NCBI GenBank assembly: GCA_965233585.1
Contig: CBDDTI010000745.1
Span: forward strand, 224,001 to 288,000
Direction: 5' to 3'
Origin: a bacterium
Lineage (GTDB): Bacteria > SAR324 > NAC60-12
Length of the DNA: 64,000 bases
The number at the start of each line of letters is the position of its first letter. Position 1 is the first letter of the stretch. Below are positions 1-64,000 of this stretch, piece after piece. The notes under the pieces were generated by a model, which was not told the DNA's origin, did no database searches, and saw only the letters and a program-made list of their open reading frames with translations. Made by a program: the position numbers and the translations under genes.

Positions 1-897
1 AATCAGAATTGCTACCGCCAAGCAGACCAGACCACTTCTTATTACCTGAACTGTCATACTTCACTAAAAACATGTCCTGAAATCCTGAATTGGAATTGGT
101 GTGTCCATCAAAATTTCCCCCAGAGTATCCTGTGACGTAAACATTGCCTGCAGAATCCACACTCACTCCTTTTCCATAATCATTACTGCTACTGCCAAGC
201 AACCTAGACCACTTCTTGTTGCCTGAACTGTCATACTTCACTAAAAACATGTCCTTGTCTCCTGAATTAGCATGTCCATCAAAATTTCCTCCAGAGGTTC
301 CTGTGACGTAAACATTGCCTGCTGAATCCACACTCACTCCTTTTCCAGAATCCCAATCGCTACTGCCAAGCAGTTTTGACCACTTCTTCACTCCTGAACT
401 GTCATACTTGACTAAAAACATGTCCCTACCTCCTGAATTGGTCTTTCCATCAAAATTTCCCCCAGAGTCTCCTGTCACATACACATTCCCTGCAGAATCC
501 ACAACCACTCCTCTTCCTTCATCATAACTGCTCGTGCCAAGCAGTTTAGACCACTTCTTCACTCCTGAACTGTCATACTTCACTAAAAACATGTCATCAT
601 ATCTTGAATTGCTGTGTCCATCAAAATTTCCCCCAGAGTATCCTGTGACGTAGACATTGCCTGCAGAATCCACACTCACTCCATATCCATAATCACCACT
701 GCTACTGCCAAGCAGTTTAGACCACTTTTTGTTACCTGAACTGTCATACTTGATTAAAAACATGTCAGAGTATCCTGAATTGGTGTGTCCATCAAAATTT
801 CCCCCAGAGTATCCTGTGACGTAGACATTGCCTGCTGAATCCACACTCACTCCTTCTCCATAATCATGACTGCTACTGCCAAGCAGTTTAGACCACT
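1..897 (-). repeat. Second array of 171-bp blade repeats (5 full units plus 1 partial visible)
   Basis: Anchors at 891, 720, 549, 378, 207, 30; the last interval is 177 bp because of a 6-bp duplication near 88-99. Confidence 0.95.
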
Positions 898-3379
898 GCT
901 TCCCAAAAATCGCTTGGTCGTAGCAATCCCAGTTTGATGCAGGAGTATTGCCTGATGCTTTCACACGGACACAAAGCTGGTCTTTGGCAATGACATCATT
1001 TCCAAAAGGAAACGGACTGGTGCAGTCTTCTAAAGATGTGCCTCCATCTTTGCTACATTCGTGATTTTTCCCTGATGAATCATCAAAAATCAGCTCCTTG
1101 CCTGAAACGACAAGAGACAAAGATGCAAAACTATATTTGACTAAAAACATGTCCTCACTTCCTGAATTGGTGTGTCCATCAAACTTTCCTTCAGAGTATC
1201 CTGTCACATACACATTGCCTGCAGAATCCACACTCACTCCTTTTCCTTCATCATCACTGCTACTGCCAAGCAATTTTGACCACCTCTTATTACCTAATGA
1301 ATCATACTTGACTAAAAACATGTCCCAATTTCCTGAATTGGTGTGTCCATCAAACTTTCCTTCAGAGTATCCTGTGACGTAAACATTGTCTTTAGAGTCC
1401 ACACTCACTCCTTTTCCTTCATCATCACTGCTACTGCCAAGCAGTTGAGACCACTTTTTGTTACCTGAACTGTCATACTTGATTAAAAACATGTCATTTT
1501 CTCCTGAATTGGTGTGTCCATCAAACTTTCCTTCAGAGTATCCTGTGACGTAAACATTGCCTGCAGAATCCACACTCACTCCATATCCATAATCATCACT
1601 GCTACTGCCAAGCAGTTTAGACCACTTTTTGTTACCTGAACTGTCATACTTGATTAAAAACATGTCACTTTTTCCTGAATTGCGATGTCCATCAAAAGCT
1701 CCTTCAGAGTATCCTGTGACGTAAACATTGCCTGAAGAATCCACAACCACTCCGTTTCCATAATCACCACTGCTACTGCCAAGCAGTTTAGACCACTTTT
1801 TGTTACCTGAACTGTCATACTTGATTAAAAACATGTCAGAGTATCCTGAATTGGTGTGTCCATCAAAATTTCCTTCAGAGTATCCTGTGACGTAAACATT
1901 CCCTGCTGAATCCACACTCACTCCATATCCTATATCATTACTGCTAGAGCCAAACAGACGAGACCACTTCTTGTTGCCTGAACTGTCATACTTGATTAAA
2001 AACATGTCACTTTTTCCTGAATTGCTGTGTCCATCAAAATTTCCTTCAGAGTATCCTGTGACGTAAACATTCCCTGCTGAATCCACACTCACTCCTACTC
2101 CATAATCTGAATTGCTAGTGCCAAGCAGTTTAGACCACTTTTTGTTGCCTGAACTGTCATACTTGATTAAAAACATGTCACTTTTTCCTGAATTGCTGTG
2201 TCCATCAAAATTTCCTTTAGTCCACCCTGTGACGTAAGCATTGCCTGCAGAATCCACACTCACTCCATATCCATAATCACTACTGCTACTGCCAAGCAGT
2301 TTAGACCATTGTTTAGTCCAGGGTTTCTCAAAAATCGCTTGGTCGTAGCAATGCCAGTTTGATGCAGGAGTGTTGCCTGATGCTTTGACACGGACACAAA
2401 TCTTGTCAGCTTCAATTGCCTTGTATCCAAAACTAAAGGGGCTGTTGCAGTTGGTTTTTGTGGTGCCTGCATCTTTGGAACATTCATAGCTGTTGCCTGA
2501 AGTCATCATAAAGGTCAGGCTTCTGGCAGACACAGCAAGCGAAGTTGGTGCATTGGGTGCAGTGCTGACAGCGGTGCTTGTCTGGTAAGGACTCCAATCT
2601 CCGTCATCGTCTTTGGTACGAATGCGGAAAGTGTAGCTGGTGGCAGGTTGAAGGGATTGAAAGGTGTAGGTCGTGTTGGCTGTCGTACTTGTGCCTGACC
2701 AGAATCCATTGCCTATTTTGTAGGAGACTTCATAGCCTGAAATGCTACCGTCAGAGTCTGTGGCTGCAGTCCATGAGACTTTGATGCTGTCTGCAGTGAC
2801 ATCGCTGGTGCTGATGTTGCTCGGTTTTTCAGGTGGTTTGTTGGCAGCATAAGAGTCTGGAAAGTTGACTTCGTCAATCCAAGCGGCATCGCTTCCTCCG
2901 CTTACGTGGTCGTCTTTCTGGTAGCACCATTTGAAGGTGTGACTTCCAGCCGAGACAGCATAGCTGGCTTGTGTCCAGCCGATGTTTCCACTTTTGCCAC
3001 CTAGCTTTTCAGCAGAGTCAATGTAGAAGAAGAGTTCGTCATAATTTTGTTCTGAACTGACTTTGTATTGAAATTCTACGTTTCCAGCCGAGACATTGCG
3101 TGTGGTTTGGACGCAGGTTTGTTGATTGTTGCCAATGTTTGCAGACTTGAGGCTTTTGGAAGTGTTGTTTGCCCCGCCAGAGACAACAGACCAGTTGCCT
3201 GTTAAGCCATTTGGCTTATTGCCGTTGTCAAAGTTCCAAGTGCCTGCTTGGCTGACTTCGTTTTCTTCTTCTGAAAATTTTGAAAAACCTGAAGTTTCTG
3301 AAGTGTTGAGATTATCCCAGTTACAACCACCGAAGACTAGCACGATTAAAAACGAATAGATGAAAAATTTCATGTTCAT
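1..3379 (-). CDS. Large surface lipoprotein (3' end beyond window): lipoprotein signal, beta-sandwich head, FN3, 4-Cys linker domain, 7x57-aa SBBP-type beta-propeller, second linker, second propeller
   Basis: Not in the ORF track because it runs off the edge; translated by hand from ATG 3379: MNMKFFIYSFLIVLVFGGC (lipobox), then ...SSEQNYDELFFYID..., FN3 (KVSWTAATDSDG...YTFRIRTKDDDG), then 171-bp repeats KWSKLLGSSSDDYGYGVSVDSAGNVYVTGYSEGNFDGHTNSGKSDMFLIKYDSSGNK; frame stays consistent to base 1. Confidence 0.9.
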   Translation of the reverse strand, partial: MNMKFFIYSFLIVLVFGGCNWDNLNTSETSGFSKFSEEENEVSQAGTWNFDNGNKPNGLTGNWSVVSGGANNTSKSLKSANIGNNQQTCVQTTRNVSAGNVEFQYKVSSEQNYDELFFYIDSAEKLGGKSGNIGWTQASYAVSAGSHTFKWCYQKDDHVSGGSDAAWIDEVNFPDSYAANKPPEKPSNISTSDVTADSIKVSWTAATDSDGSISGYEVSYKIGNGFWSGTSTTANTTYTFQSLQPATSYTFRIRTKDDDGDWSPYQTSTAVSTAPNAPTSLAVSARSLTFMMTSGNSYECSKDAGTTKTNCNSPFSFGYKAIEADKICVRVKASGNTPASNWHCYDQAIFEKPWTKQWSKLLGSSSSDYGYGVSVDSAGNAYVTGWTKGNFDGHSNSGKSDMFLIKYDSSGNKKWSKLLGTSNSDYGVGVSVDSAGNVYVTGYSEGNFDGHSNSGKSDMFLIKYDSSGNKKWSRLFGSSSNDIGYGVSVDSAGNVYVTGYSEGNFDGHTNSGYSDMFLIKYDSSGNKKWSKLLGSSSGDYGNGVVVDSSGNVYVTGYSEGAFDGHRNSGKSDMFLIKYDSSGNKKWSKLLGSSSDDYGYGVSVDSAGNVYVTGYSEGKFDGHTNSGENDMFLIKYDSSGNKKWSQLLGSSSDDEGKGVSVDSKDNVYVTGYSEGKFDGHTNSGNWDMFLVKYDSLGNKRWSKLLGSSSDDEGKGVSVDSAGNVYVTGYSEGKFDGHTNSGSEDMFLVKYSFASLSLVVSGKELIFDDSSGKNHECSKDGGTSLEDCTSPFPFGNDVIAKDQLCVRVKASGNTPASNWDCYDQAIFGKQWSKLLGSSSHDYGEGVSVDSAGNVYVTGYSGGNFDGHTNSGYSDMFLIKYDSSGNKKWSKLLGSSSGDYGYGVSVDSAGNVYVTGYSGGNFDGHSNSRYDDMFLVKYDSSGVKKWSKLLGTSSYDEGRGVVVDSAGNVYVTGDSGGNFDGKTNSGGRDMFLVKYDSSGVKKWSKLLGSSDWDSGKGVSVDSAGNVYVTGTSGGNFDGHANSGDKDMFLVKYDSSGNKKWSRLLGSSSNDYGKGVSVDSAGNVYVTGYSGGNFDGHTNSNSGFQDMFLVKYDSSGNKKWSGLLGGSNSD
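1133..2310 (-). repeat. Seven tandem 171-bp (57-aa) propeller-blade repeats
   Basis: GACCA anchors at 2304, 2133, 1962, 1791, 1620, 1449, 1278 (exact 171-bp period). Confidence 0.95.
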
Positions 3380-3452
3380 TGTGTTGTTTTGAATTAAAAA
3401 TTTAAAGAAGCAAAAGATGTTTGTGCACATTCCCCTCTCTACATTCTCTTGC

Positions 3453-3480
3453 AGTCTAGCACAGGTACAAAAAAACACAA
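3453..3480 (-). promoter_or_regulatory. Putative sigma70 promoter of the propeller lipoprotein gene
   Basis: Minus strand TTGTGT-16 bp-TAGACT with TGn extended -10; directly abuts the IS target duplication. Confidence 0.45.
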
Positions 3481-3488
3481 GACTAATC

Positions 3489-4248
3489 GGCATTGTTAAG
3501 TAATAAGTGATAGCTGATTATTCCGTTTTGCCATGAACAAAAGAACAGAATATTGTAATGCTTTAAGAGACTTGCTGTAACATTTGGTTTTCCTTCTCAT
3601 TCTTGCCAAGAAATGTCTCAAGAGAGAATTATACCCTTCTATCGTGTATGTTTCTGCCTTGGAACATGTATGAATTTCTTTGGGAATGACTTGTTTGTAA
3701 GCCTTGCAGTGATCAGTCATCACCTGAAGAGGTTTTGTTTCCTTGACCTTGTCCCATAAATGCCTACAGGCTTTTGAGTCTCTGTTTCCAAGCACACAAT
3801 TGATAAATTGCTTCCCACATCTATCAACAGCAATCCAGAGCCAGCAGTAGTTTTTTTTGACTGGATGTAGGTGTGCATTTCATCAATTTCCATAATTTCA
3901 ATGTCTGTGTCCTTTCTTAATGCCTTGAGCTGTTCGCCAAAACTACAGACCCAATTATAAACTGAAACATGAGAACAATTCAGCAAACGACCGATTGACC
4001 TGAAACCAAGACCCTCCAAATACAACTCTAATGCTCTTCTTTTGATCTGTGGTGAGATTTGACCACGATAGGACTTGGTATATTGATAGTTGCAGGCATT
4101 GCAACGCCTCCTCGGTTTACCATATAAAAAACCATTCTTAACCGTCTTCTCACTTTCACATCTAGGACACGACTTCATTGCTACACCATGACTATCAATT
4201 CAATTAAATGAACTTAATATCGCATATCACTTATAGTTTAACAATACC
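3489..4248 (-). mobile_element. IS1-family insertion sequence (760 bp) with 8-bp target-site duplication
   Basis: Imperfect terminal IRs GGCATTGTTAAGTAATAAGTGATA / GGTATTGTTAAACTATAAGTGATA; direct repeat GACTAATC at 3481-3488 and 4249-4256; insA/insB-type ORFs. Confidence 0.95.
3496..4178 (-). CDS. IS1-family transposase InsAB, -1 programmed frameshift
   Basis: InsA Zn ribbon (CPRC...CNAC) and HTH; A8C slippery run (T8 at 3851-3858) joins EIDEMHTYIQSKK to KNYCWLWIAVDR...TDH...IEGYNSLLRHFLAR. Confidence 0.9.
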
Positions 4249-6124
4249 GACTAATCTTAGGATAAAAGTGAGATTGTGGGTCAAGTTCAGCAATGGCATC
4301 ATCGCCAAAACTAAAGGGGCTGTTGCAGTTGGTTTTGGTTGTGCCAGCATCTTTGGAGCATTCATAGCTGCTGCCTGAAGTCATCATAAAAGTCAGGCTT
4401 CTAGCAGAGACAGCAAGCGCAGTTGGTGCATTGGGTGCAGTGCTGACAGCCGTGCTTTGTTGGTAAGCACTCCAGTCTCCCTCGTCATCTTTGGCACGAA
4501 CACGGAAGGTGTAGCTGGTGTTAGGCTGGAGTGATTGAAAAGTGTAGGTTGTGCTAGCTGTCATGCTTGTTCCTGTCCAGAATCCATCACCTGCTTTGTA
4601 AGATATTTCATAGTTTGCAATGACTCCGTCAGAATCTGTGGCAGCAGACCATGAAACCTTGATACTGGAGCCTGTCACTTGGCTGGTGCTGATGTTGCTG
4701 GGTTTTTCAGGGGGTTTGTTGGCAGCAGGTAGCGTCTGGACAGGTTTGCTTTCTGCCTCCTCACTCCAAGCATTTTCATCATCTTTGGCACGAACACGAA
4801 AGGTGTAGCTGGTTTCAGGTTGAAGTCCTGATACAATCAAATTGGTTTGAGTGGTGGTTTGTGTTCCAGTCCATGACCCGCTACTTGTCTTGTAAGAGAC
4901 TTCATAACCTGCCACTTCACCATCAGAATCTGCTGAAGGCGACCAACTGACTTTGACACTGCTGGCTTTGACCTCGCTTGTTTTCACTTCACTTGGCGTG
5001 CTGGGTTTTTCATTTGGCACAACAACTTGACCCTTGCCCAAATCTGTCTTCTTCAGAGTCAAATCTGTTTGTAGCTTAAAACTGGCGTTCGTTTTTTTAT
5101 CTAACTGAAAGGGTTGACTCTCTGTCAAGGTTTGACCTGTGTCTAAACTAATCACAGAAAAGAAGAAATCATCAGCGTAATACTTCTCCTTTGGCAAAAT
5201 CGTCACAGGTGTAGAAGATTGCTTGCCAACGACCTCACAACTGCACTCTACATTAGACAGAGGTTGGTCGCTCTTTCTCACCATCAGCATCACATCTTGG
5301 GCAGAGGCATTCAGAAACTTGATCTTCGCACCATTGAAAATGGTCTTGTTGGGAATGAACACCAGTTTAGTGTCTCCTTTGTTAAAGACCAGATTTTTAG
5401 AAAAGACAGGTTTTGTAAAGTCAATGCCTCCTGATGGGTTGTGTAGGTAAAACACGAGTTGTTTGTAGCCGATGGGGATTTGAATCCGATAGTTAGACTG
5501 ACCAGCCTGAACCACTCCGATTTGCTTGTTCCTTGAACTGCCTTGAAAAATAGACACCAATCCAGAACGATTGTTTTTGACCAGCAATGTTCCGTAATCT
5601 TGTTTCACCTCGCTGGCTTCCAGCACAAAGCTGGATTCGGCTGTTGGAATGAACTCACTTTGCACAAAAGCTGTTGGCATCTTGGTCTCATCGCAATCTG
5701 CTTTGAAGTAGTCCTTGACTTCTGGCATCTTGAATCCAAACACCATGACCGTGGAAGAGGTGCGTTTTGAAATGTCCACTTTCACCCCATTTTGCTTGCC
5801 TCCAATGACAGCCATCACATCATCAGCATTCAGACTGCTGGAATACGACAGCAGCACATCTTCATCTAGTGAGTTGAAGATGGCAAGGTTGCCTGTGCCT
5901 TGCGTCAGGGTTTTGGGAATCTGCAAACATTGCCCCCCCTGTGCTTGCTGGTTTTTGGTTGGTGGCACTACTTTTTCTGTGACGGTCACGGTAGACACAC
6001 CACCATCGTCACTACTGCAAGCAAAGAGAGTCGTGATGCACAGCAGGCAAACACCTGTCTGGACAACAGAAGGTTTGACAACAGATGCCAAATGAACAAG
6101 ACAACGATTGATGAGCTTTTGCAT
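4238..6124 (-). CDS. Surface lipoprotein with two FN3 domains; C-terminally truncated paralog of the 1-3379 gene
   Basis: Lipobox LFAC; two FN3 domains; last FN3 plus linker closely similar at DNA level to about 2430-2850; homology breaks at about 4297 and the frame stops inside the IS end. Confidence 0.85.
   Translation of the reverse strand: MQKLINRCLVHLASVVKPSVVQTGVCLLCITTLFACSSDDGGVSTVTVTEKVVPPTKNQQAQGGQCLQIPKTLTQGTGNLAIFNSLDEDVLLSYSSSLNADDVMAVIGGKQNGVKVDISKRTSSTVMVFGFKMPEVKDYFKADCDETKMPTAFVQSEFIPTAESSFVLEASEVKQDYGTLLVKNNRSGLVSIFQGSSRNKQIGVVQAGQSNYRIQIPIGYKQLVFYLHNPSGGIDFTKPVFSKNLVFNKGDTKLVFIPNKTIFNGAKIKFLNASAQDVMLMVRKSDQPLSNVECSCEVVGKQSSTPVTILPKEKYYADDFFFSVISLDTGQTLTESQPFQLDKKTNASFKLQTDLTLKKTDLGKGQVVVPNEKPSTPSEVKTSEVKASSVKVSWSPSADSDGEVAGYEVSYKTSSGSWTGTQTTTQTNLIVSGLQPETSYTFRVRAKDDENAWSEEAESKPVQTLPAANKPPEKPSNISTSQVTGSSIKVSWSAATDSDGVIANYEISYKAGDGFWTGTSMTASTTYTFQSLQPNTSYTFRVRAKDDEGDWSAYQQSTAVSTAPNAPTALAVSARSLTFMMTSGSSYECSKDAGTTKTNCNSPFSFGDDAIAELDPQSHFYPKISRYC
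4270..4297 (+). repeat. REP-like palindromic element
   Basis: GAGATTGTGGGTCAAGTTCAGCAATGGC resembles the copies at 6932-6959 and 6438-6466. Confidence 0.7.
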
Positions 6125-6186
6125 AAAAACCTACCTATTAAACAAAATTGAACAAGATGAAGAAAAATTACAAAATCAACAAAACA

Positions 6187-6208
6187 ACAGCACCCCTGCG
6201 GGTGCTGT
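6187..6208 (-). terminator. Terminator-like hairpin within the 5' leader of the FN3 lipoprotein gene
   Basis: 9-bp stem ACAGCACCC/GGGTGCTGT, 4-nt loop, followed by TGTTTTGTT on the minus strand. Confidence 0.6.
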
Positions 6209-6286
6209 CACACGAAAAACTCTCCTCTTGAAATGAAATCTTCATTTGTTTTCAAGATAAGAGTTTTGCGAAAAACCAAAACGGGC

Positions 6287-6314
6287 ATTATGCACGTACA
6301 AAAAAAAAAAACAA
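6287..6314 (-). promoter_or_regulatory. Putative promoter with a T12 tract overlapping the -35 and spacer
   Basis: TTGTTT-16 bp-CATAAT on the minus strand; A12 at 6300-6311. Confidence 0.5.
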
Positions 6315-6437
6315 GTTAAGACTCAGGATTTGAGGAAATTTTTTTGGTTTTTTAAGGAATTTTGAAGATTTTTTGTAAAAAAGAGGAAGATCAGGAAGTC
6401 AGGAAAGATGAAGGTTTGAAAGGTTTTGAAAAAAAAT

Positions 6438-7014
6438 GAGATTGCGGGTCAGGTCCCGCAATGACGGTTTTTAAAGTAAGCCATGACGAAAAGGCAAGCC
6501 ATCAGGTCACAACGTAGGGACAAACCCAAGTGTTTGTCCTGTGTTTTAAGAAGGATGAGATGGCGGACAAGGTGAGCAAATTCCTCTGTCATTCCGTGCT
6601 TGACACGGAATCTCAAAAAATAAGATGAGATTGCGGGTCAGGTCCCGCAATGACGGAAACACAAGCACGCAATGACGGGGGAACACTCTCTCAAACTCTT
6701 CTTTGACTATAAAAGACTTGAAAAATATCACACCAACACCAAGTGAACACTTCCCTGACAAGAGGGGTGTCCCAAAGGGACGGGGTGTTTCAATTTCCCT
6801 CTCTTTTTTTCTGTCACTTGAGTGCTTGATGCGGAATTTCAAAAAGCGAGTCGTTTCTAAAAAAAGTGAACGAAGAAAACAAGAGAGATTGCGGGTCAAG
6901 GTGAGCAATGACGGAGAAATGAGAAAAAGGTGAGATTGCGGGTCAAGTCAGCAATGACGAAAAGGCAAGCCAGCAGATGACAAAGACACCCCTCCAGAGG
7001 AAGGGAATTGAAAC
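6438..7014. repeat. Cluster of REP-like miniature palindromic elements (at least 3 families)
   Basis: GAGATTGCGGGTCA..GCAATGACG at 6438, 6627, 6885, 6932; inverted relative at 6588-6614; GTAG-type REP at 6514-6540; CCC..GAGGGG type at 6751-6791 and 6987-7014. Confidence 0.85.
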
Positions 7015-7160
7015 GTGAAGAAATGAGAAAAGAAAAAGACGTGAAAACTTCAAAAAAATATCTCATTCAAAAATATCTAATAAAAATGATTTTGAGGACA
7101 AAAGAGTTTGTTTGAAAAGTAGGGTGCTTGTGTTAAACTGACTGGCTTTTGGAGTGTTTG

Positions 7161-8108
7161 ATGAAACGGAATCTAAAAGTGGCAGTGGTAGGTGTGGGGT
7201 ATCTTGGGAATTTTCATGCACAGAAGTATCAGCTTTTGCCAGATTGCGAGCTGGTGGCAGTGGTGGATTCTTGCCCAACAAGAGCCAAGCAAATCAGCGA
7301 AGCACTGCAAGTGCCGTGTGTTGCTGATTATTCATCGCTGTCGGGAAATGTTGATGCCGTCAGTGTTGCCTCTCCGACCAGCACCCATTTTGAAATTGCC
7401 AAAACATTGCTGGGACATGGCATTCATCTCTTTGTTGAAAAACCCCTTGCCTCTACGTTGGCAGAATCTGAAGAACTGGCTGATTTAAGTACCAAAAAAG
7501 GTTTGATTTTGCAGGTTGGACACATAGAGCGGTTTAACCTTGCCTTGATGAGTGCTTGGGAAGCAATCCAGAATCCCAGATTTATTGAAGGAACTCGCGT
7601 GGCTCAATTTTCTCCAAGAGGGACTGATGTTGATGTCATCTTTGATTTGATGATTCACGATTTGGATTTGGCGATTGCACTGATGGGAAGGCTACCAGAT
7701 GCTGTGGAGGCAGTGGGGGCTGACGTCTTGACCCCAAACATTGACATTTGCAATGCACGATTAAAATTTGCCAATGATTGCACCATCAATCTCACTGCCA
7801 GTCGTTTTGCTCAAAAAACCGAACGCAAGTGGAGACTCTTCAAAACGGGTACTTGCATCAACCTAGACCTTGCTGAAGGGCAAGCCACACAGTTTCAAGT
7901 CAAGAATCAAGAAATTGCAACAACCAACCTCACTTGCCAGAAGACCGAATCACAAAAATTGACCAAAAAACATGATGCGCTGCTGGAAGAGATTATTGAG
8001 TTTGTGCATTCTGTCCAAAATCAGACTGCCCCCCAAGTAGGTCCAACAGAAGCAGTGCAAGCGATTACTCTGGCAGTTGAAATCAAAAAACAACTTCAGC
8101 AAAGTTAA
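7161..8108 (+). CDS. Gfo/Idh/MocA oxidoreductase (GnnA-like UDP-GlcNAc 3-dehydrogenase)
   Basis: VAVVGVGYLG Rossmann motif, EKP, GHIERFN, DLMIHDLD. Confidence 0.8.
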   Translation: MKRNLKVAVVGVGYLGNFHAQKYQLLPDCELVAVVDSCPTRAKQISEALQVPCVADYSSLSGNVDAVSVASPTSTHFEIAKTLLGHGIHLFVEKPLASTLAESEELADLSTKKGLILQVGHIERFNLALMSAWEAIQNPRFIEGTRVAQFSPRGTDVDVIFDLMIHDLDLAIALMGRLPDAVEAVGADVLTPNIDICNARLKFANDCTINLTASRFAQKTERKWRLFKTGTCINLDLAEGQATQFQVKNQEIATTNLTCQKTESQKLTKKHDALLEEIIEFVHSVQNQTAPQVGPTEAVQAITLAVEIKKQLQQS

Positions 8109-8127
8109 AACGAATTTTTAAAGCAAA

Positions 8128-9198
8128 ATGAGTCTTTTTGCACGTTCAACGATTTTCAGGGTTTTGCCTGCCTATTTGATGAGTATTTTTATCTTCATCT
8201 TTATTCTATCCTTAGGGTCTGTCCAAAGATTGATTACGTTGGTGACAGAACGTGGACTGCATCTGACTGATGTCATCTTGTTGCTGGTGTATCGTCTTCC
8301 TGAGTTTTTTTCTTCAACACTTCCTTTGAGCGTCATCACTGCCAGCTTGCTGACAATGCTTTCTCTTTCTACTGATTCTGAATTTGTTGCCATGCGTGCG
8401 GCAGGCATGAGCCTTTGGAAGATTGCGGCACCTTTCATTGGGGTTGCCATCTTCTGGACGCTTTTTTCTGCAATGGTAACGCTTTGGCTTCAACCTTTGG
8501 GATTTAAGGCATTTGAAGAGACAAAGTTCCGCTTGCTTCGTTCTTATGCCTCCAAAAGCCTGAAACCCGGTCAACTGAATTATGATTTTAGTGATAAAGT
8601 GATTTATGTGAATGAGAAGGAAGATGAAAGCAACCTGCAAGGAATTTTTATTGCGGACCAACGTCAGGTGAAGAATGCGATGTCTGTTTTTGCAAAGAAA
8701 GGAGAGCTTGCAGTGTCAGAAGAAAGCACACCTTCTGGGCAAATTGTGCTTCGTATGTCGCAAGGAGAATTGCACTTGAAACAAGGCAATCCTGAAAACT
8801 ATTGGAGAATCAAATTTGAGACGTTCAATTACATTTTTGATGCCTTGTCATTTTCAGAGGTGTCTGTTCCCAAACCCCACATTTGGAGTGTCCCCACTGC
8901 TAGTCTTTTGGGTTTGAACACAGCCAAAGCCTTGAATGAATTGATGTTGCGAATCACTACACCGCTTGCCTGTTTAAGCCTTGCCCTTGCCGCAACTCCT
9001 TTGGGGGTTGTCAGCTCAAGAAGTGGCAGGGTGGGTTCTTATTTGAGGGGGTTGATTTTGCTGGTGGGATATTACATTTTGTGGATTGGTGCTAAGGAAC
9101 TGGCATTTTACGTAGAGCTTCATTCTTCTGTGTTGCTCATGCCCCCTATGATGATTGCTTCACTGGGGTTGTTTCTCATTCATCGCATGAATCAATAA
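8128..9198 (+). CDS. lptF: LptF/LptG family LPS export permease
   Basis: 3+3 TM layout, LSTDSEFVAMRAAGMS motif. Confidence 0.8.
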   Translation: MSLFARSTIFRVLPAYLMSIFIFIFILSLGSVQRLITLVTERGLHLTDVILLLVYRLPEFFSSTLPLSVITASLLTMLSLSTDSEFVAMRAAGMSLWKIAAPFIGVAIFWTLFSAMVTLWLQPLGFKAFEETKFRLLRSYASKSLKPGQLNYDFSDKVIYVNEKEDESNLQGIFIADQRQVKNAMSVFAKKGELAVSEESTPSGQIVLRMSQGELHLKQGNPENYWRIKFETFNYIFDALSFSEVSVPKPHIWSVPTASLLGLNTAKALNELMLRITTPLACLSLALAATPLGVVSSRSGRVGSYLRGLILLVGYYILWIGAKELAFYVELHSSVLLMPPMMIASLGLFLIHRMNQ

Positions 9199-9334
9199 AT
9201 GTTTTGCATGAATCAATCAGTGTTTTTCAAGGTTGTGTTATAGTATTTGTTTTTTTCAATCAAGCATGCCATGTCCCCAAAAGTCATGGCTCAACTTTTT
9301 CAATTCAGTTTTTTAAGATTCAAACTTTTTCAAA

Positions 9335-9988
9335 ATGAAACACAAGATTTTCTTTTTCCTTTTGTTGATGGGATTGGCTTCTGTGGCAACTGCACAAGGT
9401 GAAGTCAAAGGCATTTTGCATCAACTTCAAGAGACGTATTCACAAGTTCAGGGTTTTCAAGGTCAATTCAAACAAGAGCATTACACCAAGAAGGGGGAAG
9501 CGCCACGTCATGCAACAGGTGTGATTTCATACAAACACCCTGACCAAATGCGTTGGGAATATGACCCGCCCAATGCTCAGACATTAGTCATCAATTCTGA
9601 AACCATGTGGCTTTATGACCCTTTGTTGGAAAACGTCACCATTCGTGATGTTAAAAAATCTGAAGGAGGAAATGCCTTGTTAGAGTTGATGGATTTTGGA
9701 AACTTGACACAAAACTTTACACAACGACTTTTGACGAGAAAGATTCTTAAAGACACTGAAAATAGAGTCATTGAACTGATTCCCAAACACACCCGCATTG
9801 GCGATTTAAAGTTTGCACAAATTGAAGTCTCAGAAGACCGTCATGTCAGCCGTTTGGTGCTTTTTAATCAGAGAGGAAGCTATCAAATTTTTGAGCTGAT
9901 ACATATTGATTATGCTCCTTCTTTTGATGAGAATTTTTTTGAGTTTCAAGTCTCTGAGAACATGGAGGTCATTTATCTCAATGAATGA
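9335..9988 (+). CDS. lolA: Outer membrane lipoprotein carrier LolA
   Basis: Signal peptide; FKQ...PDQMRWEY...WLYDPLLENVT. Confidence 0.85.
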   Translation: MKHKIFFFLLLMGLASVATAQGEVKGILHQLQETYSQVQGFQGQFKQEHYTKKGEAPRHATGVISYKHPDQMRWEYDPPNAQTLVINSETMWLYDPLLENVTIRDVKKSEGGNALLELMDFGNLTQNFTQRLLTRKILKDTENRVIELIPKHTRIGDLKFAQIEVSEDRHVSRLVLFNQRGSYQIFELIHIDYAPSFDENFFEFQVSENMEVIYLNE

Positions 9989-10010
9989 CGATGAGCAACT
10001 ATGAGCGACT

Positions 10011-12188
10011 ATGAGTGAATATCTGCTAACTTTACCTCATTTGGAGATCATTACCATTTCTACTGCGCTTTTGTGCGGGGTGGTGTTGATGGTGGTTGCA
10101 CATTACATGAATCTGCCTGCCATTGCCCCGCTCTTGGTAGGAGGGTTGTTGCTGGGACCAGAAGGCATCGGTGTTGTCAATCCCAGTGTTTTGGGTGAGG
10201 GTGTGCAAATTTTGATTCCCCTTGCCGTGGCAATTATCTTGTTTGAAGGTGGTCTAAACTTGAACCCTGACGGGTTTAAAAGTGCCTCTACCATGATCAA
10301 AAGATTGCTGACTTTGGGCGTTCTAATCACATGGCTAGGTTCTTCACTTGCGGCATATTGGTTGTTTGACATGACACCTTTGATGGCATTGTTGTCAGGC
10401 AGTGTGATTATTGTCACAGGACCGACTGTCATCAATCCCTTGCTTCAAAGGATTGGAGTGAGAGAAAGGCTTCATCAGATTTTGTATTGGGAGGGAGTGC
10501 TGATTGACCCGATTGGTGTGTTCATTGCCATTTTTTGCTTTGAGCTTTTGACGTTGGGACACATGGCAAGTGGCTGGACGTTGTTTGGGAAGTTTACCTT
10601 ACGTCTGATGCTAGGCTTGGCACTGGGGAGCTTTGGTGGCTGGGTGGTGTTTCATATCATCAAAAAAAAGTGGATTCCTCAAAAGTATGTTAATATTCTG
10701 GTTTTAGCGATTGTTCTGTTTCTGTTTAGTCTCTCTGATACCATTTTAACAGAATCTGGGCTTTTGACAGTGGTCGTGATGGGCTTGATTTTGGGGTGGC
10801 TTAAAGTCCCTGCACTGGAAGACATTCGGGCATTTAAATCAGAATTAACCGAGATGAGCATTGCGCTTTTGTTCATACTCTTGGTCACCAATTTAAACCT
10901 AGACAATTTTTACAAGATGGGAATCAATGGGATAGTCATCACGGCGATTGTGATTTTTGTCATTCGTCCTTTGGGGGTGTTGATGTGTTCATTTGGCACA
11001 AAGATTCTCTGGCGGGAGAGGATTTTCTTAAGTTGGATTGCTCCGCGTGGAGTCGTTGCAGGGTCTATGGCGTCCTTGTTTGCCATTAAACTACAAGGTC
11101 AAGAGGGTGCATGGTTTTTGGAGTCTTTTGCTTTTACCATCATCACCGTTACGATTTTATTTCAAGGACTTTCTGCTTCTTGGCTCACCAAATGGCTGCA
11201 CGTCAAATTCCCCCCAAGAACGGGCTGGTTGATTGTTGGAGCGAATTTGTTAGGTCGGCAGATTGCAGAAAAGATCATGCAACACAATCGTTCGTTTTGT
11301 GTACTGCTTGACCTCAATTCTGATTTAGTGGACAAATCGCACCAAGAGGGTTTTGTTGCGATTTGTGGTGATGCCCTGAACCTTCAGGTTGTTCCCCAAG
11401 AATTGACAGAGTCCATTGGCAATGTTCTGGCTTTGACTGATAACAGACACTTGAATCAACTGATTTGTGAAAAATGGCAGACTCACCCGCACAAGATGAA
11501 CGCATGGCGTTGGTCTTCTCACGAAAACACCATTCACTCCAAATCAAGCGGTCAAGTTTGGAATCGTTTGCAAAGCCCTGCTGACATCTCCTTTTTATTA
11601 AAGACCCAAAAATCGCATTTAGCGATGTACTCACCTCCTGATTCTCTCCTCCAGTGGAGCGATGACATTCCTCTCATCTATTTTGGTTCGGGTCAAGTAG
11701 AGTGCTGCACAGACACACAAGAAAAACGTCATGGAAAGTCTTTGGTTTACCAACCGACACACAAGTTTTTATCCCGCTATTTGCAACAAGACCATATCTT
11801 GCACATTTGTCCTGACACCTTGCTTGGGGGTTTTAACGAATTATTAAACCTTGCACAAAAAGCAGAGATTGAATTTGATTTGCCTCAAACCTTGCTTGCC
11901 ATTGATAACAAATCGTTGGTGATGGCAGAAGGTCAAGGATTGATGGCATGTACAATTCCTACTAAGCTGGAGCTTCCTAAGTGTTTGGTGGCAATTTGTT
12001 CTGTTGGTGAAAATCAAGAGACGCTACCGTTTTCAGTCCTTTTCTTGTGGTTTGAATCCCAAGAACCCCAAGACCAGTTGCAGGCAAAACAATTTTTTCA
12101 ATCTCTGTTGAAACAACCTGAATCCATCAATGCTCTTGCTGATTCCAAATCGTTGCAAGAGGCTCTTTCAAAACTTATTAAAATGTAA
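10011..12188 (+). CDS. CPA1/NhaP-type cation:proton antiporter with TrkA-N-like and C-terminal domains
   Basis: ILFEGGL, TGPTVI, EGVLIDP and APRGVVA motifs; LIVGAN follows the membrane domain. Confidence 0.85.
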   Translation: MSEYLLTLPHLEIITISTALLCGVVLMVVAHYMNLPAIAPLLVGGLLLGPEGIGVVNPSVLGEGVQILIPLAVAIILFEGGLNLNPDGFKSASTMIKRLLTLGVLITWLGSSLAAYWLFDMTPLMALLSGSVIIVTGPTVINPLLQRIGVRERLHQILYWEGVLIDPIGVFIAIFCFELLTLGHMASGWTLFGKFTLRLMLGLALGSFGGWVVFHIIKKKWIPQKYVNILVLAIVLFLFSLSDTILTESGLLTVVVMGLILGWLKVPALEDIRAFKSELTEMSIALLFILLVTNLNLDNFYKMGINGIVITAIVIFVIRPLGVLMCSFGTKILWRERIFLSWIAPRGVVAGSMASLFAIKLQGQEGAWFLESFAFTIITVTILFQGLSASWLTKWLHVKFPPRTGWLIVGANLLGRQIAEKIMQHNRSFCVLLDLNSDLVDKSHQEGFVAICGDALNLQVVPQELTESIGNVLALTDNRHLNQLICEKWQTHPHKMNAWRWSSHENTIHSKSSGQVWNRLQSPADISFLLKTQKSHLAMYSPPDSLLQWSDDIPLIYFGSGQVECCTDTQEKRHGKSLVYQPTHKFLSRYLQQDHILHICPDTLLGGFNELLNLAQKAEIEFDLPQTLLAIDNKSLVMAEGQGLMACTIPTKLELPKCLVAICSVGENQETLPFSVLFLWFESQEPQDQLQAKQFFQSLLKQPESINALADSKSLQEALSKLIKM

Positions 12189-12192
12189 TGCT

Positions 12193-13035
12193 ATGATTCT
12201 TTTGACCCCATTATTGACGATTGAAACTTTCCGACCTGAGATTTTTTCACTCACCATTCCCTTTCTTAACTTCACACTGGAACCACGTTTTTATGGACTC
12301 GCTTATGCAATCTCGCTGATGATTGGCTACAAGATTGTCCTTTCAGAGTTTAGGCGTCAGAAAATAGATTACAACGAAGACCAGACAATGAATCTGGTGA
12401 TGATTGTTTTCGCAGGTGGTTTGTTGGGAGGGCGTGCGTATGAAGTGATTTTTGAATGGTCAAACCACTATGCGTTCCGTCCTTGGTATGATGCGTTTGC
12501 TGTTTGGAATGGGGGGCTTGCCATTCATGGTGGGATTCTTGGAGGGATTTTGTCAGGTTTTTTTGTGGCTAAGAAGTATCAAATCCCCTTTTTAAAACTA
12601 GCTGATATTGGTGCATTGTGCATGATTCAAGGGCAAGCCATTGGACGGTGGGGGAATTTTACGAATGGTGAGGCGGCTGGTCCTGTAACAGATTTCTGGG
12701 CGGGCGTCGTCTTTCCCAAAGGTTCTGTTACCTATCTTTACGCACAGGGTCAACCTGTCCATCCGACGATGGTTTATGAATCGCTAGGCAACATCGTCAT
12801 CTTTTGCTTTCTTTGGAAGATGCGAACCTTCGGCTTTAAACACGGCATGCTTTTAGCTTGCTATCTCATCTTATATTCAGTCTGGAGAATGTTCTTGACT
12901 CCATTGAGAATGGATAATCAATTTTTTACGATTGGCGGACTTCAGGTGCTAGCGGCTTACGCCACAGGGGGTGCCTTAGTCTTGTTGGCATTGTCCATGA
13001 TTTTTTCTCAAAAACTCTATCAAAAGAGTCATTGA
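12193..13035 (+). CDS. lgt: Prolipoprotein diacylglyceryl transferase
   Basis: GGLAIHGG, GRWGNFTNGE, HPTMVYE. Confidence 0.95.
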   Translation: MILLTPLLTIETFRPEIFSLTIPFLNFTLEPRFYGLAYAISLMIGYKIVLSEFRRQKIDYNEDQTMNLVMIVFAGGLLGGRAYEVIFEWSNHYAFRPWYDAFAVWNGGLAIHGGILGGILSGFFVAKKYQIPFLKLADIGALCMIQGQAIGRWGNFTNGEAAGPVTDFWAGVVFPKGSVTYLYAQGQPVHPTMVYESLGNIVIFCFLWKMRTFGFKHGMLLACYLILYSVWRMFLTPLRMDNQFFTIGGLQVLAAYATGGALVLLALSMIFSQKLYQKSH

Positions 13036-13218
13036 CATTGGAAATCATGCACCTTTTGACTAAAAAATCACTAAAAAGTTTTAAATAAGTGCTTGCATTC
13101 CTTTAAGTACGTGAAAGATAATGGTCAACTTTACTGAATTTTTTGCTTTTGACGTTTTTGAGCATTTTTTAACCTTATTTAACCCTTTATTTTAAAACCT
13201 TTGGTTTAGGAGAAACTC

Positions 13219-14799
13219 ATGTTGAGAAAAAACATTTTTGGTAGATTCGTTGGAGTCTTTGCTTTAGTCTTTGCAGTAGCTAGCTGTTCAGACGAGCAAG
13301 TTGAACAAGCTCTAAGCTGGACTTGTGAAGTGAAAGCAGAACAAACTTTGACACTTGGAGAAAGCTATCAGGCTTCCCTAGATTGTTCTTACTCTGGAGA
13401 ATTGCCAGAACAGGCAAAACTTGAAGTTCAGCATGACAAAGACTTTTTAAGTCTGGAAGTTCAGGAAGAGCAAGTGAATTTTGAAAGTCTTGATGGGAAA
13501 TTGCTGATAGACGTTCCAGATGAAAAGACATTTCAAGTCGCCTTGAGTCTTGAGGCTCATCAGGTAGGTCAGTCCAAATTACTTGTTAAATTCAAAGGGT
13601 TTGAATCTGAAGCCCTTTTTAAAGTTGTTGACTCTCTTCCAAAACAAAAACCTAACGCAGCACCTCAAGCCGTGAACAGTCCGATTGTAGAAATTCATGC
13701 AGGTCCAACTTTTAGTGTCATTAGAAGAGATGATGGAAGCCTTTGGGCATGGGGACAAAAAGGTGAGAATCTTGGAATTGGAGTGAAATACAAAAGGTCT
13801 GACGATGTCCTATCAACCCCTACCAAAGTCAAGACATCACAGACCTTTAGCCAGCTCACTGTTGGTCAATATTTTGTGCAAGCACTCAAAGCAGATGGAA
13901 GCCGTTGGTTTTGGGGACAAGGAATTGCTGGCAGTTTTGGCTTAGGTGACGGAAATTATCAAGAACCTGACGTCCCTACATTAGCCGACAGCGGGCAGTC
14001 ATGGAAGAAACTAGATGCTAGTTTTTGGCTTGCTTCTGGTCTTAAGGACGATGGGACTTTGTGGGTTTGGGGAGATGCAGATTTTGGGGTAGGGAATGGG
14101 AATTACGGCAGAGTCAAAACTCCTGCAAAGGTGCTTTCTGATTCATGGAAAGATGCCTCTGTTGGTTATAAGAGCATCCTTGCTGTCAAACAAGATGGCA
14201 GTTTGTGGGGTTGGGGACAATCCAGAAATATGAACTTGACTCCCATATCAGGCAAGCTTGGCATCGCTACAACTTATTACAGTGCTTACTATGTCGTGGG
14301 GGAAGGTCTTAAAAAAACAAGCTTTCCAACTCAAATTGGGTCAGATAAGAATTGGGCAACTGTTCAAACTGGTGACAGTCACGTCTTAGCCTTGAAACAA
14401 GATGGAAGCCTCTGGTCATGGGGAGCAAATCATAGAGGGCAGTTGGGCATTGCTGGCACTGATGCTGTTGTCAAACCCACTCAAGTTGGTTCAGATAAGG
14501 ATTGGAAAGCCATTAGCACATACGACATTCATAATCTTGCCTTAAAAACAGACGGAAGCCTCTGGGCATGGGGATTCAACGGTAATGGACAACTTGGCGT
14601 CGGTTCTACTTCTGACAAAAACACTCCTGTTCGTGTAGGTTCTGGGAAAGATTGGGTGTCTATTTCTGCTGGTTCTGGGCATAGTTTGGCTTTGAAAACA
14701 GACGGAAGCCTTTGGGCTTGGGGTTGGAATGTCTACGGTCAGATAGGTGATGGAACAACAACCAAAAGGAAGACACCTGTTAAAATTTTGGACAAATAA
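13219..14799 (+). CDS. Lipoprotein with C-terminal RCC1/BLIP-II-type beta-propeller repeats
   Basis: Lipobox VASC; repeated LALKxDGSLWAWGxNxxGQLG. Confidence 0.9.
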   Translation: MLRKNIFGRFVGVFALVFAVASCSDEQVEQALSWTCEVKAEQTLTLGESYQASLDCSYSGELPEQAKLEVQHDKDFLSLEVQEEQVNFESLDGKLLIDVPDEKTFQVALSLEAHQVGQSKLLVKFKGFESEALFKVVDSLPKQKPNAAPQAVNSPIVEIHAGPTFSVIRRDDGSLWAWGQKGENLGIGVKYKRSDDVLSTPTKVKTSQTFSQLTVGQYFVQALKADGSRWFWGQGIAGSFGLGDGNYQEPDVPTLADSGQSWKKLDASFWLASGLKDDGTLWVWGDADFGVGNGNYGRVKTPAKVLSDSWKDASVGYKSILAVKQDGSLWGWGQSRNMNLTPISGKLGIATTYYSAYYVVGEGLKKTSFPTQIGSDKNWATVQTGDSHVLALKQDGSLWSWGANHRGQLGIAGTDAVVKPTQVGSDKDWKAISTYDIHNLALKTDGSLWAWGFNGNGQLGVGSTSDKNTPVRVGSGKDWVSISAGSGHSLALKTDGSLWAWGWNVYGQIGDGTTTKRKTPVKILDK

Positions 14800-14883
14800 A
14801 AACTTGAATTAACAGCTTGAATAGATGGCAAGACTGAAAATCAAAATTCTTTTCAATTTCAAAAGGCTACTTCTTCCAATGCA

Positions 14884-15690
14884 ATGATTGTCATCATTGG
14901 CAAAGACAGCGACACGGTTGCTGAACGTGCTGTCAGCTACATTGTGAAACTCATCAAAAGTAATCCTTCTGCTGTGCTTGGGCTAGCGACAGGTAACACA
15001 CCTATCAAACTCTACGAGAGGCTAGTCCAAATTTCCAAACAACAATCCCTTTCTTTCAAAGGAATTACAACATTTAATTTAGATGAATACATTGGAATAG
15101 AGCCAGAGCATCAGCAAAGTTATCGCTATTTCATGGAACATCACCTTTTTCAGCATGTTGACATTCCCAAACATCAAACGCATCTACCTGACTGTACAGG
15201 TGGAGCTAACCCTTTTGAAAGGGCTAAAATGTATGATGAACAGATTGTTAAAGCAGGGGGGATTGACCTGCAAATTCTGGGAATCGGCTCTAATGGTCAT
15301 ATCGGCTTCAATGAACCGACCTCAAGTTTAAGCTCCCGCACGAGGATCAAAACTCTGACACGTCAAACGATTCAAGACAATTCAAGGTTTTTTCAAAAGG
15401 GGGAGTTTCAACCTTCTCAAGCCTTGACTATGGGAATTGGGACGATTATGGAGTCCCGTCAAATTCTCATTTTGGCACTTGGTCAAAACAAAGCGGCTGC
15501 AGTGAAGTCTGCTATTGAAGGTCCTGTCAGTTCTATGTGTCCAGCCTCTGCACTTCAATATCACCGTAATATCATTTTTCTAGTTGATGAAGATGCCTCA
15601 GCGCATTTGGAGCTAGCTGATTATTACAAACATGTTGACGAACTTGCCCAACAAGTGGAAACGAAGTTTTATCGTGATGTTCATATATGA
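14884..15690 (+). CDS. nagB: Glucosamine-6-phosphate deaminase
   Basis: LGLATGNTP, FNLDEY, GHIGFNEP. Confidence 0.95.
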   Translation: MIVIIGKDSDTVAERAVSYIVKLIKSNPSAVLGLATGNTPIKLYERLVQISKQQSLSFKGITTFNLDEYIGIEPEHQQSYRYFMEHHLFQHVDIPKHQTHLPDCTGGANPFERAKMYDEQIVKAGGIDLQILGIGSNGHIGFNEPTSSLSSRTRIKTLTRQTIQDNSRFFQKGEFQPSQALTMGIGTIMESRQILILALGQNKAAAVKSAIEGPVSSMCPASALQYHRNIIFLVDEDASAHLELADYYKHVDELAQQVETKFYRDVHI

Positions 15691-16847
15691 CAAAAAATCG
15701 TTACCTCATCAGTGCTGACCGCATTTTTACAGGAACTGAGTGGCTTCAAAATCATTATCTGTTGATTGAAGACCACTTGATTCAAGCCATTGGTCATCTT
15801 TCACAAGCTCCTGAGGGTCTTCCGCATCATTCGTTTGCAGATTGTTTCATTTCAGCAGGTTGGATTGATGTGCAAGTCAACGGTGGTGGTGGGTTACTTT
15901 TTAACAATGCAACTTGCGTTGAAACGTTGCGAACAATGGTTGAAGCTCATCGTCTGTATGGAACGTGTGCCATTTTACCAACTTTGATTACTGACACATG
16001 GTCAAAGATGCTGCAAGCCGTCTGTGCAGTGCAAGATGCTATCAATTCTGGAGTGTCTGGCATTTTGGGAATCCATTTGGAAGGTCCTTTTTTAAACCCA
16101 GATTTTCGGGGGATTCATTTACAAAAGTATATGCAAGTTCCAACAGATTCGTTGCTAGCAGAATTACCAATGATTCAAGGCGGTTGTTCTATGATGACGA
16201 TTGCACCTGAAGTCTTTACTTGTGAACAAATTGAACAACTGGCAAGCAAAGGTTGGAAGTTGTTTTGTGGACACAGTGGAGCAACTTATGAAGAACTTGA
16301 AGCACGTTTTGCATCAGGTGTGATAGGATTGACTCACTTTTTTAATGCAATGCGTCCCATGTCTTCAAGGGAGCCTGGTGTTTATGGTTTTGGTTTGGAG
16401 TCACAGCAGACATGGTGTTCTATCATTGCTGATGGACTACATGTGGCTGATGCCAATTTAAGGCTGCTGGCTCGCTGTAAGCCTCATCAAATTTTGCTTG
16501 TCACAGATGCAATGGCTTTAGTTGGGTCTTCTGACACAAGTTTTGATTTACAAGGTCGGACGATTCTTTTAAGAGATGGCAAATGTCTGAATGATGATGG
16601 CGTCTTTTCAGGGGCAAATGTTGGAATGAATGAATGTGTCAAGAAGATGATGCAAGCAACAGGTCTGCCTCTTGAAGAAGTCTTGCGTATGGCATCTTTT
16701 TATCCTGCCAAAATGCTAGGGATTGATGACTCATACGGTCAAGTTGACCTTTGCCTTCCTGCAAATCTTGTGGTCTGTGACGAAAGTCTAAATGTTCATG
16801 CCACTGTCGTTCAGGGGCAAATCCATACTTCTAACCACTCTCTTTAA
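15687..16847 (+). CDS. nagA: N-acetylglucosamine-6-phosphate deacetylase
   Basis: DVQVNG, HLEGPF, THFFNAM, LVTDAM. Confidence 0.95.
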   Translation: MTKNRYLISADRIFTGTEWLQNHYLLIEDHLIQAIGHLSQAPEGLPHHSFADCFISAGWIDVQVNGGGGLLFNNATCVETLRTMVEAHRLYGTCAILPTLITDTWSKMLQAVCAVQDAINSGVSGILGIHLEGPFLNPDFRGIHLQKYMQVPTDSLLAELPMIQGGCSMMTIAPEVFTCEQIEQLASKGWKLFCGHSGATYEELEARFASGVIGLTHFFNAMRPMSSREPGVYGFGLESQQTWCSIIADGLHVADANLRLLARCKPHQILLVTDAMALVGSSDTSFDLQGRTILLRDGKCLNDDGVFSGANVGMNECVKKMMQATGLPLEEVLRMASFYPAKMLGIDDSYGQVDLCLPANLVVCDESLNVHATVVQGQIHTSNHSL

Positions 16848-16868
16848 CCCTTCACCATTAAAAAAAAT

Positions 16869-17255
16869 ATGGCAAAGCTCATTGAACTTAAAGAACAAAC
16901 AGAACAACAGTTGATTTTCACTGTCCGTGATTTAGAAACAACCTTAGACATGAGAGAACCTGATTTTGATGACTTGGTTTCTGCAATCATCTGGAATTAT
17001 TATTATTCTCTAGTAGAAAGCACCATTTCTCCTTTTGAGGACTATGGAAGATGGAAGTCTATTTTTAGAAATGTCAAATCTATTAAGGATATGATTTGTA
17101 AACCATTGACAGGCTTCGCTCTTTACACCAAACCAGAAGTCATTAACTTGGAACAAGAAAAAGAGCTGGCTTCTGTGAGAATTAAAAAGGACAAAGATGA
17201 CGACTTGATCTATATCAATGTCTCTTCAAGCTCAATGAAGATGCTTGACGCTTAA
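16869..17255 (+). CDS. Hypothetical protein
   Basis: 128-aa ORF filling the gap after nagA; no motif recognised. Confidence 0.6.
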   Translation: MAKLIELKEQTEQQLIFTVRDLETTLDMREPDFDDLVSAIIWNYYYSLVESTISPFEDYGRWKSIFRNVKSIKDMICKPLTGFALYTKPEVINLEQEKELASVRIKKDKDDDLIYINVSSSSMKMLDA

Positions 17256-18334
17256 TCCACTTCTTCCCACTGACCTTGCTGATAGAAGAGTTCTAATTGT
17301 TGGAAGTAATCGTCAATGTGATAGCCGTTGTCTTTGAGCCATTGTTGGTTGTAATAGGTCTCAAGATAGCGGTCTCCAGAGTCACAAATCAAGGTTAGAA
17401 CAGACCCTGTTTCTCCCTTTTTTGCCATTTCTGCAACAAGTTGCACTGCTGCATAGAAGTTTGTGCCAGTAGAACCCCCTAATTTGCGACCAACATATTT
17501 TTGCAGAAACTTCAAGGTAGCAAAACTTTGGGCATGTTTGACACAAATCATGCGATCTACAATTTCAGGAATAAATGAAGGTTCTACGGTGGGTCTGCCA
17601 ACGCCTTCAATCACCATGGTTGTTTGAGAACTTTGTATGTCTGGGTCTCGTTGATGATAGTAGTCAAAAAAAACAGAGCCTTCGGGGTCTGCAACACAGA
17701 GCTTTGTGTTGGTTTTGGAGTAGCGAATGAAACGTCCAATGGTTGCTGACGTGCCTCCCGTTCCTGCACCTAAAATGATGTATTTGGGAATTGGGTGAGG
17801 CTCCATTGCCATCTGCTCATAAATGGAGCTTGCAATGTTGTTATTGCCCCTCCAATCTACTGCACGTTCGGCATAAGTGAATTGGTCCATAAATCGCCCC
17901 TTTAAGTTAGATGCCAGTTCTTCTGAAACGCCACGTGCCTGTTTGCTATTTTCTACAAAATGCGCTTGTCCTCCATAAAATTCAATGGCTTCAATTTTAG
18001 ACTGAGAGGTAGATTTGGGCATGACAGCAATGAAGGGTAAGCCTAATAATTGGGCGAAGTAGGCTTCTGAAACGGCAGTGCTACCAGAAGACGACTCTAC
18101 AATGGTTGTTTCAGAAGTGATCCATCCACTACACAACCCATGCAAAAACAAAGACCTTGCTAGGCGGTGCTTCAAGCTACCTGTCGGGTGGGTAGATTCA
18201 TCTTTGAAGTAAAAGTTAATTTGAGGAAGTTTGGGGAACTCAAAACGTAAAAGGTGTGTATCTGCAGAACGATTAAAATCAGTTTCAATCACTTGGATCG
18301 CATGCTCAACCCATGCTCGTGTTTTTAGCGTCAT
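17252..18334 (-). CDS. PLP-dependent cysteine synthase-family protein, Cds1-type cysteine desulfhydrase
   Basis: DESTHPTGSLKHRLARSLF, SSGSTAVSEAYFA, GTGGTSAT; start moved to MTLKTRAW. Confidence 0.85.
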   Translation of the reverse strand: MTLKTRAWVEHAIQVIETDFNRSADTHLLRFEFPKLPQINFYFKDESTHPTGSLKHRLARSLFLHGLCSGWITSETTIVESSSGSTAVSEAYFAQLLGLPFIAVMPKSTSQSKIEAIEFYGGQAHFVENSKQARGVSEELASNLKGRFMDQFTYAERAVDWRGNNNIASSIYEQMAMEPHPIPKYIILGAGTGGTSATIGRFIRYSKTNTKLCVADPEGSVFFDYYHQRDPDIQSSQTTMVIEGVGRPTVEPSFIPEIVDRMICVKHAQSFATLKFLQKYVGRKLGGSTGTNFYAAVQLVAEMAKKGETGSVLTLICDSGDRYLETYYNQQWLKDNGYHIDDYFQQLELFYQQGQWEEVD

Positions 18335-18513
18335 TTGCTGTTTTGGGATAAAAGAATTGTATAGGGTAAAAATTTCAGTGATTTTTTTCAAGAAATGACT
18401 GAAAGATGTTTCAAAAATTGCGACTTGATTTTTAAGGTGCATCAAGGCATTCTATCTTTTGTATCTTTACGAAATCATGCTTTGTTAGACAATCTATAAA
18501 AGAGAAAACAATT

Positions 18514-19473
18514 ATGAAAAAAGATTATCAATACACATTCACCAGACGTGAGTATTTGACAAAAATTGCAGGAATGCCTTTGCTCAGTCTGACAACCAAA
18601 AATGAAAGTCAAATGGAGGCAATGCAAGACTTGCAAGAGTCTTTTTACCAAATCATGCAGGACGGCAGGCATGAAAAATATACCGTTCTGTTGAACTGGT
18701 TTGAATCCATTGTAGAAGACTTCCTCCTTGAATCCAGTATTTCCAGTGCCACTTTAGTACTCACTCCTTTTGAAAGGGTGCATTGGAAGACTAAACACGG
18801 CTTAAATAACACCAAGCTGGTTACATTGCACTCTGCTCATTTTTTACCTCACGTGCCTGAAGGACACAAATGCGGCAGGAATCATGGACATAACTTCCAT
18901 GTCATCTGTGATTCATTTAGATCACAAGACGCCTGCAATAATGTAACACAAATTTTGATGCCCATCTATGAAAGGTTAGACAAAAGATTGTTAAATGATG
19001 TGGAAGGTCTGGAAAATCCTACATCAGAAAATTTGTCATCGTGGCTATTTCACACTATGAAACCTCAATGGTCTCAACTGATCAAAATGACAGTTTATGA
19101 AACTGACAGTGCAGGGTCTTCTTATGCAGGGGGAGAAGTCTGGGAGAGTTTCAAGCAATTTAGTTTTGATAGTTGTTTCACAGGTCCGAAGGGGCAATGT
19201 ATGGGGCATACCTTTAAGGTCAAACTTCACGTCCAAGACCAGTTGCAAGAACCTTTTGGCTGGACAATAGATTTTGGAGACATTAAAAAGTTGTTCAAAC
19301 CATATCTCAATCAACTTGACCATCATTGTCTGAATCATGCTGACATCACTTCCCCAACTTTGCAAGGGATTTCTCAATGGATTATGGACAAGATGAAACC
19401 AGAGCTTCCATCTCTTTACCAAGTATCTCTTGAAAGTACCCCTTATCAGTCTGTGAAACTCACAGCTTGCTAG
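18514..19473 (+). CDS. Tandem-domain QueD/PTPS-family protein with N-terminal extension
   Basis: SAHFLP...CGRNHGH, LENPTSEN, VYET; second domain GWTIDFGDIK...LDHHCLN. Confidence 0.8.
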   Translation: MKKDYQYTFTRREYLTKIAGMPLLSLTTKNESQMEAMQDLQESFYQIMQDGRHEKYTVLLNWFESIVEDFLLESSISSATLVLTPFERVHWKTKHGLNNTKLVTLHSAHFLPHVPEGHKCGRNHGHNFHVICDSFRSQDACNNVTQILMPIYERLDKRLLNDVEGLENPTSENLSSWLFHTMKPQWSQLIKMTVYETDSAGSSYAGGEVWESFKQFSFDSCFTGPKGQCMGHTFKVKLHVQDQLQEPFGWTIDFGDIKKLFKPYLNQLDHHCLNHADITSPTLQGISQWIMDKMKPELPSLYQVSLESTPYQSVKLTAC

Positions 19474-19600
19474 CAATATCCTATTCAATGGTCTCATTCT
19501 GTCATTCTCTTTACCAAGTATCTCTTGAAAGTACCCCTTATCAGTCTGTGAAACTCACAGCTTGCTAGCAATATCCTATTCAATGGTCTCATTCTGTCAT
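19411..19600 (+). repeat. Perfect 95-bp tandem duplication spanning the 3' end of the QueD-like gene
   Basis: 19411-19505 is identical to 19506-19600. Confidence 0.95.
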
Positions 19601-19666
19601 TCAAGGATTGCAGAGATTCTTACACAATCCATTGAAATTAATCAAGAGATTCGCTTTTTATCAGCT

Positions 19667-20569
19667 ATGTCACATCTACAAACTTGGGAAGGCTCAAATC
19701 AAAATGTTGCTGCAAATTGGTACCCCGGGCACATGTTTAAGACCAAAAAAGACCTTCAGCAGCTTCTCAAGCAAGTTGATGTTGTCCTTGAAGTCCGTGA
19801 TGCAAGAATCCCCATGTCTTCTGCCAGCTCAGAACTTCATCTTTTGATGGCAGACAAGACGTCTCTGATTGTTTTAAACAAAGCAGACCTTGCCAACCCT
19901 AACTTGACGCACCTTTGGAAACAGCATTTTTTGAATGCAGGGCAGCATTGCCATATTTCTAATTCTCTCCACCCTAAAACTCTACGTTCTTTGGTTCAGC
20001 ATTTAGAAGAAGTGGCAGAAGTGAAGCGACAGAAATTTTTGCAAAAACGAATCCAACCGCCTTCTTTGAGAATTGCCATTTTAGGTGTGCCAAATTCTGG
20101 CAAATCTACATTGCTTAACCGATTTGCCAAAAAAAAATCAGTACAAACTGGGAATCGTCCGGGAATCACCAAGCATGCTCAATGGGTCACCATCTCTAAA
20201 CAGATTGAATTGCTAGACACGCCGGGCATGTTGCAACCACGATTCCAAGATGTGCAAACGGGCATGAAGCTGGCGTTGGTTGGCTCTATCAAAGATGAAA
20301 TCGTTGGCATTGAAAAACTGGCAACGTACTGGATTGACTTCTGTCTCAAACAATTTCCCAAGAAAATCCAACAGACTTATCAAATCAAAGAATCCCTGCA
20401 AAATACAGAAGAAATTGTAGAGACCATTGCCAAACTTCATGGTTGTCTGACTTCAGGTAATCAGATTGAATGGAGGCGGGTTTGCAATAAAATTGTCCAA
20501 GATTTTCGTGCAGGCAGGTTCGGGAGAATTTCCTTAGAGCTTGTCCCAAACCAGATGACAGCAGTTTGA
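19667..20569 (+). CDS. ylqF: Ribosome biogenesis GTPase RbgA/YlqF
   Basis: WYPGHM, DARIP, NKAD, GVPNSGKS, DTPG (circularly permuted G motifs). Confidence 0.95.
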   Translation: MSHLQTWEGSNQNVAANWYPGHMFKTKKDLQQLLKQVDVVLEVRDARIPMSSASSELHLLMADKTSLIVLNKADLANPNLTHLWKQHFLNAGQHCHISNSLHPKTLRSLVQHLEEVAEVKRQKFLQKRIQPPSLRIAILGVPNSGKSTLLNRFAKKKSVQTGNRPGITKHAQWVTISKQIELLDTPGMLQPRFQDVQTGMKLALVGSIKDEIVGIEKLATYWIDFCLKQFPKKIQQTYQIKESLQNTEEIVETIAKLHGCLTSGNQIEWRRVCNKIVQDFRAGRFGRISLELVPNQMTAV

Positions 20570-20591
20570 TTTGAAAAGATAGGAACATAAG

Positions 20592-20993
20592 ATGCTAAAG
20601 ACGTTCTTCAATTTAGCAAAACCACAAAACGGCTTCAGTTTAATTGAGGTGATGGTCGTTGTCGCAATCATCGGAATTTTGGCAACCCTTGCTATTCCTG
20701 AATTTACAGGCTGGATTGCAACCTCCAAACAAACAGAAGCCAAGACAAATCTGATGGCTTTATACACTGCTCAAAAAATCTATTTTGCATCAAATCAAAA
20801 ATATGCGACTGCACTGAAAGATTTGGCATTTGAAATTCCTCAAGATACCAAATACACTTATATCATTGATGCAAAAACCAATACTTTCACCATTACAGCA
20901 GAATCCAACTTAGATGACGATGCTACAAATGACGTCTGGACTGTTGACCAAGATAAAAAACTACTTAATACTACAAATGATATTACAGAATAA
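20592..20993 (+). CDS. Type IV pilin (PilE/PilA-like)
   Basis: G|FSLIEVMVVVAIIGILATLAIP prepilin cleavage motif. Confidence 0.9.
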   Translation: MLKTFFNLAKPQNGFSLIEVMVVVAIIGILATLAIPEFTGWIATSKQTEAKTNLMALYTAQKIYFASNQKYATALKDLAFEIPQDTKYTYIIDAKTNTFTITAESNLDDDATNDVWTVDQDKKLLNTTNDITE

Positions 20994-21026
20994 CTTCATT
21001 TCCCAAAAACCTTTAATCCGAGAAAC

Positions 21027-22856
21027 ATGATGAAAAGTGAAAAATGGCTCAGTATTTTCTTAATTATTATCGCATTGGTCTTAGCATTTAATTATTTAGG
21101 TAAGGAAGAAAGCCTCAACAGCCCAGCGAATCAAAAGGTCATCACCTTTAGTGAGTTTATGAGGCAAGTCAAGCAAGGCAATGTTTTAGATGCCAACATT
21201 CAAGGTCAGCAGTTAATTGAGGGACAATTTCTTGACACAGCCCAATACTATACCTATATCCCTCCTTCCTATCCTGAACTTGTTGACGTCTTGCGCAAGT
21301 ACAAGGTGCAAATTTCATATACGCCACCAACAGGCTATCCTTGGTATGTGTCGTTGTTGATCCAGTGGGGTCCTTTTCTCTTTATCATTTTTATTTGGGT
21401 GATGATGAGCCGCCGTAGTCCCATTGGAAAAATGTTTTCTATCGGTAAAATAGGTGCGAACAAAGCCAAACCTGAAGATTGCAAAGTCAAGTTTAAGGAC
21501 GTCGCAGGTGCAGAAGAAAGCAAAGAAGAATTGAAAGAAGTCATTGATTTTTTAAAACAACCTGAACGTTTCAATAAACTGGGTGGAAGAATCCCAAGGG
21601 GTGTTTTAATGTCAGGACCTCCTGGGACAGGCAAAACGATGCTGGCTAAAGCTGTTGCAGGGGAAGCAGGGACTCCGTTTTTCAGTGTCAGTGGGTCTGC
21701 ATTTGTTGAGATGTTTGTTGGGGTAGGTGCAAGCCGTGTCCGAGATTTGTTTGAAGAAGGACGAAAAAATGCACCTTGTATCCTGTTCATTGACGAAATT
21801 GATGCAGTAGGCAGACACCGTGGAGCTGGTATTGGTGGAGGTAATGACGAACGCGAGCAGACACTCAACCAAATGCTTGTGGAAATGGATGGATTTGACT
21901 CATCACAAGGCGTGATTGTAATTGCCGCAACCAATCGTCCTGACATCTTAGACTCTGCCTTGTTACGTCCCGGCAGGTTTGACAGACAAGTTCATGTGCC
22001 TTTGCCTGATGTTAAAGGGAGAGAAGCGATTTTGCAAATTTATGCAGGCAAGGCAAAGATGGCAGAAGGAATTGACCTTTCAGTGCTTGCGAAAGGCACA
22101 CCGGGATTTTCTGGGGCAGATTTGAAAAACCTCATCAATGAAGCCACTTTGATTGCTGCACGGCAGGACAAAAAAGAGGTATTCCACGAAGACCTAGAGC
22201 AAGCAAGGGACAAAATTCTGATGGGAAGCGAACGTAGGTCAATGGTGATGACAGACAAAGAAAAACGAAGCACAGCCTACCACGAGGCAGGGCATGCACT
22301 GGTTGCCGCCATGACTCCCAAAGCAGACCCCATTCACAAAGTTACCATTGTTCCAAGAGGACGTGCATTGGGTGTGACTTCATTCCTGCCAGAAGGAGAC
22401 CACCGTGCCTATGACATGGACTATCTCATTGGCAAAATTGTCATTGCGATGGGTGGACGTGCCGCAGAAGAGTTGATTTTTGACGAACTGACAACAGGAG
22501 CAGGTAATGACTTACAACAAGCGACAAACCTTGCACATAGCATGATTTGTAAATTTGGCATGAGCGAAGCGGTTGGTCCTGTGGTGCTAGGAGACCAAAA
22601 TTCTCAATATGTTTCAGGACGTGCTTTTGGCAGAGAACGTGAGTACAGTGAAGAAGTAGCCAGTGCTATTGATCAGGAGTTGCGAAAAATGGTCATTTCA
22701 TACTATGACCATGCTAAAAAATTACTAAAAGACCACATCAACGCACTTCACGATCTTTCAGAACAGTTGATCCAACAAGAGACAGTGGAAGGGCATGTCG
22801 TCCTAGAAACACTGCAAAAATTTTATCCTACATTCCGTCAGGAGTTACCTGCTTAA
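21027..22856 (+). CDS. ftsH: ATP-dependent zinc metalloprotease FtsH
   Basis: 2 TM helices, [11 protein letters not shown] motif, HEAGH. Confidence 0.97.
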
Positions 22857-22877
22857 TCATCTTTCTGCTTCCAAGAC

Positions 22878-23729
22878 ATGCCGTTGGGTTATTACCTCTT
22901 GTGGATTCTTCCCAAAAATCTTTTCAGTCGCTTATGTGGTTGGTTTGCCAACCTACGCCTGCCTCCCTTTCTTCTGAAACCCTTGCTACATCTATTTGTA
23001 CGTGCCTTTCAAGTGGACATGAAACATGCCATTGAACCGCTGGAAAATTACCCAACATTCAATGCGTTTTTTACAAGAAGACTACAGATTATGGCACGTC
23101 CCATCACTTCACCTCCGCATCATCTTGTCTCTCCCGTAGATGGCACAGTTGGTCAGTTTGGAACAATCAAAAATGGAACTTTGATTCAGGCTAAGGGACA
23201 GGATTATCCACTTTCAGAACTCTTAGGAGATTCACATAAAGCATCACAGTATCAAGATGGAATGTATTTGACTATCTACCTTGCACCTCACAATTATCAC
23301 CGCATTCATAGTATGGTAGCTGGCATAGTAGATCGTTGTTCTTACATACCCGGCAAATTGTGGACAGTCAGCCCGTTGGGAGTCAATCATGTTCCAAAGC
23401 TGTTTGCCATCAATGAACGGCTGATTAGCTATATTTCTACTTCAGCAGGTGAATGTGCATTGGTCAAAGTGGGTGCAACGGTTGTCGGAAAAATCAAGGT
23501 GGTCTATCATTCTGTTGAATCTAATTGTTTTGGAGCAAAACGAGGTGATTGGACACTTGCCGAAGGCTATCCTTTAAAACGAGGGACAGAAATTGGACAT
23601 TTTGAGCTGGGTTCAACGGTGATCTGCCTTTTCCAAAAAGGTCAAATTCAGCTTAATCATTTGAGCATTGGGCAATCTTTGCAGTATGGAGAGTCCATTG
23701 GTATTTTTAATTACGGAGAAACATCATGA
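22878..23729 (+). CDS. psd: Phosphatidylserine decarboxylase proenzyme
   Basis: FFTR, SPVDG, YHRIH, LGST cleavage motif. Confidence 0.93.
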   Translation: MPLGYYLLWILPKNLFSRLCGWFANLRLPPFLLKPLLHLFVRAFQVDMKHAIEPLENYPTFNAFFTRRLQIMARPITSPPHHLVSPVDGTVGQFGTIKNGTLIQAKGQDYPLSELLGDSHKASQYQDGMYLTIYLAPHNYHRIHSMVAGIVDRCSYIPGKLWTVSPLGVNHVPKLFAINERLISYISTSAGECALVKVGATVVGKIKVVYHSVESNCFGAKRGDWTLAEGYPLKRGTEIGHFELGSTVICLFQKGQIQLNHLSIGQSLQYGESIGIFNYGETS

Positions 23730-24502
23730 TTCATTGTCAAGGAAAAAAAGGAATTGTTTTAGGAGTAGGTAACAACAAAAGCATTGCATGGCACATTGCA
23801 AAGTCGTTGAAGAAATGTGGGGCGGAGGTTGCTCTCACTTATTTACCTGATGACCGTTTGCGATTTAAAAAAAATGTTGAAAAATTAGCATCAGAAATTG
23901 AGGCTCCTTTTGTTCAGAAATGTGATGTTTCTTCACCTGATGACATTCAGGGTTTGTTTGCCAAAGTTCAAGCAGAATGGGGGGAGTTTGATTTTTTAGT
24001 GCATAGCTTAGCCTTTGCCAAGCAAGACGATCTAGGTGGAGCGTTTTCTCAAACCAGTGTAGAAGGTTTTTTGAAAGCACAAGAAATCAGTGCCTATTCC
24101 TTGCTTCCACTTTGTGCAGGAGCGGCACCATTGATGACCAATGGCGGGAGCATTATTGCCATGAGCTATATTGGTTCTGTGCGTGCTGTGCCAAGTTACA
24201 ACGTCATGGGTCCTGCCAAAGCTGCGCTAGAATCCTCTGTCAGGTATCTTGCACGTGAATTTGGAGAACGAGGAATCAGAGTGAATTGTATTTCTGCAGG
24301 TCCCATCAAAACCCTTTCTGCAATGGGAATCCAGAATTTTGCAACATTGCTAGATGGTGTGGCACAAGGGACAGCACTCAAGCGGAATGTAGAACTTGAA
24401 GAAGTGGCAGCAACTGCTTCATTCCTTTGTAGCCCCTTCGCATCAGGAATCACTGCACAAACCATTTATGTAGATTGTGGCTATAACATGATGGGAAATT
24501 AA
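23726..24502 (+). CDS. fabI: Enoyl-ACP reductase
   Basis: SIAW, YNVMGPAKAALE, AGPIKTL. Confidence 0.95.
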   Translation: MIHCQGKKGIVLGVGNNKSIAWHIAKSLKKCGAEVALTYLPDDRLRFKKNVEKLASEIEAPFVQKCDVSSPDDIQGLFAKVQAEWGEFDFLVHSLAFAKQDDLGGAFSQTSVEGFLKAQEISAYSLLPLCAGAAPLMTNGGSIIAMSYIGSVRAVPSYNVMGPAKAALESSVRYLAREFGERGIRVNCISAGPIKTLSAMGIQNFATLLDGVAQGTALKRNVELEEVAATASFLCSPFASGITAQTIYVDCGYNMMGN

Positions 24503-24530
24503 GTAGTCAAAGCAAGCCGTCCTGTTAAAG

Positions 24531-25213
24531 TCATCTTTTCAAGTGCGCACAAAGTCGCTTTTCCAACATTCTGAAGATGTAAACGCAGGCGAAGATGATG
24601 ACCATGTAAAAGACTGCTGTGGTGGTAAAGGCTTCAAAAGGTGCGTAATATCTTGAATACACCATGCGAGACACTCCTGTCAATTCCACCAACGTCACAA
24701 GGCTGGCAACAGCACTTCCATGAAACATGAAAATCACTTCGTTAGAATAGGCAGGAAGCATACGTCTGAACGCACTTGGCAAAATGATGCGACAGTACAT
24801 CATTGTAGTTGAGATGCCAAAGGCTTGTGCAGCTTCTACTTCTCCTTTTGGAGTGTTTTCTATGGAGCCTTTTATGATTTCTGCTGTGTATGCAGCAGTG
24901 TTCAAAGTGAATGCCATCAAAGCACAAAAGTAAGGTTCTTTCAACCAAGTCCACAAAAAACTTTCTTTGACAAAATCAAACTGACTGAATCCGTAATAAA
25001 TTAAAAACAACTGAACCAGCAAGGGAGTCCCCCTTAAAAATAGATATAAAACCAAGCAGGAATCCAAAGCAGAGGATTTCTTGAAAGACGTAAAAGGCTG
25101 ATGGGGACTGCTATCACAAATCCCAAGACCAATGCCAAAACCACCAACTCTACCGTCAACCATGCCCCTTGCAAGAAGAGAGGCAATGAATTGAAAATGA
25201 TTTCAAAATCCAT
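24531..25213 (-). pseudogene. Polar amino-acid ABC permease (HisM/AotM-like), frameshifted
   Basis: N-terminal part ends ...WFYIYF* at 25034; C-terminal part LRGTPLLVQL is in another frame; one extra T in the run at 25036-25040 restores YFLRGTP. Confidence 0.8.
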
Positions 25214-25216
25214 CAA

Positions 25217-25897
25217 TTAAACTCCTATACTGTAACGTTTCTTGAAGTAAGCCAAGATGAGTAAGGACACAGTGGTCAGTGCCAGATAACCTGTGGCTGC
25301 CAGTAGATAAAAGAAGAAAGGCATCTTGGTTGCCCCTGCCGCCAAAGTAGCTTTGCGTAGCATATCATCAAGTCCTATCACTGAAACCAATGCGGTTGTT
25401 TTCAGCAAAACCAGCCAGTTGTTGCCAAATCCCGGTATAGCATGCCGAAGCATTTGTGGCAGTAAAATTCTGTGAAAGGCTAAAAATGTGTTCATACCAA
25501 AAGCCCTTGCCGCTTCCATTTGTCCTTTGGGAACAGCAAGAATTGCCCCCCTAAATGTCTCTGTCATGTATGCACCAAAAATGAAAGCAATAGAAAACAC
25601 GCCTGCGACGAAGGGGTTGATCTCTACAAAATCCATCTCCAAAGCGTCTGTGATGTGGTTCACCAGTATTTGCCCTCCGAAGAAGACTAAAAACATTAAC
25701 ACAAGGTCTGGTACGCCGCGAATCAATGTGGTGTATGCTGTGGCAATGCCTATGAGCCATTTATGAGATGATAATTTCGCTAATGCCCCAACGAATCCAA
25801 GACCCGTTGCCAGTGCAACAGAGTACACAGAAACCCAAATGGTCATTTCCAAACCATCTATAATCAGTAAACCGTATCCGTCAAATAGTACTTCCAT
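25217..25897 (-). CDS. Polar amino-acid ABC permease (HisQ/AotQ-like)
   Basis: RGVPDLV, EAA loop, PGFGNNW. Confidence 0.9.
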   Translation of the reverse strand: MEVLFDGYGLLIIDGLEMTIWVSVYSVALATGLGFVGALAKLSSHKWLIGIATAYTTLIRGVPDLVLMFLVFFGGQILVNHITDALEMDFVEINPFVAGVFSIAFIFGAYMTETFRGAILAVPKGQMEAARAFGMNTFLAFHRILLPQMLRHAIPGFGNNWLVLLKTTALVSVIGLDDMLRKATLAAGATKMPFFFYLLAATGYLALTTVSLLILAYFKKRYSIGV

Positions 25898-26151
25898 TCT
25901 TCAATTCATTTTAAAATGTTGATGTCATGCGTGCGACGAAAAAGTCCTTTGAATCCAGAATGTTCATCATCTCAAGTTGACCAAATAAATCAAGCCTTAA
26001 TTTCAGTTTTAACTTCCAACCTTTCTGTGACAAAATATGGTGTTCTCATCTTGCCTGCATGATAAGAGATTTTTTTAAAGTTGAATAAAACTAGACAAAT
26101 TGTCAAACATCGTGTAAAACTTTGCATTTGACTTTTTTAGCAATGGAAGAC

Positions 26152-27363
26152 ATGAGTTTGAGATTTGATGCGATAAGAGAAGATTTTGACAACTACATTG
26201 TCCCTGCCTATGCACCTGCAAAGGTGATTCCTGTGCGTGGGCAAGGGTCTCGTCTTTGGGACCAGGAAGGCAAAGACCATATTGACCTTTTTGCAGGGAT
26301 TGCTGTCAATTCTTTGGGACATGCACACCCTAAATTGATTCAGCGACTTCAAGAACAATCACAGATGCTCTGGCATTTGAGCAATGCCTTCACCAATGAA
26401 CCTGCTCTTGCTCTGGCAAAAAGACTTTGTGAGCTGACATTTGCCGAACGTGTCTTCTTTTGCAATTCGGGTTCAGAGGCAAATGAAGGGGCAATCAAGA
26501 TGGCAAGACGTTATGCACACGACACCTTTAGTCCTGAAAAAATAGAAATCATCAGCTTTCGTCGGTCTTTTCATGGCAGAACCTTTATGAATGTTGCCGT
26601 TGGCGGACAAGAACAATATTCACAAGGATTTGGACCGATGCCTCAAGGAATTACACATCTACCATTCAATGACATAGATGCGTTGCACAAGCAGGCGTCT
26701 GACAAATTGTGTTGCATCGTGGTTGAACCGATTCAAGGAGAAGGCGGGATTATTCCTGCAACACATGAGTTTATGCAGGCAGTCCGAGACGTTTGCAAGG
26801 AATACAATGCGTTGATGGTGCTTGACGAAGTGCAAAGCGGGGTTGGGCGTACAGGAGATTTATTTGCCTACATGGGCTATGGCATTACACCTGACGTTAT
26901 CACGACTGCCAAAGGCATTGGGGGAGGATTCCCATTGGCAGCATTTGCAACCACTCAAAACATTGCAAAAGTGTTGAAAGTAGGAACACATGGCACAACT
27001 TACGGGGGAAATCCACTGGCAACGTCTGTTGGGCTTGCCGTGTTAGATGAGGTCTCACAACCCGATTTTTTAAAGCAAGTCAAAGATTCGGCAAACTACA
27101 CGCGTCAAGGATTAGAAAAAATCAATGCAAAACACAAGATTTGGAAAGAAATACGCAATCGTGGTTTGTGGTTTGGTTGTGAATTAAGTGAATCTTATCA
27201 AGACCAAGCCAAACATTTTGTGAATGCAGGACGTGAGCATCGTGTCTTGTTCACTGTAGCAGGGACAAACATCATGCGTCTTGCACCTGCATTGAATATC
27301 ACTTTTGAAGAAATAGATGAAGGTCTCAGCCGAATGGAACAAGCGATTTTAGACGCAAAATGA
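26152..27363 (+). CDS. Acetyl/succinylornithine aminotransferase (AstC/ArgD)
   Basis: NSGSEANE, FHGRT, DEVQSG, AKG, HGTTYGGNPL. Confidence 0.9.
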   Translation: MSLRFDAIREDFDNYIVPAYAPAKVIPVRGQGSRLWDQEGKDHIDLFAGIAVNSLGHAHPKLIQRLQEQSQMLWHLSNAFTNEPALALAKRLCELTFAERVFFCNSGSEANEGAIKMARRYAHDTFSPEKIEIISFRRSFHGRTFMNVAVGGQEQYSQGFGPMPQGITHLPFNDIDALHKQASDKLCCIVVEPIQGEGGIIPATHEFMQAVRDVCKEYNALMVLDEVQSGVGRTGDLFAYMGYGITPDVITTAKGIGGGFPLAAFATTQNIAKVLKVGTHGTTYGGNPLATSVGLAVLDEVSQPDFLKQVKDSANYTRQGLEKINAKHKIWKEIRNRGLWFGCELSESYQDQAKHFVNAGREHRVLFTVAGTNIMRLAPALNITFEEIDEGLSRMEQAILDAK

Positions 27364-27394
27364 CGCATCAAACAAAGTCAGTTGAGTATCACCG

Positions 27395-28174
27395 ATGGAA
27401 CAACAACCAATCCCTGCACTAAAAGTCCATAATCTTCACAAATCCTTTGGAAGTGTAGAAGTCATCAAGGGGGCGTCTTTGGTGGCTCAGCAAGGAGATG
27501 TAGTGTCAATTCTTGGCTCAAGTGGGTCAGGAAAAAGCACCTTCTTGCGTTGCATCAATCTGTTAGAAACACCCAGTCAAGGAGAAGTCTATCTTGCAGG
27601 GGAGTTGATTAAGATGAAGCAAGGCAAGGACAGACAACCCCAAATTGCCTCAAAGAAACAACTCCAACGCCTACGCACCAAAGTTTCAATGGTCTTTCAG
27701 CAGTTCAATTTGTGGTCTCACATGACTGCTCTGGAGAATGTCATAGAAGTCCCCATCCACGTTTTAAAAAAGAGCAAGAAAGAAGCGATTCAGCAAGCAG
27801 AACTACTGCTTCAAAAAGTGGGTATTTATGAACACAAAAACTATTATCCTGTGCATCTTTCAGGTGGTCAACAACAACGGGTGGCTATTGCACGTGCTTT
27901 GGCTACCAATCCTGATGTCTTGTTGTTTGATGAGCCAACTTCTGCACTTGATCCTGAATTGGTCGGGGAGGTCTTGAAAGTGATGAAAGACCTTGCCAAC
28001 GAACGCACAACCATGCTTGTTGTCACACACGAGATTGGTTTTGCCCGTGATGTTTCCTCAAAGGTGATTTATCTCTATCAGGGAAAGGTTGATGAAGAAG
28101 GCACTCCGCAAGAGGTCTTCCAATCACCAACATCTGAGAGGTTTCGTCAATTTATTCAATCCGCATATCATTAA
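27395..28174 (+). CDS. Polar amino-acid ABC ATPase (HisP/AotP-like)
   Basis: [27 protein letters not shown]. Confidence 0.92.
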
Positions 28175-28214
28175 CGAATCTGCGGGATTTTTAACTCTCT
28201 TTTAGGGGAATTTT

Positions 28215-28988
28215 ATGATGAAGAAAATCATAGCTGGTGTTGCTTTTTCCATTCTGGCATCAGTGTCTTTGGCAAAGGAATGGAAGACGTTGCGTGTGGG
28301 TGTAGAAGGGGCTTACCCTCCCTTTAGTGCTGTGGACAAAAAAGGGGAGCTTGTGGGCTTTGACATTGACTTTGCTTATGCCGTTTGTGGGGCAATGGGC
28401 GTCAAATGTGTGTTAGTTACACAAGACTGGGACGGCATGATTCCTGCCCTCATAGCAAGAAAATATGATGCCATCATTGCTTCTATGTCCATCACTGAAG
28501 AACGCAAAAAGAAGGTAGAGTTCACTGACAAGTACTATGCAACGCCTGTTAGATTCGTTGCCCAAAAAGGTCAGTTTTCAAAGATTGACAAATCTACTTT
28601 GAAAGGGAAGTCTGTTGGAGTGCAACGTGCCGCAACGCATGACAGCTACATGACAGACCTTTATGGCAACATGGTAGATGTCAAAAGGTATGGCACGATT
28701 GAGGAAGCCAAGCTAGACTTGACTTCAGGCAGGATCAACCTTGTCCTTGCTGATGTGATGACCCTTGATGCCAGCTTTTTGAAGGCAGAAGGTGGAGACC
28801 GATTTGAGTTTGTTGGCGAAGAGATTAATGATGTCAAGTACTTTGGGGTTGGCATTGGTATTGCCCTCCGCAAACGAGACAAAGACCTTAAAAAACAACT
28901 CAACCAAGCCATCAAAGACATTCGCGAAAGTGGACAATACGACCATATCCGCAAACGTTATTTTGACTTTGACATCTACGGGGAGTAA
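28215..28988 (+). CDS. Lys/Arg/Orn/His-type ABC substrate-binding protein
   Basis: Signal peptide; EGAYPPF, GFDID, WDGMIP, SMSITEER. Confidence 0.92.
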   Translation: MMKKIIAGVAFSILASVSLAKEWKTLRVGVEGAYPPFSAVDKKGELVGFDIDFAYAVCGAMGVKCVLVTQDWDGMIPALIARKYDAIIASMSITEERKKKVEFTDKYYATPVRFVAQKGQFSKIDKSTLKGKSVGVQRAATHDSYMTDLYGNMVDVKRYGTIEEAKLDLTSGRINLVLADVMTLDASFLKAEGGDRFEFVGEEINDVKYFGVGIGIALRKRDKDLKKQLNQAIKDIRESGQYDHIRKRYFDFDIYGE

Positions 28989-29002
28989 TCCCACCCGTTT
29001 CA

Positions 29003-29028
29003 AGCTATGGCTTTAAAAAGCCATAGCT
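29003..29028. terminator. Hairpin after the substrate-binding protein gene, probable terminator
   Basis: AGCTATGGCTTT-AA-AAAGCCATAGCT inverted repeat. Confidence 0.6.
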
Positions 29029-29370
29029 CCTGCCTATCAGTAAATCTCATGTCATCAGAGAATCATATCAAACTACAACAAAGAAACTTTTTGCTGGCTA
29101 GGGACAGTGAAGAATCAGAGCTTTTAAAAACTCTTTTAAAAAGTCCTTTAGGTTTGGCAAAGGATTTAATTTTACGACTCAATCAAGGTAGTTATACTAA
29201 TTTACGGAACAATTTAGACTAAATTAAGCAATTTGTAGCAGGAGTTGAAAGGGCAAAAGCATTGCAACATGGTTATCAATTAGCTGAATTTTATTGCACC
29301 CCATTCTTTTTCTCAAAAATCTGCTAGACTAGATATTTTGATTTTTGAGCTTTAAATTTTAGGAAAAGAT

Positions 29371-29988
29371 ATGTCTGATAGATTGGATAGAATTGAAAAA
29401 ATCTTGGAAGAAGCCAGTGCTATTGCCAAAGAAGCCAGTATCATTGCCAAAGAAGCCAATGACACAGTCAAGGCTGTTGCCAAACAACAAGAAAAGACAG
29501 ATGCACAAATTGCAAGAACCGATGCACAAATTGCAAGAACCGATGCACAAATTGCTAAAGTTTCTAAACAACTAGGGGGATTTGTCAACAACGCTGGGTT
29601 AATCCTAGAAGACCGAATCTATCGTTGTTTTGAAGAGTCTTTAGGGCAAGACAATCCTATTGAAATAGAGGGAGTTCGCTATGATCGTCTCAACAGAAAC
29701 ATTAGTGGCAAGTTTGGTCAAACAACTGGACAGTATGACATCATTTTGTTCAATCACGACCATGTCTTGATTGTAGAAGTCAAAAAAAAGGCTCATGTCA
29801 ATGATTTGGAGCAGATTTTAAAACAGAAGCAGACCTTCCCTATTGTATTTCCTCACTTCCGCAGTTTTAACTTTCATCTAGGATTAGCCAGTGAGTCTTT
29901 TAGCAAAGATTTGATTTCAGAAGCAAAAGCCAATGAGATTTATTTGATGCAAGAAAAGGCTGGTGTGATTCAAATCGTTGCTCCTTGA
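29371..29988 (+). CDS. Coiled-coil repeat plus PD-(D/E)XK nuclease-like protein (DUF3782-like)
   Basis: Heptad repeats TDAQIAR x3 (21 bp); C-terminal YDII...VEVK. Confidence 0.7.
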   Translation: MSDRLDRIEKILEEASAIAKEASIIAKEANDTVKAVAKQQEKTDAQIARTDAQIARTDAQIAKVSKQLGGFVNNAGLILEDRIYRCFEESLGQDNPIEIEGVRYDRLNRNISGKFGQTTGQYDIILFNHDHVLIVEVKKKAHVNDLEQILKQKQTFPIVFPHFRSFNFHLGLASESFSKDLISEAKANEIYLMQEKAGVIQIVAP

Positions 29989-30103
29989 TTTTCGTGTCAG
30001 TCTTTGTCAAGTGGAGGCTATCCCCAAGCTATTTTGACTTTGATAAGGATTTAAGATACTTTTATGGTTGATTTGAGATCACAAAGAAGGAATCTTTTAG
30101 AGT

Positions 30104-31588
30104 ATGTCTTATTTATCCTTCAACAAAAACACACTTCTTGCCTTTGTTCTGGCAACAATTCCTTTACAAACCTTCTCTGCACAGCATTTCTTGAGTGTGA
30201 GCTACTGGGTCGGTGCTACTGCTGATTCTGTCAAGCAACAGATGACCAATGGCGTAGATTTAGAAGCACAAGACGAAAGCGGTAGAACTCCTTTACACTT
30301 TGCTGCAACTTTCAGCAAAAAAGTAGAGGTGTTAGAAGTTTTGATAAAGGGTGGTGCAGACTTAGAGGCACGAACACGAGATGACCAGACTCCCCTGCAC
30401 CGTGCAGCTGCCAAGAATAAAAATGCAGAAGTGTTGAAGTTGCTGATAGAGAGTGGTGCAGATTTAGAAGCACGAGACCAAAATGGCTGGACTCCCCTGC
30501 ACCGTGCAGCTGCCTTTAACAGCCAACCTCAAATGTTACAAACCCTCATAGAGTCAGGGGTAGATTTGGAAGCACGAGACAAAATTGGTTGGACTCCTTT
30601 GCACTTTGCCTCAGCATTTAGTCAGCAACCTCAAGTTCTGGAAATTCTTATGGAACATGGTGCAGATTTAGAAGCACGAGACCAATACGGTCAGACTCCC
30701 TTGCACTTAGCCACAAAATATAGCAATGTTCCAGAAGTGCTGGAGTTTCTCATAAAGCATGGTGCGGATTTAGAGGCACAAGACCGAAACAGCTGGACTC
30801 CTTTACACTTTGCCGCTGCATTTAGCAATCAAACTCAAATTGTGGAAGTTTTGATAGAGCGTGGTGCAAATTTAGAAGGAAGCATTGTTGGAGATTTGAC
30901 TCCCTTACATTTAGCCGCAAGATATAGCCAAAATGCAAAAGTTGTGGAAGTTTTGATAGAGAATGGTGCAAATTTAGAAGCAAGAGACCAAGACGGTTGG
31001 ACTCCCTTGTTCTTTGCTTCCTCCTTCAATAAAAAAACGGAAGTGTTAGAAGTTTTGATAAAGAATGGAGCAAGTTTAGAAGTACGAGACCAAAATGGTT
31101 GGACTCTCTTGCATGCGGCAACTGCAAATAACGACCAAGCTCAAATTGTGGAAATTCTGATAAAGAGTGGAGCAGATTTAGAAGCACAAGACCAAGACGG
31201 CTGGACTCCCTTGTTCTTTGCTTCCTCCTTCAATAAAAAAACAGAAATATTGAACACTCTGATAAAGAGTGGAGCAGATTTGGAAGTGCGAGACAAAAAC
31301 GACTGGACTCCCTTGCATGCAGCAGCTGCATTTAGCAACCAAGCTCAAATTGTGGAAGTTTTGATAAAGAGTGGAGCAGATTTGGAAGCACAAGACAAAA
31401 TCGGTTGGACTCCCTTGCATGCAGCAGCTGCAAACAACGACCAAGCTCAAATTGTGGAAGTTTTGATAAAGAGTGGGGCAGATTTGAAAGTACGAGACCA
31501 AAACGGCTGGACTCCTTTGGATTTAATTCAAGCAAACACAAAATTAAAAGAGACAGTCAAACTATTGCAAGATTTGAAAGACCGCTGA
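30104..31588 (+). CDS. Secreted ankyrin-repeat protein (13 repeats, 34-aa period)
   Basis: Signal peptide; GADLEARDxxGWTPLHxAA repeats. Confidence 0.95.
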   Translation: MSYLSFNKNTLLAFVLATIPLQTFSAQHFLSVSYWVGATADSVKQQMTNGVDLEAQDESGRTPLHFAATFSKKVEVLEVLIKGGADLEARTRDDQTPLHRAAAKNKNAEVLKLLIESGADLEARDQNGWTPLHRAAAFNSQPQMLQTLIESGVDLEARDKIGWTPLHFASAFSQQPQVLEILMEHGADLEARDQYGQTPLHLATKYSNVPEVLEFLIKHGADLEAQDRNSWTPLHFAAAFSNQTQIVEVLIERGANLEGSIVGDLTPLHLAARYSQNAKVVEVLIENGANLEARDQDGWTPLFFASSFNKKTEVLEVLIKNGASLEVRDQNGWTLLHAATANNDQAQIVEILIKSGADLEAQDQDGWTPLFFASSFNKKTEILNTLIKSGADLEVRDKNDWTPLHAAAAFSNQAQIVEVLIKSGADLEAQDKIGWTPLHAAAANNDQAQIVEVLIKSGADLKVRDQNGWTPLDLIQANTKLKETVKLLQDLKDR

Positions 31589-31621
31589 TAGAACTCAAAA
31601 ACGCATGTCAACTCAAAAACC

Positions 31622-32215
31622 ATGAAACAACGTACAACTTTCATTGAACGCAATACCAAAGAGACTCAAATTGCTGTCAAATTGAACCTTGATGGCACAG
31701 GCATTTATCAGATCAAGACAGGGATTGGCTTTTTGGATCACATGCTTGAGTTGTTTTCTAAACACGCATTGATAGATTTAGAAGTAACGGCACATGGAGA
31801 TTTGCATATTGAAGCCCATCACACTGTAGAAGACATTGGAATTGTGTTGGGTCATGCCATCAAAGATGCACTGGGCGAGAAAAGAGGGATTTGTCGCTAC
31901 GGTTTCTGTCTGTTGCCAATGGACGAGGTCTTGGTAGAAGCAGCGATAGATTTAAGCGGTCGGGCTTATATGGTTTGGAATGTGGACTTTAAAAGAGAAA
32001 ATCTAGGAAGTATGCCAACGGAATTGTTTGAGGATTTTTTCTATGCCCTTTCTGGTGCATTACAAGCCAATGTACATCTTAATTTGCGTTATGGCAGAAA
32101 TGATCATCACATTGCAGAGGGGACTTTTAAGGCATTTGCAAGGGCAATGCGGCATGCAGTTTCTTTGGACATGAAGAATTTGGGTCAGATTCCATCAACC
32201 AAAGGCTCGTTATGA
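31622..32215 (+). CDS. hisB: Imidazoleglycerol-phosphate dehydratase
   Basis: RNTKET, FLDHML, HHTVED, NDHHIAE. Confidence 0.97.
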   Translation: MKQRTTFIERNTKETQIAVKLNLDGTGIYQIKTGIGFLDHMLELFSKHALIDLEVTAHGDLHIEAHHTVEDIGIVLGHAIKDALGEKRGICRYGFCLLPMDEVLVEAAIDLSGRAYMVWNVDFKRENLGSMPTELFEDFFYALSGALQANVHLNLRYGRNDHHIAEGTFKAFARAMRHAVSLDMKNLGQIPSTKGSL

Positions 32216-32790
32216 TTGCTATCATTCATTATGGTGCGGGCAATGTCGCATCGGTGCAAAATGCACTGGAGTCTTTGGGAATTGCATCAAAGATTGTAAA
32301 GACAACACAAGAGCTGGCTGATGCTGACCGTGTTATTTTTCCGGGGCAAGGACGCATGGGACAAGCCTGTCAAAGTTTATATGAAAGCAAAATGTCAGAA
32401 GCGATCCAACAGCTCACAATTCCGTTTTTGGGAATTTGTCTGGGCATGCAAGTTTTGCTTGAGTCTTCACAAGAAGACAATATGCAAGGTCTTGGTTTGA
32501 TACAAGGCAAAAGTGAGCGATTGTTATCAGGTTTAAGGGTTCCGCACATGGGCTGGAATCGTGTGTATTTTCAACCTTCTCCTTTGTTTGAACAAATCCG
32601 TATGGGAGAGTTTTTTTATTTTGCTCATTCATACTGCCTCAAAGAATCCTCTGCTAGTATTGCCTTGACTTACTATGGTAGCCAGATTGTTTCAGCTGTA
32701 CAACATCAAAATTTTTACGCTGTGCAATTCCACCCTGAAAAATCGGGTCAAGCAGGTTTACAACTTCTTCGTAATTTTTCCAAAATTTAG
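32212..32790 (+). CDS. hisH: Imidazole glycerol phosphate synthase glutaminase subunit
   Basis: GICLGMQ, PHMGWN, QFHPEKS. Confidence 0.95.
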   Translation: MIAIIHYGAGNVASVQNALESLGIASKIVKTTQELADADRVIFPGQGRMGQACQSLYESKMSEAIQQLTIPFLGICLGMQVLLESSQEDNMQGLGLIQGKSERLLSGLRVPHMGWNRVYFQPSPLFEQIRMGEFFYFAHSYCLKESSASIALTYYGSQIVSAVQHQNFYAVQFHPEKSGQAGLQLLRNFSKI

Positions 32791-32824
32791 CATCATTTAG
32801 CAATTATTTAACAATCCTTTAGCA

Positions 32825-34312
32825 ATGTTCATTTTTCCTGCCATTGATTTAATTGATGGTCATTGTGTGAGGTTAACACAAGGTGACTACACGCAGTCCA
32901 AAACTTACGACTTCAACCCCTTACACGTTGCCAAGCAGTTTGAAAAACAAGGAGCGTTGTGGGTGCATATCGTAGACCTTGATGGTGCAAAAGCAGGTCA
33001 TCCTGTTAATGCTCAAATTGCTTTGCAAATTGCCAAAGAAACTCATTTATTTGTGCAATTAGGCGGTGGTATTCGTCACTTTGACGTTGCCAAAACACTG
33101 CTTGAAGAGGGCATTCATCGCATCATTTTAGGCACTGCTGCTGTTGAAAATCCAGAACTTGCCCAACAGCTGATTGATGAATTTGGAAGCCACCGCATCG
33201 CCGTGTCACTTGATGTCAAAAAGGGAGCAGTGGCAGTGCGTGGTTGGGAAGAATCTAGCACATTGCCATTTAGTGATGCACTAACAGTGATGAAAAAGGC
33301 GTGTGTTCAAAAGCTAATCATCACCGATGTTGCCAAAGACGGCATGTTGCAGGGAGTGAACACACATTTGATTTCCCAAGCCAAAGGTTTTGATGTCATT
33401 GCCGCAGGGGGTGTGACTCATCTTGAAGATTTGCAAAGCCTTAAAGACCTGAACGCTCATGGCGCAATCATTGGCAAAGCACTTTATGAAAACTATATTA
33501 GGTTAGATGAAGCCTTGAGTATTGGAGGCAAGGAAACGTTGGCAAAACGTATCATTCCATGCCTTGATGTCCAAGATGGTTTAGTTGTCAAAGGTACAAA
33601 TTTTAAAGGACTGCAACCTGTTGGAGATGCTGTTGAACTCGGTTTGAAGTACAGCCAACAAGGAGCAGATGAACTTGTGTTTCTTGATGTTTCAGCGACT
33701 GCTGAACGTCGCAAAAACATGAGTCATTTGGCTTCTCAAGTAGCAAAGCATGTTCAGATTCCCTTCACGATTGGTGGGGGAATTAGTCAGTTGGAAGACG
33801 TCCAGCTTCTTTTTGAAGTAGGAGCTGATAAAGTTTCTATTGGTTCTGCCGCTATCACTCAACCTGAAATGATAGAAAAAATTGCACTTGCCTTTGGCTC
33901 GCAAAGTCTGGTGGTCTCTCTTGATGCTAAACGTGTTGGTACATCATGGAGACTTTACGTCAAAGGGGGACGAGAAGAAACCAACACCGATACAGTAGAA
34001 TTTGCAAAAAAGATGGAGTCGTTTGGGGCAGGTGAATTGCTGGTCAATAGCCTTGATTGTGATGGCATGCAGTCTGGTTTTGACATAGAGTTGTTGAATG
34101 CTATTGCTGAGGCTGTCAAGATTCCTGTCATTGCTTCAAGCGGTGCAGGTGAGCTTGGTCATTTTATGCAAGTCTTTCAACAAACTCCTGTGACTGCTGC
34201 CTTAGCATCTGGCATTTTTCATTATGGCAAATTCAGCATTTCAGAAGTTAAACAATTTTTACACATTCAACAAATTCAAGTACGCCCATGTCTCTCCAAC
34301 AACTCAATTTAG
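32825..34312 (+). CDS. hisA/hisF: HisA-HisF fusion protein
   Basis: aa 1-237 HisA (FPAIDL...VRLTQGDY, GGGIR, SLD, DGMLQG); aa 238-495 HisF (LAKRIIPCLDV, ADELVFLD, SLDAKR, PVIASSGAG); one open frame. Confidence 0.93.
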   Translation: MFIFPAIDLIDGHCVRLTQGDYTQSKTYDFNPLHVAKQFEKQGALWVHIVDLDGAKAGHPVNAQIALQIAKETHLFVQLGGGIRHFDVAKTLLEEGIHRIILGTAAVENPELAQQLIDEFGSHRIAVSLDVKKGAVAVRGWEESSTLPFSDALTVMKKACVQKLIITDVAKDGMLQGVNTHLISQAKGFDVIAAGGVTHLEDLQSLKDLNAHGAIIGKALYENYIRLDEALSIGGKETLAKRIIPCLDVQDGLVVKGTNFKGLQPVGDAVELGLKYSQQGADELVFLDVSATAERRKNMSHLASQVAKHVQIPFTIGGGISQLEDVQLLFEVGADKVSIGSAAITQPEMIEKIALAFGSQSLVVSLDAKRVGTSWRLYVKGGREETNTDTVEFAKKMESFGAGELLVNSLDCDGMQSGFDIELLNAIAEAVKIPVIASSGAGELGHFMQVFQQTPVTAALASGIFHYGKFSISEVKQFLHIQQIQVRPCLSNNSI

Positions 34313-34635
34313 ATGGTTTAGACTCTGGTGAGTTAGACTTTGACAAAATGCAAGGTCTTGTCCCTGCTATCATTCAGCACGCTGAAACTGCAGAAGTTCT
34401 CATGCTGGGATTTATGAACCGAGACGCATTGAATGAAACCATTCAATCAGGATACGTGACATTCTGGAGTCGTTCTAAAAAAAGACTCTGGAAAAAAGGA
34501 GAAACGTCCAATCATACGTTGGCATTGGTTTCTGTTGCGTGCGATTGCGACCGAGACACCCTGTTGATTCAAGCCATTCCAAATGGTGCTGTCTGCCATC
34601 AAGGCACAAGAACATGTTTTGTATCAGAAGTTTAA
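34288..34635 (+). CDS. hisI: Phosphoribosyl-AMP cyclohydrolase (no HisE domain)
   Basis: SRSKKRLWKKGETS, DCDRD, CHQG...C. Confidence 0.93.
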   Translation: MSLQQLNLDGLDSGELDFDKMQGLVPAIIQHAETAEVLMLGFMNRDALNETIQSGYVTFWSRSKKRLWKKGETSNHTLALVSVACDCDRDTLLIQAIPNGAVCHQGTRTCFVSEV

Positions 34636-34924
34636 AAATGTTGCAAAGCCTGACCTTCAAGATTCTTTTTTGTTTGCCTTGAGTTTGGTTTGAACTTTTG
34701 TTCATGTTTTTGTCTGTTTCTCTGACCTCCTTATCTTTACGATTGTTCCGTATTTTGTTGCTTGTTTTTTAGCTCACGTTGCATCTTCATAGAAATAAGA
34801 TAAGTCTTTCAATTTTCTAGCAATGCAAAATAATTTATGAGTTTGCAAAATGAAAAGGCAAAGTTTTTGCTTTAAGCCCATTCATTAGTGTTCACACTCT
34901 TTATTTTCAAATTTAGGACTTATC

Positions 34925-35116
34925 ATGTACCAATCGCATTCCAATTCTCAAAAGCAACAGGAACTGATTCAGCAACGCAATTATAACAACCTGTTAAAAT
35001 ATCTTGAGCATCGTTATCCTCAACATGAATTGAATCATCAATCGTTTCAAGAGTTGATTCGCCTGAAAAATGAGCTTGAAGGACCCCGTTGTGCATCTAC
35101 ACTAAAAGGGCTTTGA
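34925..35116 (+). CDS. Small hypothetical protein
   Basis: 63-aa ORF with AGGA upstream, lying in an intergenic gap. Confidence 0.4.
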   Translation: MYQSHSNSQKQQELIQQRNYNNLLKYLEHRYPQHELNHQSFQELIRLKNELEGPRCASTLKGL

Positions 35117-35196
35117 CCTAATAGGCTGTTTCTGGTCTTGATATGGAAAAGGTATTTTGAGACAATTCTGACTCATCACTTTTTTCACTTCAAAAA

Positions 35197-36954
35197 ATGA
35201 TTGACAGCCTAGAAATTGACCAAAGTTTTGACAATAGGGAGCGTTCTGGGGAACGTTCTCATGTTGAAAAGCTTTTGTCAGAACACCAGAAAGATGAGAT
35301 AAGTGCTTCATTTTTAAAGAGGCAGATTCATTTTTATGGCAACATCTCTAAAGCCGTTCAAGATTTTTTGGTCAGGCTCATTTTAGACGTCCGTGATTTT
35401 GCTACTAGTCAGGGTCTGGAGTTGCAAAATCCATATCATCAAATCCAGTTTTTTGACCCACAGGCTTATGAGGAACGAACAGGCAAAGCGGTTTCTTCCA
35501 AAACCCCACTGCCTGCATCAAAGATTAGCCTCAATCCCATTTCTAAAACTTACACAGTTTTTGTCGTTCTGCCACGCGATGTTGAGACTCCAGATGAACT
35601 TGTCAATGTCACCCGAACTTTATTTTCAAGATTATTTGGAGACATCTATTTCCATGAGACGTTGCAACCTTTGGAATTTTACGCACAGTGCCTTCCAAAT
35701 GACGACATTTCTACATCAATCCGAGAAAAGCTAGAGATTCTGGCAACCATTGACCCAGCACAACAGTTTGCTAAGCAAGAACTTAAAGAACTGCTTCAGT
35801 CTCCTGAAACACTAGACCAACAAACTCAAGACAAGATTTGTCATGCCTTTGAAGAATGTATCAAACATTTTCAAGGGGAGTCGCATGATGTGTTAGAAAG
35901 TCTTGTAAACAAAGTCAAAGGTCTCAATAAGCAACTGCGGTTCATTCTACCGCATCAAGAGCAAGCCTATCATTTTTTTGAAAAGCAATCGTTGAGGCAT
36001 TATCTGCAAAGTTGTTCAGAAAAGTTGAATGAATTGGAGTCTCTTTCTGCATGGATTCAAGAGCTTTTTGAGCAGTTGCATGAACGTCTACCCATTTTGA
36101 CGTTGGAAGGCTTGGAGGAACAGATTTATACAAGAATGATGCTTCTAAAACAAGAGGGAAAGGTGCGTGTGTTTTTGATTGAAAGCATTGAGCTTTCAGA
36201 AGAACAACAACGACTTAAAAACAAATTCCCTCTGCTTTTAAGTAAACTGTTGATTGGTCAAGAGCCGATTCAAAAATGGAATCAAAAGATCAAACAATTT
36301 GAAAAACACTACCAAGACTCTATCTATCAAAAGCTGTTTGAGGCATTGATTTATTTGCAACATTGGGTGAGGCATGGTCTTTCTAAACAAAAAGATTCTT
36401 TTCAGCAGTCCCAAGATTACCCAAAGCTGAAGTCTCTTTGCCATTATTTTAAATTCCGTTTACCACCGATAATGGAACTGAAGCATGTGATTGACCTTTG
36501 TTTAGACTATGACACCTCCCACACCAAGCAGTCTTCTCCTTTCCTTTTGCAAGACTGGAAGCAGGCATGGAGTTACTTCATTTCAGCATTTATGATCTAT
36601 CGTTATGCTCAATTTAAGCAGCAAGACCCCAAGCATCAAGCCATTGACCCCACAAAATACTTGCGTTCCACAAAACTTTTTTTGTCCCAGCAAATCAAGC
36701 AAAGAAAAGTTTATGCGTGGATGGCGTCTATGTTGATAGACATTGCCATCAGACAAAAAGAGGCAGGGTTAGCTTTTGTGCTGTACCTTGCCAAAAATCC
36801 CAACCTCTCTTTACAATATGCACTTTGTCATCTTCAAAAAAAAGCACAAGAATCACAAGACATTGCACAGATTGCCCAAGATTCTATTGAGTCCATTGCC
36901 CAAACTCTCACAGAGGCTTATGAAAACAGAAGGCAGCAGCAACTTGATGAATGA
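35197..36954 (+). CDS. Hypothetical helical protein
   Basis: 585-aa ORF; no motif recognised. Confidence 0.75.
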   Translation: MIDSLEIDQSFDNRERSGERSHVEKLLSEHQKDEISASFLKRQIHFYGNISKAVQDFLVRLILDVRDFATSQGLELQNPYHQIQFFDPQAYEERTGKAVSSKTPLPASKISLNPISKTYTVFVVLPRDVETPDELVNVTRTLFSRLFGDIYFHETLQPLEFYAQCLPNDDISTSIREKLEILATIDPAQQFAKQELKELLQSPETLDQQTQDKICHAFEECIKHFQGESHDVLESLVNKVKGLNKQLRFILPHQEQAYHFFEKQSLRHYLQSCSEKLNELESLSAWIQELFEQLHERLPILTLEGLEEQIYTRMMLLKQEGKVRVFLIESIELSEEQQRLKNKFPLLLSKLLIGQEPIQKWNQKIKQFEKHYQDSIYQKLFEALIYLQHWVRHGLSKQKDSFQQSQDYPKLKSLCHYFKFRLPPIMELKHVIDLCLDYDTSHTKQSSPFLLQDWKQAWSYFISAFMIYRYAQFKQQDPKHQAIDPTKYLRSTKLFLSQQIKQRKVYAWMASMLIDIAIRQKEAGLAFVLYLAKNPNLSLQYALCHLQKKAQESQDIAQIAQDSIESIAQTLTEAYENRRQQQLDE

Positions 36955-37135
36955 AGGGTCAAACATCAAAATTTTAAAAATCTCCTCTTTAAATTTTCTC
37001 AATTTGATTCTCAAATGTTGTTTGAAAAGACATTGCATTTGAACTTGTCAAAATTTTGTCTCTTGCAACCTGATTTCAATTCTTTTAAACTAGCCTGTTC
37101 TTAATCTTAAAAATCTTTATTTGAAGGAGCAACTT

Positions 37136-37318
37136 ATGTTTGGTTTAGGAATTTGGGAATTGCTGATCATTTTGAGTATCGTTGTTGTGCTTTTTGGTGC
37201 AAAAAGGCTTCCTATGATTGGCGAGGGGATTGGAAAAATGATTACCAACTTTAAGCGGGAGTCTAAGACGATTGAAGAACCTGAGACAAAAGTGACTGAA
37301 GAAGTGAAAGCAAATTAA
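37136..37318 (+). CDS. tatA: Twin-arginine translocase TatA/E
   Basis: MFGLGIWELLII...LFGAKRLP. Confidence 0.93.
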   Translation: MFGLGIWELLIILSIVVVLFGAKRLPMIGEGIGKMITNFKRESKTIEEPETKVTEEVKAN

Positions 37319-37338
37319 GATGGTCTCCATCTTTTTTT
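37317..37338 (+). terminator. Intrinsic terminator after tatA
   Basis: AAGATGG-TCT-CCATCTT followed by a T run. Confidence 0.55.
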
Positions 37339-37355
37339 GAGGTTTGGAGTGAGTG

Positions 37356-39425
37356 ATGATGATGTTTGAGCATAGTCAGTTGATTGCTGAGCTAGAGAAT
37401 TTGGGAATGCTCAAATCGGCAACTTTGTGTCAGCATTTGGAAAGCAAAGCAGTTTCACAGGCTCAATGGCAGTTGTTTTTGGATATGCTTCCAAGATGCT
37501 GTGACCTCAACATCAGCGACACCACATTTGGTGGGGCAATCTTGGCGGTGCAGAATGATGATGCTTTTCAAAGATTTTCAAAAATTCTTGATCAATCTAT
37601 CATTCAAGTTGCAAAAATCTTTCAAGAACTTCAAACCTTACCAAAGCCAAAAGTGGCACAAGCCGAGCGATTTATCAAACTTTGGAGTTTTGTAGCACAA
37701 CAAACTGAAGTCCTGTCGTTAGACCTTGTTCAACGAACCACTCAATTTCTTCAAATTGATCCCACCTCTGAACAGGCACAAGAACAAGGTCAAGGTGTTT
37801 TAGCCATAGAAGCCAAATTGGCAGGCAGACTCGGCATCTCATCTATCAAATCAGAGTTAGAAGACTTTGCCCTCCGTTGCATTGACCCTGAAAGCTATTA
37901 CTTCATCAAAGACAATGTTGCATTAAAACGCAAAGAAAGAGAACGGGTGATTGAGCAGATGACCCAAGAACTCAATCAGCTCATGGAATCTAGCAAGATC
38001 ATTGCTGAAGTCTGTGGACGTTACAAAAGGTTCTATTCTATCTATAAAAAATTGCAACGTGTGAATTTTCAGTTTGAGAGGATTCAAGATTTGTTTGCAT
38101 TCCGTGTTTTGACTCATTCCATTAATGATTGTTATCGTGCATTAGATGTCATTCATCAAAGGTGGCAGTCTGTAGAAGGCAGGTCAAAGGATTACATTAT
38201 GAAGTCCAAAAAAAATGGCTATTCTTCATTGCATACCACCCTAGTTGATGAATTTGGAATGTATCTTGAGGTTCAGATTCGCACGGTGGAGATGCACCAT
38301 ACTGCAGAATATGGACCTGCCGCTCATTGGTTGTACAAAGAGGCAAATCCTGTCCATGCAGATAAGAAGACGTTGAACAAGTTGCAATCATCACAGGAGT
38401 TATTGCAACACGCCATGCGTCAGAAAGAACAGCCCCAGTCTTCCAAAAAACGCAAACGCAAGGTCTCTGAAGAAAACGAAACCCTTGTCCCGATTTATGT
38501 GAGAACACCAGATGAGGATATTTTTGAACTGCCTCATGATGCAACTCCTGTTGACCTTGCCTATGCCATTCATTCAAAACTGGGCGAGCTTGTCACAGGT
38601 GCGCAAATCAATGGCAAGCAGTGCAGTATTTTCCAGCCTCTGCAAACCAATCAATGTGTGAAGCTAATCTTGTCAGAAAATCAAACGCCTCATCTGGGTT
38701 GGCTTGCTAAAGTCCGTTCTAAGAATGCTAAAAAGCAGATTGAAAAATATTTGCGTGCAAGCAACCAAGAGCAAGTCAATGAAGTGATTCAGCAAAGTTT
38801 GGAATTTGCATTGAAGGCAAGGCATTTGGAATGGAAAAAAGTGTCCAAAGAGCAAATCTTTTTAGATTTTTTGCACGTTCAAGGATATAAAAGCGTGAGT
38901 GAATTGATTGGAAAAATACGTGAAGCCTCGTATCGCAACGTTGCCTTAGATGTTCAAACTCAACAATTTGTGTCCCTTTTTATCTCGTGGAGTAGAGAAC
39001 AGATGAGGGTTACGGTGGAAGAGACTTTGATGAAATCAGGCGTTGATTTGGAGCATTTAAAAAAGCAAGCTCTGCTCAATCAGTTTCTACAAACATCGGG
39101 GCTGGCATCTTCTTATAATGACTTGCTTGACCAAATTATTCAGAAAAAAACTTTGATCTGCGATGTCGTTTCAAAAATCAACCACTTCTTAAATTTAAGA
39201 AACCAAGTTCCCGAGGGGTTTGGAAACTCTAATCTAAAACGTTCTGTGGTATTGGGCGGGAACATGCCGACTCAAGCCGTGTTTGCCAAATGTTGCTACC
39301 CTTACCCTCATGCTCCTATTACAGGTTATTTGCTTGGAAATGGTGGGCTGTCCGTTCATCGTTCTCACTGTTCCCAACTCAGCTTACTTGATTCTAAACG
39401 TATGATTGAAGTCCAGTGGTCTTGA
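37356..39425 (+). CDS. RelA/SpoT homolog: degenerate HD domain, synthetase, TGS, ZFD; no ACT
   Basis: GRYK..SIYKK, RSKDY, NGYSSLHT, EVQIRT, HWLYK, DLAYAIHS, CC...H...C. Confidence 0.9.
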   Translation: MMMFEHSQLIAELENLGMLKSATLCQHLESKAVSQAQWQLFLDMLPRCCDLNISDTTFGGAILAVQNDDAFQRFSKILDQSIIQVAKIFQELQTLPKPKVAQAERFIKLWSFVAQQTEVLSLDLVQRTTQFLQIDPTSEQAQEQGQGVLAIEAKLAGRLGISSIKSELEDFALRCIDPESYYFIKDNVALKRKERERVIEQMTQELNQLMESSKIIAEVCGRYKRFYSIYKKLQRVNFQFERIQDLFAFRVLTHSINDCYRALDVIHQRWQSVEGRSKDYIMKSKKNGYSSLHTTLVDEFGMYLEVQIRTVEMHHTAEYGPAAHWLYKEANPVHADKKTLNKLQSSQELLQHAMRQKEQPQSSKKRKRKVSEENETLVPIYVRTPDEDIFELPHDATPVDLAYAIHSKLGELVTGAQINGKQCSIFQPLQTNQCVKLILSENQTPHLGWLAKVRSKNAKKQIEKYLRASNQEQVNEVIQQSLEFALKARHLEWKKVSKEQIFLDFLHVQGYKSVSELIGKIREASYRNVALDVQTQQFVSLFISWSREQMRVTVEETLMKSGVDLEHLKKQALLNQFLQTSGLASSYNDLLDQIIQKKTLICDVVSKINHFLNLRNQVPEGFGNSNLKRSVVLGGNMPTQAVFAKCCYPYPHAPITGYLLGNGGLSVHRSHCSQLSLLDSKRMIEVQWS

Positions 39426-39433
39426 GCCAAGAT

Positions 39434-40414
39434 TCAAGCCAATTTTTTTGCTGCCAAAACTGCATGAATCATAGATTCGGGATTGGCACAAAAAGACGGA
39501 GCTAGATCAAAAGCGACTCCATGGTCCACAGAAGTCCGAACAATCGGTAATCCTAGAGTGATGTTGACTCCTTGCTCAAATCCCAACAACTTCAAGGCAA
39601 TGTGAGATTGGTCATGGTACAAAGCAATGACGGCATCAAGTTCATCTTTTTGATGATGTAAGAAAATGGAATCAGGAGCAAAAGGACCTGAACACTTAAT
39701 CCCTTCTGCTTGTGCTTGCTGTATGACAGGGATTAACAACTCTTTTTCCTCTGAACCAAACAAGCCATTTTCGCCAGCATGAGGATTTAAGCCCGGTATT
39801 CCCAAACGCGGTCTGTCTATTCCCATTTTTCGCAATGCTTGTGCTGTAATCCTGATGGTTTTAAGGATTTGTTCAGCATTCAAGTTTTCAATCGCACTTT
39901 TAAGTCCTTGATGTAACGTCACATGTGCTGCTCGGAGTTTGCCAACTTGTAGCATCATCACGGGGTGTGCTTTGTTGGTATGATGTGAAAGAATTTCTGT
40001 ATGACCGGGAAAGTGGAGATTGGCAAGATGCAGTGCTTCTTTGCAAAGGGGGGCAGTGACAATGGCATCAATTTGCTGGTGGTTTGCACATTCAATGGCA
40101 GAAACAAGACAACGATAGGCGGTCTCACCTGCCCATGAATTGACATGCCCGAGACGATATTGAAAAGGCTGACTAGATTCACAATGAACTAATGAAAAAG
40201 AGGGGAGTTGATGATGGACATTTTGTTGTGAGATTTCAGTCAGTGGGTTTGCTTGTTGGAGTGCATCGTATGTTTGTTGCAAGACTTCACGATGCCCAAA
40301 AACCACAAAACGCAAAGATTGGTCGCTTTGAAAATGTTGGATTGTGCGAACAACAACTTCTGCACCAATTCCATTGGGGTCGCCCATCGTTAAGCCAATC
40401 AGTTGAGATTTCAT
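39434..40414 (-). CDS. pdxA: 4-hydroxythreonine-4-phosphate dehydrogenase
   Basis: GDPNGIG, GHTE, LNPHAGE, YHDQ, RTSVDHG. Confidence 0.95.
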   Translation of the reverse strand: MKSQLIGLTMGDPNGIGAEVVVRTIQHFQSDQSLRFVVFGHREVLQQTYDALQQANPLTEISQQNVHHQLPSFSLVHCESSQPFQYRLGHVNSWAGETAYRCLVSAIECANHQQIDAIVTAPLCKEALHLANLHFPGHTEILSHHTNKAHPVMMLQVGKLRAAHVTLHQGLKSAIENLNAEQILKTIRITAQALRKMGIDRPRLGIPGLNPHAGENGLFGSEEKELLIPVIQQAQAEGIKCSGPFAPDSIFLHHQKDELDAVIALYHDQSHIALKLLGFEQGVNITLGLPIVRTSVDHGVAFDLAPSFCANPESMIHAVLAAKKLA

Positions 40415-40417
40415 CGG

Positions 40418-41815
40418 TTAGATGCTAAAGCCTAGCGAAACAAAGATTTGTTGATTTTTATATGGTTGAGATTCATTGGTGTCTCCTAAATCTGCACCAT
40501 AGTTAGAAAATCCAACACGCATGATGTGAAATGGAACATTGACTTGAACGCCGTAGGTAGGTTGCATTTGATTCATTCCCGCACTGAAATAAAACAAATA
40601 CTCATCAGGGGTAGCAATGGGAAAAAGTCCAAGTTGTAGCCCAAGATGTGAACGTTGCTCCCAAGAACGACCATAAGTTTCAGAACCACGAACGTAAGTC
40701 GTGCTGCCTTCAATGTCTTTCAGTTCTAATGCACCGAGCATCATAAGAAAGTCATAGGTATATTGATAGCTCATGCCAACATTTAAAGTGCTGGGAATTT
40801 TCAAAGCGGCTCCTTCTAATTCCTGTCCTCCAATATTTTGGTATGTTGCCCCAAATTGATAAGTCCCCTCACTTTCCAGAGAATAGAGAAGACCGATTTC
40901 ATGCCCCCACCAGTTTGCTTTTCTTGTGATGGCAGAGTCAATCGGTTTGGAGTCGCCTGATGTGAATCGGATCAAAGGATAGCGGTCAAGCGTTTTTCCT
41001 AAAAGCTCATACCTTCTTGTTTGATACCCTAATTTGAGGCTATCATCAAGGATAGATATTGCGGCGGCATAGGTTTCTATATCCACCCTAAACACTTGCA
41101 TGTCAATAGATTTAGTCCAAACATCATTCAAGATTTCTTCTTTTTCTTCAATTCTTGGGTCACTTGCGGCTTCTTCTCTTTTTTCTTTGACTCTTTCATC
41201 ATCTTTTAATTTTTCAAGATTCTCTTCCAACTTTTTCTTTTCTTCGTCAGAAAGAGGGCGGTCAAATTCTTTTTCTAAAGTATCTGAAATTTGTTTGGTA
41301 GTTTCTTTGGGGTCATCAAGAGAGATTCTGCGATTTTCTAAAGTAGGAAAGCTGAGTACTGCAAGGACTGTTGTGTATTTTTGTGTGCCAATTCCAAAAC
41401 GTTGAATCACAGGGGAGTCTATTTTCCACTGTAAAGAAAAATGCCCCCAACCTTGAGCATTGATGACATGGGTTGCATTCTTATAGCGGTCAATCAAATT
41501 TTTAGTGTCTTCCACATCACGATCTTTTTTTTCTTGTAGTTCATTGACGAGGTTAGGGTCATAAGCGGTTTGAATCCCAATCAGGCTTTCCCACACAAAA
41601 TCAGCCTCACGTTTAGAAGCAAGCCCTGCAGAATTGTAATTCATCGCCGTTTCTCCTGTTGGGACAACAGACACAAAAGCGTTTCCCATGGATAAAGCTC
41701 TGTTGTGATATTGATAGAGGTACGAGCTGTCTAAAGTAATTTCTATTTCAGCATCTTGAGCATGATTGATTGAAAACACGAATGCAGAAAGCATCAGAAG
41801 TATCAATTTTTTCAT
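40418..41815 (-). CDS. Putative outer-membrane beta-barrel protein (TraF/FadL-like N-terminus) with a charged helical insert
   Basis: Signal peptide; RALSMGNAFV...YNSAGLA; C-terminal FVSLGFSI. Confidence 0.6.
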   Translation of the reverse strand: MKKLILLMLSAFVFSINHAQDAEIEITLDSSYLYQYHNRALSMGNAFVSVVPTGETAMNYNSAGLASKREADFVWESLIGIQTAYDPNLVNELQEKKDRDVEDTKNLIDRYKNATHVINAQGWGHFSLQWKIDSPVIQRFGIGTQKYTTVLAVLSFPTLENRRISLDDPKETTKQISDTLEKEFDRPLSDEEKKKLEENLEKLKDDERVKEKREEAASDPRIEEKEEILNDVWTKSIDMQVFRVDIETYAAAISILDDSLKLGYQTRRYELLGKTLDRYPLIRFTSGDSKPIDSAITRKANWWGHEIGLLYSLESEGTYQFGATYQNIGGQELEGAALKIPSTLNVGMSYQYTYDFLMMLGALELKDIEGSTTYVRGSETYGRSWEQRSHLGLQLGLFPIATPDEYLFYFSAGMNQMQPTYGVQVNVPFHIMRVGFSNYGADLGDTNESQPYKNQQIFVSLGFSI

Positions 41816-41913
41816 ATATCAAATATCCAGAAAATGAGTTAGAATAGACCATTTTATTTGGATTACTTGAAACATTCAATGATTAGAAACAGACAATGAT
41901 TGGAAATTTTCTT

Positions 41914-42528
41914 ATGAAGCAAATGCTTGTTGTGATTCTTGGCTTTCTTTTGTTTTTTTCAGGTTGCACTTCTGGACAAGATGAATTGATTAGCACGGCA
42001 GAAGCAAACAATCTGGAGCAAGTGAAGCAATTAGTGGAGTCAGGTGCGTCCATCAACGTGCAAAACAAAGTGGGGCAAAGTGCATTAATCTGGTCTGCCA
42101 TTCACGACAATCAGGACATGGCTCATTTTCTTTTGGCAAAAGGTGCAACAATAGATTTGGCTGAGATTACGGGACAAACAGCGTTGAGCTTCGCCTCTAT
42201 TGCAAACTCACCAAACGTCGCATTGACCTTAGTTCAAGCTGGGGCAAACCTTAATGTGATTGATGATTTTGGTTGGACTCCTCTGATGCTAGCTGCAGAC
42301 AGTGGTAGTCTTGAAACAGCACAGACGTTGTTGAGAAATCAAGCAAATTTATCTGTGACAAGCCCTGACGGTTGGACTGCCCTGACTTTAGCAGCAAGAC
42401 ACCGTGACATAGAACTTGTGAAAATGTTGATGGCATACGGGGCAGATGCACAACTGGCTTGGACGTGGGCTATTGAAAAGCGAGAGATTGAAGTCATTGA
42501 AACCTTACAACTCCTTCAGTCTCAATGA
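41914..42528 (+). CDS. Ankyrin-repeat lipoprotein
   Basis: Lipobox FSGC; GQTAL/GWTPL repeats. Confidence 0.88.
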   Translation: MKQMLVVILGFLLFFSGCTSGQDELISTAEANNLEQVKQLVESGASINVQNKVGQSALIWSAIHDNQDMAHFLLAKGATIDLAEITGQTALSFASIANSPNVALTLVQAGANLNVIDDFGWTPLMLAADSGSLETAQTLLRNQANLSVTSPDGWTALTLAARHRDIELVKMLMAYGADAQLAWTWAIEKREIEVIETLQLLQSQ

Positions 42529-43355
42529 GTCACTGGATTTGCTGGAATGGTGACTTATGTGAGAAAGACCTTGAAACCACTTTGCTCCAAGACCAAGGCT
42601 TTTTACTTGGCGATGGGTTGTTTGAAACTTTACGGATTCACAAACAAAAGATTCTTTTTTGCCAAGAACACTGGCAGAGACTTTTTGAGTCTGCCCAATA
42701 TTTCTCCCTCCATTTTCCATACTCGCTAGACGACATCTTACAGCAAAGCAATCTCGTCATCGCTAAAAATCAAATCAATGAAGGCATTTTACGTTGGACA
42801 TTAAGCAGAGGCATACCAACTCAACGGCTTGCCTTGCAATCTGAACAGACGCAACTTTTGATTGAAACTTTACCCCTACCCCCTCAAATTCAATCTTGGA
42901 AAATTGGGTTTTGTTCGTGGACACGTTCCGCTGATTGCCCCCTCTTCCGACACAAAACATTAAGCTATCTGGAAAACTTGAAAGCACTTGATGAGGGACG
43001 TTCTAAACAGCTTGATGAAGTGATTTTTTGTTCTGAACGCCAAATTCTTTTAGAGGGAACTCGCAGTCATTTGTTTTGGGTTAAAAATCAAAAAGTCTAT
43101 ACTCCATCTCTCAATCTTGCCATTTTGCGTGGAATCACAAGAAAACAAATTATTGACAAACTGGACGCACAAAAAATAGAGGTGATTGAAACAATGGCAA
43201 CTAAATCAGAATTATTTGCCGCTGAGTCTATCTTTATGACCAACTCCCTGTGGGGAGTGATTCCTGTATCTCATCTGGAAAACAAAAAATTGATGAACAC
43301 ATTTTGCATGGCTGACATTTTAGCAAAGGACACAAGGTCAGACTTTGAAAAATGA
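42525..43355 (+). CDS. pabC: Aminotransferase class IV / aminodeoxychorismate lyase-like
   Basis: GDGLFET, HKTLSY, EG, LRGITR, TNS. Confidence 0.8.
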   Translation: MSHWICWNGDLCEKDLETTLLQDQGFLLGDGLFETLRIHKQKILFCQEHWQRLFESAQYFSLHFPYSLDDILQQSNLVIAKNQINEGILRWTLSRGIPTQRLALQSEQTQLLIETLPLPPQIQSWKIGFCSWTRSADCPLFRHKTLSYLENLKALDEGRSKQLDEVIFCSERQILLEGTRSHLFWVKNQKVYTPSLNLAILRGITRKQIIDKLDAQKIEVIETMATKSELFAAESIFMTNSLWGVIPVSHLENKKLMNTFCMADILAKDTRSDFEK

Positions 43356-43357
43356 AA

Positions 43358-43975
43358 CTATTGTAATTGACTATAAAATCCAAACAAGGCACTGCAAAAA
43401 AACTCAAAATTCTCAATCTCATCATCAAAGGTGAGGCTTTCTAATGTTTCTTCAAAAGCATCGTAAGTGGGAAACATTTTGAAGGCGTCATAAATTTTAA
43501 TTCGGATTCCATGCCTTTTAAGCAAAGGGACAATTTCGTTGACAATCCCATAAATTTCGGTGGGGTCTTCATTTAAGCGGGACAAAACTTGTTGAAAAAA
43601 GAGATGAATCATTTGCCTCAACTTGGTTGAATTTTCTGGCAGACGTCTTGTGGAGAGAAAAGTAGGTTTCTCAGCAGAAGGAGGAGAGACGCTAATTTTA
43701 CGTTTTTCATAAGGTGTTTCTCCATGAGCTAATGCAAGCAAATATCCTGAATCTTTCAGCATTTTGAGTAAATGTTGAACCTCTTCACGTGTCAGCTTTG
43801 CTTCTTGGTTTGCTAAGGTGTTTTTTCTTTCCAAAAAAGGACTATTTTGGTTATGATAGAGGTCATAAGTGGTTGTTCCAGCTTCATAAGCTGGTATTGT
43901 TTGCTTTTTGCTGGGAGGCTTCCGATTGCGGAGGATAGGGGGAAGTTGGGCTTCAGGAATTTTTTTTTGAGACAT
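43358..43975 (-). CDS. Hypothetical protein
   Basis: 205-aa ORF; no motif recognised. Confidence 0.65.
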   Translation of the reverse strand: MSQKKIPEAQLPPILRNRKPPSKKQTIPAYEAGTTTYDLYHNQNSPFLERKNTLANQEAKLTREEVQHLLKMLKDSGYLLALAHGETPYEKRKISVSPPSAEKPTFLSTRRLPENSTKLRQMIHLFFQQVLSRLNEDPTEIYGIVNEIVPLLKRHGIRIKIYDAFKMFPTYDAFEETLESLTFDDEIENFEFFCSALFGFYSQLQ

Positions 43976-44136
43976 GCTAAACTTTGAAAAACTCTCAAAA
44001 AACTCTCAAAAAGGATTTGAAATGAGAGATTTTTTAAATAAGATATTGCAAATCGCGTATGTGATTATCTCATAAAAATTCAAAAAGATTTGGAGAACGT
44101 CATCTATCAAACACAATTTTAAAAAATCGGTTCACT

Positions 44137-47100
44137 ATGAAGTCTCAATTTATTATTTTGTGCAGCGCTTTGGGGCTGTTCCTTTTGCCAAGTCTGGCTT
44201 TGGCTCAAGTCACAACATCTGTGCAAGATGAACCTTTTGGACAAGTGGTTGAGTACAAGGAGGGGGGCAGTCTCCAAAAGATTGAAGTTAAAACAGCAAT
44301 TAAAACTCAAGCACAGTTCAAACTGAGTTTAGCCAATACTTCTACAACTTCCTCCAAAATTTTTACTCTGTCTTCTACTTCTAACTGGCTACAATACGAT
44401 TCTGTTTCTCGTGGGAAAGCTTTTGACCGTGTAACAGGTAGAGATTCTGTTGATGAAAAAACCATCACATTGCCTGCCAGTTCCAATACAACCACCTCCT
44501 TTCAAACTGCCAAACTGATTCACACAGGAAATTATGTTTCTTACCTCCAAGGGTTATCTTCCGTCTTACCTCTTCACTTAAATTTACAAGAATGCGTCAC
44601 TTCGCAAAGTGGGAATCTTTTAGACCCTGCCACTTATGATGGGGGCAGTATTTGTGGCAAACAACAGACCTCGGCAAAAATTGCATCAGGGCATACGGTT
44701 GTTTGGAATAGCACACCGGAGGCTTCTAATGTCATTCATGTCCAAGATGGTGGCATTTTAGAGTTGGCATATACGGGGACGTTTCAAGGTCAAGTCGTTT
44801 TGGAAAAAGGTGCAACTTTAAAAATTACACAAGACACCACCTTGTCAAAATTTAAAATGACTGGCGATGCAACCATTCAAATTGCAGATAGTAGGACTGT
44901 GGAGATTCCTCATCAAATCGGCATTCCATTTCACCAAACACTCACCGTCAGTGGTGGACGGTTGAAGGGTGAAAGAATGGTCATTTATGGCACTTTGACA
45001 ACAGACCAAACGATTATAGAAAATCAAATTTTGGTTGCAAATGGGACGATTCAAACCCAGAAATCAAGCCAAATTTTAGGTGCTATTCAATATGCCGACA
45101 AAGCATTGAAGGAACAACCTAACCATCTACTGAAAGACTTCACTCCTATCCGAGAAGATGACAGAAAAATGATGTATGCCATACACGATTTTGACGGGGA
45201 CGGAGATCAAGATCTTTTCGCAAGAGATGTGAATCATGGGCTGATTTATTATCGCAACGTTGGCACTTTGCAAAAACCTAAATTTGAGAGAAAGCAAATT
45301 CCCAGAGGAATTTATAAGCTCTACGATGTTGGTAGATCCTCTTGGACATACTCCATAGAAACTTTGTATGAGAATCAAATACCTAAGTATATTGCAATTG
45401 GAGCGATCGGAGTTCGGGGGATTTACGAGAACATTGGTAATGCCACAGATTGGAATTTAAAACTTTTAGATCGCACACTAGTGTCAAGTACACCAGTGTA
45501 TTTTATGGATGTGAATGGAGATCATACTTATGAACTGGTCCTGAATTGGTTGGACTTAGAAGTCCTTTCACTCAAAGAATTAAAATTCCTATATGATGAG
45601 AGGTATCCTTTTTATTATCAAGCCATACTAGATGTTGACGGAGATAGAGACCCCGATATGTTTAGTATTGATAACGATCAGGAGGTTCTCACCTATCACC
45701 AAAACATCAGATACGACAGCAGACCGATTGATGCAGAAAAGCAAAAGTTGTATGATTCAGGCGATTTTTTGTCAAGGTGGCAACATTCTCCAGAGGTCTT
45801 TCCAAGCCATGCTTACAAAGAATCTATACCATTTATCAGAGATTTAAACGATGACCAAGTGCCAGAACTTTATCTGCTCACCAAGCTCAATGACCCTATC
45901 CAAGCACTTGAGTTTTTCCCGTACGACAAAGCAACCATTTTCAGCGATAGCAATGAAAGTGTCTTAAAACTTGCAGAATCCCTCACAGTTCCAGAGTATT
46001 CTAAACTTGAAATTTCAGGCTCAAACATTGTCATTCAAGGAGACCTGAACATTCACCCAAAACTCACTCTTCAAACATCAACTCATGTGCAAGGAAACAT
46101 CAGCCTGTACAAAGACTTCACAGCTTTCAAAGATTTGACGATTGCAGGAACAACGACTATAAACGGATCACTTAAGCTTGACCTACGTGAAAATTTTTCA
46201 ACAAAAAATTTGGCGATTCTTGAAAAGTTCAATCCTTTGAATACTCCCACTATGGCAATAGAAAATAGCTTTGGAAAAGATTTTAAGATTGAAAAGCAAC
46301 TGACTGCTAAACATGTTCTTCTGGGAATCACAGGAGGGCGTGTGTTTTTGCCTGAAGTGATAGACCTAGAAGATTCAGCTTTAATGATCGTTCCCAATTC
46401 ATTTCACAATTCTATCAAAACACTCAACCTAGCCAGTGGGAATGTAACATTGAATGTCAATATTGCTCGCCTCAATTCAAGCGGAACAGCCGTTGTGTCA
46501 AATGCTCAAATAGATGAGCTTGTCACACGTGACAACCTGAGATTAAGAAATGCAACAATCAACAACAACTTTCATTTGAACGACCCGAATGCTCTGCTGA
46601 AGCTGGAGGGGGACAACACTTGGAAGGGGAAGTTTCATTTGGAGAAAGGGACGTTTGAAGCCGTTGGAACTGACACAACCTTTGAAGCCCCAGTAGAAAT
46701 TGCAACAACTGCAACTTTTACACAACAATACAACAGACCTACTGTGAAGTTTCAGCAATCAACAACGCTTTCTGGCGTAGTCAATTTTGAAACCTTTGAC
46801 TTTCCCAGAGACCACAGTATCTTTTTTGAAGCTCCTTTGACTATCAGTGGAGCTTTAAAAAATACTGGTAACTTGAGAACTTCGGACACGACCTTGATTC
46901 AGGAATCTGGAACATTGACAAACAATGGTTCGGCAAACTTCCAGAAGTCATTGATTTTGAATGGGAAGTTAGAAAGTTATGGACCATTGTACATTGGTAA
47001 TATTGAGTTTGGAAAGGGGCAACTTTTTTCCGATGGTGTAGCGGTGACCTTTGCAAGTCAAGAAACCCTTTTTCAAAGAGAACCTGAGACAATACCCAAA

Positions 47101-50100
47101 TCAGGAATTGGTGTGGCACTTGTACAACTACCAACAGGGACGTTTCAAATCCATTCTATTCTCCCAGGCGGTGCGGCAGACAAACACGGCTTCTTAAAAC
47201 CCCAAGACTCCATTCTCCAAGTTTCACAAGATGGAATCACCTTTGAAAGTGTGGTCGGCTGGACAATGGCAGATTTGATCAGTAAATTGACAGGTCCTGA
47301 AGACTCTACCGTTTGGCTTGAAATTAACAGACAAACGCCCAGCGCTTTGGTGACTCACAAAATCAATCTCGTTAGAAAACCTGTGATTCAAAGGGAAGTC
47401 ACTGCTCGTTTTGAAGAAAGTGGAATCTCTACTACAAAGCCTTCTCATACTTGGAAAATTGGGAAACATGCCAAAGTAGAAGTAGAAGGAGGAATCATGC
47501 GAAAAATTGCTATTCCTGAGATTCAAGGTGAATTGTCACTTAAAAATGTGAGGTGGTTTGCTCGAAAAGACATTTCTATCGCTTCTGGTGGGATTTTGAA
47601 AAACGAAGGCTGGGGTCTTTCTTTTGACAACCTGAAACTTGATGGAATTTTAGAAAGCAAGCAAGGAGATCTTGATTTTCGTCAATTGACATTAGGAGAA
47701 GGTGTCCTTCGTATTGAAGGAGGTCAAACTAAGTTCCCCATCGCTACTTCAATCACTTTTACAGGTCAGCATACTTTTAGGAATGTTGACATTCAAACCA
47801 GAAGAACAGGTTCAACAAGTGTCTGGAATATAGGAAAGAACACCAAGTTATCCATAGACGGAGGGTCAGTGAAAGACATAGAACTTGGTGAGATTCAAAG
47901 TGATTTTTCTTGGGAGAACGCTGTCATCAACATTCAAAAAACAGAAACTACTGTCCATGACAAAATCACCTTCAAGAACAAAGGTGGTGATGTTCGCTTC
48001 AAACATTTCAAACTTGATGGAACGTTTGAAAATACAAACGGCAATGTTGCCTTTGAAAAACTGACCATCGGGTCAACTGGTCATTTTCAAGTAACCGGCG
48101 GAACAATGAAATTCCCCATCGCCACTTCAGTGACTTTTACAGGTCAACACACTTTTAGGAATGTTGACATTCAGACAATCACAGCAGGTTCTACAAGCGT
48201 TTGGAATATAGGAAAGAACACCAAGTTATCCATAGACGGAGGGTCAGTGAAAGACATAGAGCTTGGTGAAATTCAAAGTGATTTTTCTTGGGAGAATGCT
48301 GTCATCAACATTCAAAAAACAGAAACTACTGTCCATGACAAAATCACCTTCAAGAACAAAGGGGGTGATGTTCGCTTCAAACACTTCAAACTTGATGGGA
48401 CATTTGAAAATACAGACGGCAATGTTGCCTTTGAAAAACTGACCATCGGCTCAACTGGTAGCGTTCAGGCAACTGGTGGAACAATGAAATTCCCCATCGC
48501 CACTTCAGTTACTTTTGCAGGTCAGCATACTTTTAGGAATGTTGACATTCAGACCATCACAGCAGGGTCAACAAGCGTCTGGAATATAGGAAAGAACACC
48601 AAGTTATCCATAGACGGAGGGTCAGTGAAAGACATAGAACTTGGTGAGATTCAAAGTGATTTTTCTTGGGAAAATGCTGTCATCAACATTCAAAAGACAG
48701 AAACTACTGTGCATGACAAAATCACCTTCAAGAATAAAGGGGGAGATGTTCGCTTCAAACACTTCAAACTTGATGGGACATTTGAAAATACAGACGGCAA
48801 TGTTGCCTTTGAAAGATTGACAATCGGCTCAACTGGTAGCATTCAGGCAACTGGTGGAACAATGAAATTCCCCATCGCCACTTCAGTCACTTTCGTTGCA
48901 GGAACAAAAGCAAGGTTTGTCAATGTAGATTTAAGCTCATTAGTTGCAGGACAAAAAAGTGTGTGGTTCATAGACGACAAAGCGACTGTGGAAATCATTG
49001 GCGGTTCAATCCAAGATATTGAAATCAAAACAGGATTGCTTTCAACCAAAGGAACAGAAGACAAAGGAGGCAATACAAATCTGATTACAGGAGGGTCAGG
49101 TAAGAAAACTGTGCAAACAGGCAACACTAAAGTCAGTGTTCCTGCCGATGAAATCAAAGAAAACCCTGATAAATCCGTCACTTTTACCAAAAAGACGAAA
49201 GAAGGCAAAACTGAAACAACACTTTATTCTGATGGTAAAGTACAAATTAAAAAAACAACTACAAGGCAGGGTAAACAGATTGAAACAGAAGTGGAAGCTC
49301 CTCCAAATTCAAAAACTGACACCGATGAAAAATCTGGTATTACTGTGACAGAAAGTCAGCTGGTTCAGCTCTCCAGAGGTCGGACTTCCCAAACAAAAAC
49401 CTCACTTTATCCTGATGGCAAAGTGAAACATGAAACGATTATTACCTCCTCTACTGGTCAAAAGACAATTACTGAAACCAAAGTGCCAGAAGGAGTGAAA
49501 GTAGAGATTGCCTCTTCAGGATACTCCGCCATCGCAGTATCTGACTTTTTAGATGTTGCCGACCCAAAACTTCAGGTAGAAGTGACAAAAATTGAATCGT
49601 TGATAGGATTAGAAGGACGCACTCAAACATTGATTTATACCCAAGACCAAGATGACCCCACTGTCATTGATGCTCCTCTTGCTGTCAAAACTCAAATACA
49701 CCCACTTGCCACAGTTCAGCAATACATTCCTTCTCAACTGGTCAATCAAGTCTCTTCAAACGTCTATCTTTCTGCAAACCGAAAAGGGCAGCTGTTTTCT
49801 TCCTATCACACCAAAGATAAAGATCAAAAATTATTGACTGCCCAAGCCTATCCTGTTTTTGAAAATGGTGCTGATGTCAAAGCAAGTTTTCATTCGGGGC
49901 AGGGACAACTAATTTTGGTGGGTCAAGTTGCAAACCCTTTCATAAATGAACCAAATCTTTTAGTAGGGAAAGACTATGCAACAGGAGACTATGTTCATTT
50001 ATCCGAACGTTCTGCTGATTTTGAGCTGCGGATAGAAAGGAATCTGTTAGAGCCTTTCAATCAAATGTCTGTGGAACAAGGCACTGCGTTTTTAGTGCAA

Positions 50101-50928
50101 AGCACGCAAAGGTTGCCATTGAGAAATGGCAATGCTTTCAACACCAATAGTGAAGCAATTCATATTCCTGCCCAAAAAGATTGGACTCTTCTATCTTTGC
50201 CCATTCAACAAAATTTAAATCTTTTGCAACGAGAATTATTTCTTGCTCAATTTAGTGAATTGAAAGTCTATCAAAAAGGCAAATGGCTGATGGAGACCCC
50301 AAATGGTCGTGAGCATCACAACAACGTTGGAACACTTGCTAAAAATCAAGGTTTCTGGGCAAAACAAGACGAGGCAAGAGCTTTAAACTTATTAGGCACT
50401 GCCGCAGAGGAAGCAGAAATGTCTCTACCCCCTGAAAATTCAGGGTGGCATCTGCTTGGTGTGTCAAAAACCATGTCTCTTGATGAACTACAAGTTTTAT
50501 TAAGCTCTCAAGACGACCCCCAACCCACTTCACAAGCGCTGCCATCAAGTTTGCCTATGACAACAGCATTTGCTTTTGCTTTGGTGTTGCCCCTTGTCAG
50601 TATCAGGCATAAAAGGCAAAAATTGTTGTTAGGTCTAATCGTTCTTTTATTGGTGTCTTGCGCCCCTGAATCTAGTGTCCCTTCCTCCTCAGAACCAGCA
50701 GCAGAAAGTGAACAACCTGTCCAAAAGCAAGCTGGAGATGTTCCAACTTCAGTGATTTGGAAACAAAAAAACAACACTTGGCAAGTCTATTCTTCCCACG
50801 AAGAAACAATGAAAACTCTGCAAGACAAGGGTTTTGAGCAGATTGAAAAAGTTCATGCAGGAGAAGGTCTTTGGATCAACCAAACTTGGACTTCTCTTGC
50901 CACAACCACCCCTCCTCAAGTTCAATAA
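44137..50928 (+). CDS. 2263-aa secreted mosaic surface protein: beta-helix-like passenger, FG-GAP/VCBS motifs, PDZ, 3x126-aa repeats, C-terminal TM-basic-lipobox cassette
   Basis: Signal peptide ...LALA|QV; DFDGDGDQD, DVDGDRDPD; GIGVAL...PGGAA PDZ; 378-bp repeats. Confidence 0.9.
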   Translation: MKSQFIILCSALGLFLLPSLALAQVTTSVQDEPFGQVVEYKEGGSLQKIEVKTAIKTQAQFKLSLANTSTTSSKIFTLSSTSNWLQYDSVSRGKAFDRVTGRDSVDEKTITLPASSNTTTSFQTAKLIHTGNYVSYLQGLSSVLPLHLNLQECVTSQSGNLLDPATYDGGSICGKQQTSAKIASGHTVVWNSTPEASNVIHVQDGGILELAYTGTFQGQVVLEKGATLKITQDTTLSKFKMTGDATIQIADSRTVEIPHQIGIPFHQTLTVSGGRLKGERMVIYGTLTTDQTIIENQILVANGTIQTQKSSQILGAIQYADKALKEQPNHLLKDFTPIREDDRKMMYAIHDFDGDGDQDLFARDVNHGLIYYRNVGTLQKPKFERKQIPRGIYKLYDVGRSSWTYSIETLYENQIPKYIAIGAIGVRGIYENIGNATDWNLKLLDRTLVSSTPVYFMDVNGDHTYELVLNWLDLEVLSLKELKFLYDERYPFYYQAILDVDGDRDPDMFSIDNDQEVLTYHQNIRYDSRPIDAEKQKLYDSGDFLSRWQHSPEVFPSHAYKESIPFIRDLNDDQVPELYLLTKLNDPIQALEFFPYDKATIFSDSNESVLKLAESLTVPEYSKLEISGSNIVIQGDLNIHPKLTLQTSTHVQGNISLYKDFTAFKDLTIAGTTTINGSLKLDLRENFSTKNLAILEKFNPLNTPTMAIENSFGKDFKIEKQLTAKHVLLGITGGRVFLPEVIDLEDSALMIVPNSFHNSIKTLNLASGNVTLNVNIARLNSSGTAVVSNAQIDELVTRDNLRLRNATINNNFHLNDPNALLKLEGDNTWKGKFHLEKGTFEAVGTDTTFEAPVEIATTATFTQQYNRPTVKFQQSTTLSGVVNFETFDFPRDHSIFFEAPLTISGALKNTGNLRTSDTTLIQESGTLTNNGSANFQKSLILNGKLESYGPLYIGNIEFGKGQLFSDGVAVTFASQETLFQREPETIPKSGIGVALVQLPTGTFQIHSILPGGAADKHGFLKPQDSILQVSQDGITFESVVGWTMADLISKLTGPEDSTVWLEINRQTPSALVTHKINLVRKPVIQREVTARFEESGISTTKPSHTWKIGKHAKVEVEGGIMRKIAIPEIQGELSLKNVRWFARKDISIASGGILKNEGWGLSFDNLKLDGILESKQGDLDFRQLTLGEGVLRIEGGQTKFPIATSITFTGQHTFRNVDIQTRRTGSTSVWNIGKNTKLSIDGGSVKDIELGEIQSDFSWENAVINIQKTETTVHDKITFKNKGGDVRFKHFKLDGTFENTNGNVAFEKLTIGSTGHFQVTGGTMKFPIATSVTFTGQHTFRNVDIQTITAGSTSVWNIGKNTKLSIDGGSVKDIELGEIQSDFSWENAVINIQKTETTVHDKITFKNKGGDVRFKHFKLDGTFENTDGNVAFEKLTIGSTGSVQATGGTMKFPIATSVTFAGQHTFRNVDIQTITAGSTSVWNIGKNTKLSIDGGSVKDIELGEIQSDFSWENAVINIQKTETTVHDKITFKNKGGDVRFKHFKLDGTFENTDGNVAFERLTIGSTGSIQATGGTMKFPIATSVTFVAGTKARFVNVDLSSLVAGQKSVWFIDDKATVEIIGGSIQDIEIKTGLLSTKGTEDKGGNTNLITGGSGKKTVQTGNTKVSVPADEIKENPDKSVTFTKKTKEGKTETTLYSDGKVQIKKTTTRQGKQIETEVEAPPNSKTDTDEKSGITVTESQLVQLSRGRTSQTKTSLYPDGKVKHETIITSSTGQKTITETKVPEGVKVEIASSGYSAIAVSDFLDVADPKLQVEVTKIESLIGLEGRTQTLIYTQDQDDPTVIDAPLAVKTQIHPLATVQQYIPSQLVNQVSSNVYLSANRKGQLFSSYHTKDKDQKLLTAQAYPVFENGADVKASFHSGQGQLILVGQVANPFINEPNLLVGKDYATGDYVHLSERSADFELRIERNLLEPFNQMSVEQGTAFLVQSTQRLPLRNGNAFNTNSEAIHIPAQKDWTLLSLPIQQNLNLLQRELFLAQFSELKVYQKGKWLMETPNGREHHNNVGTLAKNQGFWAKQDEARALNLLGTAAEEAEMSLPPENSGWHLLGVSKTMSLDELQVLLSSQDDPQPTSQALPSSLPMTTAFAFALVLPLVSIRHKRQKLLLGLIVLLLVSCAPESSVPSSSEPAAESEQPVQKQAGDVPTSVIWKQKNNTWQVYSSHEETMKTLQDKGFEQIEKVHAGEGLWINQTWTSLATTTPPQVQ
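47734..48893 (+). repeat. Three near-identical 378-bp (126-aa) intragenic repeats
   Basis: TTCCCCATCGC anchors at 47734, 48112, 48490, 48868. Confidence 0.95.
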
Positions 50929-51097
50929 AAAGCAGGTACTTGAAACTCGTTTGATTTACCTCTATACTATCTTGCTTGTTTATTAAAACTTCATAAGATG
51001 ACCCTATTGATTTGTGTTCGTTCTGAATTGAGAGAGTTTCGGTTTTTCTTTCAAAGAGATGAACGTTCAGATCTCCGCCAAAATATAAAAAAGAATT

Positions 51098-52309
51098 ATG
51101 CGTTTTGACTCTATTGAAGAAGCAATCACTGACATTCAATCTGGAAAGATGATTGTTTTAGTGGATGACGAAGAACGAGAAAATGAAGGAGACCTGGTTT
51201 GTGCGGCTCAAAAAGTCACACCCAAAGTGATTAACTTCATGTCAAAGTACGGTCGCGGTTTGATCTGCTTAGCTTTGAATGGCGAGCAAACGGAACAACT
51301 CCAGCTTGCTTTGATGTCTCCAAAAAATGAATCAAAATTTGCAACCAATTTTACAACAAGCATTGAAGCCGCTACAGGAGTTACGACTGGTATTTCTGCC
51401 GCAGACCGTTCTCATACTATCTTGACAGCCATCAAACCTGATGCCTCTCCTTCTGACATTGTCTCACCTGGGCATATCTTTCCTATTCGTGCCAAAAACG
51501 GAGGGGTTCTGGAACGTGCAGGTCAAACAGAGGGGGCTGTGGACCTTGCCCGTTTAGCTGGCATGAACCCTAGCGGTGTGATTTGTGAGATTATGAATGA
51601 TGATGGCACGATGGCAAGATGCCCTGAACTCAGACAGTTTGCTGATAAGCATCAACTCAAATTGGTGACAATCGCAGATTTGATTAAATACCGCAAAAAA
51701 AATGAGACACTCATTCAGCAAGTGGCAGAGTCTAAATTACCCACTCAATTTGGCACATTTCGTTTGAAAGGTTTTCAAAGTTTGATTGACCAAAGCGAAT
51801 ATATTGCATTGGTAATGGGGGATATTTCACCTGAAGAACCGATTTTGACAAGAGTCCACTCCCAATGCGTGACAGGTGATATTTTTGGGTCTTTCCGTTG
51901 TGATTGTGGAAAACAACTTCATGCCGCCTTAAATCAAATCTCCAAAGAACAACGAGGAGTCTTGCTTTATTTGCCACAAGAAGGGAGAGGTATTGGTTTA
52001 CTGAACAAAATCCGTGCTTATCACTTGCAAGATCATGGAGCTGACACAGTAGAAGCCAACAAACAACTTGGTTTTGGAGCAGATTTAAGGGATTACGGAC
52101 TAGGTGCGCAGGCATTGGCTCAGCTAGGCTTGAAAAAGCTAAGACTCATGACAAACAACCCTAAAAAAATTGTAGGTCTGGAAGGACACAGTTTGGAAGT
52201 CGTAGAACGAGTCCCCTTAGAAATTGAGGCACATTCTGAAAATGCGGATTATTTACAAACCAAAAAAGAGAAGATGGGGCATTTGCTAGAAGGCATCAGA
52301 CATTCTTGA
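51098..52309 (+). CDS. ribBA: Bifunctional DHBP synthase / GTP cyclohydrolase II
   Basis: RENEGD, SPGHIFP, RVHSQC, CDCG, QEGRGIG. Confidence 0.96.
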   Translation: MRFDSIEEAITDIQSGKMIVLVDDEERENEGDLVCAAQKVTPKVINFMSKYGRGLICLALNGEQTEQLQLALMSPKNESKFATNFTTSIEAATGVTTGISAADRSHTILTAIKPDASPSDIVSPGHIFPIRAKNGGVLERAGQTEGAVDLARLAGMNPSGVICEIMNDDGTMARCPELRQFADKHQLKLVTIADLIKYRKKNETLIQQVAESKLPTQFGTFRLKGFQSLIDQSEYIALVMGDISPEEPILTRVHSQCVTGDIFGSFRCDCGKQLHAALNQISKEQRGVLLYLPQEGRGIGLLNKIRAYHLQDHGADTVEANKQLGFGADLRDYGLGAQALAQLGLKKLRLMTNNPKKIVGLEGHSLEVVERVPLEIEAHSENADYLQTKKEKMGHLLEGIRHS

Positions 52310-52532
52310 AGCAGAAATTTGCCATGATTTATCACAGATTGTAAACATGAAGTAGCACCAAATAAATTTGATTTTGATAAGACTTTTCAAAGAAAGCCTT
52401 ATCATTTTCTCAAGTAGAGGCTTGCTGCTAGTTCAGTTAGCCACAAAAAACTTGCAACATCTGAATCCTTTGTAATACCATCATTAGCATCATTGATTAT
52501 TGAGTGCTAACTTACTTTTATCAATTTCACCT

Positions 52533-53522
52533 ATGGACACTAAAAATCTTCAAATTGTCATCGCTCTAGCTGTCATACTCACAGCTTTGAGCCTTCTCTT
52601 GTGGAAGAATTTTCCTTTAAACTCTGAGTCAAGGGAAGAGACAGCAAAAACGTTGCTGTCTTACAATCAAATCCAAAACCTCACCGAAGTTAAAATTCGC
52701 AGTAAAGAGCAGACTCTTGCCTTTCAAGCAACGGAAAATCAATGGGTTGTGAATTCCCTCAACTACACTTTAGATCGTCCTAAATTGCAAGAATGGCTTC
52801 TTCAAATGAGCCAAGAAAAGCTGGTCAATTTAGTTTCAAACAAAGACTCGCATCATCAGAGGTTTGCTGTTGAGCTTTCACCTGAAGGTTTGCCTGTTGG
52901 TGAAGGGATTGTAGTGGAGCTAAATCAAGATGACTCGTCTGTTAAGTTGATTCTGGGAAAATCCAGAGACAAAGGCGGTAGATACGTCAGATACGCAGAC
53001 TCTCCTGATGTTTATTTGATTTCTGATGATTTATCTGTGTCTTTAGATGACCAAGAATGGATACAAAAAGAGCTGTTTGATGTTGAGCCTTCTGAAATCA
53101 AAAGTATTCAGCTCAAACACGAAGGCGAGACTACTTCATGGACTAGAGAAGAAAAAGATGCTGAATGGCAACTGGAAAACCTACCAGAGGGCAGGGAACT
53201 CAAGCAAGAAGTTGTCAACGAGCTAGCAGAAGTGTTGCAAGATTTTGAGTTTGATGACCTTGCAACAGGCACAATACTCCCTCAAGAAACAAGTGTTTAT
53301 CAGGCAACTCTTTTTGATGGAAGAAGCATTGAAGTCGCTTTTGCTAAAGAAAATGACGACCATTATTTGCTAACAGCTCAAATGGAATCTTCCACAAATT
53401 CAAATGAAAGTTTAGCCTCTGATTTTCAAAAGATGACCAAAAATAAAGTTTATCGCCTTTCTTCTTGGAAGGCAGAAAAGATGATAAAAACTTCAAACGA
53501 TTATCTTCAAGAGAAGGAATAA
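52533..53522 (+). CDS. DUF4340-like membrane-anchored periplasmic protein
   Basis: N-terminal TM; LILGK...YVR...VYLI motif; context with the Gld-like ABC genes. Confidence 0.7.
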   Translation: MDTKNLQIVIALAVILTALSLLLWKNFPLNSESREETAKTLLSYNQIQNLTEVKIRSKEQTLAFQATENQWVVNSLNYTLDRPKLQEWLLQMSQEKLVNLVSNKDSHHQRFAVELSPEGLPVGEGIVVELNQDDSSVKLILGKSRDKGGRYVRYADSPDVYLISDDLSVSLDDQEWIQKELFDVEPSEIKSIQLKHEGETTSWTREEKDAEWQLENLPEGRELKQEVVNELAEVLQDFEFDDLATGTILPQETSVYQATLFDGRSIEVAFAKENDDHYLLTAQMESSTNSNESLASDFQKMTKNKVYRLSSWKAEKMIKTSNDYLQEKE

Positions 53523-53524
53523 AA

Positions 53525-54463
53525 ATGATTAGAGTTGAAAATCTCACTAAGAGGTTTGGTTCATTTCAGGCAGTCAATCAGATCAATTTTGAGCTGAATG
53601 CTGGAGAAATTCTTGGCTTTTTAGGACCAAACGGAGCAGGCAAATCTACGACAATGAAAATCATTGCAGGGTTTTTACCTTTGACATCAGGGAAGGTGAC
53701 AGTTTGTGACCTTGATGTTGTCAAAGATTCCTTAAAAGTCCGCTCTAAAATTGGCTACCTACCTGAAACGTCAGCATATTATTCTGAAATGAGAATTGAG
53801 GAGTTTCTGCAATTTATTGCAGAAGTAAGGGGTTTTGAAGGTGCAGACAAGCAAAAGCGTGTGGATTATGCACTTGATGTTACCTCGCTCAATGATGTCC
53901 GTTTACAACTTTGCGAGACGTTGTCTAAGGGGTATCGTCAACGTGTCTGCCTTGCACAAGCATTGCTTTCAGACCCTCCTGTTTTGATTTTAGATGAGCC
54001 AACTGATGGGCTTGACCCTAACCAAAAACATGAAGTACGTCAGTTGATTCAAAATATGAGTGAAAAACGGTCTATTCTTGTTTCTACTCATATTCTTGAA
54101 GAAGTTGAGGCTGTCTGCACCAGAGCAATCATCATCAATCGCGGGCAAATTGTAACAGAAGGGACTCCCCAAAAACTGCTGATGCGTTCCCGCTATCATG
54201 GAGCTGTCAGTGTCTTGGTGCAAAGCAAGTCGCTAGATTCTACGTTGGACAAGCTCAAACAAAGCAATGAGGTTGCATCGGTAGAACAGCAACCAGAGGC
54301 AGAAGGCGTGAGACTGACTATTTTCCCAAAATCCAGTGAGCAGAACGTCCTTGCTCATGTTCAAAACACACTTCAGAAGGAAAACGTTGACGTTCAACAG
54401 ATTCATGTTGAAAGGGGGCGACTTGATGAAGTTTTTAGAAATGTTACATTAAATCAAAATTAA
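53525..54463 (+). CDS. ABC ATPase (GldA-like)
   Basis: GPNGAGKST, LSKGYRQR, LDEPTDGLDP. Confidence 0.9.
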   Translation: MIRVENLTKRFGSFQAVNQINFELNAGEILGFLGPNGAGKSTTMKIIAGFLPLTSGKVTVCDLDVVKDSLKVRSKIGYLPETSAYYSEMRIEEFLQFIAEVRGFEGADKQKRVDYALDVTSLNDVRLQLCETLSKGYRQRVCLAQALLSDPPVLILDEPTDGLDPNQKHEVRQLIQNMSEKRSILVSTHILEEVEAVCTRAIIINRGQIVTEGTPQKLLMRSRYHGAVSVLVQSKSLDSTLDKLKQSNEVASVEQQPEAEGVRLTIFPKSSEQNVLAHVQNTLQKENVDVQQIHVERGRLDEVFRNVTLNQN

Positions 54464-54466
54464 GCT

Positions 54467-55201
54467 ATGCAAGGTTTACTTCCTGTTTTTAAGCGAGAAC
54501 TAGTCGCCTATTTTCATTCACCTGTGGCATACGTGTTCATGATTATTTTTCTGATGACACATGCTGCTGCTGGTTTTTTACTTGGCAATTTTTATGACTC
54601 TAACCAAGCCAGCCTAGAAGCCTTTTTCTTATTCCACCCGTGGCTTTATCTTTTTCTGATTCCCGCGATTGGAATGCGTCTTTGGTCAGAAGAGCGAAGG
54701 TCTGGAACGATTGAATTGCTGTTGAGTTTACCAATAGACTTATTTGCGGCAGTTCTTGGAAAGTTTTTGGCGGCTTGGTTGTTTATTGCGATTGCACTCG
54801 CGTTGACTTTTCCGATGGTGATGACGGTGTCTTATCTTGGGACTCCTGATATTGGTCCTATCATTTCAGGATATTTAGGGAGTTTGTTGATGGCAGGTGC
54901 TTATTTGTCTATTGCCTCCTACACTTCTTCAATCACTAAAAACCAAGTGGTGAGCTTCATTCTGAGTCTATCTATTTGTTTGATTTTAGTTCTATTAGGT
55001 TGGGGCGTGCTAAATGAAATTCTCAATACTATTTTCCCTGTGTGGGCGACTGACTTCATTGCTCAACTAAGTTTTACAACGCATTTCAATGCGTTAAGGC
55101 GTGGTGTGATTGAAGTGGCGGACGTTCTTTATTTCGCTTCAATTATTGGCGTCATGTTGTCTATCAACGTGACTGTCTTAAATTCTCATCAATCTGCTTA
55201 A
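54467..55201 (+). CDS. ABC-2 permease (GldF-like)
   Basis: FHSPVAY, MRLWSEERRSGTIELL. Confidence 0.88.
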   Translation: MQGLLPVFKRELVAYFHSPVAYVFMIIFLMTHAAAGFLLGNFYDSNQASLEAFFLFHPWLYLFLIPAIGMRLWSEERRSGTIELLLSLPIDLFAAVLGKFLAAWLFIAIALALTFPMVMTVSYLGTPDIGPIISGYLGSLLMAGAYLSIASYTSSITKNQVVSFILSLSICLILVLLGWGVLNEILNTIFPVWATDFIAQLSFTTHFNALRRGVIEVADVLYFASIIGVMLSINVTVLNSHQSA

Positions 55202-55213
55202 CCTCAAAAGATT

Positions 55214-57052
55214 ATGAAACATTTATCAAAGTTCCTAACCATTGGATTATTGCTAGTCTGCTTAATTGCAGTCAATATGATTGGGAAGTTTCTGCCATTG
55301 AAATTTGACCTGACGCAAGACAATCTTTACACGATCACTGATGCCACAAAACAAATCATTTCTTCACTGGAAGAGCCTGTAACGATTAGATATTATTTTT
55401 CTAAAAGCATTGCAGAGCTTCCCCCTACTTACAAGGCTTATGGAGAACGTGTAGAGAATATTTTGCGTGAGTATGAAAGCCTTTCTGATGGTCAAATCAG
55501 GTTTGAAATTTTTGACCCTAAACCTGATACAGAAGAAGAAGAATGGGCTCAAAAATACGGGATTCAGGCTATACAGTTGCCAAGTGGCTTTCCATTTTTC
55601 TTTGGTGTTGTGGTCTCCATGCTAGACCAAGAAGCGACCATTCCTTTTTTGGATATGAGGCGTGAAAGACTTCTTGAATATGACCTTTCTCAGCTGATTC
55701 TTCAGGCATCTCAACTTGAGCCTTTAAAAATTGGTGTGTTGTCTTCTCTTCCTCTTGAAGGCTTTCCAATCGCAAGAGGGCAAGGCAATCAAGGAGGTTG
55801 GATTTTCCTGTCAGAATTACGTAAGACATTTTCAGTAGAAGTACTAGAATCCACAACAAATGCGATTGATTCCAGTTTAGGCTTGTTGATGGTGATTCAT
55901 CCTAAAGAATTATCTGATACCACTCTTTACGCAATAGACCAACATGTGATGAGGGGAGGCAAGCTGGTTGTGCTAGTTGACCCCAATTCAAGGGCAGACT
56001 TGCAAAGCTCACAAGGTGCAGGTCTGGGACAAATCCCTGATACTGCAAGCAATTTTTATAAGCTCTTTCAGGCATGGGGCGTGGAATACGACTCATCCAA
56101 ATTGGTTGGAGACTTCCGATATGCGACACAGATCAATGCAGGAGCATCTGGTATCTTGCGTTATCCATTGTGGATGAGCCTGAACCAAAGTGCATTGAAT
56201 GCAGACCACCCTATCACTGGTCAACTGGAATCGTTATTGTTTGTTGAAACAGGAGAGTTTAAGCAAAAGGAAGGAGCAGAGCAAGAATGGACTCCATTGA
56301 TTGAAACGTCTTCTCAAAGTGGTCTTGTAGAGTCTATTATGACACGTTTTGCAGCGCCTGATAGCATCATACGTGAACTCAAAACCGATGACACTTCAAG
56401 AACATTAGCAGCGTTGGTTCAAGGTGAGTTTGCTTCTGGCTTTTCATCTGCACCTCCACAAGAGAATCAAGAACAATCCAACCAAGCAGAGCATCTTTCA
56501 AAATCTCCTAACACTGCTATATTGGTCGTTGCAGATTCTGACTTTTTGTCTGATGACTATTCTGTGCAACGTTTTTCTTTTCTTGGGCAATCTGTGGCTC
56601 AACCTGTCAATGACAATCTGAATCTTATTTTGAATGCGGCAGAGTTTCTTTCAGGCAATGAGGCTTTAATGAGCATTCGTTCTCGTGGGCAATTCTCAAG
56701 ACCTTTTACAACATTGCTGGCATTGGAACAAAATGCACAGTTAAGGTTTCAGGAGGAAGAAAGACTTTTACAGGAGAAGTTGGAATCTGTGCAAGAAAAA
56801 CTTCGTAACCTCTCGCAGGAACAAAGTGCTGACCAAAAACTTTTGATTACACCAGAACAAGAAAAAGAAATTCAGAATTTTCGCGAAGAAGAACGTAAAG
56901 CTCGTAAAAATTTGAGAGAAGTCAGGAAAGTTTTGCGTCAAGATGTAGAACAACTTGGGCAGTGGCTGCTTGCATTCAATTTGCTTTTTGCCCCTCTTTT
57001 TGTCGGAGTTGCAGGAATTTTGGTTTATCGCAAACGCAATCGTTCTTCTTGA
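55214..57052 (+). CDS. GldG-like ABC accessory protein
   Basis: DLTQDNLYT, LEYDL, IDQHVMRGG, ADSDFL; C-terminal coiled coil and TM. Confidence 0.85.
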   Translation: MKHLSKFLTIGLLLVCLIAVNMIGKFLPLKFDLTQDNLYTITDATKQIISSLEEPVTIRYYFSKSIAELPPTYKAYGERVENILREYESLSDGQIRFEIFDPKPDTEEEEWAQKYGIQAIQLPSGFPFFFGVVVSMLDQEATIPFLDMRRERLLEYDLSQLILQASQLEPLKIGVLSSLPLEGFPIARGQGNQGGWIFLSELRKTFSVEVLESTTNAIDSSLGLLMVIHPKELSDTTLYAIDQHVMRGGKLVVLVDPNSRADLQSSQGAGLGQIPDTASNFYKLFQAWGVEYDSSKLVGDFRYATQINAGASGILRYPLWMSLNQSALNADHPITGQLESLLFVETGEFKQKEGAEQEWTPLIETSSQSGLVESIMTRFAAPDSIIRELKTDDTSRTLAALVQGEFASGFSSAPPQENQEQSNQAEHLSKSPNTAILVVADSDFLSDDYSVQRFSFLGQSVAQPVNDNLNLILNAAEFLSGNEALMSIRSRGQFSRPFTTLLALEQNAQLRFQEEERLLQEKLESVQEKLRNLSQEQSADQKLLITPEQEKEIQNFREEERKARKNLREVRKVLRQDVEQLGQWLLAFNLLFAPLFVGVAGILVYRKRNRSS

Positions 57053-57123
57053 TTTGTAAAACCAACTCTTTAGTTTTAACTTCTAACCATTGAAGCTCAA
57101 AGAAGACTGACCCGTTTGGCTTT

Positions 57124-57855
57124 TTAGCTTTGATTTGATTCTAGTTGTGTAGCGAGAGAGCGAAGTATTTTTGCATATTTTTGACGTTGTTCAGTCTGTT
57201 CCTCCAAAGAAAGTTCTTTTAGCATTTTCAACTCTGAAAGTAGGTCTTTGAGTTCCCTCCAAATTTGCCTATCTTTTTTGTCTAAAATGGGTGCTTGTTC
57301 GGAACAAGGCAAGATCTGTTTTTGATGCCAATGCTTCAACTCTTGTCTTAAACTCGCAATGCTTGCAGTCGCCTTTTCTCCGCATGCCTGAATCCAAACT
57401 TTTTCCCTTTCTTCATGTGAGTTGAGCGTTGTCAGCAAATAAGCTCCTGATGCTCCATAACGTTCTATTAAATTGGGGGAGTCTTCATAGACTTCTGCAA
57501 CTTTTTTACACTGCATGGCGGAAGAGTAAGGCATATTGATTTTGTCAAGATACCATGCCTTGATTTGTGCCGTTGTCATTTGAGAACCTTTGAGCATTTT
57601 ATGCAGCACAATAAGGTGTAATCCCAACAAAAAGTAATCATCAGCAATATTTTCAATGAAGCGATTGATTCTTGTGACCATTTGTAATGCTTGAGGGTGA
57701 TCTCCATCAAGTTTGGTTTCAGTCAAGTCAGGTAAGTCAGGGAGGTTAAAGCGAGGTTCACGGCTGCCAACAGGAACGCCTTTTGATTTTTGAGAAAGAT
57801 GCTCTACTTGAATTTGAGATTGTGGAGTAAATGTTACGTCTAATTGTTTTGCCAT
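57124..57855 (-). CDS. Hypothetical protein, weakly DUF3102-like
   Basis: LGLHLIVLH...W...MPYSSAMQCKKVAE pattern. Confidence 0.55.
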   Translation of the reverse strand: MAKQLDVTFTPQSQIQVEHLSQKSKGVPVGSREPRFNLPDLPDLTETKLDGDHPQALQMVTRINRFIENIADDYFLLGLHLIVLHKMLKGSQMTTAQIKAWYLDKINMPYSSAMQCKKVAEVYEDSPNLIERYGASGAYLLTTLNSHEEREKVWIQACGEKATASIASLRQELKHWHQKQILPCSEQAPILDKKDRQIWRELKDLLSELKMLKELSLEEQTEQRQKYAKILRSLATQLESNQS

Positions 57856-59381
57856 GTTGTCATAAATTGATTGCGTTCATAAAGGTCAGAAAGTTCTGCA
57901 AGCCAGTGACTTAAATCACCAGACATGGCATCTTTAGACATTCTCCAAGTCCAGTTTCCTTGACTGGTGCCGGGAGTGTTCATTTTTGCTTCATTGCCTA
58001 AATTCAGCCAATCTTGCATAGGTGCGACTGCCGTCAATGCAGAAGAGGCTAATGCTTCTCGCCATAGGACAGGAGCAATATTTGATTCATTCAGGTCACG
58101 CCATAAATAGCGATTGAGATAGCATCGTGCCTCATTGTTCAGTTCTTGATACCAGCCTCTTGTTGTAGAATTGTCATGCGTGCCTGTGTAAATCACAGAG
58201 TGAATGGGGACACGATGTGGAATATAGTCATTCGCTTCTGTTTGATGGAAGGCAAATTGTAGTACCTTCATACCGGGCAAGTGACATGAATCACGCAGTT
58301 CAATGACATCGGGTGTAATCATGCCCAAATCTTCAGCAATCAAAGGGAGTGTTCCTAGACTTTGAGAAATGGCATCAAAAAAATCCTTGCCCGGTCCGTC
58401 CACCCATTTTCCATGAATGGCAGTTTCTTCTGTTGCTGGGATTTCCCAAAATTGAGCAAAACCTCTAAAATGGTCTATCCTCACAATGTCCACAAGGTTT
58501 AGCACTGTTTTCAACCTTTGCAACCACCAATGATAATTGTCTGACTTCATTTTCTCCCAATGATACAAGGGGTTTCCCCATCGCTGACCTGTTGCTGCAA
58601 AGTAATCAGGCGGAGTTCCTGCAACCACTTGAGGAAAACCTTGGTCGTCAAGTTGGAATAAATGAGGATTTGCCCAGACTTCAGCGCTGTCATGGCTGAC
58701 AAAAATAGGAATGTCTCCAACGATGCTTACGCCCCGATGATTTGCATAGTGTTTGAGTGCAAGCCACTGTCTAAAAAAAACAAACTGCTCAAAACAATAG
58801 TATTCAATTTTTGATTGATGTGTGAGCTTCCATTGCTTCAGAACCTTGTGATTACGTTTTTTCAAAGGTTCTTGCCATTGATTCCATGTGAGACCTTCAA
58901 ACTCATCTTTAAGTGTCATGTAAAATGCAAAGTCTTCAAGCCACAAGTGAGCTTTTAAAAACTCTTGATATTCCTTTGCCAGTGTTCCAGTAAGTTTTGT
59001 TTGAAAGCCAGCAAAGGCTTTTTTCAACTGATGAGACTTCCAAGGTTGAACTAAAGATTCGTCAAAAAGATGTTCTGGAAAGTCTGGGGCATCTGTAAGT
59101 GAATCTTCTGATAACCAACCCTCTTGGCAAAGCCCTTTCAAGTCAATCCACATAGGATTGCCCGCAAATGCCGAAAGTGTCTGATATGGAGAAAGTCCAA
59201 AAGCAGGAGGATTCATGGGAAGAATCTGCCAAATGGATTGCTTGGCATCAACTAAAAAATCAATGAAACGTCTCGCCATTTCTCCCATATCACCTACTCC
59301 AAATTCACTGGGCAATGATGTTGGGTGTAGGAGTACGCCAGAGACTCTTTGTTGCTGATAAACTGATGGTGAATTGCTCAT
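57840..59381 (-). CDS. malQ: 4-alpha-glucanotransferase (GH77)
   Basis: GVLLHPTSLP, RIDHFRG, IAEDLG, YTGTHDN, MNTPG. Confidence 0.96.
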   Translation of the reverse strand: MSNSPSVYQQQRVSGVLLHPTSLPSEFGVGDMGEMARRFIDFLVDAKQSIWQILPMNPPAFGLSPYQTLSAFAGNPMWIDLKGLCQEGWLSEDSLTDAPDFPEHLFDESLVQPWKSHQLKKAFAGFQTKLTGTLAKEYQEFLKAHLWLEDFAFYMTLKDEFEGLTWNQWQEPLKKRNHKVLKQWKLTHQSKIEYYCFEQFVFFRQWLALKHYANHRGVSIVGDIPIFVSHDSAEVWANPHLFQLDDQGFPQVVAGTPPDYFAATGQRWGNPLYHWEKMKSDNYHWWLQRLKTVLNLVDIVRIDHFRGFAQFWEIPATEETAIHGKWVDGPGKDFFDAISQSLGTLPLIAEDLGMITPDVIELRDSCHLPGMKVLQFAFHQTEANDYIPHRVPIHSVIYTGTHDNSTTRGWYQELNNEARCYLNRYLWRDLNESNIAPVLWREALASSALTAVAPMQDWLNLGNEAKMNTPGTSQGNWTWRMSKDAMSGDLSHWLAELSDLYERNQFMTTWQNN

Positions 59382-59493
59382 ATCTGCCAAAAAACGTAAA
59401 AGTTCGCTGTTCTTGAAATCTGTTGCATCAATTCTAGTCTTGACAACGTCTTTTTTAGAGAATGGTCAAATTTGAGTTGATTCAATGCTCATG

Positions 59494-60963
59494 CTAACGC
59501 AGGTTACTCAATGCGGAAAAGCTCAACAATTCTAAAACAAGGTCTGGAAAAAGACCAAGATAGAGAATCATGGCTGCGGAAGAGACCACTCCAAAAGAGG
59601 AAAAAATGAAGCTCACAGTCACAGATTGTTCAGATGGTGTCTGCTCTTTTTTGCAAGGAGAGTACATTGCTGCAACAAGTGAAAGGTAATAGTAAGCGGA
59701 GATAATGCTATTGACCACAGCAACGATGACCAGCCAAGACCAATTTGATGCCAGTGCCGCACTAAAAAGTTTGACCTTACCAAGAAAGCCGACGGTTAAA
59801 GGGAATCCCATCAATGAAAATAAAAAAATACTCATGCAAAATGCTAAGACAGGGTGTTTTTTCCCATATCCTAACAAATCCTGACGTTCCACCAATTCAT
59901 TTGTAAAACGACTGACTCCCAAAATTCCAAAAGACCCAACACTCATAAAAGAGTAAGCAACTACATAAAACATCAGTGCTTGGATTCCTATACGTTGCCC
60001 AACAACGACTGCAACCAAAGCATAGCCTGCATGTGCAATAGAAGAATAGGCAAGAAGTCTCTTAATATTGGTTTGGCGGAGTGCCAGTAGATTGCCTACG
60101 GTCATAGTCAATGTTGCCATAACTGCAAGCATCATGTTCCATTCGTTGGCATGGAACACGTCAGACATTCCTGTCATTAGCAAGCGAATAAATGCGGCAA
60201 ACATTGAGGCTTTGGAAGCTGAGGCAAGAAACGCCACCGATGATGATGAAGCCCCTGAATACACATCAGGAGCCCAGAAATGGAACGGAAACAGTGCAAT
60301 CTTACCACATAAACCAACCAAGACTAAGACCACTCCAAATAAAGCAAGAGAGTTAGAACTTGCATTGGATAAATTCTGAATCATTGTGGGTAGATAAAGG
60401 CTTCCTGTCGCCCCATAAAGGAGTGCAAAGCCATAAATCAAGAAACCAGTGGCAATCGCCCCCATCAGCAAATATTTGATTGCCGCCTCTGAAGACTCAG
60501 AACGTTCACGCAAGAGACCTGCCAGAATATAACCGCAAAGCGACGTCATTTCTATTCCAATAAAAATGACCAAAACATGCTGACTAGACACCGTCAACAT
60601 CATGCCTACAATCGCAAACAAAATGAGTAAATAAAATTCATTGAATCCCTTTTGGGACATGTCCAAGTGATGCCATGAGATGAAAATCACAATCCCGCCC
60701 AATATCAGAAAAAGCATCTCAAAGAAAATAGAATAATTATCAGCAATGATCATTTCCCCAATGCCTTGACGTTGTGTGCCAAGTAATTCTATTTCCAAAA
60801 AAAATGTTATGGCTAATCCAAGTATGGATAGAAAAATAACTGTGGCTTTTCGGTGATGTGAAGAACTGAACAAATCCGCAAACATGACAAGAATTGCAGT
60901 AGAAACAAGAACGATTTCAGGGAGAACTGGCAGGAGGTCAAACGATGTCAAAAACGGAAACAT
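59494..60963 (-). CDS. nuoN: NADH-quinone oxidoreductase subunit N
   Basis: EAAIKY, PFHFWAPDVY, KRLLAYSSIAHAGY. Confidence 0.93.
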   Translation of the reverse strand: MFPFLTSFDLLPVLPEIVLVSTAILVMFADLFSSSHHRKATVIFLSILGLAITFFLEIELLGTQRQGIGEMIIADNYSIFFEMLFLILGGIVIFISWHHLDMSQKGFNEFYLLILFAIVGMMLTVSSQHVLVIFIGIEMTSLCGYILAGLLRERSESSEAAIKYLLMGAIATGFLIYGFALLYGATGSLYLPTMIQNLSNASSNSLALFGVVLVLVGLCGKIALFPFHFWAPDVYSGASSSSVAFLASASKASMFAAFIRLLMTGMSDVFHANEWNMMLAVMATLTMTVGNLLALRQTNIKRLLAYSSIAHAGYALVAVVVGQRIGIQALMFYVVAYSFMSVGSFGILGVSRFTNELVERQDLLGYGKKHPVLAFCMSIFLFSLMGFPLTVGFLGKVKLFSAALASNWSWLVIVAVVNSIISAYYYLSLVAAMYSPCKKEQTPSEQSVTVSFIFSSFGVVSSAAMILYLGLFPDLVLELLSFSALSNLR

Positions 60964-61120
60964 ACTTTCAAAGTTAGGAAATTTAGCAAATCTGATAGAA
61001 TATGCCTGACAGCCTAAAAAAACAAGACCAACGCATCTTTTCAAGTGCTAAAGTTTTGTGGTGAAAGATCCGATAAGGTCACAAGGGATTTTTATTTTTA
61101 AATTTGATTACCAAAAAAAC

Positions 61121-61918
61121 ATGCAACCTGTTTCTTACCTCAATTTGTACATCACTGTTGTCGTTGGCTTTGTCCTCTCTATGGCATTTGGCTCCTACTT
61201 CTTCTATCAAAATATGGACAATGCCAGTTTTTTACTCCTTTCAGGATTAGAGACGAATCGGATCTACATAGACCAGCATCAGTATAACTCTTACTTGCAG
61301 GGTTTTATTTACTGCATGACCTTTTTTGTAGCGGGAGTTTTATTGCTCATTGTCATGGCATTGCCAAGTAAGGAGGTCTTTGAACAACGTGCCATTCATT
61401 CAGGACGGCTTGCTCCAAGCATGACTTTGCAAACTCAAGAAGCACATGCTCCATCAGCTATTCCTGCAATAGATGCCTCACAAATGGGAACGTCTCAATC
61501 TACGCCCACAACTTCTGAAAGCTCTAATCCACAAGAAGTGGAAGACCCAAGTCAGGTGCAGCTAACCATTGAAGATGAGCCAGATATTGACCTATTTGAA
61601 GCAGAAGATGACAGCAAAGAAACGGCTGATGCTAATGTGGTGTATGGGTTAGGCAGAGTAACTGAAGATTCCACACTAGAGTTTATCCATGCCCACCCTG
61701 ACAGTGCTGTGAAGTTTCTTTACAGACGCAATTTGGAAGGCAAAAGCCTTTCAAGTGCCGAAGAGAAAATTTACGAATCATGGCAAAAAAGAGGACTCAC
61801 CCGTACAAGAGTTAGAGACTACATTCTTCAACTTATGGAATGGAAAAAACTCCCTGAAGTCTTGCCTCTGGAAATTTGGTCTCAATTACGCGACCAAATC
61901 TTTGAACTCACTCATTAA
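61121..61918 (+). CDS. Hypothetical membrane protein (2 TM, acidic linker)
   Basis: Two hydrophobic segments followed by a low-complexity linker and a C-terminal domain. Confidence 0.7.
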   Translation: MQPVSYLNLYITVVVGFVLSMAFGSYFFYQNMDNASFLLLSGLETNRIYIDQHQYNSYLQGFIYCMTFFVAGVLLLIVMALPSKEVFEQRAIHSGRLAPSMTLQTQEAHAPSAIPAIDASQMGTSQSTPTTSESSNPQEVEDPSQVQLTIEDEPDIDLFEAEDDSKETADANVVYGLGRVTEDSTLEFIHAHPDSAVKFLYRRNLEGKSLSSAEEKIYESWQKRGLTRTRVRDYILQLMEWKKLPEVLPLEIWSQLRDQIFELTH

Positions 61919-62514
61919 TCTTGAAACTTTGGTGCATATAGTTCTAAAAAATTCTTCACAATTCTCATACCATCTGGAGTCAAAATAGATTCAGGGTGAA
62001 ACTGAAGACCAAAGGTTTTTGTGCCTTTCAAATGCACTGCCATGACTTCATCTTGTTCTGTATGGGCTAAAATTGTGAAGCAATCGCTTTCAGGAATCGC
62101 AATCAACGAATGATAACGCATGGCAGAAAAGGGTGAAGGGACATTTTGAAAAATGTGTTCTTGACTATGCCAAATTTGTGAAGTCTTTCCGTGCATGATC
62201 TGTCTTGCCTTTTCTACCTTGCCGCCAAATAACTCCACCAAACACTGATGTCCCAAACAAACGCCTAGTATTGGAATTTTTCTGTGAAAATATTGAAGTG
62301 CAGGAAGAGAAATTTTGGTTTCTTGGGGAGTGTTTGGACCGGGTGAAAGACAAAGATGTGTGGGTTGCAAAGCCACTAGCTCATCAAGAGAAGTTGCATC
62401 ATGGTCAAATATCAAGACCTCTGCACCTTGCATTCTAAACATTTGGACAAGGTTGTAGGTAAAAGAGTCATAGTGATCAATGACAATGACCTTTTTCAGG
62501 GCATGATGGCTCAT
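61915..62514 (-). CDS. Anthranilate/aminodeoxychorismate synthase component II (TrpG/PabA)
   Basis: IDHYDSFTYNL, SPGP, GVCLGHQ, RYHSL, QFHPES. Confidence 0.93.
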   Translation of the reverse strand: MSHHALKKVIVIDHYDSFTYNLVQMFRMQGAEVLIFDHDATSLDELVALQPTHLCLSPGPNTPQETKISLPALQYFHRKIPILGVCLGHQCLVELFGGKVEKARQIMHGKTSQIWHSQEHIFQNVPSPFSAMRYHSLIAIPESDCFTILAHTEQDEVMAVHLKGTKTFGLQFHPESILTPDGMRIVKNFLELYAPKFQD

Positions 62515-62626
62515 GTTGCATCTTCTTTCAGAACACATTTGACTAGAAGATCAGTCTCAAATTTCCAGTCTGCTGGGGTGATTTTGGGAGAATACAAAAA
62601 CAAAATGTCTCTAGCATAAAATTTTT

Positions 62627-63399
62627 GGCAGTGTTCACTTGGTATTGGCATGATATTTTTCAAACCTTTTATAGTCAAAGAAGAGTTGTAGAGAGTGTTC
62701 CAGCATGTCAAAAGTTTTAGAATGTCGTTTAGATTTTCTCATCAAGCGAGCTAGGTTATCTCTGATGGAAGAATTAGAAGATTCAATGAGATGAGTGTTG
62801 TCCTTGCCTATCTGATGCTTTTGTGGAATTTGGAGTTGTGCAAATGCCACTTGATAGCATGAGTTGGCATCTGTATAAATCGTTTCAATTCTAGCTCGTT
62901 GTGCTTTGACTAGTCCATACAGCTGCTTTGCTGCTGCTAATCCTTTGCCTATCACAAAGGCAATCACACATTGTTCTTGACGAGAGTATGCTGTCCAAAC
63001 AGCTACTCTTTGGCTTTTTTTTGAACAAAAGTGTAGATCTCATCCATCTCTATACTATCTACTTGTGCATGGAAACTTGGTGCGTCTTTTGGAAGTTGAG
63101 ACACTCTAGCTTTTTTGATCCAGTTGACAATTGAAGCGGGAGACACCTGCAAAAAACGAGCGATCTTTCTGATGCCTACACTATTGACATACATCTCTAA
63201 GGCTTGACGCTTGGTCTCTAGTGGGATTCTCAAACCATTTGAGGTGAATGCTCTCTGACATGACTTGCAACGATACCTCTGAACCCCTTTGTAACTTCCA
63301 TTCTTGATATAAGTCTGACTCCCACAATGATGACAACTTCTCATTTCCATTCCTCAAATTCACTCTCACATGCAATGACAATACCAACTAAACACTGCC
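62627..63399 (-). mobile_element. IS1-family insertion sequence (773 bp), no target duplication seen
   Basis: IRs GGCAGTGTTCACTTGGTATTGGCAT / GGCAGTGTTTAGTTGGTATTGTCAT; the two flanks differ. Confidence 0.92.
62635..63350 (-). CDS. IS1-family transposase InsAB, -1 frameshift
   Basis: CHHC...CKSC Zn ribbon; A8G run (T8 at 63015-63022) joins EMDEIYTFVQKK to SQRVAVWTAYSR...YTD...IESSNSSIR. Confidence 0.9.
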
Positions 63400-63461
63400 T
63401 CCAATGGAGGGGAATTGAAACACTTTGCCTTTCGTCATTGCCACCTTGAGTGAGCAATCTC
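63400..63461. repeat. Degenerate REP-like elements flanking the second IS
   Basis: TCCAATGGAGGGGAATTGAAAC resembles the 6987-7014 copy; CGTCATTGC...GCAATCTC resembles the 6885 copy in reverse. Confidence 0.65.
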
Positions 63462-63550
63462 CTCTTTTCAGATTTCTCTCTTTTTTTATTTTTCCATTTT
63501 GTCTTTAAATTTGTTATGATTCTGGTTTTGACATTCTCACTTATCGGCTG

Positions 63551-64000
63551 ATGGAAACCGCATTACTTTTTGACACACTCAAGACTTCCAAACACTTGCA
63601 AGCTGCAGGCTTTGAACAAGAGCAAGCAGAGGCATTGACAGAAGAATTTAAGTTTGTGGTAGAAAGCAACTTTGCGAAACTTTCTACCAAAGAGCAAGTT
63701 TCTGGTTTAGAGACAAGCCTTAATGAAAAACTGGAGCAAAAATCCACCAAAGACCAAGTCTCTGGTTTAGAGACAAGTCTTAATGAAAAACTGGAGCAAA
63801 AATCCACTAAAGAGCAAGTCTCTCACTTGCAAGAACAGCTTGAGCAAAAAGCCACTAAAGAACAGGTGTCTCACTTGCAAGAACAGCTTGAGCAGAAAGC
63901 CACTAAAGAGCAAGTCTCTAATTTAGAAACAAGCCTTAATGAAAAACTGGAGCAAAAATCCACCAAAGAAGACATTCAAAATGTCAGAGATGAAATCAAA
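63551..64000 (+). CDS. DUF1640/CCDC90-like coiled-coil protein with tandem repeats (partial, runs off the window)
   Basis: Hand translation: METALLFDTLKTSKHLQAAGFEQEQAEAL...STKEQVSGLETSLNEKLEQK repeats. Confidence 0.8.
   Translation, partial: METALLFDTLKTSKHLQAAGFEQEQAEALTEEFKFVVESNFAKLSTKEQVSGLETSLNEKLEQKSTKDQVSGLETSLNEKLEQKSTKEQVSHLQEQLEQKATKEQVSHLQEQLEQKATKEQVSNLETSLNEKLEQKSTKEDIQNVRDEIK

Follow-up and report, generated by a model that had tools for sequence, protein, structure and literature searches.

The window, a 64,000-nucleotide stretch of DNA from a SAR324-group bacterium, carries on its forward strand the gene of P0001, a giant envelope protein of 2263 residues. A small domain without a name (GWNLxG ... 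IWKW ... GEGFWVN) occurs twice at the C-terminal end of P0001, and an insert of about 80 residues interrupts the second copy between helix 1 and strand 2. The features of P0001, and two genes of the lipoprotein pathway in the same window, are as follows.

44137..50928, + strand: P0001 gene, stop codon included
44137..44205, + strand: N-terminal Sec-type signal peptide, aa 1-23 (MKSQFIILCSALGLFLLPSLALA, cut before Q), predicted from sequence
47101..47397, + strand: PDZ-like domain, aa 989-1087 (NF008388, NF051464 and PDZ_6 matches)
50173..50400, + strand: copy 1 of the GWNL...IWKW...GEGFWVN domain, aa about 2013-2088, contiguous (homologue alignment, AF2 model)
50437..50508, + strand: N-terminal half of copy 2, comprising strand 1 (GWHLLG) and helix 1, aa about 2101-2124 (alignment, AF2 model)
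50509..50556, + strand: Pro/Ser/Gln linker before TM1, aa 2125-2140 (sequence)
50557..50604, + strand: TM1, aa 2141-2156, a proposed stop-transfer helix that runs from outside to inside (sequence; model helix 155-164)
50605..50622, + strand: basic loop, aa 2157-2162, net +4 (charge count)
50623..50661, + strand: TM2, 12-residue h-region and lipobox L-V-S-C, aa 2163-2175 (sequence, alignment)
50662..50745, + strand: Pro/Ser/Glu-rich tether after the Cys, aa 2176-2203 (sequence; Gly/Ser/Pro/Asp-rich in relatives)
50746..50892, + strand: C-terminal half of copy 2, comprising strands 2 and 3, helix 2 and strand 4, aa about 2204-2252 (alignment, AF2 model)
50893..50925, + strand: C-terminal tail with an invariant Pro-Pro, aa 2259-2260, nt 50911-50916 (13-row alignment A2)
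9335..9988, + strand: lolA, periplasmic lipoprotein carrier (PF03548, 88.7 bits, over the cut-off)
12130..13035, + strand: lgt, prolipoprotein diacylglyceryl transferase (PF01790, 181.9 bits, over the cut-off)

The cleavage site of the N-terminal signal peptide was placed by eye with the A-x-A rule. The PDZ-like domain comes closest to that of tail-specific (C-terminal processing) peptidases; its scores against NF008388 (1.3e-12) and NF051464 (6.7e-8) both lie far below the whole-protein cut-offs, and the PDZ_6 match has an E value of 0.048. The insert in copy 2 holds a cassette that reads MTTAFAFALVLPLVSI (2141-2156), RHKRQK (2157-2162), LLLGLIVLLLVS-C (2163-2175) and then APESSVPSSSEPAAESEQP. 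Its first helix, TM1, is short (16 residues) and contains a proline. A sequence-only reading of this DNA had described such a helix-basic-helix cassette ending in a lipobox-like LVSC, and its coordinates are confirmed throughout: the reading frame; the motif starts DWTLLSLP (aa 2015, nt 50179), GWHLLGV (aa 2103) and SVIWKQKNN (aa 2205); Cys2175 of LLVSC, with its codon tgc at 50659-50661; and the remainder from C2175 to Q2263, which is 89 residues long. The motifs VIWKQK, TWQVYS and GLWINQ mark the C-terminal half of copy 2.

The same reading had taken the two copies for one repeated unit. Compared directly, copy 1 and the halves of copy 2 align at chance level, with a score of 25 for one half (shuffles 20.7 +/- 4.0; 155 of 1000 as high) and 23 for the other (shuffles 23.3 +/- 4.3; 515 of 1000 as high). 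The shared identity comes instead from homologues: the two copies appear to be one domain type because the 36-row alignment A1 aligns both halves of copy 2 to the contiguous domain, with W115, W219, W226, G255 and W257 invariant or nearly so. Homologues of the domain were found in 135 representative proteins (E <= 0.001). In 181 of their 207 motif pairs, 15-24 residues separate the GW motif from the W motif that follows, against 99 residues in P0001 and P0002. Neither the C-terminal 249 residues of P0001 (Pfam and NCBIfam models) nor the domain-only proteins P0024, P0026, P0033 and P0063 (Pfam) matched a named family. A homologue search returned nothing beyond P0001 itself among candidates of near length, and a single protein among longer ones, P0136, which lacks the cassette.

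Structure models are in line with the further proposal that the two halves of copy 2 form one domain. The AF2 model of P0001 residues 1990-2263 has a mean pLDDT of 80.0 and a pTM of 0.70, and 10-residue blocks in both halves average 86-97. The N-terminal half is modeled as a strand (E114-119) and a helix (H126-134) at pLDDT 86-95, the C-terminal half lies at 85-97, and copy 1 forms strands and a helix at model residues 26-98 at about 83-96. The hairpin helices between the halves are of middling confidence, with blocks of 50-79. A second AF2 model, of a member that is 22% identical, agrees, with a mean pLDDT of 72.7 and copy 2 half blocks that average 82-97. In VIA-align all matches of the P0001 model were weak (Z < 5): copy 1 (26..100) gave HPr (Z 4.6, rmsd 2.8, 66 residues aligned), and copy 2 (model range 112..264) placed 66 residues on the 85-residue NPr, a paralogue of HPr (Z 3.7, rmsd 3.5). 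These matches, to proteins with the HPr-like open-faced beta sandwich, suggest that modeled copy 2 is compact and give no fold name. The VIA-align list of the second model was filled by matches to its long TM1 helix; Foldseek found no match in the PDB at E <= 0.001, and the one cluster from the ESM Atlas, at 0.88, has no name and falls short of the trust level.

The cassette is conserved in relatives. All 26 related modules that were read through carry an insert at the same site, and it recurs there in relatives that are about 20% identical. The 8 genera of these modules belong to a single family, in which the members that have names are SAR324 MAGs. In all 26 the lipobox ends in [AS]-C, the cysteine is invariant in alignment A2, and in 16 of the 26 it is the only cysteine of the module. 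Both helices vary freely outside [AS]-C. The proline before TM1 (P151 of the query) is nearly invariant (at least 90% of A2 rows), and the Pro-Pro of the C-terminal tail (P270, P271) is present in 13 of 13 rows. By comparison, 12 paralogous modules of the same family are contiguous at the insert site, and 0 of the 12 has a cysteine. The A2 profile gave 25 full-length and 4 partial matches, in 22 of the 45 genomes of the family (f1; 8 genera), and no match in the other 43 genomes searched of the phylum; among the 135 representative domain matches from all of life, 5 carry the cassette. The sequence-only reading had proposed similar tails in large Acidobacteria Ig-repeat proteins; the cassette was found here in the family with the SAR324 MAGs and in those 5 matches. 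Upstream of the smaller cassette proteins, the reading frames are broken into adjoining ORFs.

The genome of P0001 itself has one cassette, the single match of a strict pattern among 25,214 ORFs of at least 80 residues in the assembly of the window. A loose pattern gave 12 matches in the same assembly. The other 11 fall in ORFs that have 2 to 11 hydrophobic segments; most of these encode polytopic membrane proteins, and some lie on small contigs. On these comparisons of sequence, the cassette is more than chance. In a tree built from 194 shared columns, none of them from the insert, a single branch (SH-aLRT 97) separates the 26 cassette rows from the 12 others, with the types of L076 and L125 assigned by eye; the cassette-bearing type may thus have one origin. 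Since the cassette-bearing relatives are kin, the counts overstate the independent support. The gene neighborhoods of the two types differ as well: a small lipoprotein gene lies directly after 6 of the 12 genes without the cassette and after 0 of 24 with it, an independent hint that these modules may work with a lipoprotein.

Bacterial lipoproteins are taken to be lipidated at the N-terminus, behind an N-terminal signal peptide. Rules of the PROSITE type call for a positive n-region and an uncharged run that leads into a lipobox [LVI]-x-[GAS]-C, and the classical signal is N-terminal, its cysteine falling in roughly the first 15-35 residues. The core of the lipoprotein pattern, {DERK}(6)-[LIVMFWSTAG](2)-[LIVMFYSTAGCQ]-[AGS]-C, fits 23 of the 25 cassette rows of alignment A4, and the two misses differ solely at position -2 (H, W). 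The prediction that cysteine and lipobox would be conserved in homologues therefore holds. In the 23 rows measured, the loop before the h-region always has a net positive charge (+1 to +7), and the uncharged run before the cysteine is 12-22 residues long. The residue after the cysteine is A (15), G (7) or N (1), and never D, and the fragment after the cysteine is 83-127 residues long in relatives. Similar boxes, VVS-C and FVS-C among them, occur in some 125 candidate N-terminal lipoproteins encoded on the four large contigs of this genome. The cysteine of the cassette is residue 2175 of 2263, however, and because its signal lies about 2,160 residues inside the protein, we class it as lipoprotein-signal-like rather than as a standard member. 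The genome encodes Lgt, LspA, Lnt and LolA: in addition to lgt and lolA in the window, lspA is found on contig C729 (PF01252, 120.2 bits, over the cut-off) and two lnt-like genes on C747 (TIGR00546, 193.9 and 190.8 bits, over the cut-off).

We think it somewhat probable that the hairpin combines a stop-transfer helix, TM1, with an internal type-II signal peptide, TM2, and that Lgt and LspA release an 89-residue lipoprotein that completes the split domain. The N-terminal signal peptide would direct about 2,100 residues across the inner membrane until TM1 halts transfer, leaving the basic loop in the cytoplasm, where it would serve as the n-region of the internal signal peptide. TM2 would then insert in signal-peptide fashion, N-terminus inside and C-terminus outside, and the last 89 residues would be exported. 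Lgt would attach diacylglycerol to Cys2175 and LspA would cut before it. One product would be the passenger, ending in strand 1, helix 1, the linker and the membrane hairpin, and the other the lipoprotein, which would contribute strands 2 to 4 and helix 2 to that domain. We propose that the two pieces stay together because the complete domain requires both, and that the giant protein would therefore gain a lipid-anchored partner at its C-terminal end. The sequence-only reading had also supposed that cleavage releases the passenger; this part does not stand, because TM1, the loop and TM2 would remain at the passenger's C-terminus after the LspA cut. Its interpretation as a whole is partly supported, with lipidation, LspA cleavage and completion in trans being what we infer from the sequences. 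An internal translation start was considered as a source of the small lipoprotein and was rejected; a Met/Val precedes the basic loop in some members (L095, L096) and is absent from others (L092).

The alternative that survives best, unlikely in our view but deserving of weight, is that the hairpin is never processed. It would then be only a C-terminal anchor in the inner membrane, with both domain halves in the periplasm and the cysteine kept for another reason or lipidated without a cut. Two hydrophobic helices with a positively charged loop are what such a hairpin would look like, and the chain returns to the same side, so that the domain could fold in cis as in the AF2 models. We know of no demonstrated substrate of Lgt and LspA with an internal signal, and a literature search found no precedent in print for an internal lipobox or an internal Lgt/LspA substrate, which also favors the unprocessed hairpin; for SAR324, the literature on lipoproteins, giant proteins and adhesins yielded only unrelated papers. 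A plain anchor, however, has no need of an invariant cysteine, of [AS] at position -1 or of a Gly/Ser-rich tether, and all 26 modules keep [AS]-C while both helices are variable elsewhere. The uncharged run in 6 of the 23 rows, P0001 among them, is 12-14 residues, the length of a signal peptide and not of a membrane span. A single C-terminal helix would also anchor the protein equally well and leave the domain unsplit.

It is improbable that TM2 is instead cut by signal peptidase I or another protease, with no lipid, to give a soluble fragment of about 89 residues that completes the domain. Small residues stand at -1 and -3 (V-S-C|A, V-A-C|A), the conserved [AS]-C-[AG] junction would suit signal peptidase I too, and internal signal peptides of that type exist in polyproteins: the Bradyrhizobium cytochrome b/c1 precursor FbcH is a polyprotein whose internal signal peptide is cut by signal peptidase I. 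Such a cut would not need the cysteine, yet it is present in 26 of 26 modules with the insert and 0 of 12 without, as a lipobox predicts, and the lipoprotein pattern fits 23 of 25 rows. FbcH resembles the cassette in that an internal signal sequence restarts export and marks the site where one precursor becomes two proteins. It differs in that its signal is of the signal peptidase I type, without a lipid, and joins two independent proteins, whereas the cassette joins two halves of one domain.

More doubtful still is a sortase-type sorting signal, made of the Pro motif, TM1 and the basic patch and served by a dedicated enzyme, with the downstream part a once-separate lipoprotein gene fused in frame. 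Tripartite C-terminal sorting signals consist of a motif, a helix and a basic cluster, as described in PMC11980579, and the layout of the cassette resembles them. The proline before TM1 is nearly invariant, and some cassette-less genes are followed by a small lipoprotein gene. The spacing from Pro-Pro to TM1, on the other hand, ranges from about 0-5 residues (P0001, L078) up to about 25 (genus g11, L004), and the 38 matches in the genome to a helix-plus-basic-tail pattern share no common motif. A search with PF09721 found no exosortase-family gene in the 92.5%-complete assembly. The signal is not C-terminal, as a further 101 residues come after the basic patch of P0001; the genome has one cassette rather than several tagged substrates; and the part after the cysteine is the missing half of a domain, not an independent protein. 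An artefact, whether a hydrophobic stretch that arose by chance or a false fusion of two genes through an error in sequencing or assembly, is hardly credible: the closest relative is entered as a pair of proteins, P0003 and P0002, but they break near the equivalent of aa 2060, inside copy 1 and away from the cassette, the whole of which lies in one frame within P0002, and all 26 modules, from independent assemblies, have an open frame across the cassette.

If processing by Lgt and LspA does occur, the general lipoprotein pathway might serve as a sortase-free C-terminal lipid anchor for giant exported proteins, by way of a last domain cut by an internal lipoprotein signal; we offer this wider reading tentatively. 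The small lipoprotein half would be carried to its membrane and would hold the giant passenger by strand complementation. That membrane could be the outer one, reached by LolA, because the residue after the cysteine is A, G or N and never D. The lipoprotein half could then be a staple between the inner and outer membranes or, after removal of the hairpin, the sole anchor of a surface fibre. Cassette-less relatives would use a separate small lipoprotein encoded just downstream.

Compared with known systems, the cassette shares with classical lipoprotein signals the basic n-region, the short uncharged h-region that leads into a lipobox L-x-[AS]-C and, after the cysteine, the flexible tether. Unlike them, it lies about 2,160 residues in, behind an exported passenger and a stop-transfer helix, and its cleavage would give two products, with the signal peptide left on the upstream one. 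The GAIN/GPS domain of adhesion GPCRs and the SEA domain of mucins are cut yet remain assembled, with the extracellular part held non-covalently on a membrane stub. They are the closest analogue of how the cassette would work, a cut that runs within a single folded domain, the pieces of which are complementary; they are, however, eukaryotic and autoproteolytic and have a helical membrane stub, whereas the cassette would be cut by a signal peptidase and has a hairpin between the halves. With the MYXO-CTERM/myxosortase, GlyGly-CTERM/rhombosortase and PGF-CTERM/archaeosortase systems, as described in PMC11980579, the cassette shares an apparent purpose, the C-terminal fixing of a large exported protein to a membrane by a lipid, and a layout in which a motif precedes a helix and a basic cytoplasmic patch. 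In those systems the cysteine or motif stands before a single terminal helix that a dedicated protease removes, whereas the cassette has its cysteine after a second helix and ahead of about 90-130 more residues, and its lipid would sit on a separate fragment through the general lipoprotein machinery. The Haft preprint on myxosortases contains no mention of lipobox, Lgt, lipoprotein signal or diacylglycer.

Signal-peptide predictors that are confined to N-termini would miss internal sites such as this one, which is a warning for annotation. A conserved lipobox deep inside a giant protein would, if it acts as proposed, extend the substrate range of Lgt and LspA. The giant proteins are the largest of an abundant, mostly uncultured group (the named relatives are SAR324) whose envelope biology is little known, and for them the cassette would represent a new route from one gene to a two-chain, lipid-anchored assembly, akin to the GAIN and SEA domains of animals.

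Re-translation of the 2263-aa open reading frame recovers exactly the motifs and positions described in the sequence-only reading. The features of the encoded giant protein, P0001, are as follows.

Features of P0001 (from translation unless stated)
44137..50928, + strand: giant-protein ORF, 2263 aa
47101-47397 (aa 989-1087): PDZ-like domain, closest to the PDZ of tail-specific (C-terminal processing) peptidases (Pfam/NCBIfam)
nt 50179 (aa 2015), + strand: DWTLLSLP, in copy 1
aa 2103, + strand: GWHLLGV, start of copy 2
aa 2141-2156, + strand: TM1, MTTAFAFALVLPLVSI
aa 2157-2162, + strand: basic loop, RHKRQK
codon tgc 50659-50661, + strand: Cys2175, ending TM2, LLLGLIVLLLVS-C
aa 2205, + strand: SVIWKQKNN, in the second half of copy 2

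By eye, the N terminus of P0001 is a typical Sec-type signal peptide (MKSQFIILCSALGLFLLPSLALA|Q). Its FG-GAP, bactofilin-like, and PDZ-like matches are all weak (Pfam/NCBIfam), and no Pfam or NCBIfam family matched the last 249 residues. Three near-identical repeats of ~135 aa (GGTMKFPIATSVTF.GQHTFRNVDIQT...) are visible in the translation at ~47500-48900 (aa ~1130-1590), and the bactofilin-like Pfam match falls within them.

When copy 1 was aligned directly with the halves of copy 2, the similarity was not significant (155/1000 and 515/1000 shuffles score as high), and the claim that the two are repeats was therefore tested through homologues. Searching 1.84 billion representative proteins by HMMER with aa 1990-2263 as the query returned 135 matches at E <= 0.001, most of which are copies of a small domain, often in tandem, that runs GWNLxGL, ~20 aa, SIWKWxxNxWxVYxP, GF, and GEGFWVN. 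The spacing from the GW-block to the next W-block is 15-24 aa in 181 of the 207 motif pairs; once pairs in which the pattern jumped to the next repeat are excluded, the only outliers, at 99 aa, are P0001 and its nearest relative, P0002 (41% identical). In a 36-row alignment of the C-terminal module (A1), the cassette appears as ~80 extra residues within a loop of copy 2, which bears out the proposal that this copy is interrupted. A refined detector found the cassette in five of the 135 matches (P0001, P0002, P0008, P0013, and P0100). The domain itself appears to be unnamed, because four proteins with this domain only (P0024, P0026, P0033, and P0063) have no Pfam family, and a family could be defined. 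It is present in many proteins (P0028 also among them), and genome records containing a relative are labeled Betaproteobacteria, Campylobacterota, Desulfobacteraceae, and Thermoplasmata, among others.

An AlphaFold2 model of aa 1990-2263, made with A1 (mean pLDDT 80.0, pTM 0.70), arranges both copies alike, as strand, helix, strand, strand, (helix,) strand. By 10-residue blocks, GWHLLG and helix 1 of copy 2 average 86-95 and the part that follows the tether 85-97; the hairpin helices have lower confidence, 50-79. A second model, of a member from genus g11 that is 22% identical, shows the same picture. Foldseek found no match in the PDB at E <= 0.001. The rows of an all-against-representatives structural alignment, HPr on copy 1 (Z 4.6, rmsd 2.8, 66 aligned, model 26..100) and NPr on model 112..264 (Z 3.7, rmsd 3.5, 66 aligned), are weak, too weak to name the fold of either copy. 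Because 66 residues on one 85-residue domain, with a range that spans the insert, require a contribution from both halves, we infer from these alignment ranges, rather than from contacts, that in the model the halves of copy 2 form one compact domain like copy 1. Co-folding of the halves, on which the sequence-only reading depended, is thus predicted for two members that are 22% identical.

P0002 has the same layout as P0001: TTPIVFVLAFLLPFFH, MKNQRQK, and LLIVFIVLILFS-C-GSPS. This nearest relative is recorded as two proteins, P0003 (1652 aa) and P0002 (208 aa), that break near the equivalent of aa 2060, inside copy 1 and away from the cassette; the split probably reflects a frameshift or a break in the assembly. 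When 41 related genomes were searched and the loci read, the insert was found at the identical site in proteins only ~20-25% identical, with lipoboxes that include LLAC|GGGG, LYAC|GGGG, LMSC|APE, and LTSC|NPQ. The Cys, four Trp residues of the domain, and a Pro-Pro close to the C terminus are invariant in a 13-row alignment (A2), and the Cys is present in all 26 cassette modules, as the only Cys in 16, although counts across these modules are not independent, the relatives being kin. With A2 as a profile against 88 genomes of the phylum, whole-module matches were found in 25 places, with four more partial (two cut by contig ends; G007:C276 lies outside the modules read through). Family f1 accounts for all module matches, which occur in 22 of its 45 genomes and in eight genera; the other 43 genomes gave none, family f7 among them yielding three matches to the domain only. 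Most giant genes in the relatives' MAGs are fragmented. In relatives, the cassette module closes very large open frames (9484 aa in G010:C3, 8385 aa in G023:C18, and 4871 aa in G008:C11) and therefore belongs to some of the largest proteins that these genomes encode.

The cassette is single in the window's assembly, with one strict-pattern match; the proposed search for further copies thus succeeded in relatives and not in the organism's own assembly. A loose pattern gave 12 matches among its 25,214 ORFs, and the remaining 11 fall in ORFs that contain between 2 and 11 hydrophobic segments; most of these encode polytopic membrane proteins, and some come from small contigs. This assembly (12.0 Mb, 747 contigs) has few large contigs (1.07, 0.83, 0.62, and 0.26 Mb), and many small ones yield low-complexity ORFs. 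Together with genes for ankyrin-repeat and RCC1-repeat proteins in the window (13219-14799, 30104-31588, and 41896-42528), these small contigs may indicate that a host-associated bacterium was binned with DNA from other, possibly eukaryotic, sources.

Twelve modules of f1 (L098, L099, L101, and L116-L124) have a contiguous copy 2, as in GWNLLGTQHEVMIQSLLDRNSQIRSIWNWKDNRW, with the same Pro-Pro tail and no Cys in any of them. Some share genomes with cassette genes (G003, G007, G008, and G016). In a maximum-likelihood tree of 38 modules over 194 shared columns, none mapping to the insert, a single branch (SH-aLRT 97) splits the 26 cassette rows from the 12 others, and a single state change is enough to explain the distribution. 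The alignments omit L088 (one differing position from L085 in 235 residues), L094 (the window itself), and L097 (truncated). The Pro-Pro (50911-50916, aa 2259-2260 in P0001) lies a few residues from the C terminus in all related modules, with tails such as EPPAF, FPPAPPGSGL, and TTPPQVQ with the cassette and KPPSFK and RQPPQF without it, and possibly serves as a docking peptide. Most cassette members have a similar Pro-Pro ahead of TM1. Because PDZ-type domains of tail-specific peptidases bind C-terminal tails, one could speculate that the PDZ-like domain of P0001 recognizes the Pro-Pro tail.

Of the 25 cassette rows in a further alignment (A4, which also has three rows without the cassette), 23 match the lipoprotein pattern core; the other two deviate at position -2, where they have H or W. 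The helices are joined by a loop of 3-23 aa whose net charge is +1 to +7 in all 23 rows measured, and an uncharged segment of 12-22 aa (12 in P0001) precedes the Cys. Next to the Cys comes A (15 rows), G (7), or N (1), and a stretch rich in Gly, Ser, Pro, and Asp follows (CGGGGGGGSSS, CAPPQSDSTSS). From the Cys to the C terminus is 83-127 aa across the family and 89 aa in P0001. Similar boxes are used by ~125 candidate N-terminal lipoproteins on the genome's four large contigs.

Judged from these sequence features, the cassette most likely combines a stop-transfer segment with an internal lipoprotein signal. The passenger would cross via Sec until TM1 stops transfer, and the positive loop would remain inside, since positive loops do so under the positive-inside rule. 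TM2 would then be oriented like a signal peptide placing its lipobox on the outer face, the site of Lgt and LspA action, as established for N-terminal signals. Cys2175 would be lipidated and the chain presumably cleaved in front of it, giving a passenger with strand 1, helix 1, and the hairpin at its C-terminal end and an 89-aa lipoprotein bearing the remainder of the domain, the two staying joined by complementation. Such a cut would not free the passenger, as had been suggested, because the passenger keeps the hairpin. The main rival is that the hairpin simply anchors the C-terminal end of the giant protein, which leaves the invariant [AS]-C, the short h-region, and the tether unexplained. 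Cleavage of TM2 by signal peptidase I, a further rival, leaves the Cys unexplained. The variable spacing between the Pro motif and TM1, the internal position of the cassette, and the lack of co-substrates in the genome all speak against a sortase-type signal. An assembly artefact is excluded by frames that are open through the cassette in independent assemblies.

The general lipoprotein machinery is encoded in the genome, with two genes in the window.

Lipoprotein-pathway genes in the window (both above family cut-offs)
12130..13035: lgt
9335..9988: lolA

Also above family cut-offs are lspA on contig C729 and two lnt-like genes on C747. The genome also encodes an RseP-like M50 protease and two secretins; an exosortase-family gene was not found in the 92.5%-complete assembly. 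The relatives among named species genomes are 'SAR324 cluster bacterium' MAGs and 'Deltaproteobacteria bacterium TL4', and from the SAR324 names the organism therefore belongs to that two-membrane group, with which LptF/G, LolA, and Lgt in the window are consistent.

The cassette would work like a lipoprotein signal peptide but, unlike that class, does not lie at the N terminus. GAIN and SEA domains, which are cut yet still assembled, are its closest functional analogues. MYXO-CTERM tags, Cys-containing C-terminal sorting tags (PMC11980579), have the same apparent purpose but differ in layout, and the cassette is presumably served by the general machinery. Phrase searches of ~8.4 million full texts outside subscription-only literature found no mention of an internal lipobox or internal lipoprotein signal, and broader searches turned up nothing relevant.

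Directly downstream of six of the 12 cassette-free giant genes lies a gene for a 60-99-aa lipoprotein, at a distance from a 4-nt overlap to 230 nt.

PPSP lipoprotein genes directly downstream of a giant gene without the cassette
L099:974-1168, - strand
L119:691-987, - strand
L121:251-442, - strand
L124:269-448, - strand
L120:1103-1288, + strand
L122:831-1028, + strand

These lipoproteins share an invariant PPSP..L motif (e.g., MKKNT...LLWAC|QSGSD...AFPPSPVVLMEQAQQLA), and the six are not independent, four being close kin. No such gene follows any of 24 cassette loci (~1.45-1.5 kb downstream in 23, 288 nt in one), and the PPSP motif beside a lipoprotein signal was not found in the window's genome. 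Searching with a profile of the six gave just seven strong matches (E < 1e-15), four in G016 and one each in G006, G007, and G020; six are the adjoining genes themselves, and the seventh (G016:C598) sits where a contig begins. G003, G008, and G016 also encode weaker PPSP lipoproteins that do not adjoin giant genes. These neighbors offer a lead: the C-terminal modules may have a lipoprotein partner, which either the cassette provides in cis or an adjacent gene encodes.
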